A DNA stretch of 64,000 bases from an uncultured Acidobacteriota bacterium (GCA_963741955.1 CAVUKB010000005.1:64001-128000), one strand, 5' to 3'. Positions 1 through 64,000 are shown, counted from the first letter of the stretch. Notes: generated from the sequence alone by a model not told the origin. Numbers and translations are program-made.

Positions 1-8904: not shown

Positions 8905-9984
8905 ATGAAGTTCACAGACAAATTCCAGTACCTCCGATACCTCGTGGATCGCCACGGGATGAAGCCGATTTACGTCATCCTCGGCCTGACCTACGACTGC
9001 AACTCCTTCTGCCGGACCTGCTTCAACTGGGAGCAGCTGCGAAAGAACAAGGATCAGGAGCTGTCGCTCGATGAGCTGAAGAAGACGTTCGATTCCCTCG
9101 ACGATCTCCTCTTCGTGGTCATGAGCGGAGGAGAGCCGTTTCTCCGGCGGGACATCGACCAGGTCTGCGGTCATCTCGCCGAGCGCAATCACGCCAAGCA
9201 GATCACCATACCGACCGGCGGGATCACCAGTGACCTCATCGGTCGGCAGGTCGAGTCGATCGTCGACCGATGTCCGGAGACGCAGATCGTGGTCAACCTC
9301 TCGGTCGACCACGTCGGGGAGAAACACGACTGGCTGCGCGGCGTTCCGGGCAACTACGAAAAGCTGAAGAAGACTTACGCGAAGCTGATCGATCTCCGCG
9401 AAAAGCATGAGAACCTCACCGTAAACATGCACACGTGCCTGTGCACGTACAACGCGGACGACCTCGACCAGTTCACCGAGGCGATCAAGACGACGTTCCC
9501 CGAGATCAGCTTCCATTCATTCGAGATGCTTCGCGGCGACCAGCCGGACAAGAACATCCAGCCGATCTCGACCGAGCGCTACCGGGAGATCCTCCCGAAG
9601 CTCGAGGCGTACTGGAGCACGTATCCGAAGTACGACGGATTCCTCAAGTTCGTGAAGGTGTATTCGCGGCAGATCGAGCTTCAGGTACTGGAGCAGGAGA
9701 CCCAGGTGACGCCCTGTTACGCCGGGACGATCTCGGGCGTGGTCGACGCGCGCGGCGAGGTACGGATGTGCGAGCTGCGCGAGCCGGTCGGGAATGTCCG
9801 TGACACCGACTACGACTTCGGAAAGCTCTGGTTCTCCGCGGAGGCCGACCGGCAGAGGAAGTCGATCGCGGCGAAAGAATGCTGGTGCACGCACTCCTGC
9901 TTCATGTCGTCGTCTCTGGTGTTCCAGATGCGCACCTGGGGAGCGTTCTTCCGCTCCACCGTCGTAAACTTCCTCGCGGCATGA
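8905..9984 (+). CDS. radical SAM protein with C-terminal SPASM/twitch-like domain
   Basis: CNSFCRTC (CxxxCxxC), SGGEPF, PCYAG...GEVRMCE...CWCTHSC. Confidence 0.9.
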   Translation: MKFTDKFQYLRYLVDRHGMKPIYVILGLTYDCNSFCRTCFNWEQLRKNKDQELSLDELKKTFDSLDDLLFVVMSGGEPFLRRDIDQVCGHLAERNHAKQITIPTGGITSDLIGRQVESIVDRCPETQIVVNLSVDHVGEKHDWLRGVPGNYEKLKKTYAKLIDLREKHENLTVNMHTCLCTYNADDLDQFTEAIKTTFPEISFHSFEMLRGDQPDKNIQPISTERYREILPKLEAYWSTYPKYDGFLKFVKVYSRQIELQVLEQETQVTPCYAGTISGVVDARGEVRMCELREPVGNVRDTDYDFGKLWFSAEADRQRKSIAAKECWCTHSCFMSSSLVFQMRTWGAFFRSTVVNFLAA

Positions 9985-11255
9985 GAATCGCCGTCGTCGG
10001 TCCGGTCTATCCTTACCGGGCCGGAATCGCCTACTGCACCACGGCACTCGCGGAGGAGCTCGCGCGCGAGCACGAGATCGGAGTGTTTTCGTTCCGGCGC
10101 CAGTTTCCGCGGAGGTTCTATCCGGGAGGTGACGATCGCGACGAGACGCTCGCGGCGAAGACGCCTGCGGGGGCGCACTTCCGGCTCGACATCCTGAGTC
10201 CCTTCACCTGGATCCGGGAAGGTCTCGCGATCCGTCGCTGGAGGCCCGACACGCTGATCCTCGTCTGGTGGATCTGGGTCTGGGCGATTCCGTACCTCGT
10301 CATTCGCGCACTCGCTGGAAGAAATGTGCGCGTCGTGCTTCAGTGTCACAACGTTTCCGACAAGGAGCCTGCGTGGTGGAAGACGATGCTGAGCAATGCC
10401 GTGCTGCGACGTGCGGACGCTCTCGTCGTGCACGCCCGGAGCGAAGAGGAAGAGCTCGTGCGTCGGATCGGCCATCCGGAGCGCGTGGTGCGAACGTTTC
10501 TCCCGGTGCACGCGTTGGGCGGGGCCGCGCCTTCACGTGGCGACGCGCGAAAGCGGCTCGGAATCCTGGAGCAAACCCCGGTTCCAATCGAGAAGAGAGA
10601 CCGAGTTCCAATCGAGGAGCGATCCGTGTGGGCCGACCGTCCCGGTCGGCACGAGGCGCGAAGCGCCGAGACCACCGACTCGCGCTCGCAGCCGGCCGAC
10701 CGAGACGCTCGCGTTCCCCGGGTTGCCCTCTTCTTCGGTCACGTCCGCCCGTTCAAGGGTCTCGACATCGCGCTCCGCGCGTGGGCGAAGCTGCGCACGG
10801 ATGTCCTTCTTCTCGTCGCGGGGGAGGTATGGTGGAACGACGAGAGCCGCTACCGTGATCTCGTGCGCGAGCTCGGCATCGAGGATCACGTCCGTCTCGA
10901 GTTCCGATTCATCCCCGATGCGGAGATCGCGACGTACTTCGCCGCGTGCGACGTGGTCGTCGCTCCGTATCGAGCCGAGGCGCAGAGCGGTGTCGCCATG
11001 ACGGCGTTCCACTTCGGGCGCCCGATCATCGCGACGCGGGTCGGAGGGATACCGGAGGTCGTGGAGGCGGGAGTGAACGGGATGCTCATTCCCCCGGAGG
11101 AGCCCGAGGCTCTGGCGATGGCCCTCGATCGCTTCTTTACTTCGGAGGACCGCGCCGCGATGGAGGACGGCGCACGCACGTCGGCGGCACGCTACTCGTG
11201 GACCGAGTACGCGGGAGTGTTCCTCGGCGGCGCCCGCCATCAGCAATCCGGATAG
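9981..11255 (+). CDS. GT4 (GT-B) glycosyltransferase with about 50-aa internal insertion
   Basis: GPVYPYRAGIA, FFGHVRPFKG, PY...QSGV, TRVGGIPEVV. ATGA overlap with the radical SAM gene. Confidence 0.9.
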   Translation: MRIAVVGPVYPYRAGIAYCTTALAEELAREHEIGVFSFRRQFPRRFYPGGDDRDETLAAKTPAGAHFRLDILSPFTWIREGLAIRRWRPDTLILVWWIWVWAIPYLVIRALAGRNVRVVLQCHNVSDKEPAWWKTMLSNAVLRRADALVVHARSEEEELVRRIGHPERVVRTFLPVHALGGAAPSRGDARKRLGILEQTPVPIEKRDRVPIEERSVWADRPGRHEARSAETTDSRSQPADRDARVPRVALFFGHVRPFKGLDIALRAWAKLRTDVLLLVAGEVWWNDESRYRDLVRELGIEDHVRLEFRFIPDAEIATYFAACDVVVAPYRAEAQSGVAMTAFHFGRPIIATRVGGIPEVVEAGVNGMLIPPEEPEALAMALDRFFTSEDRAAMEDGARTSAARYSWTEYAGVFLGGARHQQSG

Positions 11256-11716
11256 TCATCCGTCTCGTCGTCTACCAAGCGAAGGCCGCACCTCTCGCGC
11301 CGCCGTCCCTCGCCCCGTCCGGGGTCAAGTCTTCAGCCGACACACGCCCTTCGGTGAGAGGGGAGGCTGAAGGGCAACCCCGGGAGTCCCTCGCTGGCGC
11401 GGCGGTCACGCCGCGTGCAGAACGTTTCGTTGGCGCGACGGCTTCGGTCTCGCGGGCACGCGTCGCGCCCGCCTCGATTTTCGCGAGGGGCAATATGAAA
11501 TTGCGCATCGTGCGCGCGAACCCAGGGTTCCGGCGCGGAGCGCCTTCACCCTGGGCTACTGTCGGTCGTGCCTTCGGCACTGAGGGCGGCGCGAGTGGAG
11601 TGAGTCGCGCTTCGCGGTTGCGTCGAGATTCGAGCAGGCGCGTTCCGGGCGTGGCTGTGCGGCGTTTCGGTGGTGGCACTGGGGGCGGCGCGAGAGTGAA
11701 CCCAGGGTTCCGGGCA
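11256..11716. repeat. cluster of REP-like palindromes between convergent genes
   Basis: CCCAGGGT..GGCGC-GGA-GCGCC..ACCCTGGG (11521-11555), GTGCC-TTC-GGCAC (11568-11580), CTTCAGCC/GGCTGAAG (11331-11372). AACCCAGGGTTCCGG occurs at 11519 and 11699. Confidence 0.6.
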
Positions 11717-12499
11717 TCAGGTCCGTCGACCGATCCAGATGAGATCTCGGGACGTGGCCTCGTCGAACGGCGTGCCGTCGAATGCGCCGAGCACTTCGTC
11801 TTCCTTGATCCCGTGGCCGCCGAAGATGTGGGCGATGTCGCTGCGCGTCCACGCGTGGAGGTCGACGCGCTTCGAGGCGATCACCTCGATGGGAGGATCG
11901 GCATCTGGCTTCAGGCGGAGCGTGGTCGGGAAGAAGCGCAGCTGTCCCTCATCGTCCGGGAGCGTGGTCACGCGGAGAAAAACGATCTCCGCATCGGGAT
12001 CGTCCGGGTCACTGCGCACGTTCACCGGGAGTGCGCGCTCGTTCTGCGCGACCATCCGGCGGTAGTTGAGGATCTGGAGAAGAAAACGGGCGCTGCGGTC
12101 GAGCTTTTCTCCAAGACCTTTCGCCAGCGATTCGAGATCGCCCACGGCGGTGAGATGCGGAAGGACGTTCCCGAGACAGATTGCGCCGCCGAACGTCCCG
12201 TCGACGAGCGCGCCGAGATTGCGAAAGTCGCCGTGGACGAATCTCACGTTCTCCGGCACCGCCTCTTCATTCGCCATCTCCATCATCGCTTCCGAGGCGT
12301 CGACCCCGGTCACGTCGAATCCACGCGAGGCGAGGAAGCGCGCATGATCGCCAGGTCCGGAGCCGAGGTCGAGGATCCGGTCGGAGGGGCCGCTGCCGAG
12401 GATCCGTTCGAGAAGGGGGGCCTCGCGCTGAATGCGTGCCGGCCAGGCAATGAGGTGACGGTACTGGACTCTTGAATAGCGGTCGTCGCGGTCGCTCAT
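11717..12499 (-). CDS. class I SAM-dependent methyltransferase
   Basis: ILDLGSGPG, GVDAS, GDFR, CLGNVLPH. Confidence 0.88.
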   Translation of the reverse strand: MSDRDDRYSRVQYRHLIAWPARIQREAPLLERILGSGPSDRILDLGSGPGDHARFLASRGFDVTGVDASEAMMEMANEEAVPENVRFVHGDFRNLGALVDGTFGGAICLGNVLPHLTAVGDLESLAKGLGEKLDRSARFLLQILNYRRMVAQNERALPVNVRSDPDDPDAEIVFLRVTTLPDDEGQLRFFPTTLRLKPDADPPIEVIASKRVDLHAWTRSDIAHIFGGHGIKEDEVLGAFDGTPFDEATSRDLIWIGRRT

Positions 12500-12545
12500 G
12501 CAGTGGATTGTATCGTGGAGGTGCAGCGTGAGGTGGGCCACGCCT

Positions 12546-13121
12546 TCAGGTCCGCTTCAACCACCCGAGCACCACCTCTACCGCCTTTCGGTCGCCATCC
12601 ACGATTCCTGCGAGTGATCGCCAGGTGGTGAACTCGACGGCATGGCGGAGGGTGGCGCCTCGCTGACGGTTCCGGCGGCTCCAGAGGCTCTCCAGACCGT
12701 CGGCATACGCAGCGAGATACCCGAGCAGAGGCTCCATCATCGGGCGGATCGACGGGAGGTGCTCGGCATCGGCTGAGATGCTGGCGAGCATTTTCTGATT
12801 CTCGCGGAACCACTGGTAGAGAAGGAGGATGGCTCTTCGCGCCGCGGGGAGCGGGGCAGACGTGTCCGGCGAGGGAAGGGGAGGAGCGGGATTCATTTCC
12901 GCCCAAAGTGACGAGCATGCGGTGAACATCGCCGTCTCGTCGGGAAAATGACGGTAGACGGTGAGCCGTTCGACTCCGGCGCGCTCGGCGACTGCACTGA
13001 TGGTGGTCCGTGCCGGTCCGATCTCCTCGTGCAGTTCGACCAGCGCTTCCACGATCCGGCGCCGCGTCCGCTCCTCGGCTTCGGCACGGCGGAGCTTGGT
13101 GTAGCTTCGTTTGACTGCCAT
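12546..13121 (-). CDS. TetR/AcrR family transcriptional regulator
   Basis: N-terminal HTH TISAVAERAGVERLTVYRHF. Confidence 0.92.
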   Translation of the reverse strand: MAVKRSYTKLRRAEAEERTRRRIVEALVELHEEIGPARTTISAVAERAGVERLTVYRHFPDETAMFTACSSLWAEMNPAPPLPSPDTSAPLPAARRAILLLYQWFRENQKMLASISADAEHLPSIRPMMEPLLGYLAAYADGLESLWSRRNRQRGATLRHAVEFTTWRSLAGIVDGDRKAVEVVLGWLKRT

Positions 13122-13142
13122 CGCGTCGATGATCGTATCACA

Positions 13143-13156
13143 AAACAGGGCTGTTT
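13143..13156. promoter_or_regulatory. candidate TetR operator
   Basis: Perfect inverted repeat AAACAG-GG-CTGTTT in the divergent intergenic region next to the TetR gene. Confidence 0.5.
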
Positions 13157-13169
13157 ACCTAAATGCAGG

Positions 13170-13198
13170 TTGACCGGCCGCGACCCGACGCGTATATT
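13170..13198 (+). promoter_or_regulatory. sigma70-type promoter
   Basis: TTGACC-N17-TATATT; GAGGAGG RBS before ATG 13237. Confidence 0.7.
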
Positions 13199-13236
13199 CG
13201 ATGAACAACAGTGATCTATGAAATGAGGAGGCTGAG

Positions 13237-13959
13237 ATGATCACCAATCGAGAAATGGGAACCAGCATTCAGGAGATCGCCGACGGGACTTACCGCATCA
13301 ATACGCCGGTGGAGATTCCCGGAGGAGCGTTCTCCTTCAACCAGTACCTCGTGCGCGACGAGCAACCGCTTCTGTTCCACACCGGCCCCCGAAAGCTCTT
13401 CCCGCTGGTGCGCGAAGCGGTGGCGTCGGTGCTTCCTCCGGAGTCAATTCGATGGATCGCCTTCTCTCACGTGGAAGCCGACGAGTGCGGATCGCTCAAC
13501 GAATGGCTGGCCACCGCGCCCGAGGCGGCACCTCTCTGCAGCGGAATCGCGGCGATGGTGTCCATAGGAGACCTGGCGGACCGTGAGCCGCGTCCGATGA
13601 CGGACGGCGAGACGCTTTCCACGGGACGCCGCACGTTCCGCTGGTTCGACGCTCCGCATCTTCCGCACGGCTGGGACTGCGGATATCTCGGCGACGAGTC
13701 GACCAGGACCCTCTTCTGCGGAGATCTCTTCACCCAGCCGGGAAAAGGGGAGATCGCGTCGACCGAGGCCGACATTCTCGGACCCAGCGAAGCGATGCGC
13801 CAGCAGCTCGATTACTACTCTCACAGCCGAAACGCTCGCGACCTCATCGACAAGCTCGCTGCGTTCGAGCCGTCCACGCTCGCATGCATGCATGGAAGCG
13901 CATGGAAAGGAGACGGGGCCGCACTGCTGCGAGAGCTCGGTCAGGCGCTCGGAGTATGA
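13237..13959 (+). CDS. MBL-fold di-iron protein (stand-alone FprA/ODP-like domain)
   Basis: FNQYL, HVEADE, HLPHGW, GDLF, MHG motifs; no flavodoxin domain. Confidence 0.8.
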   Translation: MITNREMGTSIQEIADGTYRINTPVEIPGGAFSFNQYLVRDEQPLLFHTGPRKLFPLVREAVASVLPPESIRWIAFSHVEADECGSLNEWLATAPEAAPLCSGIAAMVSIGDLADREPRPMTDGETLSTGRRTFRWFDAPHLPHGWDCGYLGDESTRTLFCGDLFTQPGKGEIASTEADILGPSEAMRQQLDYYSHSRNARDLIDKLAAFEPSTLACMHGSAWKGDGAALLRELGQALGV

Positions 13960-13994
13960 GAGCCGACTGAACAGTGGGTACGCGGAGCGTTGTT

Positions 13995-14034
13995 TCGAAC
14001 GGGAGCGGTTTCGGAGGGATCGCTCCTCGTTCGA
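13995..14034. terminator. hairpin between convergent genes
   Basis: TCGAACG-GGAGCG...CGCTCC-T-CGTTCGA imperfect stem; no clear U-tract. Confidence 0.4.
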
Positions 14035-14068
14035 GCCATCCTTCAATCGCCTCTCCTTTGCCCGCCGT

Positions 14069-15937
14069 TCAGATCAGGCGCTTCGTGCGGAGCGTCACGG
14101 TCAGCGTATCCGATCCACGGCGAATGGTGAGGGTCACGTTCTCGCCGGGGATTCTGAGGATCGAGCGGATCTCGTCCAGACTCATCGACGCGACCGGCTT
14201 TCCGCGGACGGCGGTGATCTCGTCGCCGACCCGGATCCCCGCCTCCGCGGCGGGCGAGGGCTCGAGCACGTTCCGCACCACCGCCCGGTCGAAGCTCGCA
14301 TCCGCGGCGACGAGGAGCATCCCGCTCATGTCGTACTCGAACGGTCGGGAAATCTGGTCGTTCGGCCGGAGGAGAAGTCGCTTGTGCGGGTAATCGACGA
14401 AGAGGGTGAATCTTCGCAGTACCTCGCCCCCGATCGCGCCGTCGAGATCCGGATTCGCGTTCGCCCCGGCCGTGTCCTGAGAGAAGCTTGTAATGGGGCT
14501 CGTGACGGTCCACGGACCGAGATGGATCGCGGAGATGCGCCCGAGCAGCTGGTGGGTCAGACCGCCGACGCCCATCCCGAGGGGAGCGTCGATCGTGTGG
14601 GGAATCGATGCGAGAAGGTGCTGTGATTCTATGTACGGGCGATTCAACGAGACCGCGCCGCGGTCGCCGGTATCGACGAGCATCCGCGCATCGAGAGAGC
14701 GGCCGTCCGGCAGGTCGAGCGTGGCGTGGATCACCGGGGTGTTGGCGTCGAATTCGACCGGGAATGCTCTGGCGCCATCCGGCGGCGTGAATGTGGAGGG
14801 GTCGTGCAAACGGATCACCCGGTCGCCATATGCGATCTCCACCACGAAATGACTGACCACGTTGTAGCCGAGGATCCCCTGGAGCGGACGTCCTTCTCGC
14901 AAGGCGAGTGAGGTCAAAGGAATGGCGAAGATCCCATCCAGCGGGAGCTCGACGTCTCCCACACGGACGGACGCCCCCTCGATCGTGGCCATCTCCATAG
15001 AACCCGAGCCCGCACCTCGGGCCTCGAGTGATCCTTTCATCGTCATCCCCAGCGATTCGGCACGCTCCCTGTCGATCACCGTCATGTCTGCCCCGGTATC
15101 GAGGAGAAACGAGGACGATTCTCCGCCGTTCACGCGAACGGGGAGATAGATGTGATTCTGAGTCAGCTCCATCGGTACGGTGGCCGGGGAGTGCTTCAGC
15201 CATCGTACCGGAGAGGGCCCTTCCTCGGGCTCGGTGAAGATATTGTCGGCGAGCTTCGGATTGATCTCGGTGGTCTGGTACCGGATCACGACGTCGTATT
15301 TCGGATCGCCGGTCGACTGCCGCACTTCGAGCGGGAGTTGAATCCCGTCGGCGGTGGTCCAGGAGAGATAGCTCGTCCGGACAACGCGATCGCGGTCGCT
15401 CTGCTCGGTGAACGTGGGAAGACAGCTCGCCTTATCGATGTGTACAGTGACCGGGCGTCCTCCTTCGGGCTCGAGTCGAAGCACGCTCTCACCGCTGGCG
15501 GAACCGTCGACCGGCGTCACCGTTCCCGGCATCCGATCGGGAAAGAAGAGGGAGCCGGAATCGATCCAGGCTTCGGAGACGAGGCGGCGGAGGTCGCTCT
15601 CCCCGAGCTCATGGGAAGGAGCGCTCCCCTCGCGAGCCCAACCCTTGTTCCGGTCGAGCACCTCCGTCGCCGAGTACACCCCGAGATCGACGGACGAACG
15701 GGAACGGCCGGTCGAATCGGTCCAGCTCTCGGTTGTCCCTTGCAGCCCCCCGGTCTCGATCACTCCCGTGCGATGGATGCTCCGAACGGTGGCGAGGCGG
15801 GCGCGCCCGCCGAGAGCATGCGCCCAGCACTCGACCGGCGACTGGGGTTTCGTCACTGCAGGCGCGGACGTCGCCGGGAACGCCGAGAACACGAAGACGG
15901 CCGAAATGGTGGCGAAGATAATGCGATTGCGCTTCAT
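14069..15937 (-). CDS. secreted twin retropepsin-like aspartyl protease with C-terminal PDZ domain
   Basis: Signal peptide MKRNRIIF..; FLLDTGA..GILG, second lobe LVDTGD..GAIG; PDZ SPAAEAGIRVGDEI; GGAGGG RBS. Confidence 0.85.
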   Translation of the reverse strand: MKRNRIIFATISAVFVFSAFPATSAPAVTKPQSPVECWAHALGGRARLATVRSIHRTGVIETGGLQGTTESWTDSTGRSRSSVDLGVYSATEVLDRNKGWAREGSAPSHELGESDLRRLVSEAWIDSGSLFFPDRMPGTVTPVDGSASGESVLRLEPEGGRPVTVHIDKASCLPTFTEQSDRDRVVRTSYLSWTTADGIQLPLEVRQSTGDPKYDVVIRYQTTEINPKLADNIFTEPEEGPSPVRWLKHSPATVPMELTQNHIYLPVRVNGGESSSFLLDTGADMTVIDRERAESLGMTMKGSLEARGAGSGSMEMATIEGASVRVGDVELPLDGIFAIPLTSLALREGRPLQGILGYNVVSHFVVEIAYGDRVIRLHDPSTFTPPDGARAFPVEFDANTPVIHATLDLPDGRSLDARMLVDTGDRGAVSLNRPYIESQHLLASIPHTIDAPLGMGVGGLTHQLLGRISAIHLGPWTVTSPITSFSQDTAGANANPDLDGAIGGEVLRRFTLFVDYPHKRLLLRPNDQISRPFEYDMSGMLLVAADASFDRAVVRNVLEPSPAAEAGIRVGDEITAVRGKPVASMSLDEIRSILRIPGENVTLTIRRGSDTLTVTLRTKRLI

Positions 15938-16289
15938 GGTCCCTCCGACTCCAACAGAGTACGAATCGTACTCACCTACCACTACGGGGTTCGGAGGGAA
16001 TCGTTTCAACGGCCGTGAAAAACTGCGCAGCGACTCTCCGGTATTGTTCCGCAGTGGGAGTCCGTCCGGTTCCCGGGGAATCAACGCCGCTACGCGACTC
16101 GAATCCTCACGAACCGGGCCTTACAGTGTTTGCCCGCGACGGAGGTCGTTCCCGCGCATGCTCCCCGCCGCACGAGGGCGTGAGAAGGGACGGGTTCAGT
16201 GCCCTCGCCACTAACGAACGGTGAGGATCGTGAACGAAAGGTGGTAGCTGCGGGCTCTCCCTGGTCCGCATACTGGTAGGTGAGGAGCC

Positions 16290-16841
16290 ATGCAGGGGAA
16301 AGTCAAAGGCGTTCTCTTCCTCGATTACGTGCGGATGCTGCGCGCCGCGAAGGAGAACGACTGGTCGCTCTATTTCGAGCCGGAGGAGTTTCACTACCTC
16401 GAAGAACGGATCGACCCCAACTCGTGGTACCCGATGGACGTGTTCGAGCGTATGGGACTCGCGATTCTGGTGGAGGTCGCCGACCGGGATCTCGCAAAAG
16501 TCGAAGCGTGGGGAAGGGTCACGATCGACCAGTTGTACCAGCAGTTCCCCGATCTCTTCGTCGCGGGTGATCCGCGTGAATCGATCATGCGCTTCCAGAT
16601 TCTTCGCCAGGCGCTCTTCGACTATCCGGTCGCAGAGGTCGTCTCGGTACGGGACGGCTCCGCGCGGGTCGAGATTTTTTATGGGATGAGCGCCCCGGCG
16701 GAGGAGGCCGCGGTCCACCAGGCAGTCGGGTTCTTCGAAAGACTCATGGAGTGCTCCGGCGCACGGGAAGCCGAGGTTCAGATCGAACTGCGCGGATGGG
16801 AGAGCGGCGGAAAGACGCGTCTCGCATTGCGCTGGAGCTGA
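16290..16841 (+). CDS. hypothetical protein resembling the myxobacterial DUF2378/TIGR02265-type family
   Basis: GAGGAG RBS; VKGVLF start, WYP motif, ends LRWS. Family call from memory. Confidence 0.6.
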   Translation: MQGKVKGVLFLDYVRMLRAAKENDWSLYFEPEEFHYLEERIDPNSWYPMDVFERMGLAILVEVADRDLAKVEAWGRVTIDQLYQQFPDLFVAGDPRESIMRFQILRQALFDYPVAEVVSVRDGSARVEIFYGMSAPAEEAAVHQAVGFFERLMECSGAREAEVQIELRGWESGGKTRLALRWS

Positions 16842-16867
16842 TGAGGATCAGACGCCCGGAGCCGGTC

Positions 16868-17340
16868 TCAATTCGATGCTTGCTTCAGCGCTTCGGTCCA
16901 GTTCGTGACCACGGTGAGGTCGCGATCATCCGGCGAGCCGCTCCTCTCCAGAAGAAGGAATCGCTGCCCATCCGGAGCGAGGTCTCCGCCGAGCACCTGA
17001 TACGCGTCGAAGAGCGGGTGGGTTGCACCGATCTGCATCTGCCGGTCGTCGTGTTGCAGCTCGACGGCGTCGACTCCGCGGCGAGCAGCCGGGATCAGGA
17101 TGATTTCCGTCGGCGAAGAACGCGATGAAGCGGCTGTCCGGCGACGAGAACGGGAAGACTGCACCCTCGGTCCCGGAGAGAACGTGAGCGTGAGGGGAGC
17201 CGAGCGGCCGGATCCAGAGGGCCAGCTGCCTGGCCAGCCCTTCCTTCGGTCCGGCGAAGGTCACGAGTTTTCCATCCGGCGAGATGGTCATCGATCCGAC
17301 GAACTGGTTACCGAGGATGAACGAAGAACCCTCGGGAGCG
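16868..17340 (-). pseudogene. relic of the C-terminal TolB/PD40 propeller of a Ser/Thr kinase (internal deletion and frameshift)
   Basis: APEGSSF..MTISPDGK..LWIRPL..GTEGAVFPFSSPDSRFIAFFADG, then in another frame DLAPDGQRFL..LTVVTNWTEAL*. Confidence 0.75.
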
Positions 17341-17503
17341 CGCCATCGCCGTACCGATGACCGAGGGCTCAGCGGCTGCAGCTCCGAGATCGGTCGCGGA
17401 TCGCGCCCGAGGTGGCGATGATTTGCTCTCGCCGCGAGACTCAGCGGCTTCCGGTTCCAGCGATCTATAATCGGATAGTCACCACCAGAAAGAGGAGGTC
17501 CCG

Positions 17504-19279
17504 ATGCGACGGTTCGTGCTGTCTGCGGTTCTGATTCTCATTGCTTCGGCGATGTTCGCCGCGGAGACGGACGATCTCGTGGCGGCGCGGAGGATCTTCG
17601 ACGAGAATCTCGACGCGATCCGTCACCAGGACCGCGACGCATATCTCGCGACGTACCTTCACGATCCGCGCTTTGCGGTGACGACGTCTGCAGGACTGGA
17701 AAAGGGATTCGAGGGGTTCGCAAAACAGAAGTCGTCGTGGCCCGATGCGTTCGATGCGGAGCAGCTGGAGCTGACGCCGGTCGCGCCGGGCGTGGTGTAC
17801 GGAACGTATCGCTACCGCGTTCGCTATGGCGCGGACGAGCATCAGGGAATCTCGGAACGGCTGTTCGTCGAAACTCCGGGCGGATGGAAGATCGCGCTGA
17901 CCGGTGCGAACGACACGCCTCCGGGAGTACCACCTCCGCCGAGGGCGATCGTAGGCGGGACTCTCATCGACGGTCGTGGAGGGGCGCCGGTTCCGAACGC
18001 GAACGTCGTTCTGCGGAATGGAAAGATCGATTGTGCGGGGACGGCGGAGCAGTGTCCGGTGCCGGAAGGTATCGAGGTCACCGACGCGGCCGGGAGATGG
18101 ATCACGCCGGGACTGATCGACGCGCACGTGCACTTCTCGCAGAGCGGGTGGGCCGACGGCCGGCCCGATTCGCTCGACGTCCGAGCGAAGTACCCGTACG
18201 CCGGAGTGGAGGCGGATCTCGCGGCGCACCCGGAGCGGTTCGGGAGGAGCTATGTCTGCTCCGGCGTGACCTCCGTGTTCGACGTGGGCGGATATCCGTG
18301 GACGCTGCGTCTGCACGATCGGTTCGAGAATGACACCCTCGCCCCTCACGTCGTCGCGGCGGGCCCGCTCCTCTCCACGATCGACCACTGGCTCAATCTT
18401 CCGGCTGAACGGCAGTTCGTCTTCCTCACTTCGGAAGAGGCCGCACGCAACGGCGTGGACTACCTGAAGGCGCGCGGATCGAAGGCGATCAAGGTGTGGT
18501 ACATCGTGACGCCCGAAGCCACGGTGGAGAGAAGCGCTCCGTACGTTCGCGCCGCAGGGGAGGAAGCGAGAAAGGCCGGCCTTCCACTGATCGTCCACGC
18601 CACGGGCCTCGCCGAAGCCAAGGAAGCGCTCAGAGATGGCGCGAAGGTGCTGGTGCACAGTGTGAGCGACCAGCCGGTGGATCAGGACTTTCTCGACCTG
18701 GCGAAGAAGAACGGGACGATTCTGATTCCGACGCTGACGGTGATGGACGGATATCTGCGGATGTACGAGAGTCTGCTCGACCGCAAGCCGCCGGTCGTGG
18801 ACGACCCGAACCACTGTATCGACGCGGCGACGCTGGCGAAGGTCGCGTCGACGGCGACACTCGATCCGTCGCTGATGAAAGGGAACCTCGGTGCTCGCGT
18901 GCAGCGGACGGAGAAGCTGGATCGTACAGCCGCAGAGAACCTGGCGACGCTGGTGAGGGCGGGAATCCCGATCGCCACCGGGACGGACGCCGGGAATCCG
19001 CTCACTCTTCACGGCCCTGCAATCTATGCCGAGATGGATGCGATGCAATCTGCAGGGATGACCCCCATGCAGGTGATCGTCTCGTCGACGGAGATCGGGA
19101 GTCGCGCGACGGGCCTGGAGAACGAGACCGGCACGATCGAGAAGGGGAAGGACGCCGATCTTCTGATTCTCGGTGCGGACCCGTCGAAGAACGTCTCCAA
19201 TTTCCGGCGGATCGTCGACGTGGTGCGTGGTGGCGAGCTTCGAAGCATCAGAGATCTGAGCGCGATCGCCTCGGAGTGA
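17504..19279 (+). CDS. secreted amidohydrolase with N-terminal SnoaL/NTF2-like domain
   Basis: Signal peptide; PGLIDAHVH, IKVW, VHA, LVH, GTDAG, GKDADL; GAGGAGG RBS. Confidence 0.88.
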   Translation: MRRFVLSAVLILIASAMFAAETDDLVAARRIFDENLDAIRHQDRDAYLATYLHDPRFAVTTSAGLEKGFEGFAKQKSSWPDAFDAEQLELTPVAPGVVYGTYRYRVRYGADEHQGISERLFVETPGGWKIALTGANDTPPGVPPPPRAIVGGTLIDGRGGAPVPNANVVLRNGKIDCAGTAEQCPVPEGIEVTDAAGRWITPGLIDAHVHFSQSGWADGRPDSLDVRAKYPYAGVEADLAAHPERFGRSYVCSGVTSVFDVGGYPWTLRLHDRFENDTLAPHVVAAGPLLSTIDHWLNLPAERQFVFLTSEEAARNGVDYLKARGSKAIKVWYIVTPEATVERSAPYVRAAGEEARKAGLPLIVHATGLAEAKEALRDGAKVLVHSVSDQPVDQDFLDLAKKNGTILIPTLTVMDGYLRMYESLLDRKPPVVDDPNHCIDAATLAKVASTATLDPSLMKGNLGARVQRTEKLDRTAAENLATLVRAGIPIATGTDAGNPLTLHGPAIYAEMDAMQSAGMTPMQVIVSSTEIGSRATGLENETGTIEKGKDADLLILGADPSKNVSNFRRIVDVVRGGELRSIRDLSAIASE

Positions 19280-19428
19280 CGTTCGCGTGATGGGGCCGAT
19301 GAAGGCGAAAGGGGCCACGTCAACAGATTGTCGAAGCGTCCTGCCGGCCGCGCCGTTGATCTCACTGCCGGCAGTCCGTGCTAGAATACTCGGGTCCGCT
19401 TCCGCCCAATTTGCGATCTGGAGAAACA

Positions 19429-19554
19429 ATGGAGAACGTCCTCATCATTGCAGGCGCTGTCGTCGCCGTTATCGGATCGATCATGGTCCTTCTCGCGGCG
19501 TTGTCCTCCTGTTTCCGGGAGCCGAGTCGTCTCTGGTCGGATAGTGGTCCGTAA
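19429..19554 (+). CDS. 41-aa single-TM small ORF (possibly a truncated relic)
   Basis: GGAG RBS at 19420-23, extended -10 TGCTAGAAT at 19379-87; MENVLIIAGAVVAVIGSIMVLLAALSSCFREPSRLWSDSGP. Confidence 0.4.
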   Translation: MENVLIIAGAVVAVIGSIMVLLAALSSCFREPSRLWSDSGP

Positions 19555-19589
19555 CCTTTCCGACCTCTCGCCGGTTACTCTTATGGAGC

Positions 19590-20126
19590 ATGATGAAACA
19601 GGCGGGTGAGGACGAGAGACTGCGGATCGAGGCGGCTCAGCGCGACCGGCGTCAGTTCGCGGCACTGTACGAGGAACACTTCGAGCGCGTCTATGCGTTC
19701 GTCCTGCGCCGCGTGCGGAACCGTGATGCAGCGCAGGATCTCACGGCCGACACGTTCCGGCAGGCGCTGGCGAACCTCGAGCGGTTCGAGTGGCGCGGCG
19801 TTCCGTTCGTCGCCTGGCTGTACCGCATTGCTGCGAACGCGATCTCGGATCACTTCACGCATGCGAATCGCGAAGTGCCGGCTGGCGACGCGGCGGAAAG
19901 CGAGGCTCCCGACGAGATCGAGAATGTCGAACGGCGGGCGACGCTCTTCGCGCTGGTGCGGCAACTTCCGCCAGATCAACGGCGGGTGATCGAAATGCGC
20001 TTCGGCGAGGAGAGGAGTATCCGCGAGATCGCGGCCGCGATGGGACGCACCGACGGTGCGATCAAGCAGTTGCAATGGCGCGGTATGGAAGCACTGCGCC
20101 GGAAGATGGAACGAAGCGATGCCTGA
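19590..20126 (+). CDS. ECF RNA polymerase sigma factor
   Basis: Region 2 (FAALYEEH..DLTADTF..WLYRIAAN) and region 4 (LPPDQRRVI..EIAAAMG..AIKQ). Confidence 0.93.
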   Translation: MMKQAGEDERLRIEAAQRDRRQFAALYEEHFERVYAFVLRRVRNRDAAQDLTADTFRQALANLERFEWRGVPFVAWLYRIAANAISDHFTHANREVPAGDAAESEAPDEIENVERRATLFALVRQLPPDQRRVIEMRFGEERSIREIAAAMGRTDGAIKQLQWRGMEALRRKMERSDA

Positions 20127-21081
20127 GCGAAACGGAATCGAACGGCTGGACGAAGCGATCGACGCGATCCTCGGCGGACGCGGCGGTCGTCCGGACCTCG
20201 TCTCACCGGAGACCGCTACGCTGCTGGTCGTCGCGACCGATCTGCGGGGTCTGCCGGATCCCGCCTTCAGGGAGGCACTGATGTCGGAGCTCGTACCCGA
20301 AGTGAGAAGAGAGAAGATTCAGGAAGTCAGTCCCGAGAGCCATACCATGGTGCCGTATTTCATCGTCGACGATCCAGCGGGGTTCATCGAATTCCTGCGC
20401 GACGCGTTCGGCGCCGTGGAGCGGTTCCGTTCTCCGCGTCCGGACGGCTCGATTCAGCACGCGGAGGTCGCGGTCGGCGATTCACGAATCGAGATGGGAG
20501 GGGCAAACGAGGAGTTTCCTCCCCTCAGGCTGCCCATTCATCTGTACGTCGACGACGCGGACGCAGCGTACACGCGAGCCATCGACGCGGGAGCGAAGTC
20601 CCTCATGGCGCCGGCCGACCAGTTCTACGGCGACCGTGAGGCCGCCGTGGAGGACCGCTGGGGAAACCAGTGGTACGTGGCGACGCGTCGGGAAGGAAAC
20701 GCGAAACCGGAGGGCTTCCGAAGCGTGACGCCGGGTTTCCGGACTCACGGTGCGGCGAAGGCGATGGAGTTCCTGACCCGGGCTTTCGGCGCCGAGCCGT
20801 TCGGCGAGATCGCCAGGCTCGAGGACGGGTCGGTGATGCATGCGGTGATGCGGATCGGAGACTCTCTCCTCGAGCTCGGAGATCCGCACGAACCGTGGGG
20901 TCCGATGCAGACCATGATCCATCTGTACGTTCCGGACGCCGATACGGCATATGCGCGCGCGATCGAAGCGGGGGCGGAATCGCTCGCACCCCCTGCCGAC
21001 CAGCCGTACGGGGAACGGAGCGGAGGGGTCATGGATCCATTCGGTAACACATGGTGGATCGGAACAGTGATCGCGAAGTAG
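20119..21081 (+). CDS. tandem VOC/glyoxalase (PhnB-like) protein with N-terminal helical extension
   Basis: Two repeats of HA.V..GDS.IE..HLYV.DAD.AY.RAI.AGA..DQ.YG.R..D..GN.W. Overlaps the sigma stop by 8 nt. Confidence 0.88.
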   Translation: MPERNGIERLDEAIDAILGGRGGRPDLVSPETATLLVVATDLRGLPDPAFREALMSELVPEVRREKIQEVSPESHTMVPYFIVDDPAGFIEFLRDAFGAVERFRSPRPDGSIQHAEVAVGDSRIEMGGANEEFPPLRLPIHLYVDDADAAYTRAIDAGAKSLMAPADQFYGDREAAVEDRWGNQWYVATRREGNAKPEGFRSVTPGFRTHGAAKAMEFLTRAFGAEPFGEIARLEDGSVMHAVMRIGDSLLELGDPHEPWGPMQTMIHLYVPDADTAYARAIEAGAESLAPPADQPYGERSGGVMDPFGNTWWIGTVIAK

Positions 21082-21223
21082 CGGGCTCGCGTATCGTCGG
21101 CTATCTCGTGTCGGACGGGACGGCCAACCCGCAAGTCAAGGTGTATCGCTCGGCACATTCAACCGAGCATCGCGCTCGATCGGCTAAGATCCACTCAGCA
21201 GAGAGGAGGAGGAAAGAGACGTC

Positions 21224-21925
21224 ATGGACGACCTGGTAAACGCCTACCGCGAGAAGACCCCTTCCATGCCGCAGAAGGCGATCCTTCTCCTGATGCACGC
21301 GGTCATCGTCAGCGTCGCGGCCTGGCTCCTCTTCGGGGGAGGGAACACTCGACTCTCCACCGCGATCGGACTCCGTCCGGCGGATGCGATCGTTCTGCGA
21401 CGTTCGCTCCTCCTCGCTGCGGCCGTGATCTATGCGCTACGGGTTCAGGTCACCACGTTCGTCTTCATCAAGCGGTCGATGGCGTGGAGTGAAGCGTTCA
21501 CCATCGGCGTCTGGATCCTCGTGATCAACGTCGCCATGGCGTTCCTCGGTGGAAGAAACGCAGCTCCCTTCGGAGGAGTCGGAATCTCCGGGGTCGTGCT
21601 CTACCTCACCGGCTCGCTCTTCAACACGGGGTCAGAGCTCCACCGGCATCTCTGGAAATTGAATCCGCAGAATGAGGGACGGCTCTTCACGAAGGGTTTG
21701 TTCCGCCTCACGCGACACCCCAACTATTTCGGTGATCTCCTTCTCTTCACCGGATGGGCCATGGTTGCCGGAAACCTCTGGCTCCTGATCATTCCGCTGC
21801 TCATGTTCTGCGGTTTCGCCTTCCTCAATGCCCCGGCGCTCGACCGTTACCTCGCCGAACATTACGGGGAGCAGTACGATTCGTGGGCGCAGCGAACGCC
21901 ACGTTTGGTCCCCTTCCTCTGGTGA
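21224..21925 (+). CDS. DUF1295 / steroid 5-alpha-reductase-like membrane protein
   Basis: GLFRLTRHPNYFGD, multiple TM helices, C-terminal YG..Y..W..TP.LVPF. Confidence 0.82.
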   Translation: MDDLVNAYREKTPSMPQKAILLLMHAVIVSVAAWLLFGGGNTRLSTAIGLRPADAIVLRRSLLLAAAVIYALRVQVTTFVFIKRSMAWSEAFTIGVWILVINVAMAFLGGRNAAPFGGVGISGVVLYLTGSLFNTGSELHRHLWKLNPQNEGRLFTKGLFRLTRHPNYFGDLLLFTGWAMVAGNLWLLIIPLLMFCGFAFLNAPALDRYLAEHYGEQYDSWAQRTPRLVPFLW

Positions 21926-21999
21926 TCGGGCGCGGACCGCGCAGACTCCTGGGGTTTTCTTTTCGGCATCGCCTGTGTCTCATTCCGCAGGAGGAAGCC

Positions 22000-22773
22000 A
22001 TGAGGCTCACGACGATTCGAACCCTTACCCTGACAGCCACCATCGCTGCCACGTTTCTGCTCGGAGTCCCTCTGCGTGCCGCCGACGACTCGGGATTCAA
22101 TCTGGACGTCCTCGTCGACGGATCGGCGAGGCCCGAGTATGCGCACCGCGGCACCGTCTATGTCGAGGCACTTCGCGGACGGAACTACGCGCTTCGTCTG
22201 TCGAATCCAACGCCGTACCGGGTCGCAGTCGCCCTCTCGGTCGACGGATTGAACACGATCGATGCGAAGCACACCGATCCATTCCGCGCTTCGAAATGGG
22301 TGATCGATCCGTACGGGTCGATCGAGATCGAGGGATGGCAGATGAACGAGGAGACCGCCCGCCGCTTCTATTTCACATCGGAGCGCGATTCGTACGGTGC
22401 GAAGCTGGGTGAGACGGCCAATCTGGGAGTGATCGAAGCGGTGTTCTATCGCGAGAAACCCCGGCTTCCGGAGTTCGTTCTCAAACAGAATCACGAGCAG
22501 TCGGAACGAGGTGCACCATCGACGTCGGCAGCCTCGCCGGCCGAGGGCCAGTCTCTCGCCCGCGACTACGCGGCAACCGGTATCGGCGAACGGACGCGGC
22601 ACGACGTCGAGATGATCCATATGCGACTCGAACGAACGCCGGTCGCCTCGGTGCGAATCCGTTACGAGTTTCGGAGAGAACTGGCGCGGCTCGGCGTCCT
22701 GTCGGAGCGCGAGTCACGCCTCGAGCGGCGCGAACACGCCCACGGATTCCGGGAGTTCTGTCCCGAGCCGTAA
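22000..22773 (+). CDS. secreted hypothetical protein
   Basis: AGGAGG RBS, signal peptide, conserved-looking SVDGLN..GWQ..F.FT..LGVI segment. Confidence 0.7.
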
Positions 22774-22841
22774 GAGTCTTCGCGGCAGACCCGACTGCAA
22801 CGACGATCGCGAATGTCGGTGTGGAAGAAGGCGCTCCCCGC

Positions 22842-22943
22842 GAGGCGAGTGTCCTTCGCCCGATAGACCTCACCCATCCCACCGGCTCCGATGGGCGCAA
22901 CGATCTCGTACGGGCCGAGCCGCGTTCCGGGAGTGACCGTCAC
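22842..22943 (-). pseudogene. N-terminal 34-codon relic of a Ser/Thr protein kinase
   Basis: [34 protein letters not shown] (glycine-rich loop); homology then ends with no VAIK. Confidence 0.85.
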
Positions 22944-23200
22944 GATGAACCTCTATGATACTCCGAGACGGGATAACGTACGTTGTTGGCGGCTCGGGGC
23001 CACACCGACGCGATCGCCGACCTCTATTCGGGGAGCAGCGGCGGTGGCGGAAAGCCGTGCCACGGGAAGAAGTGTCCCCGACCGTACCGATCATCTTCCG
23101 AAGCCTCGATTCGGATGAGGCTGCGTGCCCCGGCAGGCGATCATCGCTGCCGGGGCCATTCTCGCTTTCTGAATCCGTCGAAGTTCCCTATGCTTGACCG

Positions 23201-24001
23201 ATGAAACTTCGCGCGTTCACCCCCATCCTTGCGCTCCTCCTCCTCGTCGCCACCGGCTGCAGCAGCTGGGAGAACATCGCGCCGGGAGTCGGCTATCGCA
23301 GGATCTCTCTGCGGAGCGGACCTGTCTACGTGACCCGCGTCGATCTCGACCGGGCCCGACTCATCGCCTCCTCGTCGTCCGAGCGGAACACGACCGTGAC
23401 TTCGTATGCGCAACGGCAGGACGCGCTTGCCGCAATCAACGGCGACTACTTCGACGAAGGGAAGACGTACGAACCGACCGGAATCGCCGGAGACGCTTGC
23501 GGGAAGTGGTCGGACCCGACCGTGAAGCGGAACGAGCCTGTCGTGGCGATGGGGAGGAGGAGGGTCGAGATCATCGATCCCGCCAACCTTCTGCAGACCT
23601 GGCCCTCGTGGATCGACGGAGCAGTTGCGGGGTGGCCGCTGCTCGTGCGCGACTGTCGCCCCCTCAGTTCCTCCGAACTCCCCGGGAGCGACAGTTTCAC
23701 TCGATCGGACCATCCGCGAACGGCCGTTGGCCTCTCACGAGACGGTCGGACAGTCTATCTGGTGGTGGTCGATGGCCGCAGCGAGAATGCCGGCGGAATG
23801 ACACTGTCGCGACTGGGAGAATTTCTAGCGGACCGCCTCCACGTCTGCACCGGCCTGAACCTCGACGGCGGAGGTTCGAGCGAGATGGTCGTGGAAGGGA
23901 AGATCGTCAACGTTCCGAGCGACGGTCACGAGCGGCCGGTCGGAAACTTCGTCGGGGTCGTTCCGGCCGCCCGCCAGCCGGAGTGCGCTGCGACGAAATG
24001 A
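23201..24001 (+). CDS. phosphodiester glycosidase (NAGPA family) lipoprotein
   Basis: Lipobox VATGC; AINGDYF, HPRTAVG, VDGR, NLDGGGSS, PSDG.ERPV. Confidence 0.88.
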   Translation: MKLRAFTPILALLLLVATGCSSWENIAPGVGYRRISLRSGPVYVTRVDLDRARLIASSSSERNTTVTSYAQRQDALAAINGDYFDEGKTYEPTGIAGDACGKWSDPTVKRNEPVVAMGRRRVEIIDPANLLQTWPSWIDGAVAGWPLLVRDCRPLSSSELPGSDSFTRSDHPRTAVGLSRDGRTVYLVVVDGRSENAGGMTLSRLGEFLADRLHVCTGLNLDGGGSSEMVVEGKIVNVPSDGHERPVGNFVGVVPAARQPECAATK

Positions 24002-24023
24002 ACGACGTACGGATCGCAGAGGG

Positions 24024-24638
24024 TCATCTTCCGGCGTCATCGACTCTTCGACGAAGCTCTTCGACGATCCGTTTCTGGAGAGACGCGCGGTCGAGCTCGT
24101 CGATCCGCCGGCGCGGCTCGACGTCGTAGGCCTCCGCCACATTCCTGAGCTGCCACTCCGCGAGCGCGGTGAGCTCCTGGCGGAGTATTTCCTCTCCCTG
24201 CGTCTCCAGGATGTGATACGCCTCGAGGACGGAGTTTTCCGGATCGAGAGGACCAAGCGGTGCCGGATCCACCGACCGCGGCGTGGGGCGAGGAGCTGGA
24301 CGGGTCGACGATGGTTCGGAAGGGGAAGTGGATTGTCCGCTGCGGGCGAATTGGGGCGCGGCGAGTGCCCGCTGCAGGGAACCTTCCAGGAAGAGAGGCT
24401 CCAGCCCGGTCGCCCAATAGACGAGATGCTCTCGATTCGGCTGAGTCGTCTCTCGAGGGGATCGTATGCTCGCGCTGCCGTCAGTCCGTTCGAATTCGAT
24501 CCACCCCTCCCACAGATTCGCCTGGAGAGGCCGTCCTCGGGCCCGTGCCTTCCACATCTTCCCGTCAGGGGATTCGACGCGGGATTCGAATTCCAGGAGA
24601 ACCTCGTCGGGAGTATCCATCGAAGGTCGAATCGGCAC
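24024..24638 (-). CDS. hypothetical protein
   Basis: Natural-looking WEGWIEF..RETTQPN..YWATGL..FLEG segment; fills the gap between genes. Start uncertain. Confidence 0.6.
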   Translation of the reverse strand: MPIRPSMDTPDEVLLEFESRVESPDGKMWKARARGRPLQANLWEGWIEFERTDGSASIRSPRETTQPNREHLVYWATGLEPLFLEGSLQRALAAPQFARSGQSTSPSEPSSTRPAPRPTPRSVDPAPLGPLDPENSVLEAYHILETQGEEILRQELTALAEWQLRNVAEAYDVEPRRRIDELDRASLQKRIVEELRRRVDDAGR

Positions 24639-24673
24639 GGTGCGTGTTCCTTTGCTTGCGTAGAAGCCACCGA

Positions 24674-24702
24674 GCCCACGGTCACCAGAGGCGACCGTGG
24701 GC
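24674..24702 (-). terminator. hairpin downstream of the Ysc84 gene
   Basis: 13-bp stem GCCCACGGTCGCC/GGTGACCGTGGGC on the minus strand (one G-U pair); weak U tail. Confidence 0.45.
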
Positions 24703-24729
24703 CCGATCAGACCGAATGTTCCGTCAGCG

Positions 24730-25497
24730 TCAAGCTGCTGCGGCCGTCCTGCTACCGCCAGAAAGTGACTGCTTGAGCTGATCCGCAGTCGGGGGCGCGG
24801 TCACCTGACCCTGCAGGATCTGCTGGGTGTTGGTGTTCTGCGCGCCGTAGTACGAATTGTTGCGGTTGTCGTCGAAGTTGATGTCGGTGGCACCCACCTG
24901 CGCGCCGGCGAACGCGCCGGAGGTACTCGACCACATGATGACGTCACCCTTCCCGAGGTCGCCCTGGGCCTTGGCCGAATAGTTCACGATGGTGAAGCCC
25001 GCGTCCGCGTTGAGCGAGAATGTGTTCTCACCCTTGAACGCGTTCACGGCCTTGTCGGTCATCAGGAGCATGGCGATCTCGCCACCTTCCCCTCCGGCCT
25101 GCGCACCGATACTGATCCCGCCCATATCGAAGAACACCGGGTTGCTCCACTGACCGTTCTGGTTGGCCAGCATGACCCCGGTGCCGCCCTGGCCACCGAC
25201 CACGAGAGCGCCCTTGCCATAATGCGGAACGATGTAGACGCCCTTGGCCTTCTTCAGCAGGCTGACCAGATTCTGGTCGGCGCTCATCTGCTGAGCCACG
25301 CCCTGTGCGTCGTTCACCAGTTGCACGGCATCGTTGGCCGCTTCGGTATCGGTGGTCGCGGTCGTCGCCGTCGGTGCGGTTTCGGTCGCGGTATCCATCG
25401 CGGTGTTGTTCGCCTCGTCGTTTTCTCCGTTGTTTGCGCAGGCACCGATGGCGAGAACCATCAGACCGGCGAGCAGCAGATACAGAACTTTCTTCAT
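24730..25497 (-). CDS. Ysc84/SYLF lipid-binding-domain lipoprotein
   Basis: Lipobox IGAC; AKGVYIVP..GGQGG.G..WSNPVF..SIGAQAG..NNSYYG; GAGGAGG RBS. Confidence 0.85.
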   Translation of the reverse strand: MKKVLYLLLAGLMVLAIGACANNGENDEANNTAMDTATETAPTATTATTDTEAANDAVQLVNDAQGVAQQMSADQNLVSLLKKAKGVYIVPHYGKGALVVGGQGGTGVMLANQNGQWSNPVFFDMGGISIGAQAGGEGGEIAMLLMTDKAVNAFKGENTFSLNADAGFTIVNYSAKAQGDLGKGDVIMWSSTSGAFAGAQVGATDINFDDNRNNSYYGAQNTNTQQILQGQVTAPPTADQLKQSLSGGSRTAAAA

Positions 25498-25685
25498 CTC
25501 AACTGACCTCCTCAACGTTTGGAGCACTTCGGACCGACTACGTACGTCGAGCTCCAAAGGGCTGCGGCGGTATGGGGAGCAGGCTACGTGCCAGTCCTTG
25601 ATTTCCGGCTGCTCATTCTCGAGCCCGCCCGCCGGTAGAATCCGGCGTGAAACCGGACGGCAAGCTCGGGTTACCATTCCGCGGG

Positions 25686-26924
25686 ATGACGCCGCAGGAT
25701 TCTTCGCCCCGCTCGCTCCGAGGATATGTCGATCTGCTGCGCTCCAGCAGGGACTTCCGCCTCCTCTTCACGGCATCGGTCATCAGTCTCGCCGGTGACT
25801 GGTTTCTCACCGTCGCGCTGCTCGATCTGGTTCTCGCGATGTCGGGCTCTGCCACGCTCGCGTCACTGATGACGGTCTGTCAGACCCTTCCCGTTTTTTT
25901 CATGGCTCCGTTCGCGGGACATCTGATCGACCGGCTCGATCGGAAGAAACTGATGATCGGTGTCGATCTCAGCCGTGTCGGAGCCGCGTTGCTGCCGCTG
26001 CTGGCCCGGACGCCCGCGATGCTCTGGCTTGCATTCGCCGGGGTGATCATGATCTCCGTCGGTGCTTCGATCTTCAATCCCGCGTCGAACGCGGCTCTGC
26101 CGAACATGGTGACCGCGGAGGAGCTTCCGCGGGCGAACGTTCTCTTCGGCTCGACGTGGGGGACGATGCTGGCAGTCGGTGCAGCGCTCGGCGGCCTGGC
26201 GACGATGAAACTGGGCCGCGACGCGTCATTCGTGATCGATGCGGTGACGTTCCTCGCATCGGCGTTTCTGATCTCGCGAATCCGCGCTCCCTTTTCGGAG
26301 GTCCGCGAGCGGAGTCACGAGATGCCAGGTCTGCGCGAAGCAATCCGCCAGACGTGGGTCTACGCAAAAGAGAACCCTCGCGTGATGGCACTGCTGACGT
26401 CGAAAGGCGGATACGGCATCGGTGCAGGTGTGGTGGCGATGCTCAGCGTCTTCGGGCGTCAGGTCTTCCATGCCGCAGCCGGAGGGATCGGTGTGCTCTA
26501 CGCAGCGCGCGGGATCGGGGCGCTCATCGGCCCGTTCATCGTCCGCGGGGTCTCGCGCACACCCGACCAGGAATACCGCCTCATCTCGATTGCCATTTTC
26601 GTGTTCGGCATCGGCTATGTCGGTCTCGCGTTCTCTCCCTCCCTCTGGATCGGTGCCGCGGCGGTGGTTCTGGCGCACCTCGGCGGGGGAGCCCAGTGGA
26701 TGACCTCGACGTACGGGCTTCAGCGAGAGGTCCCGGACTGGGTTCGAGGTCGCGTGTTCGCGACCGACTACGGCCTGGTCACGCTGACCATGAGCATCTC
26801 GAGCCTCGTGGCCGGAGTGGGCGCCGACCGCATCGGGCCGGTCATCGCAACTGCCGGAGTCGCATCACTCTGTGTTCTCTGGGCCGTGGTCTGGGGAATC
26901 GGGACGCGGCGGTTGTGGAGATGA
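25686..26924 (+). CDS. MFS transporter (H+-antiporter-like)
   Basis: About 12 TM helices, GHLIDRLDRK motif A, RGRVFA. Confidence 0.88.
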   Translation: MTPQDSSPRSLRGYVDLLRSSRDFRLLFTASVISLAGDWFLTVALLDLVLAMSGSATLASLMTVCQTLPVFFMAPFAGHLIDRLDRKKLMIGVDLSRVGAALLPLLARTPAMLWLAFAGVIMISVGASIFNPASNAALPNMVTAEELPRANVLFGSTWGTMLAVGAALGGLATMKLGRDASFVIDAVTFLASAFLISRIRAPFSEVRERSHEMPGLREAIRQTWVYAKENPRVMALLTSKGGYGIGAGVVAMLSVFGRQVFHAAAGGIGVLYAARGIGALIGPFIVRGVSRTPDQEYRLISIAIFVFGIGYVGLAFSPSLWIGAAAVVLAHLGGGAQWMTSTYGLQREVPDWVRGRVFATDYGLVTLTMSISSLVAGVGADRIGPVIATAGVASLCVLWAVVWGIGTRRLWR

Positions 26925-27112
26925 GCATGGTTCCGTGATGCGGGAATCGTGAATCATCCGTCGAGTTCCTGACACGCGCCAAGTACATCTACCGGGCACG
27001 CGCAGCCAACGGAGCCCGTCGGCTTCAGCTCTCGGATTCCGGGCTCGGGTTTCCGGGCCCCGCCCGGATGTTCTTGGTAAAGCGGGCGCTCTTCGGTACC
27101 ATTCGCCGCGTC

Positions 27113-27643
27113 ATGCTGATCCGCCCCTTCCGAGGTCGACATCCGAAGATCGGCGAGCGAGTCTTCGTCGCCGAGAACGCCACGATCATCGGGGACGTGG
27201 AGCTCGGAGACGATTGCTCGGTCTGGTACGGGACCGTGATCCGCGGCGATGTCCACCGCATCCGGATCGGCGCCCGGACGAACATCCAGGACAACTGCAC
27301 GCTCCACGTCACCGCAGGTACGCATCCGATCGCGTTCGAAGAGGAAGTGACGCTCGGACACGGAGTGATCGCTCACGGCTGCACGGTGAAACGCGGAGCG
27401 CTTCTCGGGATCGGATCGCGCGTCCTCGACGGAGCGGTGGTCGGCGAGAGCGCTCTGATCGGCGCAGGTTCCGTGGTCACCCCCGGGACGGTGATTCCGC
27501 CGCGGACACTGGTGCTCGGCGCTCCGGCCAAGGTGCGGCGTGAGCTGACGGACGAAGAGGTCGCCGACCTCCGCCACTACCATCTCAACTATCTCGAGTA
27601 CAAAGAAATCTATCGCGCGGAAAGCGACGCGAAATCGGAGTGA
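27113..27643 (+). CDS. gamma carbonic anhydrase family protein (YrdA-like)
   Basis: Hexapeptide repeats; RGD..IRIG..TNIQD...H, GH, HG zinc ligands. Confidence 0.92.
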   Translation: MLIRPFRGRHPKIGERVFVAENATIIGDVELGDDCSVWYGTVIRGDVHRIRIGARTNIQDNCTLHVTAGTHPIAFEEEVTLGHGVIAHGCTVKRGALLGIGSRVLDGAVVGESALIGAGSVVTPGTVIPPRTLVLGAPAKVRRELTDEEVADLRHYHLNYLEYKEIYRAESDAKSE

Positions 27644-29430
27644 ACCGAACCATGGGAAGTCTTCTGGAAGGTCGAGTCGAAGCGGGAAAGCTCCGGATCG
27701 AAGATCGCGGGAAGCACGTGGTGCTGATGGGATGGGTGCAGAAGCGTCGCGATTTCGGTGATCTGATTTTCGTGGACGTCCGTGATCGCAGCGGCATCTG
27801 TCAGGCCGTCGTGGATGCGGAGCGAGCGGCCGATCCGAAGATCGTCGAGGTGGCGAAGGAGCTCCGTTCCGAGTTCGTGGTCCGGATCGAAGGCGAAGTC
27901 GGGCCGCGAGCGGAAGAGCAGCGCAATCCGCGGATGCCGACCGGCGACGTCGAAGTGGTGGCGACGAAGGTCGAGATCCTCACCCGCGCCGAGACTCCGC
28001 CCTTCCAGATCGAAGACGAGGTGAACGCGAACGAGGACCTTCGTCTCACGTACCGCTTTCTCGATCTGCGCCGCTCACCGCTGACGCGGAACCTCGTGCT
28101 CCGAGACGCGGTCACCCACAAGGTGCGCGACTTCATGCACCGGGAGGGTTTTCTCGAGATCGAGACGCCCATCCTCACGAAATCGACTCCGGAAGGGGCA
28201 CGCGACTACCTCGTTCCGAGTCGGGTCCAGAAGGGGAACTTCTACGCTCTGCCGCAGTCGCCGCAGCTCTTCAAGCAGCTGCTGATGGTCTCCGGTTTCG
28301 AACGCTACTACCAGATCGCGAAGTGCTTCCGCGACGAGGATCTCCGCAGCGATCGTCAGCCGGAGTTCACGCAGGTCGACGTCGAAGCGTCCTTCATCGA
28401 CGAGGAGTTCGTCTTCTCTCTGATCGAGCGCCTCTATTCGGAGGTCTTTCCGATCGGGGGGATCCCGGTGACCACGCCATTTCCGCGCCTGACGTACGCC
28501 GAAGCGCTGGATCGCTTCGGAATCGACCGTCCGGATACACGATTCGGGATGGAGCTGGTGGATCTTGCCGGCCCGGCCGGGGAAATCGATATTCAGATCT
28601 TCCGGAACGCGCTCGGAGCGGAAGGTCTGGTCCGGGGGATTCTCGTTCCCGGCGCCGCCTCCGCGTACTCCCGGAAGCGACTCGACGAGCTCACGGAAGC
28701 CGCGAAGCAGTTCGGCGCGGGCGGCGTGATCTGGGTGAAGTTCGATTCCGAGACGACCTCTTCGATCAGGAAGTTTCTCACCGATGCGAACGTGGAAGCG
28801 CTCCGGAATGCCTTCGGCGCATCGAATGGAGACCTGGCCCTCATCGTGGCCGGCAAGCGGAAGGTGGTCCTCGATGCGCTGGCGAACCTCCGGGTGCGCG
28901 TGGCCCGGGAGGAGAAACTGATCCCGGAAGAGAAGTGGAACTTCGTCTGGGTGACCGACTTCCCGCTCCTGGAGTGGGACGAGGAGGCGAACCGCTTCGT
29001 GGCTCTGCATCACCCGTTCACCTCTCCGGTACCATCCGATCTCGAAATGCTCTCGACCGATCCGGGACGGGTCCGGGCACGCGCTTATGACGTCGTACTG
29101 AACGGCCTGGAGCTGGGCGGCGGCAGCATCCGAATCAACGACGCGGCAGTTCAATCACGGATGTTCCGGGCACTCGGCATCGAGGAGGAAGAAGCAAAGA
29201 GCCGCTTCGGCTTCCTCCTCGAGGCATTCCGGTACGGGGCTCCACCGCATGGAGGAATCGCTCTCGGACTGGATCGGATGGTGATGCTGATGGCCCGGTC
29301 GTCGTCGATCCGCGATGTGATTGCGTTCCCGAAGACCACCAGCGGGCAGGACATGATGACCGACGCGCCATCGACGGTGTCGGAGGCGCAGTTGAACGAG
29401 CTCGGGCTCGAATTGAAGAAACGTTCCTGA
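27640..29430 (+). CDS. aspS: aspartate--tRNA ligase
   Basis: STPEGARDYLVPSR, LPQSPQLFKQ, FRDEDLRSDRQPEF, HHPFT, PPHGGIALGLDR. Confidence 0.98.
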   Translation: MNRTMGSLLEGRVEAGKLRIEDRGKHVVLMGWVQKRRDFGDLIFVDVRDRSGICQAVVDAERAADPKIVEVAKELRSEFVVRIEGEVGPRAEEQRNPRMPTGDVEVVATKVEILTRAETPPFQIEDEVNANEDLRLTYRFLDLRRSPLTRNLVLRDAVTHKVRDFMHREGFLEIETPILTKSTPEGARDYLVPSRVQKGNFYALPQSPQLFKQLLMVSGFERYYQIAKCFRDEDLRSDRQPEFTQVDVEASFIDEEFVFSLIERLYSEVFPIGGIPVTTPFPRLTYAEALDRFGIDRPDTRFGMELVDLAGPAGEIDIQIFRNALGAEGLVRGILVPGAASAYSRKRLDELTEAAKQFGAGGVIWVKFDSETTSSIRKFLTDANVEALRNAFGASNGDLALIVAGKRKVVLDALANLRVRVAREEKLIPEEKWNFVWVTDFPLLEWDEEANRFVALHHPFTSPVPSDLEMLSTDPGRVRARAYDVVLNGLELGGGSIRINDAAVQSRMFRALGIEEEEAKSRFGFLLEAFRYGAPPHGGIALGLDRMVMLMARSSSIRDVIAFPKTTSGQDMMTDAPSTVSEAQLNELGLELKKRS

Positions 29431-29439
29431 GGCGAACAG

Positions 29440-30549
29440 GTGTCCACACCGTTCCGCATCATCCGTCAGGAGAGCGCCACCTACCCGGTGTTCGCAGGGA
29501 CTGGTCTCCTCGCAGAAGTCGCCTCGATCACGGCGGAAGTATCGAAGGCCTCGCTCCCGGTTCTGATCAGCTCCGGCGAGGTGTATTCCCGCTACGGTCG
29601 GGAGGTTCTCGAATCGTTCCGTCGGGAGGGATCGGTCGTTGAGACGATTCTGATCAGCGAGGGAGAGTCGAACAAGACAGTTGCAACGGCGGAAGAGATC
29701 GTCGCACGCCTGCTGGAGCTCGGAGCGAAGCGGGATACCGTCGCGCTGGTGCTCGGCGGTGGGATGATCGGCGACACCGCCGGTTTCGCCGCTTCGATCT
29801 ATCTGCGGGGAATCGACCTGATACAGATTCCCACCACGCTGCTCGCGCAGGTCGACAGCAGTATCGGAGGGAAGGTCGCGGTGAATCACCGGAAGGGGAA
29901 GAATCTGATCGGGAGCTTTCATCCTCCCCGCGCGGTGATCTCCGACGTCGGCACGTTGCGCACCCTTCCCCGGCGAGAACTTCTCTCCGGAGTCTTCGAA
30001 GCGCTGAAGGGAGGGGTGATTGGCGACGCACACCTCTTCGAACTGATGGAGAGCCGGCGCGACGCGGTTCTGGATGAAGTACCGGAGGTCCTGGGGGAAG
30101 TGATCCGCCGCGCGATCGACGTGAAGGGAGCCATCGTTTCGGCGGACGAAAAGGAAGCCGGATTGCGCCAGCTCCTCAATTACGGTCACACGCTCGCACA
30201 TGGCGTAGAGACCGCGCTCGACTATCGAGGGATCACGCATGGCGAAGCGGTGGCGTGGGGAATGCTCGGGGCGAACGCGATCGCGAGGAAACGGGGAATC
30301 CTTCCGGAGCCGGAGCGGCAACGGATCGACGAGGCGGTGAACGCGTATGGGCCGGCAGCGATCCCACCGGTCGACAGAGCCTCGATGCTCATCGCGATCT
30401 CGCACGACAAGAAGTTCCGGGGAGGGACGAAGGTGATGGTTCTTCCGTCGACCATCGGCGAGTGCCGCGTCTATGCCGACATCACGGAGGGGGAGATCGA
30501 GTATGGACTCGACGCCATGCTCGATGCTGCAGGAGCGGCTCGCGGATGA
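29440..30549 (+). CDS. aroB: 3-dehydroquinate synthase
   Basis: GGGMIGD, PTTLLAQVDSSIGGK, KNLIG, LNYGHT, HGEAV, HDKK. Confidence 0.96.
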   Translation: MSTPFRIIRQESATYPVFAGTGLLAEVASITAEVSKASLPVLISSGEVYSRYGREVLESFRREGSVVETILISEGESNKTVATAEEIVARLLELGAKRDTVALVLGGGMIGDTAGFAASIYLRGIDLIQIPTTLLAQVDSSIGGKVAVNHRKGKNLIGSFHPPRAVISDVGTLRTLPRRELLSGVFEALKGGVIGDAHLFELMESRRDAVLDEVPEVLGEVIRRAIDVKGAIVSADEKEAGLRQLLNYGHTLAHGVETALDYRGITHGEAVAWGMLGANAIARKRGILPEPERQRIDEAVNAYGPAAIPPVDRASMLIAISHDKKFRGGTKVMVLPSTIGECRVYADITEGEIEYGLDAMLDAAGAARG

Positions 30550-31142
30550 AGCTCACCCCGGCGATGCTGGAGATCACGCAGGATGGCGAACTGCACCAGT
30601 TCTGCGAGAGCTGCGGAGCGGAAGCGCTGGATGAGACCCGCGCCGGCGGGAAGACGAGTTACCGATGCCGCGCCTGCGGTGCGGTTCTTCCTCGCGCGAT
30701 CATCATCGATCCCGGCGTGGTGTGGTGGAGTGGCGAGGATTGGACGTACTGGCACGAGAGCGCGGGAGTGCTCATCCGCGATGACGACCACCGCATTCTC
30801 TTCTTCGAACGGACCAAGTACCCACCCGGGATCACCGTCCCCGCGGGACACGTCGACCGCGGAGAGCACCATCGGGAGACCGCGTTGCGGGAAGCGAGAG
30901 AGGAAGTCTCGGTGGTCCTCGAGAGCGTACATCTCATTGCCGAAGCCGACATCGCGAACGACTCGTGCCGGAGAGGATCCGATCACCATCGGTGGCACCT
31001 GTACGAGGGATCGATGCCGGCGAACGGGAACGTCGTGGTGACGGACGAAGGTCACCGACCGGTCTGGCTCGCGCGCGAAGAGGCGCTGGAGCGGCCGCTC
31101 ATCGTTCCGGTGCGGTGGTTTCTCGAACGGATGGACGAGTGA
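30546..31142 (+). CDS. NUDIX hydrolase with N-terminal zinc ribbon
   Basis: CESC..CRAC; Nudix box PAGHVDRGE..ALREAREEV; ATGA overlap with aroB. Confidence 0.82.
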   Translation: MKLTPAMLEITQDGELHQFCESCGAEALDETRAGGKTSYRCRACGAVLPRAIIIDPGVVWWSGEDWTYWHESAGVLIRDDDHRILFFERTKYPPGITVPAGHVDRGEHHRETALREAREEVSVVLESVHLIAEADIANDSCRRGSDHHRWHLYEGSMPANGNVVVTDEGHRPVWLAREEALERPLIVPVRWFLERMDE

Positions 31143-33012
31143 CGAACGGCGGCTCTGCCGGAGAGGGTGACATGCCGGGAGCGAGTCCGACATCCGATGT
31201 CGCGGTCGTCCATTCGAAGATCTTCGTCGCCCAGAGACGCATCCCGTAACTCCGCTTCGCTTCTCGCGGCATCTCTTCCGAAAGCCACTCCGGAATGGGA
31301 ACCGCGAACCCTCTCTTCGGACGATCGTGCAGTTCCGCGGGGAGCGGACGCCGCGGACTGTTCGCGATCAGTTCCTTCGCGCTCGAAGTCGCGTGCACCA
31401 CTGCCGGCGCGACCTTTCGAAGCAGAAACGGATCGATCAGAGGAACCCGCACTTCGAGCGAATGGTCCATGCTCGCCCAATCGACGTCCGGCAGCAGCCG
31501 GTCGCGAAGGAACATCCCGGTCTCCAGCGCTGCGACCCGCGAGAACGGCGTGACCGGATCGGGATCGATCACCTGCCGGATTCGTTCGATCAGATCGAGT
31601 CGCTCCAAACCCTCCTCGGCCATCTCGCGACCGAGAATGCCGGCGAGCTCCCACGGCATGAAGAGTCCGCGCCGGAGGTAGTACGCACCCGGGTAGGTTC
31701 CGCCGTACTCGAGGAGGCTCGCGGTTCGACGACTCAGGTTGCGGTGTTTCGGAACCAGCCCGTCGTACAGATGTCGGAAGAGGATCGGGAGGTAGGGAAC
31801 GCGCGAGAGGAGTCTGGTGCGCGCGACAGTGCGGGGCACTTTCTGAAGCGACGCGTACCCTCCGAAGAGCTCGTCGCCTCCGGTTCCGGAGAGAACGACC
31901 TTGAGACGCTCTTCGGCGGCAGCTTTGCTCACGATCCAGGTGTTGAGCGCGTCGACGGTCGGCTGATCCATCGCGCGGAGAATCCGCGGCAGGTCCGACT
32001 TGAACTCCTCTTTCGAGTAGGTCCGGGTCACGTGGCGCGTGCCGAGCGTCTTCGCGACGAGCTCCGCAACGGGTGTCTCGTCATTCCGCGTGTTCTCGTA
32101 CTCGGCGAATTTGATGGTGATGGTCGTCAGGGGAGAGGTGGAAGGTATTGAAGCCGCGTGCGCGACGACTGCGGTCGAATCCTTTCCGCCGGAGAGAAAG
32201 GCACCGACCGGGACGTCGGAGACGAGGTGATGGCGGACCGACTCTTCAATCGCGTCGGTGACCAGTTCCTGGCGCTCTGCGTCCGTCATCTGCCGCTGTT
32301 CCGACCATGCATCCCGCAGCACTCCGGCAACTGAAAAATACGAGACCGGATCGGAGCTTCCGCGCTCGTCCACGGTGAGAAACGATCCGGCGGGGAGGGA
32401 ACGGACTGCACGGACCGTGGTGAAGGGCTGCATGACGTGACCCCAGAGGAAGAAGCTGGCGACGCCCGCAGGGTCGGACGCGCCGGAGACGGCGCCGGAT
32501 TCCACCAGTGGTCTGACCCGCGACGCGAGACGGAAAGTCGCTCCGTCGTCTGCGTAGTAGAGCGGCTTGATGCCGTAGGGATCGCGAGCAACGAAGAGCG
32601 ATCGCGCCGACTGGTCCCAGATGCAGAAGGCGAACATTCCACGCAGGAGCTCGAGCATCCGGCTTCCCGAGGTGCGATAGAGCTCGAGGAGGACCTCGGT
32701 ATCGGAGTGGGTGCGGAAGCGTGCGCCTGTCGATTCGAGCTGTGCGCGCAGCTCACGGAAGTTGTAGATCTCGCCATTGAACGCGATGACGTATCTGCCA
32801 TCCGAGCTCGTCATCGGCTGAGCCGCAGCGGCGGAGAGGTCGATGATGGAGAGGCGGCGGTGTGCCATGCCGACGCGACCGCCGGCAGAGATCCAGTCGC
32901 CGGAGCCGTCCGGACCTCGTGCTTCCATCCGTTCGGACGTTGCGAGCAGTTCCACCCGGTCGACCGGATCGGCCCGTTCGCCATAGGCGAAAACCGCATT
33001 GATCCCACACAC
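31099..33012 (-). CDS. asnB: asparagine synthase (glutamine-hydrolyzing)-type amidotransferase
   Basis: N-terminal MCGI, RGPD, HRRLSIID, NGEIYN, LSGGKDS, GGDELFGGY, EVRVP. Confidence 0.93.
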   Translation of the reverse strand: MCGINAVFAYGERADPVDRVELLATSERMEARGPDGSGDWISAGGRVGMAHRRLSIIDLSAAAAQPMTSSDGRYVIAFNGEIYNFRELRAQLESTGARFRTHSDTEVLLELYRTSGSRMLELLRGMFAFCIWDQSARSLFVARDPYGIKPLYYADDGATFRLASRVRPLVESGAVSGASDPAGVASFFLWGHVMQPFTTVRAVRSLPAGSFLTVDERGSSDPVSYFSVAGVLRDAWSEQRQMTDAERQELVTDAIEESVRHHLVSDVPVGAFLSGGKDSTAVVAHAASIPSTSPLTTITIKFAEYENTRNDETPVAELVAKTLGTRHVTRTYSKEEFKSDLPRILRAMDQPTVDALNTWIVSKAAAEERLKVVLSGTGGDELFGGYASLQKVPRTVARTRLLSRVPYLPILFRHLYDGLVPKHRNLSRRTASLLEYGGTYPGAYYLRRGLFMPWELAGILGREMAEEGLERLDLIERIRQVIDPDPVTPFSRVAALETGMFLRDRLLPDVDWASMDHSLEVRVPLIDPFLLRKVAPAVVHATSSAKELIANSPRRPLPAELHDRPKRGFAVPIPEWLSEEMPREAKRSYGMRLWATKIFEWTTATSDVGLAPGMSPSPAEPPFVTRPSVRETTAPER

Positions 33013-33083
33013 TCAGTCGCAGTATACGCCAGCGTTTGCTTGATCCGTCACCGCAGCAGAGATGGTGTGAGAAATGCGGGCTA

Positions 33084-33244
33084 GGAGTCTGCGCGATAGA
33101 AACTGTCCCACTGCGAAAGCGGATCAACGGTCCAAATCCGCCCGGATTTTAGGCGAGTAGCCACCGCTACGCACCTCAAATCCGAACGAATTTGGCCTCG
33201 CCGCTCCGCTTTCTCGCTACGGACGTTCCTACCGCGCAGACTCC
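33084..33244. mobile_element. 161-bp hairpin MITE-like element with terminal inverted repeats
   Basis: Left GGAGTCTGCGCGATAGAAAC, right GTTCCTACCGCGCAGACTCC; self-complementary interior; partial copies at 1833-1879 and 53894-53960. Confidence 0.75.
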
Positions 33245-34119
33245 TGGGACGGAGAGCTTTCCGATGCGCCGATCATGTCGGCAGGATGAAATCCGAAACT
33301 GAGGCGGAGCGTCGCGTATTCAGGGTGAACGGTACCGTCTGCGCGGCGGATCACGAGGGGTGGTTCGATCACCGGTTTTCCTTCACTCTCTCCGTGAAAA
33401 CTCGAAGGAAGGTCGACGGCGCGTGAGGTCGCGAAGAGGGAGATCGAGGGATTCTCTCCTTCCTGGAATACGACGTCGCGGCGCCTCAGAAGGATCAGCC
33501 CTTCCTCCTGGAGTGCTGCCTCCGCCCTTTTCGTCCCACCGGTCGGGAAGACGAACGCGAAGACTCCTCCCGGGGCGAGGATGCGAGCCGCGGTCTCCGC
33601 ATAATCGGAGATGCTGCCGCGCATCTCGATACGCGCGCCGACCGCTTGTGCACGGTGCGACGGAGACGCGGTTCCCAGCGGAAAATAGGGAGGCGATCCG
33701 AGAACGAGATCGAATGGCTCGTCTCCTTCGAAGAGTGCCGGATCGCGGAGATCGCCGTGGAGAAGTTTGAATCGTTCTGCGAGTCCGTTGTACCTGATGC
33801 TCTTGCGTGCGAGCCGGATCGACTCCTCCTGAGCTTCGGCGGTGACGAATCGAGCGCCCGGAAGCCTCCATGCCGCGACGAGCGCGACCGATCCGATTCC
33901 GGAGCCGAGGTCCGCCGCGCGCTCCACGCGGGGAGCCCATTGAGTGCCGTACCAGGCGGTGAGGACGTCGTCGGTCGAGAAGCGATGACCGCGAGCGTAC
34001 TGAAAGACCCGGTAGTGGCCAGAGATGTAGCTGAGCGTCTCGCCCTCCTCGGGCTGGATGCCCCCGGGAGGGATCGGTCCCGGACGGCGCCAGCCGCGGT
34101 AGTGGAGAGAATCACTCAT
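33229..34119 (-). CDS. SAM methyltransferase, tRNA1(Val) m6A37 (TrmN6/YfiC)-like
   Basis: HRFSTDDVL, DLGSGIG, SPPYF (NPPY-like). Start could be 34161. Confidence 0.75.
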   Translation of the reverse strand: MSDSLHYRGWRRPGPIPPGGIQPEEGETLSYISGHYRVFQYARGHRFSTDDVLTAWYGTQWAPRVERAADLGSGIGSVALVAAWRLPGARFVTAEAQEESIRLARKSIRYNGLAERFKLLHGDLRDPALFEGDEPFDLVLGSPPYFPLGTASPSHRAQAVGARIEMRGSISDYAETAARILAPGGVFAFVFPTGGTKRAEAALQEEGLILLRRRDVVFQEGENPSISLFATSRAVDLPSSFHGESEGKPVIEPPLVIRRADGTVHPEYATLRLSFGFHPADMIGASESSPSQESAR

Positions 34120-34244
34120 CGGCAGTTCGTTTCGGGAGCGGCGGCCGAAGCGGTCGCGCACATCGGTTCCATCGGATCTTACGCGATTTCAACCCGGCAC
34201 AGACTCCTAGCCCGCCGGCGTTCCGTAGTGACGCGAACCCGGAC

Positions 34245-36182
34245 TCACTTCACGTGCTTGTGTTTCTCCACGATCTGGTCGACGACGCCCGGATCGGCCA
34301 GCGTGGTCAGATCACCGAGCTGTTCGTACTCGCCCGAGGCGACGTTGCGGAGAATGCGGCGCATGATTTTTCCCGATCGGGTCTTCGGCAGACCGGGGAC
34401 GATCTGGATCGAATCGGGAACGGCGATCGGACCGATCGCGTGGCGGACCTGTTCCTTCAGCGCTCCGACGATCTGCTCCGGCGACTCGTTCTGGTATTCG
34501 GGAGTGAGGATCACGTATGCGTAGATCCCGGTGCCCTTGATGTCGTGAGGATAGCCGACCACCGCTGCTTCGGCGACCGCTTCGTGGCTGACGAGAGCGC
34601 TCTCGACCTCGGCGGTGCCGAGGCGATGACCGGAAACGTTGAGGACATCGTCGACACGTCCGGTGATCCAGTAGTTGCCGTTCTCGTCGCGGCGGCAACC
34701 GTCACCGGTGAAATAGCGTCCGGGGAAGCGTTTGAAATAGGTTTCCTGAAAACGGGAATGATCGCCCCAGATGGTGCGGGCCTGTCCGGGCCAGGTGCGG
34801 TCGATGCAGAGATACCCGTTGACTCCGTTCCCTTCGAGCACTTTTCCGTTCTCGTCGACGAGTAGAGGGACGATGCCGAAGAAGGGACGGGTAGCGGAGC
34901 CTGGCTCGAGCGGCGTCGCGCCGGGGAGGGGAGTGATCATGATCCCGCCCGTCTCGGTCTGCCACCAGGTGTCGACGACAGGACAGCGTCCCTCTCCCAC
35001 CACGTCGTGGTACCACTTCCAGATCTCCGGGTTGATCGGTTCCCCGACCGTCCCGAGGACCCGGAGCGAGCTTCGGTCGTATTTTCGGACCCATTCGTCG
35101 CCTTCGCGTGCGATCGCTCGGATCGCCGTCGGCGCGGTGTAGAAGACGTTGATCTTCAGGTCTTCGACCATCCGCCAGTAGCGGCCGGCATCCGGATAGA
35201 GGGGCGTGGACTCGAACATCACGGTCGTGGTCCCGTTCGCCAGGGGGCCGTAGATGATGTAGCTGTGTCCCGTGATCCATCCGATGTCGGCCGCACAGCA
35301 GTAGACGGTGTCCGGATGAATGTCGAACACGTACTTGTGGGTCATCGCCGCGTAGAGAAGGTATCCGGCGGTGGTGTGGAGCACGCCTTTCGGTTTTCCG
35401 GTAGAGCCTGAAGTGTAGAGGATGAAGAGCGGCGATTCCGAGGACATCCATACCACAGGGCAGGTCGAACGCTGCTTTCTCGTCTCTTCATGGAGCCAGA
35501 GATCGCGACCGGCACGCATCGGAACGGACGTCTCGGTGCGTTGCACCACCAGGACCTTTTCCACGGTGGAGAGTCCTTCGATGGCCTGATCTGCCATCGC
35601 CTTGAGCGGAATGGCGCGCCCGCCGCGAAGGCCTTCGTTTGCGGTGATGAGCATTTTGCATCCGGCATCGAGGATTCGTTCGCGCAACGATTCCGATGAA
35701 AATCCGGCGAAGACGATCGAGTGCACCGCACCTATGCGCGCACACGCGAGCATGGTGTAGGCGAGCTCGGGAACCATCGGGAGGTAAATGCAGACCCGAT
35801 CGCCCTTCTGCACGCCGTGAGCGAGGAGGACGTTCGCGACGCGAGCCACTTCGTGCTTCAGTTCCCGGAACGTGATGTGGCGGTATTGTCCCGGTTCGTC
35901 GGCCGCCCAGATGATCGCCGTCTTGTCGGCCTTGTCCTCCAGGTGACGGTCCACGCAGTTGAAACAGGCATTCAGCCGCCCCCCCGAGAACCAGGCGAAG
36001 TCGACCTCGTCCAGGTCGACGTCGAGCACGTTGCGAGGTGGATGGAACCATTCGAGATAGCTCTGGGCCTGCTCCATCCAGAACTCGTCCGGCTGGTCGA
36101 CCGAACGGCGGTAGAGCTTCTCGTACTCTTCCATGCTCTTGACATGAGCATTTGCGGAGATTTCGGGCTTCACTGGGATCAT
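34245..36182 (-). CDS. acs: acetate--CoA ligase
   Basis: [37 protein letters not shown]. Confidence 0.97.
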
Positions 36183-36421
36183 CCGGATCCTCCTTCTGGT
36201 GTCGACGTGTTTCGGGAGCGGAGATTATAGCGAACGGTCGGTCTCATGCATCTGCCGTGCGCAACCGGCTCAGAGTCGCTGCAGGGATTGTCGGGCCGAT
36301 CGGCACGAAGTGACCGAGAGAGGAGGTCGATTCGGAATAGAATATTTCGAGCCCCCGGGAGGGCCGCTCCGTCGGGTTCAGGAGAGAGGTGCTCGAGGCG
36401 TGCAGACGCGGGCGAAGAAAC

Positions 36422-36898
36422 CTATCGCGATTCCGGCCGGATCTCGATGCCGAACGGAACCGAACTGCCGGGAGTGGCGAGCATCTCGACGTCCGAAGTC
36501 TCGTTGGGGATGGTCAATGTCACGCGGGTTTCGTCGCAACTCTTGATCGTGGGGGTGGTGATCCGGTCGACCCCCAGATCTCGGGATTCGAACTGCATGC
36601 AGGGATCGACGCATGGCGGATCTCCCGCCGCGGCGGGATGCTCACTGCAGTAGTTCGGATCGGTACGAAGACAACGGGTGTAGGTACGCGAGACGACCAG
36701 GGTGGCCGTGCCGGAGAGCTCACCGTAATTCTTCACGGTGATGGTCAGGATTCCGGTTTTCGAATCCGAAGCCTTGAAATCTGCGCCGGTCACCGAAAAT
36801 ATCGCTCCGCGCTCCTCTGTCTGAGCGAATGCGGCGAGAGCGAAGGTCGAGAACAGCATGAGGATCACGGTCGAGGTACGTTGACGCGCAGGGGTCAT
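36422..36898 (-). CDS. secreted Cys-containing hypothetical protein
   Basis: AAGGAGG RBS, signal peptide ending AFA, beta-rich with 5 Cys. Confidence 0.55.
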   Translation of the reverse strand: MTPARQRTSTVILMLFSTFALAAFAQTEERGAIFSVTGADFKASDSKTGILTITVKNYGELSGTATLVVSRTYTRCLRTDPNYCSEHPAAAGDPPCVDPCMQFESRDLGVDRITTPTIKSCDETRVTLTIPNETSDVEMLATPGSSVPFGIEIRPESR

Positions 36899-37114
36899 CA
36901 GATCCTCCTTTCGTCGTCCAGTCACGTCCGGCTGACGAAGACGGCTCTGATTCTCAAGATAGAGACCGGGCCGCGGTCGGAAATGATGCGTTCGCATCAG
37001 ACGAAACCGGCATGGACCCGGCACGTCTCAACTGCAGACGAAGAATTGACTCGGGAGCGTATTTCGCGTAACAAACGCTCCGGCAGGCCAAGAATCGAAA
37101 CAGAAGGAGAGTGG

Positions 37115-37717
37115 ATGAGCAGAAAGATCGTAGGTACCATGACCGTCATCATGGCCCTCGCCCTCGTAGGGTGCCGTTCCGACGGGGGAACGCAGACGAC
37201 GGCGACCGAAAGCACCGCAGGCCAGGCGACTGCGACCACCCCGGCGCCCTCCACGGCACCCCCTGCAACCCAGACCGTTGCCACGTCGAGCGCTCCGGCT
37301 GAAACCAGCACCGCGGTCATTCCGGCGACCACGTCTTCCGTGAGCAAGGCCCCGGGAAGTCCGGCTCTGATCAAGGAGTCCAACGTTCCGTTCCCGGATG
37401 TCCCCAGGATCATGCCGGACGAGTTGAAGAAGCTGTACGACTCCGGCAACGTCGTCATCGTGGATGCCCGATCCGCGATCGACTACTACAACGACCATAT
37501 CAAAGGAGCACGAACGATCCCTCTGGTCCAGCTGCCGATGAAGATGAACGAGCTGCCGAAAGACCGGATGGTGGTCGCGTACTGCACGTGACCGGACGAA
37601 GAGACGAGCGCCCGTGCGGCGCATGAGCTCGAGCAGGCCGGATTCACCCACGTCGCGGCGCTCAAAGGCGGATTTCACGCCTGGGAGAACGCCGGATACC
37701 CGACCGAAAAGCAGTAA
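37115..37717 (+). CDS. rhodanese-domain lipoprotein, candidate selenoprotein (TGA 37589-37591 read as Sec)
   Basis: AAGGAG RBS, lipobox LVGC, Thr/Pro linker, IVDAR..HIKGA..VAYCT-TGA-PDEETSARAA..GF..V.ALKGGFHAWENAGYPTE; SECIS-like hairpin at 37608-37622. Confidence 0.85.
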
Positions 37718-37739
37718 GAAGCGGATCTTCCATCGCGGC

Positions 37740-37773
37740 GAGGCAACGGCGCAGGCCGTTGCCTCTTTCTTTT
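37740..37773 (+). terminator. rho-independent terminator
   Basis: GAGGCAACGGC-GCAG-GCCGTTGCCTC followed by TTTCTTTT. Confidence 0.85.
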
Positions 37774-38249
37774 GATCCTTCGACGTATTTTCGATTCCCT
37801 CCGCACGACTCCTTTCTCTGGAAGGATTCGAGGAGCCGGAAGAATGTCGAGTACGTCCTGGAATCCCTGGCGGAGCCGGCACGTCCGAAGCGCGGAAGTG
37901 CCCGGCGGACCGCTTGCGCGCGGCTATCCAACGATAGGACGAAAGAGACCCCTCTCGATAGTGAGATCCCGCGCGTCAGGAATGCTACGATGGAGCGCGC
38001 ATTCGTGAGGTCGAAGTGCGTCGTGCAGCTGAGCGAATCGGGGCGGCGATCTCGATCGGAAAGAATTCCGGAGTCACGGTGGGGATGAATCACGCGCAGA
38101 ATCGACAGGACGCGGAATCGCAGGAAGCGGGAACGCGGGGGTGGAGGAACGGCATGAGTTTTCAGCCGACCGGCATTGAATTCTTGTCAAATCACTCCAG
38201 TCTTGCTATTGAGGATCCGTCAGCAGCGGGCGGACGTCCGATACTCGTC

Positions 38250-38912
38250 ATGAACAATGGTTCGCGGGAACGCCGCAAGTACGAACGGGTGACCCTACCC
38301 AAGCCGTGGCCTGCCCGCTTGGACAATGGCCGAGCGTATCTCACCGAACTGTCGATCAACGACGCGCGCATTCTCCATCAGGGACGGATTCCGGAAGGAG
38401 AGACGCGATCGCTCCAGTTCGAGTGGGAAGGCTATCCTCTGACGTTCCGCTGCCAGATCGAGAAGAGCGACATCGAACGACTCTCGAATGAATCTCCCAG
38501 CAAGACCATCTACCGGAGCGAAGTCGTCCTTCTGAATCTCGGAACCAGTGCCTCCGGATCACAGCTTCGTGAAATGGTCGCGGACCACGTCCGTCGCGCG
38601 CTCGACGAGCAGAAGGCGAACGCCCGCGGCATTCCCGCGCTCGCCGCGAACTCCTACCAGACCGGATCGGCAGAGAAGGGCTATCTCACCTTCCGGTTCG
38701 TGCGGGGAGAGTGGGTGCGCTCAGAGACGAACGACCCGAAGCAGCCGATCGACGGATTCACCATCGCGGCAACCGAGGATCCGGAACAGATCGAGCTGCT
38801 TTGCACCAGCTACGTCGACGCGGATCACGAGGGACGGAAGATGATCCGGAAGATGGCGGAGTTGAGCGTGAGCGCCCTCGAAGGGATTCCCACCCGCAGA
38901 TACAAACCGTGA
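38250..38912 (+). CDS. PilZ-like domain protein
   Basis: ERRKYER (RxxxR) and degenerate ELSINDA (D/NxSxxG position). Confidence 0.6.
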   Translation: MNNGSRERRKYERVTLPKPWPARLDNGRAYLTELSINDARILHQGRIPEGETRSLQFEWEGYPLTFRCQIEKSDIERLSNESPSKTIYRSEVVLLNLGTSASGSQLREMVADHVRRALDEQKANARGIPALAANSYQTGSAEKGYLTFRFVRGEWVRSETNDPKQPIDGFTIAATEDPEQIELLCTSYVDADHEGRKMIRKMAELSVSALEGIPTRRYKP

Positions 38913-38941
38913 GCCGGTGATTCGAGATCCCGGCCCCACGC

Positions 38942-39994
38942 TCAGGCGGCGACGACGCGCCGGATCGGGAAAAGTAGAACCATGCTGGTTCCGACCCCCT
39001 CGATGCTGGTAACTGCGACCTCGCCGCCATGCGCCTCGACGACCTGCTTCACGATATAGAGGCCCAGGCCCGTTCCGCCCCCGCCACGCAGTGACTTGTT
39101 CTTGGTCTGCTTGTACTTCTGAAAGAGCTGCGCGACCTGATCGGGCTTGATGCCGATCCCCGAGTCGGTCACCGTCACCACGATGGCGTTCGGACCCTCT
39201 TCGTCCCGGACCACCTGCGCGCCGACCGAGATCACGCCCTGCTTCGGAGTGAATTTGAGAGCATTGCTCACCAGGTTGATCACGACCTGAGTGAGCTTCT
39301 CGATGCTTCCCGAGAAGGGGGGGAGCTCCGACGGATGGGCACTGAGAAGAAAGATGTCGTCGCGGGTAGCCACCGATTGCATACTCATCACGGAGCGCTT
39401 GAGGATGCCGGCGAGCCGCACCGGTTCCTTCTCGACCACGAAGTTCCCCGACTCGATTTTCGAGAAGTCGAGCAGCTCGTTGATCAGGCTCATCATCCGC
39501 TCCGATTCGCGGGACGCCTCACGCAGCAGCTCGTCCTGCATCTGATCGAGGCGGCTCGGCGTCTGCCCGAGGACGAATTCGAGCGTGCCCTGAATGCCTG
39601 AAAGAGGACCACGGAGATCGTGAACGATCATCGAGGTGAAGTCGGATTTCGCCTGTTCCATCTCCCGCTCGCGGGTGACGTCCTCGAAAGTGAGGGCGAC
39701 GGCGGGACTCTCGCCGCGCGAGATGTCGATCCGGTCGACGCGGTAAGTACGCCCGCTGAAGTCGGCGTCCACCGAATCGTCGTCCGCATCGGCGGCGAAG
39801 AACCGCTGCAGCCACCCGCGCTCACCGCCGACCACGCGCGCGGCGCTTCGCAGCCACTGTTCGCCTTCACCGCCGAACGTTTCGGCGAAAGCCTCGTTCC
39901 GGAACTGGATCTGTCCGCTGTCGTTCACCACCACGACTGCCACCGGAAGGCGGTCGAGAAGAGTGGTGACCATCGGGATCTGTGCAGGGCTCAT
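38942..39994 (-). CDS. PAS-domain sensor histidine kinase
   Basis: HDLRGPL, NLVSNALKFT, DSGIGI, GGTGLGL; N-terminal PAS-like LDRLPVAVVVVN. Confidence 0.9.
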   Translation of the reverse strand: MSPAQIPMVTTLLDRLPVAVVVVNDSGQIQFRNEAFAETFGGEGEQWLRSAARVVGGERGWLQRFFAADADDDSVDADFSGRTYRVDRIDISRGESPAVALTFEDVTREREMEQAKSDFTSMIVHDLRGPLSGIQGTLEFVLGQTPSRLDQMQDELLREASRESERMMSLINELLDFSKIESGNFVVEKEPVRLAGILKRSVMSMQSVATRDDIFLLSAHPSELPPFSGSIEKLTQVVINLVSNALKFTPKQGVISVGAQVVRDEEGPNAIVVTVTDSGIGIKPDQVAQLFQKYKQTKNKSLRGGGGTGLGLYIVKQVVEAHGGEVAVTSIEGVGTSMVLLFPIRRVVAA

Positions 39995-40416
39995 ACGGGA
40001 ATGGTTATGGCGCGCTGATACTGAAGGCGCGCGATGTTGAACAGGGTGGTAAAGGTATCGAACGGGCTCAGCTTGAGGAGCTTCTGGATGTCGAGGCGTC
40101 CATCGATCAGGGAGATCAGGTACCCTTCCTGCGCGTTCAGATTGAAACGACCGAAGTCGCTGAGGAACTCGGGCGAAAGCTTCGGAACCGCTTTCAATCC
40201 CTTCGGATTCGCGACGAGCTCCCGGACGATCTGGTTCCTCACGATCTCGATGTAGCCGCGGAGGCGGATGTCGGCAGGGAATCTCTGCCGGGCATCGATG
40301 AGCTGAGAGAGTGTCGGCCACGCTCCGCGAGTGCGGTACGACTCGGCGACCTGGGAGCTCCAGTCGATCGACGGGGAAGACGGTTGTGGCTTCGTCGCGG
40401 TCGGAAATCCGGTCAT
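39991..40416 (-). CDS. hypothetical protein with wHTH-like C-terminus (as in DUF4388 proteins)
   Basis: LNAQEGYLISLIDG..I..L motif; 4-nt overlap with the kinase start. Confidence 0.65.
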   Translation of the reverse strand: MTGFPTATKPQPSSPSIDWSSQVAESYRTRGAWPTLSQLIDARQRFPADIRLRGYIEIVRNQIVRELVANPKGLKAVPKLSPEFLSDFGRFNLNAQEGYLISLIDGRLDIQKLLKLSPFDTFTTLFNIARLQYQRAITIPV

Positions 40417-40511
40417 CCCCCGTATTCTAACCCGTCGCGGTGCGGGAGTGTCCACTCCGCGTGGCGGCTCCGCGATTCCGCAGCGCGCGATCTCCGGGTA
40501 AACTGGAGCCG

Positions 40512-43001
40512 ATGACCACAGAAGCGAGCGATTCGCCCGAACATGCACCTGCTGCGACGAAGAAGAGGCGCGCGGTGTCCCGCCTTCTTCCCCTGATCGT
40601 GGTTCTCGCGCTCGGCGTGCCGGCCGGATTCCTCGGCGCGAGAATGATTCGCATCCCGCTGGTGGAGAAGCTCGAGACGTACCGTCCCAGCATCATCACC
40701 CGGTTGTACGATCGCAACGGCCGCGTATTTTCGGACTACGCCATTCAGCGTCGGATCGTCGTTCCACTGCGGGAGATGGCGCCTTCGCTGGTGCACGCGA
40801 TCATCTCCGTCGAAGATTCCAACTTCTACGAGCACGGCGGAATCGACCCGAAGGCGATCCTGCGGGCGGCGATCAAAGACGCAATCGCTCGCAAGAAAGT
40901 CGAGGGGGCGTCGACACTCACCCAGCAGCTCGCCAAGCAGCTCTTCCTCACTCCGGAGAAGAGTTTTCGAAGGAAGTTCAATGAAGCATTTCTCGCGGTC
41001 GAGATCGAGAAGAACTTCACCAAGGATCAGATTCTCGAGCTTTACGCGAATCAGGTCTACCTCGGGCATGGCGCCTATGGCGTCGAGGCTGCGTCGCGCA
41101 CCTATTTCGGGAAGCACGCGAAGGATCTCGTGCCTGCGGAAGCGGCCACTCTCGCCGCGCTCATCCAGCGCCCCGAATACTTTTCTCCCATCAGCCATCC
41201 CGGCCGCGTGCTGGCGCGTCGGAACTACGTACTCAGGCGGATGGAGGAGCTCGGGTACCTGAAGAAACCCGACTTCGAACGGGCCGTCAACACCCCGATC
41301 GTTCTCGGGAGCTACAAGAGCGAGACGCCGGAAGTCGGTGCGTATTTCTCCGAAGAGGTCAGGCAGTACATCGAAAAGAGATACGGCGCGGAAGACCTCT
41401 ACCAGAGTGGACTCCAGGTGCACACCACCCTCGACGTTCAGATGCAGCAAGCCGCAGAGGAATCGCTCCAGGAAGGATTGCGCCGCTGGGACCACCGGCG
41501 TGGATTTCGGAAGCCGGATCGGAACGTGATCAAGGAAGGCCTCGATCCGCTGTCGTGGAAAGATCCTGCCTGGGAGAGGAATCTCACGGAAGGGAAGCTC
41601 TACCCGGCCGTGGTGCTGGAGGCGGATGACGAGAAGGTGGTGGTCCGGATTTCCGACCAGACGCTCACGCTGGGCGAGAAGAGCTGGGATTGGACGCACA
41701 AGAAGAGTCTCGGCGGAGTGCTCTCGCGAGGGGACGTGGTGCGCGTGCGATACCAGACGGACCCGAAGAAGAACAGCCGCGAGTGGTCGATCGACCAGGT
41801 GCCGCTCGTGCAGGGGGCGATCGTCGTCCTGGACGTCAGGAGCGGGGAGGTCCGTGCTCTGGTCGGAGGGTACGACTTCGACATCTCGAAATTCGACCGC
41901 GGGATCCAGTCGATGCGTCAGACCGGCTCATCGTTCAAGCCGTTCGTCTACGGCGCGGCCTTCGAGAAGGGGTTCACCCCGGCCGACACGGTTTTCGACG
42001 CGCCGGTCGAGATCCCCTGGAACAACTCCGTCTATTCGCCACGGAACTACCACGGAGAATACTCCGGGATCGTCACCATTCAGCGTGCGCTGGAACTTTC
42101 GATCAATGTTCCCGCGGTGAAGACGCTGATGATGATCGGCGGGCGGAACGTCATCGATTTCGCTCGGAAGTGCGGAATCACTTCGCCCCTTCCCGATTAC
42201 CCCTCGCTGGCGCTCGGCGCAGGAGGGATCTCGCCTCTGGAGATGACCGCCGCATACAACACCTTCGCGAATCAGGGGGTGTACACGAAACCCCGGTTCA
42301 TCCGGAAGATCACGGCGGCGAACGACAAGGTCCTCGAGGAGAGCTATCCGGAGATCTCCGAGGCGATGAGCGCGCAGAACGCGTATCTTCTCACCTACGT
42401 GCTCGAAGGGACGATCCGGAGAGGAACCGGGTACGACGCGCACGTGATCCCGGGCGCTCTGGCGGGAAAAACCGGGACGACGAATGCGTACACCGACGCA
42501 TGGTTCGTCGGGTTCTCTCCGGAGATCTCGGTCGGCGTCTGGGTCGGGTACGACGATCCGGCGCGGTCGCTCGGCGGGGGCGCGACGGGAGCGGCGGTCG
42601 CCCTCCCGATCTGGATCGACTTTTTCAACCGCATCGACGCGGAGAAGCTTCGAGGGGCGCCGAAGGAGAACTTCGACATGCCTCCGGGGATCGTGGTCGT
42701 TCCGATGGACCTGAAGACGGGACACCTGGGAGAAGGTCCCTGCGGCCGCGTGGTGGACGAGGCATTCATCGCCGGGACGGAACCGGAAAAGGACTGCAGC
42801 GGGCAGCTCCAGGAAGTGATCAAGCTGCCGTATTACCTCCAGCGTCCGTTCTATGAGCCGAAGGAATCGGAGCCGATCGTCGCGGCTCCCGACCAGGAGG
42901 CGAAACCGGGAGAGGGAGCAGAGTCGCCGGTGCCCCCTCCGCCGGAGCAGACCACAACGGCGCCGGCACCGACTACGACCTCACCGCCGCCGCCGGAGTG
43001 A
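40512..43001 (+). CDS. penicillin-binding protein 1A (class A PBP)
   Basis: Transglycosylase EDSNFYEH, GASTLTQQ, RKFNE; transpeptidase SSFK, SIN, KTG. Confidence 0.95.
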   Translation: MTTEASDSPEHAPAATKKRRAVSRLLPLIVVLALGVPAGFLGARMIRIPLVEKLETYRPSIITRLYDRNGRVFSDYAIQRRIVVPLREMAPSLVHAIISVEDSNFYEHGGIDPKAILRAAIKDAIARKKVEGASTLTQQLAKQLFLTPEKSFRRKFNEAFLAVEIEKNFTKDQILELYANQVYLGHGAYGVEAASRTYFGKHAKDLVPAEAATLAALIQRPEYFSPISHPGRVLARRNYVLRRMEELGYLKKPDFERAVNTPIVLGSYKSETPEVGAYFSEEVRQYIEKRYGAEDLYQSGLQVHTTLDVQMQQAAEESLQEGLRRWDHRRGFRKPDRNVIKEGLDPLSWKDPAWERNLTEGKLYPAVVLEADDEKVVVRISDQTLTLGEKSWDWTHKKSLGGVLSRGDVVRVRYQTDPKKNSREWSIDQVPLVQGAIVVLDVRSGEVRALVGGYDFDISKFDRGIQSMRQTGSSFKPFVYGAAFEKGFTPADTVFDAPVEIPWNNSVYSPRNYHGEYSGIVTIQRALELSINVPAVKTLMMIGGRNVIDFARKCGITSPLPDYPSLALGAGGISPLEMTAAYNTFANQGVYTKPRFIRKITAANDKVLEESYPEISEAMSAQNAYLLTYVLEGTIRRGTGYDAHVIPGALAGKTGTTNAYTDAWFVGFSPEISVGVWVGYDDPARSLGGGATGAAVALPIWIDFFNRIDAEKLRGAPKENFDMPPGIVVVPMDLKTGHLGEGPCGRVVDEAFIAGTEPEKDCSGQLQEVIKLPYYLQRPFYEPKESEPIVAAPDQEAKPGEGAESPVPPPPEQTTTAPAPTTTSPPPPE

Positions 43002-43042
43002 GACCTCCGGACGCTCCGAAAGGCGCGACCCCGCGCAGACTC

Positions 43043-43420
43043 CTAGGGAACCAGCCGCCGGATCACGTCGATGAACTTCTCGCGCGTGAGCGGTTTGCGC
43101 ATCCACGCATTCGCGCCGGAAGCCGGGAACATCTCTTCGAGTGCCTTTTCCGGGAGATCCGAGATCAGTACGATCGGGATCTCCTTCTTGTTCGACTGCG
43201 ATTTGAGCACTTCACTCAGACGATTTCCCTTGATGCTGGGAAGATTCACGTCGAGGAAGATGATGTCCGGTGAATTCGCGGCGAGGACGTGGTTGAATTC
43301 GATCCAGCTAGCTGCGGTGAGAACAGTCGCTCCTTCCCGTTCAAGCAATGCGCGCGCAAGCTTCAGCACGAGCGGATTGTCGTCCAGAACAAGCACGGTC
43401 ATATTGTCGAGTGCGGCCAT
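43043..43420 (-). CDS. single-domain response regulator (receiver only)
   Basis: VLDD, FLDVNLP, RKP. Confidence 0.88.
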   Translation of the reverse strand: MAALDNMTVLVLDDNPLVLKLARALLEREGATVLTAASWIEFNHVLAANSPDIIFLDVNLPSIKGNRLSEVLKSQSNKKEIPIVLISDLPEKALEEMFPASGANAWMRKPLTREKFIDVIRRLVP

Positions 43421-43521
43421 CCAACGTACTCCGATCCGATCATTGATGGGGGATTGGAATCCTCCGTCATGATACATTCTCTTCCGTATTTTGTCGTGAA
43501 ATCTCACCAAGGAGTGTCGAA

Positions 43522-44043
43522 TTGGACAGTCACGTTCCACCCGACTCCCCACCATCCCCGCCGCCTCCGACCGAGCCCTCGGGAACGAGTGGCTCCTATC
43601 AGCGACCTGCGGACTACTACTCTACTCCGACTCAACCCGAGCGGAAGGGCTGTCCGAAGTGGATTCCGATCGGCTGCGGCCTTCTGGGCTGCCTCACATT
43701 GATCATTATATTCATAGGCGGCTTCTATCTCATGCGGGGCGGCGCCGGGAAGATGCTGAACTTCGCGTTCAACACGATCCAGCGCGATTCGTCCCGGATG
43801 ATGGGCCCGGACGTCACGCCGTCGCAGCGTGAGGCATTCCAGGCAGAGTTCACCCGGTTCCGAAAGAACATTTCCGATGGGCGTGCACCGATGACCGAGG
43901 TGCAGAAAGTCCTGAACGAGATGCGGGACGCCGTGGGCGACCGGAAACTCACGCCGGACGAGGTCGACGGGCTGACCGAACTGATGAAGGGGATCAACGA
44001 GCGGGCGGAGAAGAATTCGACCTCGAAACCTGTTCAACTCTGA
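43522..44043 (+). CDS. hypothetical membrane protein
   Basis: Pro-rich N-terminus, GC..GCG..GC TM segment, helical C-terminus. Confidence 0.65.
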
Positions 44044-44048
44044 CCGGA

Positions 44049-46034
44049 ATGGATCGGTTCGAGCTCGTTTCTCCCTTTGAGCCGCAAGGCGACCAGATCG
44101 CTGCGATCGAGAAGCTCGTCGGCGCCGCGCGCGACGACGAGCGCGAACAGGTGTTGCTCGGCGTCACCGGCTCCGGAAAGACGTTCACCATGGCCAAGGT
44201 GATCGAGGCCCTCAACCGCCCGACCCTGATCCTCAGTCACAACAAGACTCTGGCCGCGCAGCTCTACCAGGAATTCCGCAATTTCTTTCCCGAGAACCGG
44301 GTCGAGTACTTCGTCTCCTACTACGACTACTACCAGCCGGAAGCCTACATCCCGCAGTCGGATCTCTACATCGAAAAGGAGATGACGAAGAACGAGGAGA
44401 TCGACAAGCTGCGGCTTGCCGCAACCAAGTCTCTCTTCGAGAGACGCGACGTGATCATCGTCGCTTCAGTCTCCTGCATCTACGGCATCGGCGACCCCGA
44501 GCTCTACTACGGAATGCTCCTCTTTTTCGAAAAAGGGGTGACCAAGCCGCTTCCGGAGTACCTGCGGAAGCTCACCGAGATGCAGTACCAGCGCACGCCG
44601 TACGACCTCTCCCGAGGGACCTTCCGCCTCAGAGGTGACGTCCTGGAGATCTGGCCCGCCTACGAAGACGATGCAGTCCGGATCGAGTTCTTCGGAGACG
44701 AGATCGACGCGATCTCGAGAATCGATCCTGTCACCGGCCACGTCACTCGGACCTACGAACGGCTGGCCGTCTATCCGAAGACCCATTACGTCACTCCTCG
44801 GGATCGGCTCCTCGAAGCGATCGCCGCGATCAAGGAGGAGCTCGCTGAAAGGACCGAAGAGCTCAAGAGGAACGACCGGCTCCTCGAGGCGCAGCGTCTC
44901 CAGCAGCGCACGCTCTTCGACATCGAGATGATGACGGAGCTCGGTTACTGCAACGGGATCGAGAATTACAGCCGTCACCTGAGCGGCCGCGCGCCCGGTC
45001 AGCCGCCACCGACGTTGATCGACTATTTTCCGAAGGACTACCTCCTGATCATCGACGAGTCCCACCAGACTGTTCCCCAGCTCCGCGCGATGTGGGGAGG
45101 GGACCGGGCCAGAAAACAGACCCTCGTCGAATACGGTTTCCGTCTTCCGAGCGCGATCGACAACCGGCCCCTGAGCTTCGAGGAGTTCGAGGGAAAGGTA
45201 AATCAGGTGGTCTTCGTCTCCGCGACGCCCGGCGCGTACGAGTTGCAGAAGAGTGGGGGCCAGTTCGTCGAGCAGGTCATCCGGCCGACCGGGCTGCTCG
45301 ATCCGCAGATCGAGATCCGGCCGGTGAAGGGTCAGGTCGACGATCTGATCGGAGTGATCCGGGAGAGAATCGACAAGAAAGAGCGGGTGATGGTCACCAC
45401 GCTCACCAAGAAGATGTCCGAGGATCTGAGCCGTTATCTCCTCGAGCTCGGAATCAAGGTCACCTATCTCCATTCGGACATCGACACGTTGGAGCGGGTG
45501 GCGATCCTTCGCGATTTCCGCCTCGGGACGTTCGACGTCCTCGTCGGCATCAACCTTCTCCGCGAGGGACTCGATCTTCCCGAATGTTCGTGTGTCGCCA
45601 TTCTCGACGCGGACAAGGAAGGCTTCCTCCGTTCCGGAACCTCTCTGATCCAGACCATCGGACGCGCTGCCCGGAACGTGAACGGTCTGGCGATCCTCTA
45701 TGCCGACCGGATCACGGATTCGATGCGGCACGCGATCGATGAGACGGAGCGGAGACGGTCGATTCAGGAAGAGTGGAATCGCGAGCACGGCATCGAGCCG
45801 GCGACCATCATCAAGGCCGTCGATTCGGACCTGGTCCGGATGTCCAACCTCGACTACTTCGAGATACCGGGAAAGAGGGGAGCGCTCGATCTCGTCGCGG
45901 ACGAAGATCTCGATGCGAAAATCGCAAGGCTGACCCGGGAGATGAAAGATGCCGCCAAGAATCTCGAATTCGAGAAGGCGGCCGAGCTGCGGGATCAGCT
46001 CCGGGAACTGAAAGAGCTCCGGATCTTCGTCTGA
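44049..46034 (+). CDS. uvrB: excinuclease ABC subunit B
   Basis: [31 protein letters not shown]-terminal UVR. Confidence 0.98.
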
Positions 46035-46062
46035 CCGTCACGCCTCCTTACCGCGCACACTA

Positions 46063-46650
46063 CTAGCCCTTTTCTCTCCGGTAGTGCCGCCGCGCCTTCG
46101 CGCGGTTCCCGCATCCGGTCATGGTGCACCAGCGCCGGGACCCGTTCCGGCTCTGGTCAAGGAAGAGGCGGCTGCAGTCGCGACCCGAACACTCTCGCAG
46201 CCGGGAGATCTCGGGTGAGACGAGGAGATCGGCGGCGGCGCAGATCACCGGCCAGAGGATCCGCTGAGGGTCCGTACTCCGTTCCCATTCCCACTCGAAG
46301 CGGTCCCGTCGCCCACCGATGCGCCGGTGCGGGTACGTCCGGGCGATGGCCTCGTTGAGGAGCGAGAGATCGGACGGTGAGGGAGGCCGCTTCCGCGCGA
46401 TCCGCGAGAAGATCGACTGAATCGAATCTCGAAGCGAGCGCGCCTCTCCGGCCAGCGTCTCGCCGCCGCCACTCTCCTCGATCTGTCCCAGAATCTGCCG
46501 CCGCTCGTGAGCGGTGATCAGCCCTGCGTTCCGACACCATTCGAGGAGGTGATCCAGATCGGGGAGCCCTTCTCTCCGGTCTCCGAGAGCATGAAAGCCG
46601 GCCGAGTTGGCGAATTCCAGGGCGAGGTTCCCTCCGACGTTCTCCTGCAT
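46063..46650 (-). CDS. ABATE / CGNR zinc-finger protein
   Basis: LALEFANS; C...C..LFLDQSRNGSRRWC....CGNRAK. Confidence 0.92.
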   Translation of the reverse strand: MQENVGGNLALEFANSAGFHALGDRREGLPDLDHLLEWCRNAGLITAHERRQILGQIEESGGGETLAGEARSLRDSIQSIFSRIARKRPPSPSDLSLLNEAIARTYPHRRIGGRRDRFEWEWERSTDPQRILWPVICAAADLLVSPEISRLRECSGRDCSRLFLDQSRNGSRRWCTMTGCGNRAKARRHYRREKG

Positions 46651-46742
46651 CCGGTCTCCTTTTTTCACGGACTGCACCCGGGGCTCTCTTTGGCTCGAGC
46701 GCGATCTCTCCGCGCGGGAGATTCGGGCCCGACTCCGGTCGC

Positions 46743-46846
46743 TAACCATCATAACAACAAACGAAGGTTATTGGGCTTTATAACCATCTAAAATAAATAA
46801 GCAGGTTATAAAGCTGCCTAACCCCCGAAAGCGAAATAGAAGGATA
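46743..46846. promoter_or_regulatory. three tandem palindromic boxes TAACC-N18-GG(T/A)TA, 38-bp period
   Basis: 46743-46770, 46781-46808 (extends to GCTTTATAACC/GGTTATAAAGC) and 46819-46846, in an AT-rich patch. Confidence 0.75.
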
Positions 46847-46947
46847 TACGGCAATGACCGCGCTCTGGCGACGGAATGGTGCGAGACATCCGGGCTGGCG
46901 CGAATGGGAGCAAATCGACTTGCCGATTTGTTGCTGGAGTCTGCGCG

Positions 46948-48789
46948 ATGTCCAACGGCTCGGATTCACGAATGGAGCGGCTCAGGAGCCGCCTGAAAGA
47001 GATCCCGGAGCGGCCCGGGGTCTACCTCCACCGCAACTCCGCAGGGGAGGTGATCTACGTCGGGAAGGCCCGCAATCTCCGGAGTCGCGTCTCCTCCTAC
47101 ATTTCCGGACGCGGGGCTCGCGACAGCAAGACGATGTCGCTGATCGCGGAGATCGAAGCCATCGATTTCGTGACCACGAACAACGAGCTCGAGGCGATCC
47201 TTCTCGAGAACAACCTGATCAAGGCGAACCAGCCGCGCTACAACGTCCTTCTCCGCGACGACAAGACGTATCCGTACCTGAAAGTGACGCTCTCCGAGCC
47301 GTATCCTCGAGTGGTCTTCACCCGAAGAGTGAACCGGGAGAAGGGTGATCTCTACTTCGGTCCTTTCTTCGCGGGAACTGCCCGACGGATCCTGAAGCTG
47401 ATCCAGGACCACTTCAGCCTCAGGACCTGCGACATCCCGATCCGTGAAGGGGTGAGTGCGCTTCCCCGGCCCTGCCTCTATTACGACATGCACCAATGTC
47501 TCGGGCCGTGCGTCGAGGGTCTGACCACGCGCGAAGAGTACCTTCAGGTCGTCGACGACGTGGTCCTCTTCCTGAGCGGACGGAGCAAAGAGCTCCAGCA
47601 GCGCCTGAAGGTCCGCATGTATGACGCGGCGGAGAAGGAGCGGTTCGAGCTCGCAACCTACTACCGCGATCTGGTGAGGACAGTCGAACGGACCCAGGCC
47701 GAGCAGCAGGTCGCTTCGGCCGGGGACGCGAACGCCGACGTCTGGGGAATGTTCGAGGAGGGGAGCGACGTCGCGGTGCAGGTTTTCATCATGCGCGACG
47801 GCAACCTGGTTGACCGTCGGGAGATCTTCTGGGAGAAAGTCGAAGCCTTCAACGCGGAGGAGTTTCTCGCCGAGGTGGTCCAGCGATACTACGAGGACAA
47901 CCTGTTCATTCCCGCCGAGATCCATCTACCGCACCAGATTGCCGACGCGGAGCTGATCGCCGACTGGCTCGAATCGAAGCGCGGCCGGAAAGTGCGTCTT
48001 CGTATACCGATGCGGGGGAAGGCGCTCGACCGGATCGAGCTCGCGGTGCGGAATGCACGAGTGGCTCACGAGTCGCGCTTCCGGAAGTCCCAGCAGGACC
48101 GGCTGCAGGTTGCAGCAGCCCGTCTCGGCTCGATCGTCGGCGCTCCCGGCGACGTTCAGTGGGTCGAATCGTTCGACATCTCGAACATCCAGGGAAGCGA
48201 TTCGGTGGCGGGGATGATTGTCTTCGGCGAGGGGCGGTTCCGGAAGGAGCACTACCGGGTCTTCAACATCCGAACGGTGGAGGGGGCGGACGACTTCCGC
48301 TCCATGGCCGAGGCGGTCGAGAGGCGCTACAGGAGAGTGGTCTCGGAGGAGCGGTCGCTTCCGGATCTGATTCTCATCGACGGAGGACGAGGGCAGTTGA
48401 ACGCCGCCCTTTCCGCTCTCGCGAAGCTCGGAATCGACGGCGTGGCGGTCGCAGGACTCGCCAAACGGGAAGAGGAGATTTACCTCCCCGATTCGGAAGA
48501 TCCGGTCTGTCTCGACCGGCATGATCCGGCGTTACAGCTGCTGCAAATGATTCGCGATGAAACGCACCGGTTTGCCGTATCATCGCATCGAAGAAGGCGA
48601 TCGCGACGGACGCTTCAGAGCGAGCTCGATTCGCTCTCCGGCGTGGGAGCCACACGCCGGAAACTGCTGCTGGAGCACTTCGGCAGTCTCTCGGCGGTGC
48701 GGCAGGCCTCCGCGCAGGACCTGTCGAAGGTTCTCGGCCGAAAGGTCGGACAATCCGTTTACGATCAGCTCCATTCCGGTTCCATATGA
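46948..48789 (+). CDS. uvrC: excinuclease ABC subunit C
   Basis: GVY..IYVGKA (GIY-YIG), FDISN, DGGRGQ, RDETHRFA, HhH. Start 46948 or 46972. Confidence 0.97.
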   Translation: MSNGSDSRMERLRSRLKEIPERPGVYLHRNSAGEVIYVGKARNLRSRVSSYISGRGARDSKTMSLIAEIEAIDFVTTNNELEAILLENNLIKANQPRYNVLLRDDKTYPYLKVTLSEPYPRVVFTRRVNREKGDLYFGPFFAGTARRILKLIQDHFSLRTCDIPIREGVSALPRPCLYYDMHQCLGPCVEGLTTREEYLQVVDDVVLFLSGRSKELQQRLKVRMYDAAEKERFELATYYRDLVRTVERTQAEQQVASAGDANADVWGMFEEGSDVAVQVFIMRDGNLVDRREIFWEKVEAFNAEEFLAEVVQRYYEDNLFIPAEIHLPHQIADAELIADWLESKRGRKVRLRIPMRGKALDRIELAVRNARVAHESRFRKSQQDRLQVAAARLGSIVGAPGDVQWVESFDISNIQGSDSVAGMIVFGEGRFRKEHYRVFNIRTVEGADDFRSMAEAVERRYRRVVSEERSLPDLILIDGGRGQLNAALSALAKLGIDGVAVAGLAKREEEIYLPDSEDPVCLDRHDPALQLLQMIRDETHRFAVSSHRRRRSRRTLQSELDSLSGVGATRRKLLLEHFGSLSAVRQASAQDLSKVLGRKVGQSVYDQLHSGSI

Positions 48790-48811
48790 CCCGGGGAGAG
48801 GGAGGAAGTGA

Positions 48812-50635
48812 ATGACATTCGAAGGTGAGATCAACGAAATCGAACTGATACCGCGTCTTCTCGAGCTCGGGTCGCAACACTTCACCGGTGCGATCCGCTT
48901 CGAGAACGACGCGTTCATCAAGATCATTTACTTCAAGGACGGAAATGTCCTCTCCGCGAGCACGAACGATCGATCCGACAGCATCGACGAGATCCTCCTG
49001 CGGGGCGGAAAGGTCACCCGGGAGCATCTGAAACAGGCACTCGCACGCCGCAAGGAGAACGAGACTCTCGGGGACGCCCTTCTCACCCTCGGTTTCATCA
49101 CCCGGAAAGAGCTGACCTGGGCGCGGCGGGTTCAGGTCGTCGGCGTGATCCGCTCGATCCTGCAATGGCAGTCGGGATCCTACACCATCGTCCAGGACTA
49201 CCTCCCGAAACGGGAGGAGGGGACGTTCTTCCTTCTCCCTCACGTGATCCTCGAGCTTCTGGTCACCAGCCAGGATCGGGAGGCGATCGAAAAAGAGATG
49301 GAGGGCGGAAGCGTCGTCTTCGCCGCTGCACCCGATTTCGACGCGACATACCGCACGCTCGGATTGAATCAGGATGCAGATCGGATCACCGCACTCGTCG
49401 ACGGGAACCGGTCGGCCGACGAGATCGCATCATCCTCCGCGAACGACAGCTTCACCGTCTACAAGCTCCTCTATGCGCTTGAGGTTCTCGGGTTGATCCG
49501 AGCGAAACCTAAAGTGACACATCAGGTTTCGCCCCCGGCGTTCCGTCCCCCGAGCTCGCTCGACCAACTGAGTTTCGAGGATGAACCGGCGCTGGAGATC
49601 GGTCCGGGCGCTGCGCTCGACATGGCGGGCGAGCCGGCAGCCGTGAAGGGCGGGGGTTCAGGAGGGCTCGACGTCGGGACGCCGTCCCCGGAGCTGCGGA
49701 CTCCGCTCCAATCCGCTCCGGCGGCCGCGCCCGCTTCGTCAGGCTCCGTCAGAACACCTTCCCTCGATGACATTTCGTGGGAGAAGGGGAGCGACCCCGC
49801 GGCCGACCCGACGCTGGAGATGGGTCTTCCGGATCTGAGCCGCGACTCCGGCGCCGAGTCGCTCTCGTGGAACGAGCCGGTTGAAATTCCGAACTCCCTC
49901 CCGGAGCCTGACCAGAGTTTTCCAACCCCGAACCGTGCAGCGGGCTTCACTCCGAGCTCGGTCGCGCAAGAGAAGGGCGGGAGCCGAACGTTCCTCTACG
50001 TGCTGCTCGCGATCGTGGTTCTCGGAGCGGGCGGATACTTCGGATTCAGGTGGTGGAGTGGCAGGGGAGCGGTCGCTCCGGCGCCACCCTCCGAAGCGGC
50101 GGGCATTCGGCCGCCCGCAGAAGTGGCCGTTCACCCCCCCGCCGCGAACCTTTCGCCGGTTACGACGTCGGTCGCGGAGGAGTCAGGAAGCCCGCAGGAT
50201 CCGGCGGTCGCAGATCCCGGCACGTCGTCCGCGCCGCCGGTCACGCCAAAGGTATCGACGCCGAAACCGGAACCGGTGCGTCCGGCGGTAACGGAGAAGC
50301 CGAAGCCGTCGCCGAAGCCTGCCGCCGCTGACCCTCTTCGGACGCGCTACGACGGGATGGCCGCGCAGTACGTCCGGGATGCGGCATCCGTTGGATGGAC
50401 GGTTCAGGTCGAGCTGGTTTGCGAGACCGATTCGATCACCCGCGCACTCCGCGACGGCGGTGACGGGGTCTGGTTCGTCCCGATCTCCTATCATGGCCGT
50501 GCCTGTTACCGCGTCTTCTGGGGCCGGTACACGAGTCGCAGGGGCGCAGAGGAGGCGAAGAGCGCACTTCCCGCCGCGCTCGCGGAAGGAAGTCGTCCCG
50601 CAGTGGTCGAACCGCGGAGGATCGTAACGAAATGA
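48812..50635 (+). CDS. DUF4388-domain membrane protein with C-terminal SPOR-like domain
   Basis: N-terminal FTG.I..IYFKDG..A, Pro-rich linker, one TM helix, WTVQV..CYRVFWGRY..A C-terminus. Confidence 0.75.
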   Translation: MTFEGEINEIELIPRLLELGSQHFTGAIRFENDAFIKIIYFKDGNVLSASTNDRSDSIDEILLRGGKVTREHLKQALARRKENETLGDALLTLGFITRKELTWARRVQVVGVIRSILQWQSGSYTIVQDYLPKREEGTFFLLPHVILELLVTSQDREAIEKEMEGGSVVFAAAPDFDATYRTLGLNQDADRITALVDGNRSADEIASSSANDSFTVYKLLYALEVLGLIRAKPKVTHQVSPPAFRPPSSLDQLSFEDEPALEIGPGAALDMAGEPAAVKGGGSGGLDVGTPSPELRTPLQSAPAAAPASSGSVRTPSLDDISWEKGSDPAADPTLEMGLPDLSRDSGAESLSWNEPVEIPNSLPEPDQSFPTPNRAAGFTPSSVAQEKGGSRTFLYVLLAIVVLGAGGYFGFRWWSGRGAVAPAPPSEAAGIRPPAEVAVHPPAANLSPVTTSVAEESGSPQDPAVADPGTSSAPPVTPKVSTPKPEPVRPAVTEKPKPSPKPAAADPLRTRYDGMAAQYVRDAASVGWTVQVELVCETDSITRALRDGGDGVWFVPISYHGRACYRVFWGRYTSRRGAEEAKSALPAALAEGSRPAVVEPRRIVTK

Positions 50636-51210
50636 CGGACCTGATCTCACTTGCAGGGAGCACTCTCGGGCTCGGACTCGGTGCGGGGATCAACGCGTAC
50701 GCAACCTTCCTCGTCTTCGGGTTGATCTCACGCTTCTTTCCGGAGATGTTTCCCGGAGACATGGCTCATTTCTTCTCTTCGACTCCAGTGCTGATCGTGG
50801 TGGGGGTGCTCTACGTCGTGGAGTTCGTCGCAGACAAGATTCCCGCGGTCGATCACGCCTGGGACGTGGTACACACTTTCGTCCGCCCGCTCGCCGGAGC
50901 GGTCATTGCGTTTTCCGCAGCGTCTCCCCATTTTCCGAAGGGAGTCGCGGTCCTGGCCGCTGCGATCGGAGGGAGTGCCGCGCTCACGAGCCACCTGGCC
51001 AAGGCATCGCTGCGGGTCGCCAGCACGTCCACTACGGGCGGGCTCGCGAGCCCGGTGATCTCGCTGCTCGAAGATGGATACGCCGTCGCTCAGTCGCTGC
51101 TCGCCATCTTCGTGCCGTTCGTGTTCCTGATCCTGGCTCTCCTCTTCCTGATTCCGGCCGCGTTCTTCGTTGCGCGGTTCCGGCGTCGCCGTGCTTCCGG
51201 TCCGGCGTGA
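50632..51210 (+). CDS. DUF4126 membrane protein
   Basis: AGINAYA, EFVADKIPAVDHAWD..RP.AGA, SLLED. Confidence 0.85.
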   Translation: MTDLISLAGSTLGLGLGAGINAYATFLVFGLISRFFPEMFPGDMAHFFSSTPVLIVVGVLYVVEFVADKIPAVDHAWDVVHTFVRPLAGAVIAFSAASPHFPKGVAVLAAAIGGSAALTSHLAKASLRVASTSTTGGLASPVISLLEDGYAVAQSLLAIFVPFVFLILALLFLIPAAFFVARFRRRRASGPA

Positions 51211-51650
51211 TGCTCTACCTCGTGGACGGGAGCAACCTTCTGGGAGCACTCCGGCTCGACCGCGAAGCCGACGACGCAAAACGTGAGCTCGTCCGGAGGC
51301 TGGCGTCCTACGCCAGGGCGAAGTCGAGCTCTCTCACCTGCGTCTTCGACGGCGCCGCGCCGTCGGGATTCGCACAGCACCTCGGCAGGGTTCGTATCCG
51401 ATTCGCCGCGCCACGAAGCGCGGACGACGTGCTGGTCGAAGTCGCCGCCGCAGCTGGGAAGCGTCCGTTGACCTTCGTGACTTCGGACAACTCACTGGCG
51501 GCGCGAGTGCGCCGGAGGGGTGTGGAGGTCCGCGGCTCTCTCGAGTTCGGAAGGGGACTGGCGGAGAGTGGGGTGGGGGGAGAAGAGAGTGCCGCCGGGA
51601 GCGACGATTGGGAGGAGTATTTTTCCGATCCCAAAAACAGGAACGTTTGA
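51207..51650 (+). CDS. NYN/YacP-like PIN-domain protein
   Basis: LVDGSN, VFDG, ADD, VTSD. Confidence 0.82.
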   Translation: MMLYLVDGSNLLGALRLDREADDAKRELVRRLASYARAKSSSLTCVFDGAAPSGFAQHLGRVRIRFAAPRSADDVLVEVAAAAGKRPLTFVTSDNSLAARVRRRGVEVRGSLEFGRGLAESGVGGEESAAGSDDWEEYFSDPKNRNV

Positions 51651-51783
51651 ATGTCGGCCTGCCGACAATTTTAGTAACTATCGAATTCGCAAGGAATTAG
51701 CTGCTCCTATTTTTCGATCGCGTTTTCACTCTTCCGCTCTTTCCAAAGGACCCTCGCCCGGAGGAATCGGTGCGTGGCGGATC

Positions 51784-51792
51784 TGTTATAGT
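51784..51792 (+). promoter_or_regulatory. extended -10 promoter of rnpB
   Basis: TGTTATAGT ending 8 nt before the RNase P RNA 5' end. Confidence 0.6.
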
Positions 51793-51800
51793 ACGCGTTC

Positions 51801-52168
51801 GGAGTGGATTGGAGGATCGCCGTCCCGCTTGCGGGATGGAGGAAAGTCCGAACTCCTACGGGCAGCAGGCTGGATAACGTCCAGGCGTGGCGACGCGACG
51901 GAAAGTGCAACAGAAAAGATACCGCCACAGTTCTTTCGATCTGAGGTAAGGGTGAAATGGTGCGGTAAGAGCGCACCGCGTTCCGTGTGAGCGGGACGGC
52001 AAGGTAAACCCCCTGCGGAGCAAGACCAAATAGGGAGGCAGTGGAACCGCCCGTTTCCGTTGAAAGCCTCCGGGTAGGTTGCTCGATCACCGCGGTAACG
52101 CGAGTGACAGATGAATGATCCTTACTCCTTTTGCGAGGAGCACAGAATTCGGCTTACAGGTCCACTCC
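51801..52168 (+). ncRNA. rnpB: RNase P RNA, type A
   Basis: P1 GGAGTGGA/TCCACTCC; GAGGAAAGTCC, GGAAAGTGCAACAG, GGGTGAAA..GCGGTAAGAGCGCAC, GGTAAACCCC..GAGCAAG, ACAGAATTCGGCTTA. Confidence 0.97.
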
Positions 52169-52176
52169 GACTTCCG

Positions 52177-53106
52177 CTGAAACGCCCCGCGCCTCTTCCT
52201 CCGAAGGGGCGCGCGGCGGTTCTGGCGATCTCGTCACCGTCCACGGAGGCGAGAATTCTCGAGGCGAAGCGGCATCTCGAATCCAGGGGGCTCGAAGTCG
52301 TTCTCGCGCCGAATCTCTTCGAGCGCGGCCCCAGGAGCTATCTCGCCGGAACGGATGATGAACGCGTTTCGGTGGCGAACCGCTTCCTTCGCGATCCTTC
52401 TTTCGACCTCTACCTCTTCGCCCGCGGCGGGTATGGTGCGATGCGGATCCTCCCGGAGATCGATTTCGAAGCGATCGCCGAAAATCCTCGGCCGATCATC
52501 GGATTCAGCGACCTCACGGCTCTGCATCAGGCGGTAGCGCGGGAGTCGGGGGTCGTCACGTTCCACGGCCCGATGCTGAATCTCGACTTTCACGACCGCC
52601 TCTCCCAGCAGCGCGAGGCGTGGTTCTGGTCGATGCTGCACGGTGAGGCTCCGCTCGAGCATCGCTTCGAGAGCAGCCAGGTCGTGGCGGAGGGGTCAGC
52701 GAGCGCGGTTCTTTTCGGTGGATGTCTCTCGCTCACCGCCGCTCTGATCGGAACTCCGTACGACTTCTGGGTCGATGGCGGGATCTGGTTCTGGGAAGAG
52801 GTCGACGAGCCCGTCTATCGCATCGACCGCATGTTGACCCACCTGAGGCTGTCTGGTAGATTGAGCCGGCTCCGTGGTGTGGTGATCGGCAAGTTGAAAG
52901 ACTGTGGGGAGGCCGACAGCGGCGAGCTCGATTCTCTGATCGCCGAGACCTTCCGGAATCTCGGCATTCCGGTGGTGCGAGACCTTCCGTTCGGACACCA
53001 TGGGGACAATCTCCTCCTTCCGGTCGGCGTTCCCGCTCATCTTGACACGCGCCAACTGACACTTTCGTTCACCGAGCCGGTGGTTGCGCCTCTGGTCGCA
53101 GAGTGA
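52177..53106 (+). CDS. LD-carboxypeptidase (peptidase S66)
   Basis: RGGYG, GFSD, HGPM, EEVDE, FGH. Start ambiguous: CTG 52177 or ATG 52111 inside rnpB. Confidence 0.9.
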   Translation: MKRPAPLPPKGRAAVLAISSPSTEARILEAKRHLESRGLEVVLAPNLFERGPRSYLAGTDDERVSVANRFLRDPSFDLYLFARGGYGAMRILPEIDFEAIAENPRPIIGFSDLTALHQAVARESGVVTFHGPMLNLDFHDRLSQQREAWFWSMLHGEAPLEHRFESSQVVAEGSASAVLFGGCLSLTAALIGTPYDFWVDGGIWFWEEVDEPVYRIDRMLTHLRLSGRLSRLRGVVIGKLKDCGEADSGELDSLIAETFRNLGIPVVRDLPFGHHGDNLLLPVGVPAHLDTRQLTLSFTEPVVAPLVAE

Positions 53107-53112
53107 GGCGAT

Positions 53113-53895
53113 ATGAAAGCAGTATTCAAGACTGGAGGAAAAGAGCCGGTGAAAGACGTCGCGATCTCGTACCAGGCCGGCGAGGTCATTTTCACCGAGG
53201 GCGATCTCGGGACGGAGATGTTCATCATCCAGGAGGGTGAGGTCCAGATCGTCAAACGCATCGGGAACACTTCCCATGTCCTCTCGCAGCTCGAAAAGGG
53301 CGATTTTTTCGGCGAGATGGCGGTCCTCGAGAACGCGCCGCGGAGCGCGGATGCCGTGGCAACCAGCGACGTGAAGCTGATCGCCATCAACGGTTCGCGA
53401 TTCGACGAGATGCTCCGGCGCAATCCGGAGATCGCGGTCCGGATCATGCGAAAATACTCCAAGCGTCTCCGCGAGGCGAACCGCCTCCTCGAGAGTCTCG
53501 CCGGGCGTAAAGTCGATCTCGAAGCGATCGCCGAGGCCCCCTCGGATGCTCCTCCCGCCCCCCGCATGCGCCGTCATCGTCTCGTCGACCTCTCGACGGG
53601 GACTGCGTTCTACTTCCGCGAGGATACCGATACCTCCGTCGGCCGGGCCGATCCGGTCACCGGCATCCATCCCGACATCGACCTCACCGCCGTCGACACC
53701 CAGCGCTCCGTCTCTCGCCGCCACGCGAAAGTCCTCAAGGAAGGCGACACGTTCTCGATCATCGAGGAAGTCGGAACCGTCAACGGGACTTACGTCAACG
53801 AGCAGAGGATTCCCACCGGAATCCCGGTCCCGATCCAGAATGGCGACCGCGTGAAGATCGGGCTGATCGAGATGAAGGTCATCTTCGAAGCGTAA
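53113..53895 (+). CDS. cyclic-nucleotide-binding + FHA domain protein
   Basis: FFGEMA..PRSA (cNMP); GR..VSRRHA..NGT.VN (FHA). Confidence 0.9.
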   Translation: MKAVFKTGGKEPVKDVAISYQAGEVIFTEGDLGTEMFIIQEGEVQIVKRIGNTSHVLSQLEKGDFFGEMAVLENAPRSADAVATSDVKLIAINGSRFDEMLRRNPEIAVRIMRKYSKRLREANRLLESLAGRKVDLEAIAEAPSDAPPAPRMRRHRLVDLSTGTAFYFREDTDTSVGRADPVTGIHPDIDLTAVDTQRSVSRRHAKVLKEGDTFSIIEEVGTVNGTYVNEQRIPTGIPVPIQNGDRVKIGLIEMKVIFEA

Positions 53896-53960
53896 TCCCG
53901 AACGAATTTGACCTCGCTGCTTCGCTTTCTCGCTACGGAAGTTTCTATCGCGCAGACTCC
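53894..53960. mobile_element. right half of the MITE-like element
   Basis: Near-identical to 33178-33244; ends GTTTCTATCGCGCAGACTCC. Confidence 0.7.
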
Positions 53961-54054
53961 CAGAGCGCCGTCACTTCGTGAGACCGCATTCGGTTCGTGA
54001 TGCGGGAGTTTTTCGACGCTTGGCATTTCGCGCACACCGAGGGAGAATCGAGGC

Positions 54055-56154
54055 GTGGCGCGACCGAGTCCGAAAACCGAATGGCAGCCTGACCCCGACA
54101 AACCGGTGCAGTATCTGCGCGGCGTCGGCCAGTCACGTGCGGCACTGTTCGAGACCGCGGGGATCCGCACCGCGCGAGACCTGGTCTATCTGTTCCCTCG
54201 TCGGTACGAGGACCGCCGGAATCAGGTCACCGTGGCCGAGCTCGGGACAGTCGACTCTCCTGTGGCGATCCGCGGACGGATCCTCTCGTGCGGAACGAAG
54301 CTCTCGCCGATCAAACGGCTCGAGATTTTCGAAGCGATTCTCGACGACGGAAGCGGAACCATCACGCTGGTCTGGTTCAATCAACCGTACCGTGCGAAAC
54401 AGATCGCACGCCATACTCAGCTCGCCGTCTTCGGACAGCCTCGGGTGAACAACCGCGGGCGGCTTCAGATCGAGAACCCCGACGTCGAGGTCCTTCCTCC
54501 GGATGGCGAGTCGGATTACGACGGCGCAGTGGTCCCGATCTACCCGGCCATTTCCATGATCCCGGGGAAGAGTGTTCGCGGGATCGTACGACAGGCGCTC
54601 GAAACGGTTGGCGCGATCGAAGATCCGCTTCCCGCCTCTCTCCGGAAGGAGCTCGGCGTGATCGGTCTCCATCGAGCGCTGGTGCAGATGCACCAGCCGG
54701 ACGATCTGACGCCGACGTTTCTCGCCGGCGAATCCGCGGCCCACCGGCGTCTGATCCTCGAGGAGTTCTTCAGGTTTCAGCTCGCGCTCAGAATCCGTCG
54801 CGCGGCGGAAGAGCGACAGACGAAGGAGCGGACCGTCCGCATCGACGACGCGGTCCGCGAACGGGTGCGGAAGGTTCTGCCGTTCCGGCTCACCGGAGCG
54901 CAGAAGCGCGTTCTGAAGGAGATCGCGGCCGACATGACGTCCGACCGTCCGATGTACCGGCTGTTGCAGGGCGACGTCGGGAGCGGAAAGACGATCGTCG
55001 CATTGATCGCGGCGATCCTCGCGATCGAGAACGGGCATCAGGCGGCTTTGCTCGCGCCGACGGAGATCCTCGCCGAACAGCACTACCAGCGGATCTCGCA
55101 GCTGCTCGAGTCCTCGGGGATTCGAGTCGCAAAGCTCTCCGGTGCGACGCCTGCGGCCGCTCGACGGGACCTCCTCGGACGGCTCGCGGCCGGAAGGATC
55201 GACATTCTGGTGGGGACGCACGCGATCCTCGAGCCTGCGGTGAGGTTCCACTCGCTCGGACTGGCCATCGTCGACGAACAGCACCGCTTCGGTGTGGTAC
55301 AGCGCCAGAAGCTGTTCCTGAAAGGGAATCTCCCCGATATCCTCGTGATGACCGCGACGCCCATTCCGCGTTCGCTCGCCATCGCCCTCTATGGTGATCT
55401 GGAGCTCTCGGTGATCGACGAGCTGCCTCCCGGACGCCTCCCGGTCAGGACCGTCGTGAGGGGCTCCGCACGCTTTTCGAAGGTCCTCGAGTTCGTCGCG
55501 AAAGAAGTCGCGTCGGGCGCTCAGGCGTACGTGGTCTATCCGATCATCGACGAATCCGAGGTTCTCGATCTGAAGCCGCTCACGGCCGGGTACGAGGAGA
55601 TTCGGGAGGCGCTTCCGAATTGCCGGGTCGCGATGCTCCACGGTCGGATGAGCGCGGAGGAGAAGGAAGCGGTGATGGAGCGCTTCAAGGAACGAGAGGT
55701 GGACATCCTCGTTTCGACCACGGTGATCGAGGTCGGGATCGATGTTCCGGCCGCCTCGACCATGGTCGTGGTTGGCGCCGACCGCTTCGGATTCTCGCAG
55801 CTCCATCAGCTGAGGGGGAGGATCGGGCGCGGATCGCGAAGATCGTACTGCGTCCTGATCCGCGACGAGAAAGCCTCCGAGGAGGCGAAGCAGCGTCTCC
55901 GATCGTTCGAGTCGACGCGCGACGGATTCGAAGTGGCCGAGCGTGACCTCGCCGCTCGCGGCGCTGGCGACTTCTTCGGCACCCGGCAGTCGGGTGTCCC
56001 GCGATTCCGGTATGGAGATCTGCTGCGGCATCACCGTCTGATGGAGAAGGCCCGCGACGTCGCGATCAGCATCATCCGTCGCGAAGGTCTCGCCGGGGCC
56101 GAGCGGTTGGTGAAGACCCTGATGCCGGAGTGGAGCCTGATCGAAAAGGACTGA
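54055..56154 (+). CDS. recG: ATP-dependent DNA helicase RecG
   Basis: QGDVGSGKT, DEQH, TATPIPR, QLRGRIGRG, RGAG.FFGTRQSG. Confidence 0.97.
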   Translation: MARPSPKTEWQPDPDKPVQYLRGVGQSRAALFETAGIRTARDLVYLFPRRYEDRRNQVTVAELGTVDSPVAIRGRILSCGTKLSPIKRLEIFEAILDDGSGTITLVWFNQPYRAKQIARHTQLAVFGQPRVNNRGRLQIENPDVEVLPPDGESDYDGAVVPIYPAISMIPGKSVRGIVRQALETVGAIEDPLPASLRKELGVIGLHRALVQMHQPDDLTPTFLAGESAAHRRLILEEFFRFQLALRIRRAAEERQTKERTVRIDDAVRERVRKVLPFRLTGAQKRVLKEIAADMTSDRPMYRLLQGDVGSGKTIVALIAAILAIENGHQAALLAPTEILAEQHYQRISQLLESSGIRVAKLSGATPAAARRDLLGRLAAGRIDILVGTHAILEPAVRFHSLGLAIVDEQHRFGVVQRQKLFLKGNLPDILVMTATPIPRSLAIALYGDLELSVIDELPPGRLPVRTVVRGSARFSKVLEFVAKEVASGAQAYVVYPIIDESEVLDLKPLTAGYEEIREALPNCRVAMLHGRMSAEEKEAVMERFKEREVDILVSTTVIEVGIDVPAASTMVVVGADRFGFSQLHQLRGRIGRGSRRSYCVLIRDEKASEEAKQRLRSFESTRDGFEVAERDLAARGAGDFFGTRQSGVPRFRYGDLLRHHRLMEKARDVAISIIRREGLAGAERLVKTLMPEWSLIEKD

Positions 56155-56455
56155 GACTGTCTAACCCCTGTAGTCATCTTTGAGAGTTAGTCACTGAAAG
56201 GTGGTTCGGAATCGAAACGTGATGATCTCGAGCCGAACGGGTGGAGGATACGGAGCGGATGCGGAACCTCCGTCGTTCATAGGAGTGAGCTCATGAATCC
56301 CTTCCTCAGGCTTTCACCTCGATTCGGGGACTGTTAAACTGCGCGCTCCATTCCCGCTGGCCGGAGCGGACGCCGCCTCCGGAGTCGTCGGGGGGCGGAG
56401 CCGGGCGGCAGCCGGCGAGCGTGCCGGCACAGCGAACGATTCGATCGGGGAGACA

Positions 56456-57469
56456 TTGAGCGACAAGGGAATCGTACTCAGCGGCCTCAGGCCGACGGGC
56501 AGAATCCATCTCGGAAACTACTTCGGTGCGGTCAGGAACTGGGTCGGACTCCAGGACGACTACCGCTGCTTCTACTTCGTAGCCGACTGGCACGCGCTGA
56601 CCACCGACTACGCAGATCCGTCGAAGATCCATCAGGCGACGTTCGACGCGGTGGCCGACTGGCTCGCGGCCGGACTCGACCCGGAGAAATGCACCATCTT
56701 CCTTCAGTCCGAGGTCAAGGAGCACGCGGAGCTTCACCTCCTCCTTTCGATGGTCACTCCCTTGCCGTGGCTCGAGCGCGTTCCGACGTACAAAGAGCAG
56801 CAGCAGCAGCTCGCCGAGCGGGAGCTGAACACGTACGGATTTCTCGGCTATCCGCTTCTGCAGACCGCTGACATCGTGGTCTACCGCGCGGACCGCGTAC
56901 CGGTCGGGGAAGATCAGGCCGCACATCTCGAGATCTCTCGGGAGATCGTGCGGCGGTTCAACAACTTCTTCGGACCGGTGTTTCCGGAGCCGCAGGCACT
57001 CTTCACCGAGACGCCGAAGGTTCCCGGTCTGGACGGGCGGAAGATGTCGAAGAGCTACGGCAACACCATCGGTCTCACTTCCTCGCCCGACGAGATCCGG
57101 TCGCTGGTCTCGACCATGTTCACCGATCCGAACCGGGTCCGGCGCAGCGATCCCGGGAATCCCGACATCTGCAATCTGTTCCAGTTTCACCGGATCTTCT
57201 CGGATGCGGAGACCATCGCGCGGGTGGATCGCGAGTGCCGCGCGGCCGAGATCGGGTGCGTCCAGGACAAGAAGCTCCTGGCGTCGATCATGATCGACGC
57301 GCTCGCTCCGATCCGGGAGCGGCGTGAGAGAATCGATCGCGATCCGTCGATCGTCTGGGACGCCCTGCGCGAAGGGAATAAGGTGGCGCGAGAGCGTGCG
57401 GCAGAAACGCTGGAGATCGTCCGCCAGGCGATGAAACTGAACTATCCTGAGCTCGAAGCGAGATCATGA
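56456..57469 (+). CDS. trpS: tryptophan--tRNA ligase
   Basis: PTG.IHLGN, YPLLQTAD, VPVGEDQ, KMSKS. Confidence 0.97.
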   Translation: MSDKGIVLSGLRPTGRIHLGNYFGAVRNWVGLQDDYRCFYFVADWHALTTDYADPSKIHQATFDAVADWLAAGLDPEKCTIFLQSEVKEHAELHLLLSMVTPLPWLERVPTYKEQQQQLAERELNTYGFLGYPLLQTADIVVYRADRVPVGEDQAAHLEISREIVRRFNNFFGPVFPEPQALFTETPKVPGLDGRKMSKSYGNTIGLTSSPDEIRSLVSTMFTDPNRVRRSDPGNPDICNLFQFHRIFSDAETIARVDRECRAAEIGCVQDKKLLASIMIDALAPIRERRERIDRDPSIVWDALREGNKVARERAAETLEIVRQAMKLNYPELEARS

Positions 57470-58299
57470 CCACCGAAGACTCCCCGAACCCGGAAGAGCT
57501 GGAGCCTCTGAATGCCGTCGCGGAACCGATGGACGGCGAAGAGGATGAAGATCAGCCTTCGTACAGCGTCACTCTTCCGGCCTTCGAGGGTCCGCTCGAT
57601 CTGCTGCTGCATCTCATCAAGCAGCATAAGGTCGACATCTACGACATCCCGATCATGCTCATCACCGAGCAGTACAACGCATACCTCGACACGATGCAGG
57701 AGCTCGATCTCGACATCGCCGCGGAGTACATCTACATGGCGGCGCTGCTGATCCACATCAAGTCGAAGATGCTCCTGCCACGGAACGAGGACGAAGCCGA
57801 ATCGGAGGATCCACGAGCGGAGCTGGTGGACCGGCTGCTCGAGTACCAGCGGTTCAAGGCCGTGGCCGAGTCCTTCGCCGAGATCGACGTCGTCAGGATG
57901 GGCGTCTGGACGCATCCACCGGAGAAGATCACTCCCGACGCGACCGAGATCGACATCAGCGAAGTCTCTCTATTCGACCTCCTCGACGCGTTCCGCACCG
58001 CACTGCAGCGATACAAGAAAGACCACCCCAATCCGATCGAGCTGAAACGTTCGACGCACAAGGTCTCCGACAAGATGCGCGAGCTGGTGGTCGAGCTCGG
58101 CCGCCGCTCGCCGATGCGACTCCAGTGGTATCTCGAGGGGCGAGATCGGGGCGAGCTCGTCGCCATCTTCCTCGGCGTGCTCGAGCTGGTGCGACTGGGG
58201 GGAATCTCTCTCCGCCAGCACGACGTCTTCGGAGAGATCGTGATTCACCGTACCGAAAAGGAGATCGACGAGGCGCAGTTTGCGCTGTACGACCACTGA
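57466..58299 (+). CDS. scpA: segregation/condensation protein A
   Basis: FEGPLDLLL, IKSKMLLP, FLGVLEL. Confidence 0.95.
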   Translation: MTTEDSPNPEELEPLNAVAEPMDGEEDEDQPSYSVTLPAFEGPLDLLLHLIKQHKVDIYDIPIMLITEQYNAYLDTMQELDLDIAAEYIYMAALLIHIKSKMLLPRNEDEAESEDPRAELVDRLLEYQRFKAVAESFAEIDVVRMGVWTHPPEKITPDATEIDISEVSLFDLLDAFRTALQRYKKDHPNPIELKRSTHKVSDKMRELVVELGRRSPMRLQWYLEGRDRGELVAIFLGVLELVRLGGISLRQHDVFGEIVIHRTEKEIDEAQFALYDH

Positions 58300-58303
58300 C
58301 ACG

Positions 58304-64000: not shown

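Follow-up and report, generated by a model that had tools for sequence, protein, structure and literature searches.

The gene at positions 37115–37717 (+) of the window, the 64,000-nucleotide stretch of DNA from an uncultured Acidobacteriota bacterium that was analyzed here, is a real selenoprotein gene of the catalogued CxU rhodanese family, and it belongs to a probably tethered, exported clade that falls below the threshold of the curated model for that family. The UGA codon at positions 37589–37591 (+), which occupies the position of the rhodanese catalytic Cys in alignments and in the homologue column, is almost certainly decoded as selenocysteine (Sec). If codon 159 (UGA) is translated as Sec, the coding sequence is complete, with 200 codons plus TAA, and a Pfam rhodanese domain extends across the TGA. 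When decoding and gene integrity are considered jointly, it is very likely that the gene is an intact, single-gene transcription unit for a 200-residue selenoprotein.

Gene Structure and Local Context

The frame begins at ATG 37115, which lies 5 nt downstream of a Shine–Dalgarno-like AAGGAG (37104–37109, +; recognized by direct reading of the sequence). The sole in-frame stop before TAA (37715–37717) is the TGA at 37589–37591, which comes after ...VVAYCT; past it, the same frame continues for 41 more codons (PDEETSARAAHELEQAGFTHVAALKGGFHAWENAGYPTEKQ) up to TAA, and codon 159 has the context ...VVAYCT-U-PDEETSARAAHEL.... Beyond the stop codon, sequence folding indicates an intrinsic terminator (37740–37775, +), in which a terminator-like hairpin with an 11-bp stem and a 4-nt loop (37740–37765) is followed by the T-run TTTCTTTT. 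The ORF, the TGA, the 41-codon extension, the terminator, and the hairpin that follows the UGA had all been described in an earlier note on this DNA, and each was found again at the same position.

The upstream neighbors are an acetyl-CoA synthetase gene and, on the other strand, an ORF of 200 aa (36422–37024, −), and the downstream neighbors are an ORF of 298 aa (38016–38912, +) and then a PAS histidine kinase gene on the other strand. This flanking layout, together with the gene's own terminator, gives the gene a monocistronic appearance. Both flanking ORFs are without a Pfam match at E ≤ 0.001, and the window's own neighbors give no functional clue in the Pfam scan. The ORF at 36422–37024 (−) has a signal-peptide-like stretch within it. 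A Pfam scan of 79 flanking frames from 29 loci of relatives revealed no common partner, and the small syntenic groups in these flanks consist of enolase (3 loci) and of signal peptidase S26, beta-eliminating lyase, and RtcB (2 loci each). In an Rfam scan of positions 37000–37900 (E ≤ 10), the best match was to the BjrC68 sRNA (37681–37774, +), which was rejected at 26.6 bits against a threshold of 39; this match coincides with the 3′ end of the gene and the terminator, and most likely reflects the terminator hairpin only.

The earlier note had raised the possibility that sequencing reads would have TGC or TGG in place of TGA. A Logan contig of the probable source run (soil metagenome DNA), made by another assembler from the same data, is identical to the window over positions 37100–37758, and so has the same letters, TGA included. 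In a search of sequencing runs for this stretch, the probable source was the one DNA run that holds it, and no RNA run was listed.

Rhodanese Domain and Active Site

Pfam PF00581 spans the TGA and covers residues 101–192 (37415–37690, +) with a score of 64 bits against a cut-off of 22.2 (E = 1.9e-17). The AlphaFold2 model of residues 88–200 has a pLDDT of 94, and its best Foldseek matches are all rhodanese domains (3tp9, 3nhv, 6mxv, and Alr3790; TM 0.81–0.85). Tyr156 is the last residue of the central strand in the model, and the loop that leads into the next helix is formed by C157-T-U159-P-D-E. Sec159 is the first position of a six-residue loop, U-P-D-E-E-T, which is followed by S.

Sec159 aligns with the Cys of ...NCAGRTRS... 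in domain 2 of 1yt8 and of ...YCGSGFRS... in 6mxv (HMMER), and with the Cys of ...VCESGERS... in P0014, a canonical homologue (BLASTP). The loop Cys in these three proteins is the catalytic Cys of the rhodanese active site. The earlier note had placed Sec in the active-site loop; the three pairwise alignments bear this out and sharpen it, in that Sec159 aligns with the catalytic Cys itself.

Certain other residues around this site are strongly conserved among the 30 clade members that were aligned (see section Homologues and the TGA/Cys Column). Cys157, the partner Cys in C-x-U (codon TGC, 37583–37585, +), is invariant in all 30, as are G98, G99, and W103 (domain alignment numbering), which lie after the TGA. 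The loop after Sec is acidic throughout the clade (P-D/N/A-E-E/H-T/S), with a near-invariant Glu and no conserved Arg.

Homologues and the TGA/Cys Column

Homologues were sought in 60 related genomes and found in 56 of them (57 of 61 when the host genome, G000, is counted). The best locus per genome was fetched, giving 30 loci including that of the window, which were aligned using tblastn. Only these 30 fetched loci are counted here, since the in-frame TGA flags of the homologue search do not give a reliable number of Sec forms: the flagged TGA of locus L021 is a stop upstream of the ORF.

In the 29 relatives, the column of U159 holds TGA at 21 loci (of which one, L031, represents genome G022), Cys (TGT or TGC) at 8 loci, and any other residue at none; the context of the TGA forms is YC[TAS]-TGA-P.... 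The alternation of TGA with Cys is the pattern that the earlier note had proposed to look for, and Trp or Arg, which it had named as contrary outcomes, are found at 0 of the 29. The host genome also has, outside the window but on the same contig, a second Sec paralog (C5:526977–527399; YCT-TGA-PHEETSARAAL), which has the same downstream hairpin and carries an N-terminal membrane anchor in place of the lipobox. In named genomes, 339 more loci of the Cys form fit a YC[TA]C... pattern, although this search used Cys back-translated as TGY, so that it retrieves Cys forms only and gives no Sec/Cys ratio. The closest named contigs with Cys forms belong to Thermoanaerobaculia and Acidobacteriaceae, and include both metagenome-assembled genomes (MAGs) and isolates, which makes an acidobacterial host probable.

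Gene callers treat the TGA as a true stop, which would make the gene a pseudogene or the source of only a 158-residue truncated rhodanese, with the downstream frame as a remnant. The protein collection contains just such a product (P0002), a 158-aa entry identical to residues 1–158; no stop codon is commoner in the window than TGA, which ends 50 of the 63 open frames that are 300 codons or longer; and some termination at the UGA is expected under selenium shortage, as it is in any selenoprotein gene. However, the TGA column is kept in 21 of the 29 relatives and in the second paralog of the genome, the 41 downstream codons are conserved at the protein level, and the truncated product would be without the last helix–strand–helix of the modeled fold. 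Among 72 other genomes of the same taxonomic family, 67 have the pattern of TGA followed by the hairpin (see section SECIS Hairpin), and the median terminal branch in the protein tree is 0.65 changes per site, a distance over which a decaying remnant would lose its frame, motif, and hairpin. A true stop at codon 159 is thus extremely improbable. With regard to annotation, the earlier note had held that the gene is easily mistaken for a pseudogene; it is indeed stored wrongly, but as the truncated protein P0002 and not as a pseudogene.

On an unrooted maximum-likelihood tree, the eight Cys forms lie interspersed with the Sec forms, and the well-supported branches require a minimum of five switches between the two states. 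Because the same hairpin occurs throughout the Sec forms, Sec is probably the ancestral state and Cys the derived one, so far as an unrooted tree can indicate direction.

Machinery for Selenocysteine Decoding

The host genome (5.44 Mb; 99.1% complete), in which the window is G000:C5:64001–128000, contains every component of the Sec machinery that the earlier note had suggested looking for. The selA and selD genes score 395 bits and 359.5 bits, respectively, each over its curated cut-off, and selB scores 320.7 bits (350.6 bits when its C-terminal piece is included) against a cut-off of 242. A tRNA-SeC with the anticodon tca was found in the same genome by aragorn. The selD gene (G000:C7:622971–623912) has an in-frame TGA of its own at C7:622998 (...TTGG-TGA-ACKLG...), which indicates that the SelD protein of the host is a selenoprotein too.

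SECIS Hairpin

The Sec insertion sequence (SECIS) hairpin downstream of the UGA (37605–37625, +) consists of a core stem, GCGCC/GGCGC (37608–37612/37618–37622), and an apical loop, CGUGC (37613–37617; CGTGC in the DNA), and its stem is extended by two further pairs beyond an A–A mismatch. The core hairpin begins 16 nt past the UGA and its loop begins 21 nt past it, with G–U at loop positions 2–3; counting from the first base past the UGA, the loop G (37614) is number 23. In the bacterial SECIS (bSECIS) model, as set out in a review, the loop has 3–9 nt, the stem 4–16 bp, the distance from UGA to loop is 16–37 nt, and the minimum free energy is −7.5 kcal/mol or lower (PMC13188914, Fig. 2 legend). 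According to the same review, one of the first two nucleotides of the loop is a G, which mostly precedes another G or a U (PMC13188914). The hairpin of the present gene, with a loop of 5 nt, a stem of 5 bp plus 2, a spacing of 21 nt, and −9.8 kcal/mol, fits these published criteria as judged by hand rather than by bSECISearch. The search for a bacterial SECIS element that the earlier note had called for thus had a divided outcome, in that the hairpin agrees with the published model, whereas the Rfam scan of 37000–37900 (E ≤ 10) gave no match to SECIS families.

This hairpin, with the form (A)GCGCC, C/G-G-U-G-C, GGYGC(U), is present at the same place in all 22 TGA genes, the window's own included, and is absent from the 8 Cys genes. 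In the TGA genes, the synonymous sites of codons +6 to +10 are frozen (AGC in 22/22, GCC in 22/22, CGT or GGT in 21/22, and GCG in 20/22), whereas the flanking Pro and Glu codons are free to vary. The mean energy of the 24-nt window at this place is −12.9 kcal/mol in Sec genes, as opposed to −6.2 kcal/mol in Cys genes (n = 8). In the window's own gene (−9.8 kcal/mol), the lower stem is weakened by the A–A mismatch, and the loop-closing C–C is unpaired.

The association between the hairpin and a preceding TGA is specific. A degenerate form of the hairpin pattern occurs 10 times on the two strands of the 5.44-Mb genome, and a TGA lies 19 nt upstream of the pattern in only two of these occurrences, both of which are the rhodanese paralogs. 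Of the 301 genomes sampled from the class, 105 contain the TGA-N16-hairpin pattern, with some of the matches outside the family being clearly chance GC-rich ones; within the family, as mentioned above, the figure is 67 of 72 other genomes. A reversed control pattern was found in about 6 of the 301 (counted by eye).

The 72 nt after the UGA fold no better than shuffled sequences (z = +1.37; 188 of 200 shuffles at least as good), and among the 22 Sec genes, none of the eight hairpin pairs changes on both sides, and compensatory changes do not exceed a shuffle control. Four of the eight pairs never vary, and one alternates between G–C and G–U (14/8). In favor of the pairing, 86.9% of cells are paired in the Sec-gene hairpins, compared with 33–53% when the partner strand is slid. 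Since the hairpin overlaps conserved codons (S-A-R/G-A-A/V-L), part of its conservation is due to protein constraint. Given this overlap, the lack of compensatory changes and of a fold excess over shuffles, and the Rfam result, the case for a SECIS element rests on synonymous-site invariance, exclusive association with TGA, and fit to the bSECIS model, and not on covariation.

One Cys form (L018:1927–1989, genome G009) has a different hairpin at the place of the SECIS element, with a 7-bp stem, a 9-nt loop, and −11.0 kcal/mol. Possibly, this hairpin is left over from an ancestor with Sec.

The distribution of the hairpin also bears on how the UGA is read. Read-through of the UGA without selenium, to give a standard residue (Trp, Cys, Gly, or Arg) through near-cognate or reassigned decoding, would also account for conservation of the downstream frame. 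Cys is, however, the only alternative residue in the column (8/29), with no Trp, Arg, or Gly, and the column is that of the catalytic Cys. In addition, the genome encodes the full Sec machinery, in which SelD depends on Sec decoding for its own synthesis, and a SelB-type hairpin is found with all of the TGA forms and with none of the Cys forms. TGA ends most of the long frames in the window, which indicates that no global reassignment is at work. Read-through with a standard residue is therefore hardly credible, and the Sec reading of the UGA advanced in the earlier note is supported by the machinery, by the TGA/Cys column, and by the agreement of the hairpin with the published criteria.

Probable Export and Membrane Tether

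A bacterial lipoprotein signal has a basic n-region, a hydrophobic core, and a lipobox whose final Cys lies among the first ~35 residues. The N-terminal sequence MSRKIVGTMTVIMALALVGC (37115–37174, +) has the form of such a signal peptide, with a basic n-region (MSRK...), a hydrophobic stretch (TVIMALALVGC), and the lipobox L-V-G-C, which ends at Cys20 (37172–37174); the lipobox was called from the translation using a regular expression based on the general rule above. Residues 21–94 (37175–37396, +) form a Thr/Ala/Pro/Ser-rich low-complexity linker, which is presumed from its composition to be a flexible tether. This linker of ~75 residues, which precedes the rhodanese domain, consists to 85% of P, A, T, S, G, Q, and E, and has a weak Pfam match to 'Mucin' that is below the cut-off.

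These features are largely shared within the clade. A hydrophobic segment for export or anchoring is present at the N terminus of each of the 30 members, and 13 of the 30 have a lipobox; the N termini of the others look like membrane anchors or plain signal peptides. A low-complexity linker precedes the domain in nearly all members. The exported lipoprotein that the earlier note had described is consistent with the lipobox at Cys20 and with the hydrophobic segments of the clade, and these N-terminal sequences suggest that the rhodanese selenoprotein is probably tethered on the extracytoplasmic side of the membrane.

Two of the Cys forms (L021 and L039, from genomes G028 and G032) have almost no linker and carry a C-terminal extension of ~150 residues past the rhodanese domain.

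Proposed Mechanism and Function

In the proposed mechanism, SelB carrying Sec-tRNA(Sec) would bind the hairpin after the UGA and insert selenocysteine at codon 159 in place of termination. The N-terminal signal peptide would then direct export, Cys20 would be lipidated, and the domain would hang from the membrane on its Thr/Ala/Pro-rich tether of ~75 residues. Sec159 would act as the nucleophile and accept a chalcogen atom, either sulfane sulfur or one from a selenium species, in an Se–S or Se–Se adduct, which Cys157 would resolve with formation of an intramolecular selenenylsulfide; a periplasmic reductant would have to re-reduce this bond. From uptake at Sec159 and resolution by Cys157 it would follow that the protein is a periplasmic chalcogen carrier or reductase rather than a thiosulfate:cyanide transferase, a role that is proposed tentatively and that may well prove to be another. 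Function is argued here from the anatomy of the protein because the gene has no conserved neighbor. The sulfur/selenium transferase put forward in the earlier note is likewise a putative role.

The proposed chemistry is the weakest step of this mechanism, because the active-site loop is acidic and without a conserved Arg, unlike that of anion-binding sulfurtransferases. As judged from the aligned sequences, the acidic loop argues against thiosulfate-type anions as the substrate. The same acidic character and near-invariant Glu, which are unfavorable for anions such as thiosulfate, would suit a different role, in which Sec is decoded but the C-x-U center serves at the cell envelope to bind soft metals or metalloids, or to detoxify them (Hg, Cu, Cd, As, or Te/Se oxyanions), without carriage of sulfane sulfur. 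Tables in reviews of selenoproteins list metal-related members with Cys/Sec pairs, and ExtH, a rhodanese-like lipoprotein of Geobacter, is linked to selenite entry (PMC8981825). Metal-resistance genes are not conserved near the rhodanese gene, however, with an LTXXQ/Metal_resist neighbor at 1 of 29 loci, and the best family matches of the protein are all to sulfurtransferase-type rhodaneses. A role in metal binding in place of chalcogen transfer is accordingly improbable.

The carrier or reductase role could also be extended to the clade. The tethered C-x-U rhodanese would then be an ancestral, family-wide extracytoplasmic selenoenzyme, with 1–3 copies per genome and at least five reversions to Cys, that acts as a periplasmic selenol–thiol redox catalyst on polysulfide, sulfane sulfur, or selenite. 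Such an extension is speculative, and in its entirety we regard it as rather unlikely; if true, it would define an exported rhodanese oxidoreductase, a class without a characterized member, and distinct from the cytoplasmic CxU proteins behind the curated model.

Significance

No new kind of biology is involved, as the decoding mechanism and the protein family have both already been described. The analysis puts right a systematic annotation error of the lineage, whereby only a 158-residue fragment is on record for the gene. Because of this stored fragment, and because the curated NCBI model does not reach the clade, automatic pipelines will keep truncating the gene. In addition, a selenoprotein family that has so far only been predicted gains a probably exported, membrane-tethered form. 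The clade also offers a natural Sec/Cys series, with at least five switches and loss of the hairpin in the Cys forms, which can be used to study the retention of selenium at this site.

Comparison With Known Systems

A CxU rhodanese selenoprotein appears in the tables of reviews as 'COG0607 form 2' (PMC9312934) and as 'form 3', which corresponds to the model NF041203 (PMC13188914), and in these tables it is a prediction only (PMC9312934; PMC13188914). A rhodanese-related sulfurtransferase is also among the selenoprotein families of the Sargasso Sea paper. In the literature search, no exported CxU rhodanese was found to be described, although the family lists in the supplements of selenoproteome papers could include tethered forms.

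NF041203 (rhodanese_LYCAU, 'rhodanese-related (seleno)protein') resembles the present protein in having a single rhodanese domain with Cys-x-Sec where the central strand ends, and a UGA-encoded Sec. It is the best NCBIfam match for the protein and for 29 of the 30 clade members tested (E ≤ 1e-18), and the match runs end to end (profile positions 18–125 of 126). The Cys-x-Sec motif, listed as CxU in the review table (PMC13188914), is present as C157-T-U159. The score falls short of the NF041203 cut-off of 115 bits, however, at 101.5 bits for the full length and 103.2 bits for the domain; none of the 30 clade members reaches this cut-off (68.5–103.2 bits), and the host genome has no member above it. 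The protein differs further from the 126-position model in its ~94 extra N-terminal residues (signal plus linker) and in its motif, which is A-Y-C-T-U instead of the L-Y-C-A-U of NF041203.

Among Cys-dependent rhodaneses, PspE of Escherichia coli and Sud of Wolinella are small, exported, single-domain periplasmic proteins that carry sulfane sulfur on one active-site Cys. The present protein is likewise a small, probably exported, single-domain rhodanese, whereas PspE and Sud use Cys, are soluble, and are without a second Cys two residues upstream. In profile comparisons, the protein scores 37.4 bits against GlpE and 27.4 bits against PspE, far below the cut-off of 102 that applies to each.

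ExtH of Geobacter sulfurreducens is similar by description, as a rhodanese-like envelope lipoprotein discussed for selenite entry in the passages on the ext genes (PMC5877670; PMC8981825). It differs in its size of ~49 kDa and in belonging to a conserved ext cluster with porin and cytochromes (PMC5877670), whereas the gene in the window has 200 codons and is solitary.

Fusions of DedA and rhodanese in Acidobacteriota (L125–L127; genomes G046, G058, and G002) contain the same C-x-U module (YCT-U-PNEASAARVA) with a TGA in the same column. They resemble the present gene in the hairpin that follows the UGA, which has a CGUG-type loop, in their occurrence in the same bacterial class, and in their membrane association. 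Cys versions of the DedA–rhodanese fusion are also found in the protein collection (P0004, P0005, and P0010). In these fusions, which have ~310–330 aa, the rhodanese domain is located at the C terminus of a polytopic DedA protein (PF09335), whereas in the present selenoprotein the domain is predicted to be carried on a lipid anchor and linker.
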